This document shows positions 1 to 64,000 of a DNA stretch of 64,000 nucleotides, in pieces. The notes under the pieces were generated by a model. It was not told the origin of the DNA. It did no database searches and saw only the letters and a program-made list of their open reading frames with translations. This DNA comes from Eledone cirrhosa. Lineage: Eukaryota. The translations under genes and the position numbers were made by a program. Position 1 is the stretch's first letter; each line of letters begins with the position of its first letter. The stretch is from positions 44,950,001-45,014,000 of the forward strand of contig OZ024753.1 in assembly GCA_964016885.1 (NCBI GenBank), read 5' to 3'.

Positions 1-46
1 TCTAGGGTAGGTTGGTGAGATGTGGAAATATTTAGTATAAAGTGTG

Positions 47-898
47 GGTGAGATGTGGTGGAAATATTTAAGTCAAGGTATTGGTGAGATGTGGTGGAAA
101 TATTTAGGTCAAGGTATTGGTGAGATGTGGTGGAAATATTTAGGTCAAGGTATTGGTGAGATGCGGTGGAAATATTTAGGTCAAGGTATTGGTGAGATGT
201 GGTGGAACTATTTAGGTCAAGGTATTGGTGAGATGCGGTGGAAATATTTAGGTCAAGGTATTGGTGAGATGCGGTGGAACTATTTAGGTCAAGGTATTGG
301 TGAGATGTGGTGGAACTATTTAGGTCAAGGTATTGGTGAGATGTGGTGGAAATATTTAGGTCAAGGTATTGGTGAGATGTGGTGGAAATATTTAGGTCAA
401 GGTATTGGTGAGATGCGGTGGAAATATTTAGGTCAAGGTATTGGTGAGATGCGGTGGAAATATTTAAGTCAAGGTATTGGTGAGATGTGGTGGAAATATT
501 TAGGTCAAGGTATTGGTGAGATGTGGTGGAAATATTTAGGTCAAGGTATTGGTGAGATGTGGTGGAAATATTTAGGTCAAGGTATTGGTGAGATGCGGTG
601 GAAATATTTAGGTCAAGGTATTGGTGAGATGCGGTGGAACTATTTAGGTCAAGGTTTTGGTGAGATGCGGTGGAAATATTTAAGTCAAGGTATTGGTGAG
701 ATGTGGTGGAAATATTTAGGTCAAGGTATTGGTGAGATGCGGTGGAAATATTTAGGTCAAGGTATTGGTGAGATGTGGTGGAAATATTTAGGTCAAGGTA
801 TTGGTGAGATGTGGTGGAACTATTTAGGTCAAGGTATTGGTGAGATGCGGTGGAACTATTTAGGTCAAGGTATTGGTGAGATGTGGTGGAAATATTTG
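47..898. repeat. 36-bp minisatellite, ~24 copies
   Basis: Unit ggtgagatgtggtggaaatatttaggtcaaggtatt. Explains the GEMWWKYLGQGI pseudo-ORF. Confidence 0.97.
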
Positions 899-1807
899 GA
901 CCAAAGTAGATTACATTAAAAAGTTGAAGGAATGGAGTGGAAACAGGAAGAGGGATAGAATAGAAGCTAAGAAAGGAGATAAACAAGGAAGAGAGTATGA
1001 TATATATATATATTGGACATTCTCCCTAATTCTTGCTATTCTCATCCACCATATTTTTTCTCTCCGTCACATACATCTTCATTGTACAATATTGTTTGCT
1101 GTGCTGTTTTACATTTACTTTTGAATACATGCATACACACACACACATGTATATATATACATTTGTATATATATATGCACATACATACATTTATATATAT
1201 ATATATATATATATATAGCGAGAGATGAGGGGAGGGGGAGGAGGACTGAAGAAGGAAAAGAAAAGTTAGAAGATATGGCTAATGAAATAAAAAGAAAATA
1301 GGAAGGAAGAGGAAGAAGAAAATTAACGATACTAATTGGAAATGGAGAATGGAGAGGTGGGTGGGTGGTTGGTATGGTGAGGTGGGGTTGGCAGGGTGGG
1401 GGGTGGGGTGTCAGTGTGTGTGTGGTGGTGGGGGGGGGGGGGGCAGGCAAGGGGGGGGGGGGGGGTTAGCAGACAGGGTGATGTGGCAGGTTGGGGGGGG
1501 AATAACAACTAGAGTATATGTAATTCTAAATGAAGAGGATATATCAGTTCAAAGTGAGAAGAACTACAGGTATGATAAGATAAGTAGGGTGAGGGGGAGA
1601 GAGGAAGATAATGAGAGAAAGAAGAAGCGAGATATATATAGGGAGGGAGATATATATAGGGAGGGAGGGAGAGAGAGAGGGAGAGGGAGGGAGAGAGAGA
1701 GGGAGGGAGAGAGAGGGAGGGAGGGGAATATGTGAAGGAGAAATAACAAGTGGTTTAGAAGAAGTAATGTTATTAGATTAGAATGAAAGAGAGGGAAATA
1801 AAATCAG

Positions 1808-1930
<123 letters not shown>

Positions 1931-1958
1931 TATATACGCTGGATGTGTAATAGTAATA

Positions 1959-2257
1959 TACGTGAACGGCAAAGCATAAACGAACTAAGGAAAAAATTAG
2001 AAATAAGAGGGATCAGATGTTGTTTACTCGAGAGAAGGCTACGTTGGTATGGTCACGTGATGCGCATGAAGGACGATAGCTGTATAACAAAGTGCAGGGC
2101 AATAAAGATAGACGGTAGCCACGGAATAGGCAGACCCAGAAAAACCTGGGACGAGCTGATAAATTCCGACCTCACACACTTACACCTCACCAAGACAATG
2201 TCACTGGACCGAGACCTTTGGCGGTACTCAGTAATAGAGAAGACCCGCCTTACCTAA
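1959..2257 (+). mobile_element. RTE-clade LINE, 3' ORF fragment (5'-truncated)
   Basis: RRLRWYGHVMRM...GRPRKTW...DRDLWR are typical RTE/BovB-like C-terminal motifs. Confidence 0.9.
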
Positions 2258-2414
2258 ATACAAAGTAAAACCTACTACAGTCAGTAGGCGTCTCTAACAA
2301 AATACACCCCCGTCCCACCACCCCCACCCCATCCACACCGCCCCTTTCAATGTAAAGTTATGTTGGTGCCACAACATCCAGGCCGAAACAAATGAGATCG
2401 TGTAGGTGTCACGT

Positions 2415-2648
2415 CAAAAAAACACACAGTTCACGCTGTAATGTGGCCGTGTAGGCAACACGGTAAAAACCTCCCAGCCCCACACTGTAAATGTGGTTGG
2501 TGTTAGGAAGGGCATCCAACTGTAGAAAACCCGCCAGACAGTCCTATGCGAGCAAGATAACCACTCTTGCCTCAAGTGGGAAAACCCTCCGTCCAAACCC
2601 ATGCAAGCATGGAACACGGACGTTAAACGATGATGATGATGATGATGG
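2415..2648 (+). mobile_element. Short retroposon with RTE-like 3' tail and (GAT)n end
   Basis: ggtgttaggaagggcatcca..tgtagaaa...catgcaagcatggaa..ggacgttaaacgatgatgat. Related copies at 7585-7745 (-), 26985-27125 (+), 44115-44310 (-), 48105-48272 (+) and 62820-63000 (+). Confidence 0.75.
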
Positions 2649-3397
2649 TGATGATAGTGATGCTGTTACTGGTGATGTTGGTATTATTCATGGAGTAGCA
2701 GTATTAGTAGAAAGTGTTGGTCAACATGCTTTGCAGTATATAGTTACAACCCTTTATGTAATGGTGGTAATGGTGGTGGTGTCGTAGGCGGTGGTAATGG
2801 TGGTGGTGTCGTAGGTGGTGTTTGCAGTGGCATACTTGTTGTTGATGTAGGTGGTGGTGGTGGTGGTGGTGGTGGTGGTGGTGGAGTTGTAGGTGGTGGT
2901 GGTGGTGGTGGTGGTGGTGGTGGTGGAGTTGTAGGTGGTGGTGGTGGTGGTGGTGGTGGTGGTGGAGTTGTAGGTGGTGGTGGTGGTGGTGGTGGTGGTG
3001 GAGTTACTACCAACAGTAAATAGAAATGAAATTACTCTGCACCAAATTCAATAATCTAATCTTGATGTTGGCAATAATAATAATGGTGGTAGTGGTAGTA
3101 GTGGCTGTGGTGGTAGTGGTAGTAGTGGCGGTAGTGGTGGTGGTGGCGGTGGTGGTGGTGGTGATAGTGGTGGTGGTGGTAGTGGTAGTAGTGGCTGTGG
3201 TGGTAGTGGTAGTAGTGGCGGTAGTGGTGGTGGTGGCGGTGGTGGTGGTGGTAGTAGTGGCGGTGGTGGTAGTGGTGGTGGTGGTGGTGGTGGTAGCGGT
3301 GGCGGTAATGGTGGTGGTAGTAGTGGCTGTGGTGGTAGTGGTAGTGGTGGTGGACTGTGAGAGTGGCAGGGGCAATATTGGGATTTCTTTCATACAA

Positions 3398-4318
3398 ACA
3401 CACTAACAGCTACACATTAACAGCTACACACTAACAGCTTCACACTAACAGCTACACACTAACAGCTTCACACTAACAGCTTCACACTAACAGCTACACA
3501 TTAACAGCTTCACACTAACAGCTACACACTAACAGCTACACATTAACAGCTTCACACTAACAGCTACACACTAACAGCTACACACTAACAGCTACACACT
3601 AACAGCTTCACACTAACAGCTTCACACTAACAGCTACACACTAACAGCTTCACACTAACAGCTTCACACTAACAGCTACACATTAACAGCTTCACACTAA
3701 CAGCTACACACTAACAGCTACACATTAACAGCTTCACACTAACAGCTACACACTAACAGCTACACACTAACAGCTACACACTAACAGCTTCACACTAACA
3801 GCTTCACACTAACAGCTACACACTAACAGCTACACACTAACAGCTACACACTAACAGCTACACACTAACAGCTACACACTAACAACTACACACTAACAGC
3901 TACACACTAACAGCTACACACTAACAGCTACACACTAACAGCTACACACTAACAGCTACACACTAACAGCTACACACTAACAGCTACACGCTAACAGCTA
4001 CACGCTAACAGCTACACACTAACAGCTACACGCTAACAGCTACACGCTAACAGCTTCACACTAACAGCTACACACTAACAGCTACACACTAACAGCTACA
4101 CACTAACAGCTACACACTAACAGCTACACACTAACAGCTACACACTAACAGCTACACACTAACAGCTACACACTAACAGCTACACACTAACAGCTACACA
4201 CTAACAGCTACACACTAACAGCTACACACTAACAGCTACACACTAACAGCTACACACTAACAGCTACACACTAACAGCTACATACTAACAGCTACACACT
4301 AACAGCTACACACTAACA
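3398..4318. repeat. 14-bp minisatellite, ~65 copies
   Basis: Unit cacactaacagcta with minor variants. Confidence 0.97.
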
Positions 4319-4417
4319 AGACAGATAGTATAGGAGAGAGAGAGGGTCCTACTTTTATTTTTATCATAAAATATCAATTATGGTTTCTATCAGATAAGAA
4401 TTATATGTAAAAGTCTA

Positions 4418-4645
4418 AAGTCTGTCTCAAGTCCGGAGACTCATCAGGTCAGGTCTTATCCAGGCTTCCATTGCATGAAACAACACAATACAGGACATCC
4501 CACTGGACAGGTTGTCAGTCCATCACTGAGTTAAACCCCCGGCTATAGCTGGTACTCATTTTCTAGCTGTGTATACTGGAGCAATGTGAGATGAAGTGTT
4601 TTGCTCAAGAACACAACACACAACCCAGTCCAGGAATTGAACCTG
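4418..4645 (-). mobile_element. SINE copy retaining the central domain and 3' tail
   Basis: Minus strand: ttcaattcctggactggg..gtgttgtgttcttgagcaaaacactt...gatggactgacaacctgtccagtggg... Confidence 0.75.
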
Positions 4646-5181
4646 TTTGGTACAGTTTGTCACGGTACAAGACTATAATATGCTCAACAGACCATCTTTT
4701 GTTCAAACGTTCCATATTTAAAGAGTTTTCTATGGCTGGATTCCCTTCCTAACACCAACTCTTTTACAGAGTGTACTGGGTGTATTTTAATCTGGCTCTA
4801 GCAATAGAGAGACTGTCATATGCTTAGCTAGACTGAAGAGTACTCTCTACTCTATATCAACTCCTTTCAGTTGTCAACCACTTTACAGAGTGCACTGGGT
4901 GTATTTTAATCAGGCTCTAGCAATAGAGAGACTGTCATATGTTTGGCCAGACTAAAGAGTCCTCTCTACTCTCTCTCTCTCTCTATATATATATAGTAAA
5001 AGAAATCAAGATTACCTTTAAGAAAACTGACAAAAGTATAATAGGTATACACACATATATATATACATATACACACATATATATATATTTATATATATAT
5101 ATACATACATACACACACATGCACACATATTGAATAAAGCCAATATAAACTAAATGATTATGTATACCCATTTATCAAAGA

Positions 5182-5225
<44 letters not shown>

Positions 5226-5268
5226 CCATACACATACATAGAATAAATAAAAGCAATATAAAACTTAC

Positions 5269-33488
<28,220 letters not shown>

Positions 33489-34005
33489 TCTGGTATCATC
33501 TGAAGCAGCTAAGTGACCTGTAAGACAGAGAAATAAAACTCCAGAATAATGGCTTCATATTTAGGCACAAGGTCAGCAATTTGTGGGGAAAGGGAGAAAG
33601 TCGATTAAATCAACCCCAGTGCATGACTGGTACCATATGTTATTGCCCCCTCCCCCACTCCATAAAGATGAAAGGCAAATCTAACCATAACGAGATATTT
33701 GAAATCAATGTAACTATGCCACAAAGTATGGTATCTGACGCTCTACCGAACTATGCCACAAAGTATGGTGTCTGACGCTCTACCGAACTATGCCACAAAG
33801 TATGGTGTCTGACGCTCTACCGATACTGTCATGGCTTCACATTTAGGCACAAGGCCAACAATTTACAGGGAATTTATCAACCACCCACCAAAACAATGAA
33901 AGACAATATTAATTACTTTTATTTCAAGTTAGACTAGTTTTTCTAACTTGCATCATGTCCATTGCAATACATTCCAGAATGTTCCATATAAACTAAGGGG
34001 GCGGG

Positions 34006-34378
34006 ATCAAGTTGTTGACCTCCTTGTGGTGGACCCTGAAAGGGGGTCAAGTTGTTGACCTCCTTGTGGTGGACCCTGGAAAGGGGTCAAGTTGTTGACC
34101 TCCTTGTGGTGGACCCTGGAAAGGGGTCAAGTTGTTGAGCTCCTTGTGGTGGACCCTGGAAGGGGGTCAAGTTGTTGACCTCCTTGTGGTGGACCCTGGA
34201 AGGGGGTCAAGTTGTTGACCTCCTTGTGGTGGACCCTGGAAGGGGGTCAAGTTGTTGACCTCCTTGTGGTGGACCCTGGAAGGGGGTCAAGTCGTTGACC
34301 TCCTTGTGGTGGACCTTGGAAGGGGGTCAAGTTGTTGACCTTGTGGTGGACCTTGGAAGGGGGTCAAGTTGTTAACCC
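34006..34378. repeat. 40-bp GC-rich minisatellite, ~9 copies
   Basis: Unit ggggtcaagttgttgacctccttgtggtggaccctggaag. Confidence 0.96.
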
Positions 34379-34559
34379 TGGAAACTTGAATAGGGCCCAC
34401 GACAACCTCAGACAAAAACAGTCTCATACACAAGGAGAAGAAGAGATAATATATATGTGGGTAGTTAAATGTTGATGTTGATATCATTTATATGAAGCAT
34501 GATATATATTATTTCTATATACACACATTAATCCATATCCTGAGAGAGAGAGAGTTTAC

Positions 34560-34593
<34 letters not shown>

Positions 34594-35215
34594 ATGTATG
34601 TGTGTATATGTGTGTGAATGGGAAAGAGAGAGGTGAGTGGAATAGAGTGTGTATATATATATAAGCATGTGTGTGTAATGGAGTATATATATATATATAT
34701 ATATATGTATCCATGTGTGTGTGTAACGGAGTGTATATATATATATATATATGTATCCATGTGTGTGTGTAACGGAGTGTATATATATATATATATATAT
34801 ATGTATCCATGTGTGTGTGTGTAACGGAGTGTATATATATATGTGTGTGTGTGTATGTGTATGTGTGTGTATGTGTAGTTATTCCGGTTATTTAGTTAGA
34901 TTTAAATGGCGTTACATTAAAGTAGAGAGAGGAAGTGAGGCTTGAAGTAAGTTTTTCAACGCTTATTAACATCAAATGGTTTCTGTAGAGAGAGAGAGAG
35001 GTAGAGAGAGAGGGGGGTAGAGAGGTAGAGAGATTCTATATGGCTAAATATACAATAAAAAGAAGAAAAAGAAGCATCCCCAGTAAATCACAGTAGGTAG
35101 GTGAATGACATATGTTGTATATTTTATATTGTATATACAACATACACAGATGCTGTAACAGATTTATATAGTGTTATCTAGCTTACCTGGAACAAGGATA
35201 TATATATATATATAG

Positions 35216-35280
<65 letters not shown>

Positions 35281-35307
35281 CACACACACACACATATATA
35301 TATATAG

Positions 35308-35339
<32 letters not shown>

Positions 35340-35340
35340 G

Positions 35341-35387
<47 letters not shown>

Positions 35388-35389
<2 letters not shown>

Positions 35390-35573
35390 CGAAGGAAATA
35401 TGGTAAGGAACCAGGTGGACCATAACGCACCAAAGTACTCAATACTTAGGGTAGTAGAGTGGGTAATAGGAAAATGTATGACCCCAACGGCAGAGCTCAA
35501 GCCGTTTCGACAGCTATTTCTGGACTAGCCATCGAAACGGTTTGATCTCTGCCGTCGGGGTCATACATTTTCC

Positions 35574-35575
<2 letters not shown>
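35388..35575. mobile_element. Fold-back hairpin element, family B
   Basis: Same conserved segment (ccaggtggaccataacgcaccaaagtactcaatacttagggtagtagagtggg) plus an inverted repeat at 35467-35575, embedded in (TA)n. Confidence 0.6.
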
Positions 35576-35623
<48 letters not shown>

Positions 35624-35694
35624 TGTTGATACAAATGTACAGATTGTAGAGAGAAATAGCTGGCAAATCTCCCTCAAATCACACAAAAAACAGG

Positions 35695-35734
<40 letters not shown>

Positions 35735-36174
35735 CCTGGAAAGCTACTCGTGTGTTTTAATGATAAGGACCCCACCCCTATCATGTGGCTGTTACAGCTC
35801 ATATCTATGTAGGTTTAGCTGGCTTCTTCAAGGTTGTATCAGAGTCCCTAGTTCTATCATGGAAAGAAAAGTGAAAGGAAATGATTTGCTCTCATGACAC
35901 ACAACACACTGCCCAGTCCAGCAAACAAACCTGCAACCTTCAGACTGAGGATCTAACATCCTCGCTAACCACAAGGTGTAGGACAGAACAAAGGAGAGAC
36001 ACAAAATAAGGAAGCAGTCACTGAGGAGGTCACAGAATGTGTGATGAAAAAACTTTGACAATATATAAACAACCATCCGGTTATTGAACCAACCAACCGG
36101 AAATTTATAATAAATTGAAGTGAAAACCAACAAGTGCATGTGTTTTTATTGGCAGCATGACCCTCCCAAAGTAT

Positions 36175-36278
<104 letters not shown>

Positions 36279-37859
36279 ATAATGAAAAATGATGCGCTGA
36301 GATACAAAAACAATCAGTGTTATTAGGTTCACACTTTGGATGAGAGAGAAAATACACATACATACATACATACATACATACATAGAGTCACACATACATA
36401 CATGCACAGAGACACACATACACAAACACACACATACACACACATACACATTCACATGCACACACATGCACATACAGAGAGAGAGCAGAGTTATGGGTTA
36501 ACCCTTTAATTAGAACCTAAAGACAATATAACCCAATTGAGAACTGTGAGATCCAATTAAGACCTCCATGACCTTAATCCCTTCTTCCTCTCCCCCATCT
36601 CCCCCTCCTCTTTATATTAGGTTAAATGCTGCAATCATTATATTGGAGTTACAAGTCAACCATGATTAACCTCAATAATATTTCACACTCAATAAATAAC
36701 TCAAACACTGACTCTCACATCACTTTATTTACTCTGGAGACTGGAAAATGGAAGGACATTTTTAGCTCACCCCTAGCCAGGGTGTTGCTGGCCTCTAATG
36801 AGGCAGGATCTAATATGAGGTTTCTTGAGGGTTTTAATGACAGGGTCCTTAATCTTATATTGTTGTTACAGCTCACCCCTAGCCAGGGTGTTGCTGGCCT
36901 CTAATGAGGCTGTATCTCATATGATATTTCATGAAGGTTTTAATGACAGGGTCCTTAATTGTTGTAGTTCACATCAATGTAGGTTTAGCTGATCTTCTAC
37001 AGGGTTTCTCAGGTGTTTTAATGATAGGGGTCCTAGTCCTATCATGTTGTTACAGATGTGATGATGATATATATATATATATACTTACACACTCCTTCAT
37101 TTACTACAATAGTTATAGTGGTATTTTAAATAATTCACTATTTGGCAACTGTGCTAAAGATTCAGTTCTTTATTTTATATAAATTTGTTTTTATCTCGTT
37201 TAATATAAAACTTTCTCCAAACATTCCTTTAAGCTGACAAACCTGAAAATGGTTGTTTTTTATCATAAAATTACACTAAAAATAATGAAATGAGATAGTA
37301 GTTTGAGATAGAACATTAGAATCTAAATAAAAAATATATTCAACAAGATGAGAAAACTTTGTAATTAACAGATATTTCAGAGGTAAAAAATAAAATACTA
37401 TATATATATTTTTTTTTAAATCTTATGTTTAGATTGGAAAAAAATTAATGACATTCCCAAAACACAAAATTTTTATAAATTACAAGTCACCAATCCTGAT
37501 AAAAATATAAAAACTTGTTTAAAACATCTTTTTGTTTTGTTTTCTTTTGTTTTCCCAAGAAAATATGAAAATAGTCTTTTAGCAGAAGTTAGTCAGAATA
37601 TTCAGACTTTTGCCAAGACTGTTTATAGCAGAGAAGTATCATAGAATCTTGATTGTATCTTAACTGTAGTAGAACTGATAATATTTGTACTAATATTACA
37701 TAAGAATAGTCTTCTATTGTACTCAAGTAAACAATTCTTACATTAAAACAAAAAAATGGTTTATTTGTTGTTTTGTTTTCCTTTCTTTTGTGAAGTTAAA
37801 GAAATAAAAAAAATATAGAAAAATAGATTGAGATCATGGATGGTTTCAGAATCTGACAA

Positions 37860-38450
37860 TTTATTGACAGAATAAATTTATAGGAAAAGATTGACAGAAT
37901 ATATTTGTAGGTAAATGAGATTGACAGAATAAATTGATAGGAAACGATTGACAATGTATTTATAGGGAAACAAGATTGACAGAATAAATTGATAGGAAAC
38001 GATTGACAATGTATTTATAGGGAAACAAGATTGACAGAATAAATTGATAGGAAACGATTGACAATGTATTTATAGGGAAACAAGATTGACAGAATAAATT
38101 GATAGGAAACGATTGACAATGTATTTATAGGGAAACAAGATTGACAGAATAAATTGATAGGAAACGATTGACAATGTATTTATAGGGAAACAAGATTGAC
38201 AGAATAAATTGATAGGAAACAAACTTGACAGAATATATTTGTAGGTAAACAAACTTGACAGAATAAATTTGTGGGTAAAAGATTGACAGGATAAATTTGT
38301 ATTAAACGATTGACAATATACTTATAGGGAAACAAGGTTGACAAAATATATTTATAAGAAATGATAGACAATATATTTATAGGGAAACAAGGTTGACAGA
38401 ATAAATTTATAGGAAATGATTGATAAAATATATTCGTAGGGAAACAATTG
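37860..38450. repeat. 55-bp minisatellite built from ~27-bp subunits
   Basis: Unit gattgacagaataaattgataggaaacgattgacaatgtatttatagggaaacaa. Confidence 0.93.
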
Positions 38451-40399
38451 TTAAACCAAAACAACCGTAAAGTTATCTAATCATAACCTATCTTTAGTTC
38501 AGTAGCATTTTTATTATGGCAACAACAAACCTAGTTTTCTATGTACAAATGTTCTATGAGGTGAATTTAAACCCTTTTGTTACCATATTTCAGATGAAAA
38601 AAAGACAGTCTATTGTTTTCAAATAAATTTTGAAAAATAATCAATATTTTGGTGGAAGGATTTAGTAATATAACTTAATCATTATTTATCTTGTTTGGAA
38701 CTTAACTTTATACAGGTTCCTAGATAAAATTACGATAGACGATCTTTTAGATAAATATGAACATGTTAAAATAAGCAGCTCTCTATGATAAAATCAGGAG
38801 AAAGTTTCAGGTGGTTTGATATCAAAAGGATTAAGAAAATAAAGCAAAGAAAATTACAATGATAAAAAAATGATAAAATCTGACAAACCCTTGTGTGGCG
38901 CAGTGATGTCGACAAGTGTGCCATAACCAGGAAGGAAATTCTTAACAAGAAGTGTGGCGGTAACACAATTTTGATTTGTTCCAGGTGAAGCAGAATTAGT
39001 ATGGCACCCAGTCATATTGGTGAATCGTGATTTGAACCTTATTGGAAATCAGAAGTGTGAATGATCCGGGATTGGAAATCAGGGCTGCCAATATAGCTTT
39101 CTTTATCTCTCTCTCTCTCTCAGAGATCTAACTTTCACATGAAGAACATATGAACAGCTTAAGTTGTTAATAAACTATATATTATAGCAGTGGAAATGCC
39201 ATGCCCCATCACTATAAATAAATGAACAAGTCTGCTCATATCAGCTACTAGCAGCAAACCTCTCAGAGGGGCGAGTGAGAGGGGGGGGGGTGTTGAGTGA
39301 GAGGGGTGGTGAGCGAGAGGGGTGTGTGAGTGGGAGGGTGTGTGAGTGAGAGGGGGGAGTTGAGTGGGTGGGTGGGTGAGGGGGTGGTGAGTGAGGGGGT
39401 GGTGAGGGAGGGAGGTAGTGAGTGAGGGGTAGTTGAGTGAGAGAGGGGAGTTGAGTGAGAGAGGGTGGGTGAGTGAGGGTTACTTTTGGGACAAGTAAGA
39501 GAAAAACATAAGTTAACAAGGAAGATATGAAAAGATGAGTTATCTCATTGGCTGCACTCTAGCATCTGGTGAGTACCTTACCATACACACACACACACAC
39601 GCACATACCTTACCACACACTACATACACACACACACCTCACACTACATACACACATATCTTACCACACACATCACTACATATACACACATACCTTACCA
39701 CACACACAAACACACACACCTCACACTACACACACACATCCCACCAAATACACTATACACATCTCCTCCACATACACACATCCCATCACACACACACTAA
39801 ACAGCACATACTACACACACACACCACACACCACCCACCTATCTCCTCCGTTCCACCAACCACTTCACCTACAAACAACATCATTTACTGATATATCAGT
39901 AAGTTGTTAACAACCAACTGCACAACAGAAACAAGACAACAAAAATATAAGAAATATAATCTATATTATAATAAAAGAGCTGTCTGTCCGTCTGTCCGTT
40001 CGTTTGTCCATCTGTCTGTCTGTCCATCCGTCCGTCCGTCACACTCACTTTATATAGAGAGGGGGAGTGCCAAACGAGAGATGTGTACATAGAGAGAAAG
40101 AGAAAAGAAACGCCATTTGTTGAGAGAGAGAGAGACAGTGTGTGTGTGTGTGGGGTGGGTGTGGGTGTGACAGAAAGAGAGAGAAGACGACATCTCTCTC
40201 ATCTAGTAAATATAAGGTACACACCTACTATCAGAAAATTACAGGTAAAATTTCAGTAATTCTTCTAAAACTGTTTCATGTTTCTTAGGTTGTGTTATTG
40301 TTTAGTTTATCACAGAAACAACAACAAAACAACAACAACATTGTTTATATCAATTAACAATACAATTATCAAAGTACACTAATGATAAATTAGATTGAG

Positions 40400-41275
40400 A
40401 TGACCAAAGCTAACCTGGAACTCTGTGACTTAATTAAATTAGTACTTTACCTGGAGCTAATGTAATTATAACTAGATTGGTATGTAGTTCACCTGAGACT
40501 GTGTGACATAATTAGAAGTAGCAGCTCACCGGTAATACTGTGACATAATTAAATTAGTACTTTACTTGGAGCTAATGTAATTATAACTAGATTGGTTAAC
40601 AGCTCACCTGGAACTGTGACTTAATTAGATTGGTTAGTGGTTCACCTGGGACTGTAACACAATTAGAACTAACAGTCAACTTGTAACTCTGATTTAATTA
40701 GATTAGTACTCCACCTGGAGCTAACGTAATTATAATTAGCTTAACTGACAGCTCACCTGTAACTCTGTGACATAATTAGAATTAAATTAGTACTTAATCT
40801 TGGACTGTAACAATTATAATTAGTCACTCACCTGTAACATGGTGACATAATTAGAATTAATAGCTAACCTGGAACTATGTGACTTAATTAGAATCAAATT
40901 ATTAATTAACCTTGGACTGTGACATAGACTAGTACTTCACCCAGAGCTAATGTAATAATAATTAGATTAGTTAACAACTCACCTGGGACTTTGTGACATA
41001 ATTATAATTAGTCACTCACTTGTAACATTGACTTAATTAGAATTAAATTAGTAGTTAACCTTCAACTCTGTGACATAATTACAATTAGATTAGTTAGTAA
41101 CTCACCTGTAAATCTCTGACATAATTAGAATTAGTAGCTAACCTGGAACACTGTGACATAAGTAAATAAGTTAGTAGCGCAACTGTAACTCTGTGACATA
41201 AATAGAACTAAAATGGTACTTAACCTTGGACTCTGTGACATAATTAGAAGTAGATTTAGTAGCTTACCTGTAACT
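40400..41275. repeat. Degenerate ~37-40-bp tandem repeat
   Basis: Approximate consensus taattagattagtagctcacctgtaactctgtgaca. Confidence 0.85.
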
Positions 41276-41394
41276 GTTGTTTACATATACAATATCATAT
41301 GAAATCTACTACCTGTCACACACAGCTGCTGAAATGAGATTCCTAAACACACCTGTGTACTAACAATGATGGCAACTTTAACACCTATTGTTTA

Positions 41395-41710
41395 TAACAG
41401 AAAGTTGCTTCAAATATTGTTGATACCACTAACAGAAAGTTGTTTCAGATAACGACACCATTAACAAAAAGTTGCTCCAAATATTAACACCACTAACAAA
41501 AGTTGCTCCAAATATTAACACCACTAACAGAAAGTTGTTTCAGATATCGACACCACTAGCAAAAAGTTGCTCCAAATATTAACACCACTAACAGAAAGTT
41601 GTTTCAGATATCGACACCACTAGCAAAAAGTTGCTCCAAATATTGCAGCTCTGGCAGAAAGTTGCTCCAAATATTGTTAAAACCACTAACAAAGCTACTT
41701 CAAATATTGT
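41395..41710. repeat. Degenerate ~31-bp minisatellite
   Basis: caccactaacagaaagttgctccaaatattaa-like units. Confidence 0.8.
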
Positions 41711-42380
41711 TGTCAACTCTGAGAGATAGATATTCCATTTTTAAAATGCAAAATTTTGTCATGGACACCCTTTCATTACCATAATTTTAATGAAAGACAC
41801 TGTCTTTAACCCTTTCTTTACCATATTTCTAAAGGAAAGACTTTAGGAGCACCCTGTATAATCCCGATACTTTTAAATCAGTCCTAGTGTTGCTGACATA
41901 AGAGAATGTTCTGTGGAATATATAAAATATAGGGGAGGGGGGGGGGTCCTTAAACTACAACCAAAGAACACATCGCAGTGAACATGTTTACCAATTCTAA
42001 TTCTAGTCTCTTCCTCTTGATGAAAGATAAAAGTATATTTCAAACTAGAAAAAGAGAGATGGTGAGAGACAAGAATAAAATCAATCAATACTACATAATG
42101 TTCAATAGGAACAATAACTGTAACATTTACCATTTGTGTGTGAGTGTGTGGAAGTAGGTATATTTCAGTCCCAGATCAAATCTGTATGAGTCATCCTAGA
42201 TGCTACACCAGCAACACCAGTGCAGAGATAACAGAAACATTGCACACGCAGTAGAGATTCTCAGAGGCGACAGTAGAGAGATGTGTAAGAACCTTGGGGT
42301 TATGGGTGTAAATTATTGCTTCACTGTGACATAGTCACCCACACATGTTCAGAGAGAGAGAGAGACAGAGTGGGAGAAAA

Positions 42381-42579
<199 letters not shown>

Positions 42580-42696
42580 TGTGTGTGTGTGTGTTGAAAA
42601 TGAAAGCAATGTTTACAGCTCACACCTATACAGGTATAGCTGGCCTGCTACAAGGTTGAATCTCATAAGGGGCTTTCTCAGATATTTTAATCGTGT

Positions 42697-43010
42697 CAAG
42701 TCAGTACCTCCTAACCCTGTCATCACAGTCCTATGTCCCTTTCCTTCCCCTACCAAGTCAGTACCCCCCCAACCCTGTCACCACCATACAGTCCTATGTC
42801 CCTTTCCTCCCCTATAAAGTCAGTACCCCTTAACCCTATCATCACTATACACTTCTATGTCCCATCCCTTCCCCTATCAAGTCAGTACCCTCTAACCCTA
42901 TCATCACTATACAGTTCTATGTCCCATCCTTTCCCCTATCAAGTCAGTACCCTCTAACCCTATCATCACTATACAGTCCTATGTCCTTCTTCCTCCCATA
43001 TCATGTCAGT
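42697..43010. repeat. ~60-bp minisatellite, ~5 copies
   Basis: aagtcagtaccctctaaccctatcatcactatacagtcctatgtccc...cccctatc. Confidence 0.85.
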
Positions 43011-43293
43011 AGCTCTCTCATTAATACATACAACCCTCCTCATAGATTATCATCAGATGTGTTTGTCTTCCCCTCTCAGAACATGAAGAGGTCATTTAAA
43101 GAAATGTCAACCAATGCAACTAACAGTAAACCTAAATGTTGTAACAACTAGATTCTTCTTTAACTGACCCAAACTATAACAGTAAATAACTCACAAAGAC
43201 CATAAACACAAACACACAAACACTAACATACATGTACATATCATGTAATGTCAGTTTTTTCATCCTGGATGTGGTGGAGAGAGTGTGAGAGAG

Positions 43294-43330
<37 letters not shown>

Positions 43331-43397
43331 ATATATACACACACAGACACACACATATATATATATATATGTGTGTGTATACACACATATATACATT

Positions 43398-43463
<66 letters not shown>

Positions 43464-43520
43464 AATGTATATATGTGTGTATACACACACATATATATAT
43501 ATATATGTATACACACACAC

Positions 43521-43551
<31 letters not shown>

Positions 43552-44399
43552 CCTTCTCAGTTATGATCTATAGCTATATTTATTCTCTGACTAGGATGTC
43601 TGATAGCTCTGGGACCATATTTTCTCTTGTGTGGCATTGTTGTAATATAGGAATATAATTCTGTCAACTTTCCTACAGTGTGTGTGTAGATATGTGTGTA
43701 GATGTGTGTGTAGATGTGTGTGACTGTGTGTGTGTGAGTATTTGTGTGCAGGGTGGGTTGTGTGTCTGTGTATAAGTATATGTGTTTGTTTGTGTCTGGT
43801 GCGTGTGTCTATGTGCCTGTAATTCTGTGTGCGTGTGTGTGTGTGTCTGTCTGTATCTGTGTGTGTGTATGTTGAATTATAAGATAGTAAAAATTTATTT
43901 CTTTTGTTGGAGAGTTCCTTCACTATCACAATAAAGTATTTGGTAATCTAATAATTTATTGTGTTGGCAATGAGTCAAAATCTTGCATTGATTTATATTG
44001 TTGCTGGTGTCTTTCGCAGGAAATGGTCTTGAAGCAACAATCTCGCCATTTATTTTATTGTGTGAGGCATTTGGATTGAAGCAACTGTTCATCGTAATAT
44101 ACGTCATCGACGCCATCATCATCATCACCATCAGTTAAATTCCATTTCCACACTACCACAAGTTAGATGGGTTGTCACATTGAGACAAGTGAAGTTCGGA
44201 GACCACATCATGCTCAAACAGATCTGTATTTTGGCTTGCTTTTTACAGCTGGATGCCCTTCCTAAAACCAACCACCTTACAGTGTGGACTGTGTGCTTTT
44301 TTAGTGTGCCACCAAAATGACCATCTAACAGGATGGGCAGGGTGCTTTTTGTCGTGTCACAAACACGACCACCTTGCTTTCTTTTCAATCTTCATAGGT

Positions 44400-44935
44400 C
44401 CTCTGCACACAGTGCACAAGTCTTACTTCCATGCAACATTGCAGTTTGTAGACATGTATCATACAATCTGCCTTTCACTTTTACATCTCTTTGTAGTTAG
44501 ATGCAGTAGTGACTCCCTGAACTTTTTCCATTCTGTTCTCATTCTGGCTACAGAACTTTCAGAACACCCACCTCCACTGCTATTTTGGTCACCCATGTAA
44601 CAGAATCTAACAACTATTTCTACAGGACCCTCTAAGCATTTAATAGAGCTCATTTCCTGTGAGTTCTTGCTGCTTACTGCTCCTGTGCATCTCTACATAT
44701 AAAACCTATGTTCTTTGATAGCCTTCCTGAGATCCTGTTACATCTCTTGTGTACCCATAGCTTGCATTTGGGACATAGGGTGGAATTTCTTTCTACCTAC
44801 TCCTTTCCTGCACACTGAACAAGGCCCTTTCCCTGATGGGATCCGGGCCCTGTTTTCCTTTTTACTTACAAAGACTTCAGTCTTTGCCAAGCTGACTCTA
44901 AGACCTTTTGCTTCCAAGCTATGTTTCCAGGTCAG
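44400..44935 (-). mobile_element. Degenerate RTE-clade LINE internal fragment
   Basis: Minus-strand frames read ..LEAKGLRVSLAKTEV.. followed by a Cys-rich segment and FCYMGDQNSSGGGCSESSVARMRTEWKKFRE, post-RT motifs of RTE LINEs, interrupted by frameshifts. Confidence 0.8.
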
Positions 44936-47144
44936 GTGGTTTCAGACAGTTTGGTATGAAAAATTATTAAACAAGTTCATTCCATCAACCCTGGCAATAT
45001 TTCAAGTGTAAACTGCTGCAGTCTCTTATCATGTCTTCCTATCTTTTGGTCATATAATAAATAATGAATGCTGTCGTGTTATATCAACCAGAGCATGTCT
45101 AATTACTAACTTTCCTTTATACCAAACATTTTAGAGAGAGAGAAAGAGGAAGATGATTGCTTCATAACCAACTAACAACCATAATCTCCACTTCAGACTT
45201 CAATGAAAATATCAAACTCAGTTTACTTACAGATAATATCGATCTGTACTACAGAAAATTAGAGATAATATTTACAATAAAACATAAGAGAAACTCAGGG
45301 AAGAGATAAATTGTTGAGGGAACTGGCTAACTCATTCCTTGCTGTAGTTCTAATGAAATATACTGCCTATGGTGGTGATGGTGATGATAGTGACGATAGT
45401 GGTGATGGTAGGAATAATGATGATGATGATGGTGGTGGAGATAATAATGGTGGTGATGGTGGTGGGAATAATTATGATGGTGGTGGTGGAGATAATAATG
45501 GTGGTGATGGTGATGGGAATAATTATGATGGTGGTGGTGGTGGTGGAGATAATGATGGTGCTGATGCTTGTGGCAACGATGATAATGGTGATGATGCTGG
45601 TGGTGGTGGTGAGGGTAGTGGTAATAATGATGGTGGTAGTGGTGCGGGTAGTGGTGATAATGATGGTGGTGGTGGTGCGGGTAGTGGTGATAATGATGGT
45701 GGTGATGATGATGATGATGGTTCTAGTGATGATGATGATGGTGGTGGCAGCACTGGTGATATGTGATGACGATAATTATGATGATGATTACAATGATGGT
45801 GGTGGTAATAATGATGATGATGATGATGATGATGATGATATACACATTCCCAACAAAAATATTGTCACTCTATAAAATCAATGTTCAAAAAAAGAAAAAA
45901 AAGAAGAAAAAAAAAACTAAAATAATATTTTTAAGAAAATCAAGAATTTAATTATGGCATTCCAATTTTTGCCACCGAAGAAATTGTGACACGAAGCTAA
46001 TTGGCTAAAATACTACGTCAATGTAAAGTTATTCTGTATAAAAGACTATTCTCTAGAGAACCAAACTTATTTAACAACCAAGATCTGTTGATAACAGATT
46101 CCTTTTAAGAGCTTTAGAAATAAATTCTTTTTAATTATTTCCTCAATAACCTGAAGCTGGCTAAAAAATATAATTGCTTCAAATAACTTCATCTATTATA
46201 ATCATCATCATCATTGGGTGTTTTAATGGTAGAGTATCTAGCCCTGTCATGTTACTGGTATTACAGCCCACACCTATGAAGGTTTAGCTGGCCTCCAGTA
46301 AGTTTGTATCTCTAGAGGAGGTTTCTTGGGTGTTTTAATGGTAGAGTCCCCAATTCTATCATGTTGCTGGTATTGCAGCCCACACCTATGAAGGTTTAGC
46401 TGGCCTCCAGTAAGTTTGTATCTCTAGAGGAGGTTTCTTGGGTGTTTTAATGGTAGAGTCCCCAATTCTATCATGTTGCTGGTATTGCAGCCCACACCTA
46501 TGAAGGTTTAGCTGGCCTACTATGAGGTAACATATTGTGGCAAGTTTCTTGAGTATTTTCAAAACAGGGTCTCCTGTCCTATCATGAAAATCAATGTGAA
46601 ACGAAGCATCTTGCTCAAGAACACAACACACTGCCTGGTTCAGGAATCAATCCTCTGACCTTATGATTGTGAGTCTAACACCCTAACCACTAGGCCACAC
46701 AACTTCACCAGTATTAGAAACCCAGTATAAGTTATTTACAGTTCTATTTCTAAACAAACAAACCACTTCTTTGTTTTTTTTACTTCAAAAGCAATCACTC
46801 TGCAGAGAGATTAATAAGTGAATAATATTTCTAACAATGAAGCACAAATAATTCTGAACCGATTGATATGGACAGAAATAGGATTATATGCTTTCTTTGG
46901 AAATCAAAACAATCAATATGATTACTGGGGAAAATATATGTTAGCACTGAACAAATATCGAAAAATTGTTATATAAGATCTTCCAGAGTGAGAAAATCGG
47001 TCAAATTAATTTTACACTTAAAACTGCTGTTTTGACCAAAAAGATTTATAATTTCTTTCCAAGTTAGGAACAAGTGACAATTATAATCCTATCGTACAAT
47101 TAATTGCATGATGTCGAGAAAATTTTCCAATATTTTCACGCACT

Positions 47145-47805
47145 AGTTTTACAAGCAACCATGTTAGGATCACAATAGTTTCATATACCAGTTTTACAGG
47201 CAGCCATGTTAGGATCACAATAGTTTCATATACCAGTTTTCCAGGCAGCCATGTTAGGATCACAATAGTTTTCCAGGCAGCCATGATAGGATCACAATAG
47301 TTTTACAGGCAGCCATGATAGGATCACAATAGTTTTACAGGCAGCCATGATAGGATCACAATAGTTTTACAGGCAGCCATGATAGGATCACAATAGTTTT
47401 ACAGGCAGCCATGATAGGATCACAATAGTTTTACAGGCAGCCATGATAGGATCACAATAGTTTTACAGGCAGCCATGTTAGGATCACAATAGTTTTCCAG
47501 GCAGCCATGTTAGGATCACAATAGTTTTCCAGGCAGCCATGATAGGATCACAATAGTTTTCCAGGCAGCCATGTTAGGATCACAATAGTTTTCCAGGCAG
47601 CCATGTTAGGATCACAATAGTTTTCCAGGCAGCCATGTTAGGATCACAATAGTTTTCCAGGCAGCCACGTTCGGATCACAATAGTTTTCCAGGCAGCCAT
47701 GTTAGGATCACAATATTTTCATGTACCAGTTTTACAGGCAGCCATGTTGGCATCACAATATTTTCATGTACCAGTTGGGCAGGCAGCCATTTTCGGATCA
47801 CAATA
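47145..47805. repeat. 32-bp minisatellite
   Basis: Unit caggcagccatgttaggatcacaatagttttc. Confidence 0.95.
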
Positions 47806-48392
47806 TGAAATCCATTAACAGAGGAGGAACATCTAATTTATTTCAAAGCAATTTCAGACAAGGAAAAGAACAAAACAAAAGGGAATAAAAGAAAGCAACT
47901 GACAGTTATCAATCAGTAAATTCTGTTTTCAATTGAATAAACCACAGAACAATAACATTCTGATAAGATCTATTCTGAGCTAAATAACTTTCTGTTGTGA
48001 TAATAGAGACACGGAAATATAGAGATGTTATAATAATACATGTTATAATTATATATATATATAAATATATATAAGTATGTATATATATATATATATATAT
48101 AACCTCCCAGCCTCACACTCTAAACGTGGTTGGTGTTAGGAAGGGCATCCAGCTGTAGAAAACCCGCCAGACAGTCCTATGCAAGCAATGACAACCACTC
48201 TTGCCTCAAGTGGGAAAACTCCCGTCCAAACCCATGCAAGCGTGGAACATGGACGTTAAACGATGATGATGATATAATATATAGCTCAGGATGTTTCGAC
48301 AGCTAGATCCGGACGGATGGGTGGGTTATGGTCCTCCCAGTATTTTACCACACCCTATCTGATTATAAATATATATGTTGCATATCCAATCT

Positions 48393-48463
48393 TATATATT
48401 TTATCTGATGAAAACGTACTTAAACATCATTGTACCTTTGAAATATGTATAATAAAATATATA
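48393..48463 (+). ncRNA. Second type I hammerhead ribozyme motif of the same family
   Basis: Perfect 12-bp stem I tatatattttat/ataaaatatata. CTGATGA at 48405-48411. Stem II aaa(c)gtac/gtac(c)ttt. GAAA at 48440-48443, then TATGTA, then TA. Predicted cleavage after 48451. Confidence 0.75.
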
Positions 48464-48510
48464 TTTTGATTATGAGAATATTTTTCATTTATTAATATTT
48501 TGAATAATAT

Positions 48511-48642
<132 letters not shown>

Positions 48643-49556
48643 AATAAAAATATAGACATGTTATAATCCTCGACTTGTAAAACATAAAAATATAAACAAA
48701 GGATTAAAAATTATAGAAGACTTTAAACAAAATATATCTGCAAAAAGTCAGACATCAACCAAAATCATTTTACATCTGTTTTCTATATTAGCATGGGTTG
48801 GATGAGTGGATATGATCTGAGAGTGGATGGATCAGGAGACCACATATTGTTCCTGTGTTCCATATTTGGTGTGGTTTCTTTCCAACCATGGATGCTCTAC
48901 CTATCAGAATCAATCAGTGATCAAATATAAACCAATCACCAATCAGTGATCAAATATTGATCGATAAATAATATACTTTGACTTCTTCCACAAGATCCAT
49001 TCTGATGCAGTGTTGTTAATAGACTCACTAGAACCTTGGTATGCTACTGCACAGTGCATCACATGCATCACGCAACATGCATCATGCAATTGTGCATGAT
49101 GCATGCGATCAGGTGAACTGAAGTTAATAGTTTGGCTGAGATTCAACAGAGAGAGATAGGGAGATTAGAATGAGTAGCTGCTTACATGACCAGAGTAGAG
49201 AAAAGGAAATTGCTGTATAGACTCAAATATAAGCCCCCCCCCCCCCCCCCCCCCCATCCTCCCATCTCTATTTTATGTCTCGGAAACAGGCAAAAGTTCA
49301 AATCTCGTTTATAAACCGAGGCAGCTAATCAACATATTATGTTTAGATGACACAGTTTTGAAATTCTTATGAATGGAGAATATATTTATAAAGTTTTAAT
49401 ATTTTGATATTTAGAATGTTTTAAGCGTCATTTAGAGAATAGCTTTTGTTTCACAATTCCATTATATAATGATTTGTTTTACCAATTTCTGACCCATTTG
49501 AAGGCCTTATTCATTCGAGACATATCAAAAACAATAGGAAATATGAATTTTGTATT

Positions 49557-49761
49557 GAAAGTGAAACCAGTGTAATATTCACCTCCAAAGTGAAACTGGT
49601 GTAATATTCACCTCCAAAGTGAAACTGGTGTAATATTCACCTCCAAAGTGAAACTGGTGTAATATTCACCTCAAAGTGAAACTGGTGTAATATTCACCTC
49701 CAAAGTGAAACTGGTGTAATATTCACCTCCAAAGTGAAACTGGTGTAATATTCACCTCCAA
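49557..49761. repeat. 29-bp minisatellite, 7 copies
   Basis: Unit aaagtgaaactggtgtaatattcacctcc. Confidence 0.95.
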
Positions 49762-50789
49762 ACCATAAATATTGTAGCATTTCATTTATACAGAATTTTA
49801 AAGTTGGTGAAAATCAACAAAATATTGACCTCGACTTCCAATGTCAGCCAATCCCCCATTTTACCATTGATTATTTTTTTATCACATATTTCTCAGCTTA
49901 TATTCAGTAGATACCATATGGTAGTTTGACACATGGTTGCAATACTAATTAAGTAGTTTCACTTTGATATCATTAATAGACACCACTGAGGATAGAACTT
50001 CATCAATCATAGTCTCCCATTAACAGATTAGCAGAATAAATGGTATCATATGATATCATATGATATCATATGATATCATATGATATCATATTAAGTTGAA
50101 GAACACAGCAAAACAACTGAAGAGAAGTGAGAAGGATCAATATAAGCTGACTCATGCACCTAATACAAATATATAAATATTACATATTACACAGTGGTAG
50201 ATTAACTAACTATTACCAGTACAGTTTAGCAAATGTGTTTTAAATATTACACACTACACAGTGGTAGGTTAACTAATTACTACTAATACAGATTAGCAAA
50301 TATGTTTTAAATATTAAATATTACACAGTGGTAGTTAACTAACTATTACTAGTACAAATTAGCCAAAATGTTTTAAATATATGGCATCATCATCATCATC
50401 ATCATCATAAGATGACAATTACCATGATTGTGGTAGTGGTGGTGATGATGATGATTGTGGTAATGGTAGTCGTGGTGATGATGATGATTGTAGTAGTGGT
50501 GGTGGTGATGATGATGATGATGTGTTTAATCTCTCAATATATGGCAGCAACCTAATTTATTCAAAATGTGTCACTGTAGAATGTCATTAATCCTTTCATT
50601 AGCATATTTCTAATTAAAGACACTGTCAATAACTTCCAAATCATTTTGAAAATAATCAACAAATGGAAAAGACTTAGTAACTGACTTTCTTGTTATTAAG
50701 CTGGTGTTTGGAACATAAAGTTTCTACATGAAACTATAATGGAAGGTATTTAGATAAATATAAACACTGTAAAATATGCTGTTTGGATT

Positions 50790-51040
50790 CAGAGAACCAG
50801 GGGTGGTTTCAGGGGGTTTTATATCATAGAACCAGGGGTGGTTTCAGATAGTTTTATATCATAGAACCAGGGGTGGTTTCAGGGGGTTTTATATCATAGA
50901 ACCAGGGGTGGTTTCAGGGGGTTTTATATCATAGAACCAGGGGAGGCTTAGATGGTTTTATATCATAGAACCAGGGGTGGCTTAGATGGTTTTATACCTT
51001 TGAAACAAGGGCAGTTTCAGGTGGTTTGGAATCATAGAAC
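50790..51040. repeat. ~35-bp minisatellite at the end of a degenerate MITE
   Basis: Unit agaaccaggggtggtttcagggggttttatatcat. Confidence 0.85.
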
Positions 51041-52388
51041 TGTGTCACTGACCAGGTCGCAGAAAGTGTGATGAACATTTTTATACCAAGAAATAAATGA
51101 TAAATATAAATTTAATCGGAAGCTGTTTTGGTATAGACCCATCCAACCCATGCAAGCCATGCAAACATTGAAAAACAGATATAAAAAGGCTGATGATGAA
51201 TAGTTTTGATTAAAATGATTCTTGTAATTGTTTTAGTTTCAATATACATTCTCGAATGAAGTCATTCGCCAGACTTGCCTAACTCTGAAATCTTGATAAA
51301 TATATCTATCGTTAAATTACTTAATGAACCAAACAAGTTTGTAGTTGGTTTACAGTACTTGAAGCATATGTCACTGCATATAGAAGGACCCAATATTGAG
51401 TGCAATGCCAGAAAATGGTTTCCACATGAAAAGAGATACTGAACTTCACAAAATCTTTTACTGTTCATGTGTGCCACATTATCTAAAGCCAATGGACCGT
51501 GCTAGGAAATCTGATCTAACTAGTTATAACTGTAAAACCACTGGACCATGATGTAAACCCAATCTAACTAATTATAGCTTCGTCATCAGAATTTTTAGCA
51601 TCAGAGACTGAAACATATTGAATGAAATAAAAATAAGATGAACTATTCTATAGAAGAGGGCAATTGTTGTTTTTAATATAAGTTAATGTAAACATGATGG
51701 AAAGAAAATGGTCTGAGAGAGACAGACAGACAGACAAACAGAGAGAGAGAGACAGAGAGAGCAATACAGAGAGAGAGAGAGGTAGATAAAGCAAGAAAGA
51801 GAGTGAGAAAGAGAGAGTGAGAGAGAGAGAAAGATGAAAGAGATATAAGTCTATAGGAGGATTATTTCATCATATTTACCAACAACACAGATGAGATTTG
51901 GCTGTTTACTGTTCACTGAACATTTCAAATAAATTTCAAGAAAGAATTCTACAAGATTGGAATTAGTGGAACAGTACATTTTGATGTTTATTTTGGACTA
52001 GACCAGGCTGTCTGTCTGTCTGTCTGTGTGACTGTCTGTCTGTCTGTCTGTCTGCCTGTCTGTGTGACTGTATCTGTCTGTTTGTCTGTCTGTCTGTGTG
52101 ATTGTATCTGTCTCTGTCTGTGTGTGTGGATGTGTGTGCGTGTGTATAAACATCCATGTTTCCACTCTAGTATGGGTTAGACAAGTTGTCCCGTTGTGAG
52201 ATAGGCCAGATCAGATGACCACGACTTGCTCGTACAGAACTGGGTTTAAGAGGGGGGGGGGGGCGACTACATGTCAGAAAGGGGATGGCAAAGAGAGATG
52301 CTGTATTGAAAAGGACTCATCTAACCCATGCAAGCGTGGAAGATAGACCTTAAACGATGATGATGATGATGATATATATATATATATA

Positions 52389-52744
52389 TATAGAAAAGCT
52401 TCTACAGGACTAGAACTGTTTCATTCGTGAAGAAATCATCAGAAATCACGAATGAAACAGTTCTAGTCCTGTAGAAGCTTTTCTATATTCAAACATTTAT
52501 ACTCTCCTTTGTATTGAGTACCTTACTTACTGTGGTTACCCCCGATTGAACCCAGGATAAACTTATATATATATATAATGTAGAAAGGCTTCTACAGGGC
52601 TAGAACTGTTTCATTGCGGAGAAATCACCAGGAAGTTTCCTGACGATTTCTCCTGAATGAAACAGTTTTAGTCCTGTAGAAGCCTTTCTACATCTAATAT
52701 ATATACTCTGCTTTGTATTGAGTACCTTACTTAGGGATAAACTT
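52389..52744. mobile_element. Two tandem fold-back hairpin elements, family A
   Basis: Inverted repeats at 52389-52487 and 52579-52692 (ttctacaggrctagaactgtttca...tgaaacagttytagtcctgtagaa), each with a shared tail (gtattgagtaccttactta...ggataaactta) ending in (TA)n. Confidence 0.6.
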
Positions 52745-52754
52745 ATATATATAT

Positions 52755-52810
<56 letters not shown>

Positions 52811-54656
52811 GTGTATGCGTGTGTACATACCATTTTTATTCAAGCAGTATGCAGTAAGTTCCGTTATATAAAATATTGGTACCTAAACCTACGACACCAC
52901 CAGGGAAATCTATTTTATTAGTAAATGAAGAAACGTAGAATATGTTTCATGTAAGGTCAAGTTAAGATTATTAAAAGTTCTACGGTAATATATTCTGTCC
53001 AACATACTTCACACATAGCAAAGGTTAAGGAACTTAGAAAGGTTATACAAAATAATTGCTTCTACTTTTGGCACAAGGCCAGCAATTATCCCAGTACATT
53101 ACTGGTACTTTATTTTATCGACCCTGTAAGGATGAAAGGCAAAGTTAACCTCGGCAGAGTTTGAACTCAGACCATAAAGGGCCATAACTCTTTGCTGTAA
53201 AGCATGGCCAGACACTCTACCGATACTGCCTAATGAAAATTATTGTGTACAGTGCTCAGGTGCACTACAACTTGTATCAGCAAGATGATGCCTTACTCTC
53301 TCAGACAATGATAAGGGCCATAACTCTATGCATCAAAGCATGGTGTCCGACCCTCTACCGATAATACAAAAAGAAAGGAAGGAACCGATTATCAGATTGG
53401 ACCAAGGAAGCAATACTTCCATTGCTGATATAATCTGCTGGTCACAATTCCTGGCAGAAGGAAGGAAGGAACCAATTGTTAGATCAGACCAAGGAAGAAA
53501 CATTCACTTTTCCTACAAGCATTAGTTGGATAAGTCTCACAGACAGAGTCACAGTAATGGTCGGTGTTAGTCTGTTCAACCCTTGCTAGCAGAGAAAGAA
53601 GACATTGATGATGGTGGTGATGATGATGGTGATGATGATGGTGGTGATGATGATGGTGATGATGATGATGGTGGTGATGATGGTGGTGATGATGGTGGTG
53701 ATGACAATGTTCACAATTTTAATATATCATATTTTCCTCCTCAGTAAAAAAAAATAATGATTTCTGATTTAGGCACAAGGCCCAACAATCTGGGGAGAGG
53801 AGAAAGTTGATTAAATTGACCCCCAGAGTATCACTGGTACTTTATTTTATCGACCCTGTAAGGATGAAAAGCTAAGTTAACCTTGGCGGGATTTGAAATC
53901 AGTAAAAAAAATAACAGAGTTTCTACAATAAACTCTTTATTGAGTCTGAAAATATTTTCCTCTTTTCAATCTTCATAATTTAAAATCAATTTTGATTCAA
54001 AGTTTTCCAGCTTATAACTCCTTAGTTCAAATAACTAAATTGGATCAAATATCTCTATTTATATCATATTCCTGTTTTACTTAGAGAATCAAAATCTGTT
54101 TGTCCTTATCTTCTGTGATGTGATGAAGCCATGCTTCAATAGTATTGTATATTAATAAATCAATTTTACTGAAAGTGGTTTGATTGCTATCTTTCCCAGC
54201 ATAAGAGTCATGGAGAGAAGTGAAGTCTTTATTTAGCATAAAGATAAAATTAGAATATCTTTCATAGAGAAACTTTCTTAGCATTTCACTGATGAAAGGG
54301 GGAAAGATCTTGTTTACAGAAGCTAATATTTAATCTCATAAAGTATGGAACCCTCTTGAGATAAGATTCATATAATATTGGAAACATTAGAGATAAACTA
54401 AAAGCAGAAAGAATTCAAGAGTTTCCATTCTTGTCTCTTATTTAAACTCAAAACCCAGTTCTCTACACTTTAAACAAATAATTTCACAATTTATTCAAAA
54501 TGTAATAATTATTCAAAGGAAAATAAAAAATATTGCAATAAAAATAAATCAGGTATGTCACCTTGTATGACTTTTGTATTCTACCAGGGTTCTGAAAGGA
54601 CTGCATGGCAACAGAGTAAGCTATAGTGCTTTGATAATTTGATATAGCAGAGATAT

Positions 54657-54846
54657 TTAACCCTTTAGTATTTAAACTGGCCATATCTCTCCTCTTTCTG
54701 TTCAAACTGGCCTCTCATACTGATGTTAAGGTAGTGTTCTCAAAATAAATAATATCAAAATCTCATAGATTTGATATTATGTGAGGTAATTATATAAGGT
54801 AAATCCTTTACCATGAAAATATAATAGTATAATGCTAAAGGGTTAC
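54657..54846 (+). mobile_element. piggyBac-type MITE, family 1 (internally deleted)
   Basis: Same TIRs and body as 13456-13690. Confidence 0.8.
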
Positions 54847-55221
54847 ATCAGCAAGACAAGAGAGATTGTTGTGCCCTTGACACAACTGAAGGGTCATCAC
54901 AACTATTTTTTGGCATGATTTCTACAGTTGTAGAGAGAAGTTTGAAGATAAAAAGTTTGTAGATATTTCAGCTTAATATATATAAATATTGATCAAGATA
55001 ATATTACAGAGCACACACGCCGTTCTTCCAATAAGTATTTACAACATTAACAGAGACTGTTTTGACAGCCAGTGAAAGTATGATTTACTTTCACTTCTAA
55101 TTCCTAATACAGTGAAATGGCAAACATTCAAAACCAAACAAATCCAAAAATAGGGTCAACCAACATCAGGTCAAAATTTAGATAATTAGAAACTATTTCA
55201 TATCTATAAACGTTGGTAGTT

Positions 55222-55532
55222 TCATAAGACTTTCTTAATACTAAACTGTGTTGTCAACGACTTAACTCTTACCATCCTGTACCACATGAAACCACATTCA
55301 TAGGACTTCTTAATACTAAACTGTGTTGTCAATGATTTAACTCTTACCATCCTGTACCACATGAAACCACATTCATAGGACTTCTTAATACTAAACTGTG
55401 TTGTCAACGACTTAACTCTTACCATCCTGTACCACATGAAACCACATTCATAGGACTTCTTAATACTAAACTGTGTTGTCAATGACTTAACTCTTACCAT
55501 CCTGTACCACATGAAACCACATTCATAAGACT
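55222..55532. repeat. 75-bp tandem repeat, 4 copies
   Basis: ttcttaatactaaactgtgttgtcaacgacttaactcttaccatcctgtaccacatgaaaccacattcataggac. The core motif also occurs at 29160-29260 and 29610-29650. Confidence 0.93.
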
Positions 55533-55670
55533 TTCACTTAGTTTCATGAAAGGGTAAAATAAATAAAATTTAAAGCTCTCAAGTTTAACTGGTCTCTTAC
55601 GGGTTTGTATCTCATAGGAGGTTTTTTCGGAGTTTAATACTAGGGAACACAGACTTATGTTGTTGGTGTT

Positions 55671-55899
55671 TTAACCCTTTAGCATTTAAACCGGCCATAT
55701 CTGGCCAGAATTCTCTCATTTCTTTCTGTTCAAACTGGCTGTAACTGACCACTCATACTGATGTTAAAGTATCGTTCGCAAAATAAATATTATCAAAATT
55801 TCATAGATTTGGTATTATGTGAGATAATTATGTGAGGTAAAGCCTTTACTGTGGAAATATAATAGCATATATAGAGTAATGTAAATGCTAAAGGATTAA
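55671..55899 (+). mobile_element. piggyBac-type MITE, family 1
   Basis: TTAACCCTTTAGCATTTA...TAAATGCTAAAGGATTAA. Confidence 0.85.
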
Positions 55900-57017
55900 A
55901 TAACTTTGTTATTAGCATATTAAATCATTATTATTATTATTATGTTCATGAGTGATACCAAATGTTTGTAACATTACAGAACTTGTTACATAATAATTAA
56001 TGATAACACAGAGAAATGTGGAATATTTTGGCAGAGAAATGAAGGCAATATTTTAGAATCCCTGTAAAGTCTATTTTGGCAATAACTAGTAGAGAGATAA
56101 GTGAAATATACTTTAAAATGGTGATATGATAGGAAGGAACACTGAAGAAGGAAGAAGAAGAAGAAGCTATCTATACAGTAGCACAGTTCTAATTATACTC
56201 CAGCCCTTAACTAATCTAATTAAGATAGTCGTTTGGTTTCCTGATATATACATAAGGCTTGTTTATCTCTCAACATTATAACATAAAAGATGAAATTATT
56301 TATGTCTTTACCATTAGGATAAGGATGATGATAGAGGGAAGGTGGTGGTGGTGGTGGTGGTGGTGGCATTGGTGGTGGTGGTTGTGGTGGTATCAGAAGA
56401 AAGAAAATACAGGGAGGGGTAGAGAGAAAGACTGTAAAGAGAAATAGAGACAAAGAGATGTAGAGAGAGACTATAGAGAGATGTAGAGAGAGAGACTATA
56501 GAGAGATGTAGAGAGAGACTATAGAGAGATGTAGAGAGAGACTATAGAGAGATGTAGAGACAGAGGAAAGGAAAGAAAAACAGAAGGAGGAATGACTTTA
56601 GAAATATGGTAACAAAAGGGTTAAAAAACCATTTTCAAAAGACAAGGTCTTTCGAGCTTAGAAACATTTTAAGTTAAAGAAATTATTGATTACCTACCAA
56701 ATAACCAATATACATAAGTTATATAGTATTGATCTACTGAAATATTGTACTTATGTTGACTGACCAACATCCTAAAATGTATTCAATATGACCATCTTTC
56801 TAATCTGTAAACTGCCAATTCTTCAATATTGGATTACTTTATAACGTGACCTTTCAGTGCTAAAACCAACACAAAGGTTGTTGCTCTCGAAAACCTGTTG
56901 GTTCCATCGCACTTCCATTAGAAATGTATAAGTTGAATATGCTTTTAAAGTCTCACCCACCCCAACCAACACTCCATTCTTTCTTACCCCAAAAATATTA
57001 ACTATTTTGAGACCATA

Positions 57018-57740
57018 TATGAAAGTAAACTGAAAAGTTCATAGTCTGACCAAGATACTCTCATGGAATGACCAAATGAGGTTTATCTCTCCTTCATAGT
57101 CTGACCAAGATACTCTCATGGAATGACCAAATGAGGTTTATCTCTCCTTCATGGTCTGACCAAGATACTCTCATGGAATGACCAAATGAGGTTTATCTCT
57201 CCTTCATAATCTGACCAAGATACTCTCATGGAATGACCAAATGAGGTTTATCTCTCCTTCATAGTCTGACCAAGATACTCTCATGGAATGACCAAATGAG
57301 GTTTATCTCTCCTTCATAATCTGACCAAGATACTCTCATGGAATGACCAAATGAGGTTTATCTCTCCTTCATAGTCTGACCAAGATACTCTCATGGAATG
57401 ACCAAATGAGGTTTATCTCTCCTTCATAGTCTGACCAAGATACTCTCATGGAATGACCAAATGAGGTTTATTTTTCAACAGTCCCTGGAAAGACACAATG
57501 CAATTATTAATATGAAAAATTGAATGAAATTAATGCATGCAAGATTTCACAGCTCTAGCATCACTACTTCATAGGCTGACCAAGATACTCTCATGGAACA
57601 ATCAAATGAGGTATATTTATCAACATAGTCCCTCGAAAGAAAACAATGCAGAGTTGAATGAAACTAATGCTTGCAATATTTCACAGCTCTAACATTAACT
57701 CTTTATAGTCAACCTAGAAACATTTCAGTTTATCCTTGTA
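57018..57740. mobile_element. Mariner-like non-autonomous element carrying an internal 55-bp tandem array (~8 copies)
   Basis: Imperfect TIRs tatgaaagtaaactgaaaagtt / aacatttcagtttatccttgta with TA ends. Unit ctgaccaagatactctcatggaatgaccaaatgaggtttatctctccttcatagt. Confidence 0.65.
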
Positions 57741-58214
57741 TATATATTTTTGACATGTTTAGTTAAAGAGATCAAGAGAATTCAGGTTGAAACAAATCTT
57801 TAGAAGGAATGTCACATCTGCAGAAACCATTTATTTCTAAGTATTATTTATTTTTAGATTCTATTTTATTATTCTTCAGTCGTGATGGCATCAATCAGTT
57901 CCACAAAACCAAAAATAATGAATAATAGTCGTTGGAATTATTTCTAAAACAAAACAGATTGGAAACGAAAATATATTTAGGAAAAGATCCTATCTAATTA
58001 TTATAGTGTCTTCAAAGACTTTCTCATTTAATGTTGTTGCATCAAATCATTGTTGGTTTGTTGTTGGTTGTGTTGTTGTTTGTTGGTTTGTTGTTGATTT
58101 GTTTGTCTGTATTTCTCTCCTTCACAACTGCTGCTGTCAATTTAAACTTTATCCAATTCCAACTACAAACAGTAAACATTCTACTATCAGAGCTTTACAT
58201 CTAAACAACAAAAC

Positions 58215-58700
58215 ATCACCACTACTGTTGTACACACAGTGTATATATCATTACAGCACAACTACAGTTGTAGTGTTATATAGACACTGTGTATATATCA
58301 TTACAACACCACTACAGTTGTAGTGTTATATAGACACTGTGTATATATCATTACAACACCGCTGTTGTTGTAGTGTTGTACACACAGTGTATATATCATT
58401 ACAACACCACTACAGTTGTAGTGTTATATAGACACTGTGTATATATCATTACAACACCACTACAGTTGTAGTGTTATATAGACACTGTGTATATATCATT
58501 ACAACACCACTACAGTTGTAGTGTTATATAGACACTGTGTATATATCATTACAACACAACTACAGTTGTAGTGTTATATATAGACACTGTGTATATATCA
58601 TTACAACACTACTACAGTTGTAGTGTTATATAGACACTGTGTATATATCATTACAACACTACTACAGTTGTAGTGTTATATATAGACACTGTGTATACAA
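58215..58700. repeat. ~50-bp minisatellite with an internal hairpin
   Basis: Unit tacagttgtagtgttatatagacactgtgtatatatcattacaacaccac, containing cactaca-gt-tgtagtg. Confidence 0.93.
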
Positions 58701-59933
58701 CGCTACATCACAACTTCTGTTGTTATGTTATATATACTGTTTACACATCATTACATTATAACTACAGCAATGGAATGACGAATAGGGACATTGTTTCCTT
58801 GGTCTGATCTGATGATCAGTTCCTTTCTTCTGCCAGGAGTTGTAACTGACAGATAGTATCAGTAATGGAAAGATCAAGATATAATTTAATTTTGTCCAAC
58901 TATGTCTAACCTCTGTTAGTGGCCAACTTAGAGAATTAACAGCTGTTATATTACTAAGTTGATAGCTTCTATGGATGTTGATACAACTTTTGGTCTTCCA
59001 TACGTGATGTAATTGTAAGATCTTCTATTAGAAGTTATTAGAGTTTCTGTTAATTCAATCAGACCCCACCTTATATATCTCCATTTTAAAAATAAGACAT
59101 GATTCATGTATGTTTGATGTTGTCTTAAATTGCAGCCCAACATTCAGGGCCATGTATTAATAAACTACAAACATGTGGGCAAGAAACTTGCAGTGGAAAA
59201 GAAAATATATTACTAAAAGAAAAAAAATAGTTATATCTATTGTCTTTTAATTTCTAATTGTCCTCAACTATTCTGGTCATAGTTAACTTTCTGGGGGAGG
59301 CACGTGACCAAGTGATTAGTGTGTTGGTCTTATGATCATAAGGTGTGGGGTTTGATTCCTGGACTGTCTAATACATTGTGTTCTTGAGCAAGTTGCTTTA
59401 TTTTATGTGGCTTTCATAATAGAAGTGGGGTTCTGGTCACCAAAACACCTGAGAAATATCCTAGGGGGTGCAACCTTGTAGGAGGCCAGCTAAACCTATG
59501 TATGTCATCATCATCATCATCATCGTTTAATGTCCATTTTCCCATGGGTTAGACAATGAGTGTCAGCTGTAAATTATATTTTTATTCCAAGACAGAGAAC
59601 TGTTTTAACTGACCACCACTGATACTATGTCACTATTAGTTCTATTTATGAGTACTCACAGTTGAACTTAACATTTTATTGTGACACTGGCACTTTACAG
59701 AGTGTACTGGGTGCATTTTACTATAACACCAACACTACTAGTTCCATCTCTGAGTACTCACTGTTGAACTTAACAGAGTACTAATCACCTGATAGTGCTG
59801 ATGATGATGAGGAACTTGATAGTGATGGTTGTGATGTTGATGATGGTGATGGTGATTATGGTGGTGATGGTTAGGGTGATGGTGATGATGATGTTGATGT
59901 GATAGTGATGGTGATGGTAGTGGTGATTGTGAT

Positions 59934-59990
<57 letters not shown>

Positions 59991-60483
59991 GTGATGATGA
60001 TAATGTCCAACGCTCTACCGATTCTGCCAATCCATGGCCCCTAGAGAGGCTTAAAATAATGTAAAGACCAGGTTAGGAATTCCTAAGAGACAACAACAAC
60101 AACAACAACACTACCAACACTACCAACAACAACAACAACACTACCAACACTACCACCAACAGCACTACCACCACCACCAACAACAACAACACTACCAACA
60201 CTACCAACAACAACAACAACACTACCAACAACAACAACAACACTACCAACAACAACAACACTACCAACACTACCAACAACAGCACTACCAACAACAACAA
60301 CACCACCAACAACAACAACAACAACACTATCTACAGAACAAGACTAGCAATCTAGAGAGTGCTGAGTAACGAGAAAGCTAGGTATGAATGACTCATAAGC
60401 TTTTAAGTTATGTTAGGGGAAACTAAATATACAGATAATCAATACATTCAACAGTTTAAAGACTACAGGTGAGATGTATGAGG

Positions 60484-60516
<33 letters not shown>

Positions 60517-60517
<1 letters not shown>

Positions 60518-60593
60518 GGGTGTCCCCCAAAAATGTATACATACTATTATTAGAATACTGTTAAAGTGTGTATACATTTTTGGGGGACACCCT
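60517..60593. mobile_element. Very small Tc1/mariner-type MITE (hairpin)
   Basis: agggtgtcccccaaaaatgtataca ... tgtatacatttttgggggacaccct, perfect 25-bp TIRs within TA-rich repeats. Confidence 0.75.
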
Positions 60594-60635
60594 GTGTCTC
60601 TGTGTGTGTGTATATATATATAGACATGTATATAT

Positions 60636-60675
<40 letters not shown>

Positions 60676-60896
60676 GTATATATATATCGATATACATGTG
60701 TATATACATGTATATATATATATATATACATGTATATACATATATATTGATATACATGTCTCTATACATGTATATATATATATATATATATTGATATACA
60801 TGTCTATATATATATACATGTATATATATATATTGATATACATGTCTATATACATGTATATATATATATATATTGATATGCATGTCTATATAAATG

Positions 60897-60951
<55 letters not shown>

Positions 60952-60994
60952 AGTAATAATAATAAATGTGAAAACTAAAATCTGAAGAGGGCTT

Positions 60995-61060
<66 letters not shown>

Positions 61061-61397
61061 AAAATATATAAAACCATAGAGCAAATATATATATATACAC
61101 ATATACATATATACATATATACATATATACATACACACATGCTCTCATGTATTCTTCCTATGTTCCTCCTCATTCTCCCCCTCTACTACAACATGAAGGG
61201 GTTTGAGGAACAGATGTTCAGGGAAGACTCCTACTGCTAGGGAGTATTTTCATAGAAAAATCAATACTACATGTAGATTCTGTGATAGAAAACAGAAATA
61301 TCCCCAACCAATTTACACCTGGTGTGTGAAAATATACAATGAACCTTTTCAGTTTATTAATTATTATTAATTGCAGCATAGAGTTTTGGCCCTTTGC

Positions 61398-61873
61398 ATT
61401 CTGAGTTCAAATCCCGCCGAGGTCAACTTTGCCTTTCATCCTTACGGAGTCGATAAAATAAAGTACCAGTAATACACTGGGATAATTGCTGGCCTTGTGC
61501 CAAAAGTAGAAACCAGGTGGATTGGCAGTATCGGTAGAGGGTCGGACGCCATGCTTTCCAGCATAGTTACGTCCCTTTATGATCTGAGTTCAAATCCCGC
61601 CGAGGTCAACTTTGCCTTTCATCCTTACGGGGTCGATAAAATAAAGTACCAGTAATACACTGGGGTAATTGCTGACCTTGTGCCAAAAGTAGAAACCATT
61701 ATCATTATTATATTTATTATTATCAACATCATTCTGAGTTCAAATCCCATCGAGGTTAGCATTTCCTTCCATCCCTACGGGGTCGATAAAATAAAGTACC
61801 AGTAATGCACTGGGGTCAATTTAATAGACTTTCCCCTCTCCGAAAACTGCTGGCCTTGTGTTTTAATCAGAAA
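61398..61873 (+). mobile_element. Three tandem copies of a second SINE family (Nin/Deu-like central domain)
   Basis: ctgagttcaaatcccgccgaggtcaactttgcctttcatccttacggggtcgataaaataaagtaccag repeated three times. Opposite-strand copies at 9986-10102, 21106-21285, 53055-53230 and 53755-53903. Confidence 0.8.
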
Positions 61874-62521
61874 CCAGATAAATAATTTTTAATGAAATGA
61901 AAAAGTTAAATTGCTAAAAATCTCAAAATTCTTGATTATTTTCAAAATTATTTTAAAATTATTGGCAATAAATATCTACAAAGGGCGGTGCCCCAGCATG
62001 GCCTCAGCCGGATGGCTGAAACAGGTAAAAGAGTAAAAGAGTAGTGTCTTTTGTTAGAAAAAATGGTAATGAAAGGGTTCGAGAATAAACTTAGCTTGAA
62101 GCAGCCTAAGTTATTCCATGATCACTTTCTAAACTACAGTATGTTGTGCGTTAGATATGTTGGTTGTTATGGTTGACATCTTTTATAAATATCTACAAAT
62201 ATGGATGAAAGGCTAATGTTAAGAAAACATGTTTGATTCCCACTAAGCCATGCTTGTTAATAGCACCTTGTTTACACACACAGACAGACACACAGACACA
62301 CAGAGACACACAGACAGACACACAAACACACAGAGACACACAGACAGACACACAAACACACATACAGACACACATACAGACACACAAACACACAGACAGG
62401 CACACATGCACCTCAATATTGGGAGTGAGAGATGTGTCATCTATATCCCGCTGAGGTTAGCATTGCATTTTATCATTAGGGGGTCAATAAAATAAAGTAC
62501 TAATAATGTACTGGGGTCAAT

Positions 62522-62737
62522 TTAACCCTTTACCATTTACATTACTCTATATTTACTATTGTATTTTCATGGTAAACACTTTAACTTACATAATATCGAA
62601 TCTACAAGATTTTAATGTTATTTAGTTTGAGAACAATACCTTAACATCAGTATGAGCAGCTGGTTACGGCTAGTTTGAGCAGAAAGAGGTGAGAGAATTC
62701 TGGCCTGATACGGCCAGTTTAGATACTAAATGGTTAA
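62522..62737 (-). mobile_element. piggyBac-type MITE, family 1, inserted in a SINE
   Basis: TTAACCCTTTA...TAAATGGTTAA directly after the SINE segment gtactggggtcaat. Confidence 0.8.
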
Positions 62738-63369
62738 TCAAATTCGCCCTCCCCCAACACAGTTGGACAGGAGGTGGCAAGCTATTTATTTATGACATAA
62801 ATATATATATTGTTTTGGTGCCATGACAAAAAGTACCCAGTCCACACTGTAAAGTGGTCATGTAGATGTCACAGTAAATGTGGAGAGTGTTAGGAAGGGC
62901 ATCCAGCTGTAGATACCGAGCCAAAATCAGTTCTGTATGAGCAAAACACAGTCATCTGATCTGACTTGTTTCACAACGGGACAACTAGTCAAACCCATAC
63001 TAGCACTACCACTTTACAGAGTGAACTGGGTGTATGGTACCATCACTAGAGAGGTTGTTATCTAGACATGAGTCCTCTCAAACCCTATAAAATCCCTTAT
63101 CAAACACCAAACACTGTAACCTCCAGTCTCTCCTCATATTTACATTTAGTGCCGCAGTGCTGCAGTATTACTACTCTATGTAATATAAGCTAATTATTCA
63201 CTCATAATTAGGACAAAAGGAAAAAAGTAAATTTTAAACACTATTTTTTAAATTAATTCATTCATTAAATTAAAAATAAGGTGCTGCAATTTACTGCATT
63301 GATAATAAACTGGCTGAGAGAGAGATTATGGCTGTTTCCCCCATCTACTGGTGTACTAAACATGTGCTT

Positions 63370-63950
63370 GTAATGTTTAATGTACAGGCATGTTTACCAT
63401 TTAATGTAATGTTTGATGGTTTAATACAGGCATCTTTACCATTTAATGTAATGTTTGATGGTTTAATACAGACTTGTTTACCATTAAATGCAATGTTTGA
63501 TGGTTTAATATAGACGTGTTTACCATTAAATGTAATGTTTGATGGTTTAATACAGACTTGTTTACCATTAAATGTAATGTTTGATGGTTTAATATAGACT
63601 TGCTTACCATTAAATGCAATGTTTGATGGTTTAATATAGACGTATTTACCATTAAATGTAACGTTTGATGGTTCAACACAAACCTGTTTATCATCAAATT
63701 TCATGTTTTAATTGTCCAATACAGTTCTGTTTACCATTAAATATAAAGTATAATGGTTTAATACAGCATATTTATCATTAAATTTAACATTTAATGTCTT
63801 GATACAGGCTTGTTTACTATCAATTGTAATGTTTAACGGTTTAACACAGACATGTTTATCATCATATTTAATGTTTTAATGGTTTAACACAGGTCTGTAT
63901 ACCATAAAATACAATGTTTTAATGGTTTAACACAGGTCTGTATACCATCA
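63370..63950. repeat. 42-bp minisatellite
   Basis: Unit tgtttaccattaaatgtaatgtttgatggtttaatacagact. Explains the KPSNITFNGKQVCI pseudo-ORF. Confidence 0.93.
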
Positions 63951-64000
63951 GGTATATGTGGAGAAATGAAAGAGTTTTCAGTTATTTCTACTTAACAATG

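What the first reader, a model, noticed from the sequence alone, without database searches (positions are those of the whole stretch)
48393..48463. Second hammerhead copy with different stem sequences but retained pairing
Seen: tatatattttat CTGATGA aaacgtac-ttaaacatcatt-gtaccttt GAAA tatgta TA|ataaaatatata. Compared with the 25.3-kb copy, the outer stem I and distal stem II sequences differ yet still pair. The mismatch at the 4th position of stem II is kept in both (C.U versus C.C), and stem III changes from TGCGCA to TATGTA, compatible with CpG decay of a palindrome. Inference: retained structure with changed sequence points to selection on the RNA fold in the parent elements, and the shared stem II mismatch may be a family-specific feature.
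Basis: partly seen in the sequence, partly recalled or inferred. Interest (0 to 1): 0.75.

Follow-up and report, generated by a model that had tools for sequence, protein, structure and literature searches.

The report
Penelope-type hammerhead with stem II mismatch
This is one short, lone copy of an abundant repeat in an animal genome that carries a hammerhead self-cutting RNA motif, likely the tail of a Penelope-like jumping gene; that is a known arrangement, and the only unusual point is an unpaired cytosine that is probably kept across the family.

Summary
Real but mostly a known kind. 48393-48463 (+) is a complete type I hammerhead motif: 12-bp stem I, intact core, stem II with a C.C mismatch at pair 4, short self-complementary stem III, predicted cut after A48451. 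It and the 25.3-kb copy are the only two in the window; 0 of 200 shuffles gave one. Over 1,100 contigs per run from the same species align here, so it is a high-copy repeat. In those data the base of stem II swaps A-U for G-C on both sides, and no listed change hits the core. This fits selection on parent elements, but linkage within single molecules was not shown. Short palindromic stem III, (TA)n flank and 5' truncation match published Penelope-like-element hammerheads, which work weakly, as dimers. No reverse transcriptase ORF lies nearby, so the parent is inferred. Corrections: TGCGCA to TATGTA is not CpG decay alone (3 changes, 1 at CpG), and the outer stem I pairing is at chance level. 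The pair-4 mismatch is probably inherited; its conservation and role are untested. This lone copy is probably inactive.

The parts
48393..48404 (+). Stem I, 5' strand (12 nt)
   Evidence: 12 Watson-Crick pairs with 48452-48463; outer part is alternating TA
48405..48411 (+). Hammerhead core C3-A9 (CTGATGA)
   Evidence: sequence; no listed substitution table 3
48412..48439 (+). Stem II: 3 A-U pairs, C48415.C48436 mismatch, 4 pairs, 12-nt loop 48420-48431
   Evidence: A>G at 48412/48413 and T>C at 48438/48439 common in same-species reads; insertions cluster at 48419-48421
48440..48451 (+). GAAA core, short stem III (8-mer A15.1..U16.1, self-pairing with two central G.U), U16.1-A17; predicted cut between 48451 and 48452
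   Evidence: self-duplex -2.2 kcal/mol against -10.5 for copy A
48452..48463 (+). Stem I, 3' strand
   Evidence: first 11 letters identical in copy A
48464..48510 (+). About 47-nt tail of the repeat, ending at a (TA)n run (48511-48528)
   Evidence: multi-copy depth continues to the end of the stretch laid, 48505; TA run position
48374..48392 (+). Short leader of the same repeat; likely 5' truncation point near 48374
   Evidence: a loose-end consensus before 48394 resembles 48374-48391 (15 of 18 letters by eye) and then continues with other sequence; depth falls to about 140-390 at 48363-48386
25286..25356 (+). Copy A: second member, stem I 8 bp, stem II with C.U at pair 4 and 12 distal pairs, perfect palindrome in stem III; (TA)n at 25392-25441
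   Evidence: its stem II fold is lost on the minus strand, which fits an RNA read from +
48283..48370 (+). Internally deleted remnant of a different repeat family directly upstream of copy B
   Evidence: aligns with copies at 24160-24365, 23860-24010 and 35385-35580, all minus; multi-copy

Best explanation
The stretch is a lone copy of a high-copy repeat that carries a complete type I hammerhead motif with a short self-complementary stem III, and it is likely the 5'-truncated 3' end (pseudo-LTR and tail) of a Penelope-like retroelement or of a non-autonomous derivative. Shown: motif anatomy, multi-copy state, about 47-nt tail ending in (TA)n, no coding sequence nearby. Inferred: in the parent RNA (plus strand) two motifs, from tandem pseudo-LTRs or two RNAs, pair through the palindromic 8-mer to build stem III and cut after U16.1-A17 (48451/48452), weakly and perhaps with help from the element's protein. 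Reverse transcription primed at a nicked (TA)n target then pasted truncated copies such as this one. Selection acted on the source elements, which is why subfamilies differ in stem II and stem III letters but keep core and pairing. The C at 10.4 is probably left unpaired in the parents too. This genomic copy is predicted to be inactive in place: the monomer fold is rare, the nearest partner is 23 kb away and pairs poorly, and it lies on the strand opposite the neighbouring gene.
For: Motif and shuffle control. 1156 and 1257 contigs, 2344 and 2416 RAD reads laid at >=80% identity on 223 bases. Both sides of pairs 10.1-11.1 and 10.2-11.2 change compatibly: 48412 A>G 396/812 and 350/884, 48439 T>C 351/1516 and 265/1474, 48413 A>G 372/812 and 370/884, 48438 T>C 554/1514 and 483/1479 reads. 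48435 C>T and 48403 A>G keep G.U pairs. Core 0 of 13 positions changed, p 0.025. Both copies have a (TA)4+ run starting within 60 nt downstream; a random point does so with p 0.128. Predicted share of the monomeric hammerhead fold: 6e-5 (B), 4e-5 (A). Literature: PMC4209133 (parts 1-2 of 4 of the main text, parts 1-2 of 3 of the supplement) reports such motifs in pseudo-LTRs, mostly as single dispersed copies, with palindromic helix III and low activity as dimers; its Fig. S3 lists a shrimp PLE motif with no extra base after A9, A10.1-U11.1, an even palindrome and a UA site. PMC8557442 (passages, section 11, supplement part 2) reports 5' truncation, 30-40-bp tails and (TA)n targets. PMC11167929 (parts 1-2 of 4) shows that one PLE hammerhead cuts only with the element's protein present.
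Against: No RT or GIY-YIG hit: 0 of 117 stop-free frames (>=38 aa, 21.5-28.5 kb and 45.8-52.2 kb) match such a Pfam family at E 0.05, and the 30-aa frame upstream of copy A hit only 3 repetitive proteins, so no PLE parent was found. Changes are not linked per molecule. Two listed changes lack a listed partner change: 48437 T>C (265/1507 and 213/1477 reads, opposite A48414) and 48458 T>C. In contigs 48439 T>C is rare (706 of 272,433 depth in X1). Only 40 of 89 substitution rows were shown, and the 80% threshold favours similar copies. G10.1-C11.1, called highly conserved in PMC4209133, is A-U in both window copies. Folding energy is no better than shuffles. No target-site duplication or tandem copy in the window. 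No cleavage or expression data.
Confidence: 0.75

Rival explanations
1. The repeat is a non-LTR retrozyme: short tandem units whose hammerheads cut monomers that circularise and are re-inserted by a borrowed PLE enzyme; this copy is a solo remnant.
For: One contig in X2 joins 48454 back to 48396 with 18 letters between, a head-to-tail arrangement (table 5c). No ORF nearby. Retrozyme monomers occur dispersed, and retrozymes are proposed to derive from PLEs (bioRxiv 10.64898/2026.07.22.740005, parts 1-2 of 5; PMC7229834, passages).
Against: That joint is one contig of 1257. No tandem unit in the window. Published retrozyme hammerheads are mostly canonical, with a short helix II and loop-loop contacts (PMC7229834 passages); here stem II is long and variable.
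Confidence: 0.15
2. The pair-4 mismatch is not a family trait: the parent had C10.4-G11.4 and the two window copies lost the G independently, or one founder passed on a neutral mismatch.
For: Only two copies were read in full. By eye, 2 of 56 representative motifs in PMC4209133 Fig. S3 also show a pair-4 mismatch (C.A in a sea urchin, U.U in a fluke), so such mismatches can be incidental.
Against: It needs two independent transversions at one site (G>C in B, G>T in A). No C>G change at 48436 is among the 40 rows shown, although neighbouring 48435, 48437, 48438 and 48439 are.
Confidence: 0.25
3. Chance hairpin in AT-rich, microsatellite-rich DNA; no ribozyme ancestry.
For: Folding z-scores only -1.28 and -0.67; no Rfam hammerhead hit; 39% of the window is tandem repeat.
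Against: All 13 core letters in the right order and spacing in two homologous copies; 0 of 200 shuffles; compatible changes at the base of stem II and an unchanged core in the repeat family.
Confidence: 0.03
4. The copy has been co-opted by the host and cuts or regulates a transcript of the neighbouring dystrobrevin-like gene.
For: Copy A lies between coding stretches of that gene; copy B lies about 16 kb upstream of the first one found.
Against: The gene is on the minus strand and both motifs are on plus. Copy B has the weakest stem III palindrome of the four variants computed. Nothing marks this copy out from many others.
Confidence: 0.03

Closest known systems
Type I hammerheads with small palindromic helix III in pseudo-LTRs of metazoan Penelope-like elements (Cervera and de la Pena 2014, PMC4209133; main text parts 1-2 of 4, supplement parts 1-2 of 3 read)
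   Same: Type I order, full core, helix III too short for a monomer and palindromic, helix II longer than 4 bp, many dispersed single copies, high sequence variety within one genome. A10.1-U11.1 and a UA cut site both appear in its Fig. S3 (shrimp, D. willistoni).
   Different: No extra base between A9 and 10.1 (their consensus has one; the shrimp and one hemichordate motif lack it); stem I is longer (8-12 bp); a C.Y mismatch at pair 4 is shared by two divergent copies, which the text read does not describe; no PLE ORF is linked here.
Hydra-clade PLE hammerheads (Craig et al. 2021, PMC8557442; section 11, passages, supplement part 2 with File S2)
   Same: (TA)n insertion preference, hammerhead close to the 3' end, aquatic invertebrate hosts.
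   Different: By eye, 0 of 26 Hydra-clade rows in File S2 show a pair-4 mismatch or this 8-mer type of stem III; many have U.U at the base of stem II and an odd-length loop III. Four short motifs of this family were not found in the supplement text (line breaks could hide a match). Their descriptor may have excluded mismatched stems.
Short-stem-III hammerheads that cleave as dimers (Lunse, Weinberg, Breaker 2016, PMC5785218)
   Same: Palindromic short stem III, PLE association, dimer cleavage (seen only as title and as summarised in PMC6765202 and PMC6466107 passages).
   Different: The paper is not held, so I could not check whether it already shows this stem II mismatch.
Metazoan non-LTR retrozymes (PMC7229834 passages; bioRxiv 10.64898/2026.07.22.740005 parts 1-2 of 5)
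   Same: Non-coding, type I hammerhead, high copy number, solo monomers occur.
   Different: No tandem array in the window; the unit length and any circular RNA are not shown.

Membership tests
Type I hammerhead ribozyme | Core C3-U4-G5-A6-N7-G8-A9, G12-A13-A14, A15.1-U16.1, H17 in type I order | tested here: met
   All present in both copies, H17 = A
Type I hammerhead ribozyme | Stems I and II pair next to the core | tested here: met
   Stem I 12 and 8 bp; stem II 3 bp + mismatch + 4 or 12 bp; both stems are in the predicted minimum-energy fold
Type I hammerhead ribozyme | G10.1-C11.1 (usual, not universal) | tested here: not met
   A-U in both window copies; G and C are common at these places in same-species reads; A-U occurs in published PLE motifs
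Type I hammerhead ribozyme | Match to an Rfam hammerhead model | tested here: not met
   No hammerhead family among 9 matches up to E 10
Type I hammerhead ribozyme | Self-cleavage after H17 | not testable with these tools
   Needs an in vitro assay
Dimer-type PLE hammerhead | Short palindromic stem III, unstable as a monomer | tested here: met
   A: perfect 8-mer, -10.5 kcal/mol; B: pairs at all 8 places only with two G.U, -2.2 kcal/mol; monomer fold share about 5e-5
Dimer-type PLE hammerhead | Covariation across the family | tested here: inconclusive
   Compatible changes on both sides of two pairs, but unlinked, and two unpartnered changes
Penelope-like element (EN+) | RT plus GIY-YIG ORF upstream of the hammerhead | tested here: not met
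   0 of 117 frames near the two copies; no relevant hit for the frame upstream of A. Expected for truncated or non-autonomous copies, but the parent stays inferred
Penelope-like element (EN+) | 5' truncation, short 3' tail, AT-rich or (TA)n target | tested here: met
   B starts about 20 nt before stem I and ends at (TA)n 48511; A ends at (TA)n 25392
Penelope-like element (EN+) | Tandem or inverted pseudo-LTR arrangement | tested here: inconclusive
   Not in the window copies; one contig shows a head-to-tail joint
Hydra clade of PLEs | Clade-specific RT and endonuclease motifs | not testable with these tools
   No genome held and no ORF found; the published Hydra hammerheads differ in stems II and III
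Non-LTR retrozyme | Tandem units, each with a type I hammerhead | tested here: not met
   Only two copies, 23.1 kb apart, with unrelated flanks

The most novel reading that the evidence does not exclude
A large lineage of Penelope-type hammerheads keeps C10.4 deliberately unpaired (C.C, C.U, perhaps C.A) inside an elongated stem II while the pairs around it swap. The mismatch would be a docking site for stem I or for the element's RT-endonuclease protein, standing in for the loop 1-loop 2 contact these motifs lack and tying cleavage to the transposition complex.
Probability: 0.25. Interest if true: 0.55.

Novelty: new variant of a known kind. Interest (0 to 1): 0.27.

Why it matters
The class is well described, so the copy itself adds little. 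The open question is why PLE hammerheads cut so poorly and what helps them in the cell. A mismatch kept at one place while its neighbours covary would give a single-base handle on that: closing it should either speed cleavage (a brake) or abolish it or its protein dependence (a contact). If the mismatch proves incidental, the finding is an ordinary transposon relic.

Tried and rejected
No genome is held for this window, so the genome-wide collection and covariation test could not be run. Pattern scans found 0 matches: strict and relaxed patterns in metagenome contigs, relaxed pattern in viral contigs. Rfam: only microsatellite-driven microRNA matches below gathering score and no hammerhead. 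Only one read overlay is available, so the letter distribution at 48415 and 48436 stays open. No RNA holder listed. A 30-aa frame upstream of copy A with a CRYR motif that I thought might be a PLE C-terminus (recalled resemblance) hit only 3 repetitive proteins: rejected. The dimer energy evaluation returned an invalid value and was not used; 8-mer duplex energies were used instead. nhmmer with a two-copy profile found no third copy (next best E 0.11). A hammerhead on the minus strand of 48283-48370 was considered and rejected: no CTGANGA and no stem I there. Direct CpG decay from TGCGCA to TATGTA rejected (three changes, one at CpG), although the window is CpG-poor (observed/expected 0.29). 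Literature searches for a described stem II mismatch in PLE hammerheads: searches gave 0 papers, one search gave 3 listed, in whose passages read I saw only a U.U at the base of helix II (PMC7229834). PMC5785218 is not held, and bioRxiv supplements were not seen. Earlier-finding look-ups by sequence, near and the first by words were empty.

Full report
Observation. Pair by pair, copy B has a 12-bp stem I, the core CTGATGA at 48405-48411, a stem II of three A-U pairs, a C.C mismatch and four more pairs, GAAA at 48440, the 6-mer TATGTA, and U16.1-A17 with the predicted cut between 48451 and 48452. Copy A has an 8-bp stem I, the same three A-U pairs, a C.U mismatch, twelve more pairs and TGCGCA. 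A descriptor scan finds these two loci among 15 CTGATGA sites in the window; 1 of 200 local dinucleotide shuffles gave any hit and 0 of 200 gave one with a 6-nt insert. A and B share 18 identical letters at the 5' core and 13 at the cut site, but not their flanks. No third copy was found. Folding energy alone does not mark either copy (z -1.28 and -0.67), and Rfam reports no hammerhead.

Which differences carry weight. Distal stem II does: at a fixed register, 4 pairs arise with p 0.022 and 12 pairs with p 2e-5, and copy A's stem II folds on the plus strand only. Outer stem I does not: the 3' strand is the same in both copies for 11 letters, B's extra pairs are alternating TA, and the further helices (5 bp in A, 4 bp in B) have chance rates of 0.19 and 0.40. 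The CpG account of stem III is wrong as stated: TGCGCA to TATGTA needs three changes and only C3>T sits in a CpG. G2>A with C5>T is a compensatory swap that keeps the palindrome (TACGTA), after which one CpG transition gives TATGTA. Alternatively TATGTA is a G.U variant of TATATA, since 48447 G>A is seen in 606 of 1579 and 551 of 1555 reads while 48446 T>C is not among the rows shown. B's 8-mer still pairs with itself at all eight places through two G.U pairs, but weakly: -2.2 kcal/mol against -10.5 for A, -6.5 for the TACGTA form and -3.2 for the TATATA form; A with B gives -1.6.

The family. No genome is held and pattern scans of public contigs were empty. An overlay of four same-species runs on 48283-48505 at 80% identity laid 1156 and 1257 contigs and 2344 and 2416 reads (at most 3 samples, 2 studies, and X1/X2 may be the source sample). 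Summed contig depth rises from about 140-390 at 48363-48386 to about 57,000-82,000 over the 5' core and about 390,000 near the cut site; the tool warns that this is no copy number, so I claim only a high-copy repeat. Of the 40 substitution rows shown (89 in all), 18 fall in the motif, at 16 positions: 0 of 13 core, 4 of 12 loop II, 6 of 16 stem II, 5 of 24 stem I, 1 of 6 stem III (core against the rest p 0.025). At the two base pairs next to the core both sides change compatibly: 48412 A>G in 0.49 and 0.40 of reads with 48439 T>C in 0.23 and 0.18; 48413 A>G in 0.46 and 0.42 with 48438 T>C in 0.37 and 0.33. Loose-end consensuses show a subfamily whose stem II starts GGAC, so it has the usual G10.1 and still has C10.4, and one has C at the free N7 position. 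Against: the changes are not linked per molecule; 48437 T>C (0.18, 0.14) and 48458 T>C have no listed partner change; 48439 T>C is rare in contigs; the identity threshold favours similar copies. No change at 48415 or 48436 is among the rows shown, which fits a kept mismatch but does not measure it.

Boundaries and setting. Copy B seems to begin near 48374, where a read consensus that resembles 48374-48391 goes on with other sequence, and ends at a (TA)n run at 48511; copy A ends at one at 25392 (p 0.128 per random point). Directly upstream of B lies a deleted remnant of another repeat family. No RT or GIY-YIG match was found in 117 frames around the two copies, nor for the frame upstream of A. 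The window holds a dystrobrevin-like gene on the minus strand (EF-hand_2 at 31248-31610; EF-hand_3 at 25875-26075; further stretches at about 32266, 13082 and 12655 found with recalled motifs; the gene name is my recall). Both motifs are on the other strand. No call identified the organism.

Mechanism. Shown: anatomy, multi-copy state, tail and (TA)n flank. From the literature: such motifs lie in pseudo-LTRs of Penelope-like elements, occur mostly as dispersed single copies and cut weakly as dimers (PMC4209133); PLE insertions are 5'-truncated, carry short tails and in several clades prefer (TA)n (PMC8557442); one PLE hammerhead cuts only with the element's protein and is not needed for insertion in vitro (PMC11167929). 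Inferred: in the parent RNA two motifs build stem III through the palindrome and cut after A17; target-primed reverse transcription left this truncated copy; selection acted on source elements. The copy is probably silent in place, with a predicted monomer fold share of 6e-5 and no good partner nearby.

Comparison and novelty. It works like a dimer-type PLE hammerhead and meets the structural tests; membership of a PLE clade is not shown because no ORF was found. A10.1-U11.1, a UA site and the lack of an extra base after A9 all have precedent in Fig. S3 of PMC4209133. A pair-4 mismatch appears, by eye, in 2 of its 56 representatives and in 0 of 26 Hydra-clade rows of PMC8557442 File S2, and searches for a described one found none; PMC5785218 could not be read. 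Earlier notes of this scan on the same genome already claim a conserved pair-4 mismatch in a family of about 100,000 copies and tie it to the Hydra clade; I could test these only in part, and they are not independent support. Verdict: a real motif of a known kind with one probably heritable, untested oddity. Interest 0.27.

Noticed in passing
window 24160-24365 (-), 23860-24010 (-), 35385-35580 (-), remnant 48283-48370 (+): A second repeat family: a 5' inverted arm, then GTC-GAAAC, a 6-bp hairpin and GTC (the 3' half of a hammerhead with a long stem III), with no CTGANGA upstream, and a tail ending in (TA)n. The fold-back falls inside stem II in the two copies that have the arm.
   Followed up: partly
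window 52393-52570 (+), 52578-52760 (+), 30790-30940 (-): A third repeat family with a 5' inverted arm: CTGAYGA, a stem II with U.U at its base, GAAAC, a near-palindromic stem III and GTC. It resembles published Hydra-clade hammerheads more than the finding does; the 5' strand of stem I is replaced by the inverted arm.
   Followed up: partly
contig of run X2 laid on window 48396-48454: One contig joins 48454 back to 48396 with 18 other letters between: a head-to-tail repeat of the motif somewhere in the genome (table 5c).
   Followed up: no
window 12586-32266 (-): Dystrobrevin-like gene (name recalled): EF-hand_2 and EF-hand_3 Pfam hits and a ZZ-like cysteine motif in separate coding stretches.
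   Followed up: partly
window 48102-48261 and 2469-2628: A SINE-like repeat ending in (GAT)n, 93% identical between these two places, with more diverged pieces elsewhere; the copy near 1802-2257 is preceded by an RTE-like reading frame (resemblance recalled; no Pfam hit).
   Followed up: no
window 48415-48416 and 25304-25305: C10.4-G10.5 is a CpG kept in both copies although the window's CpG observed/expected ratio is 0.29.
   Followed up: no
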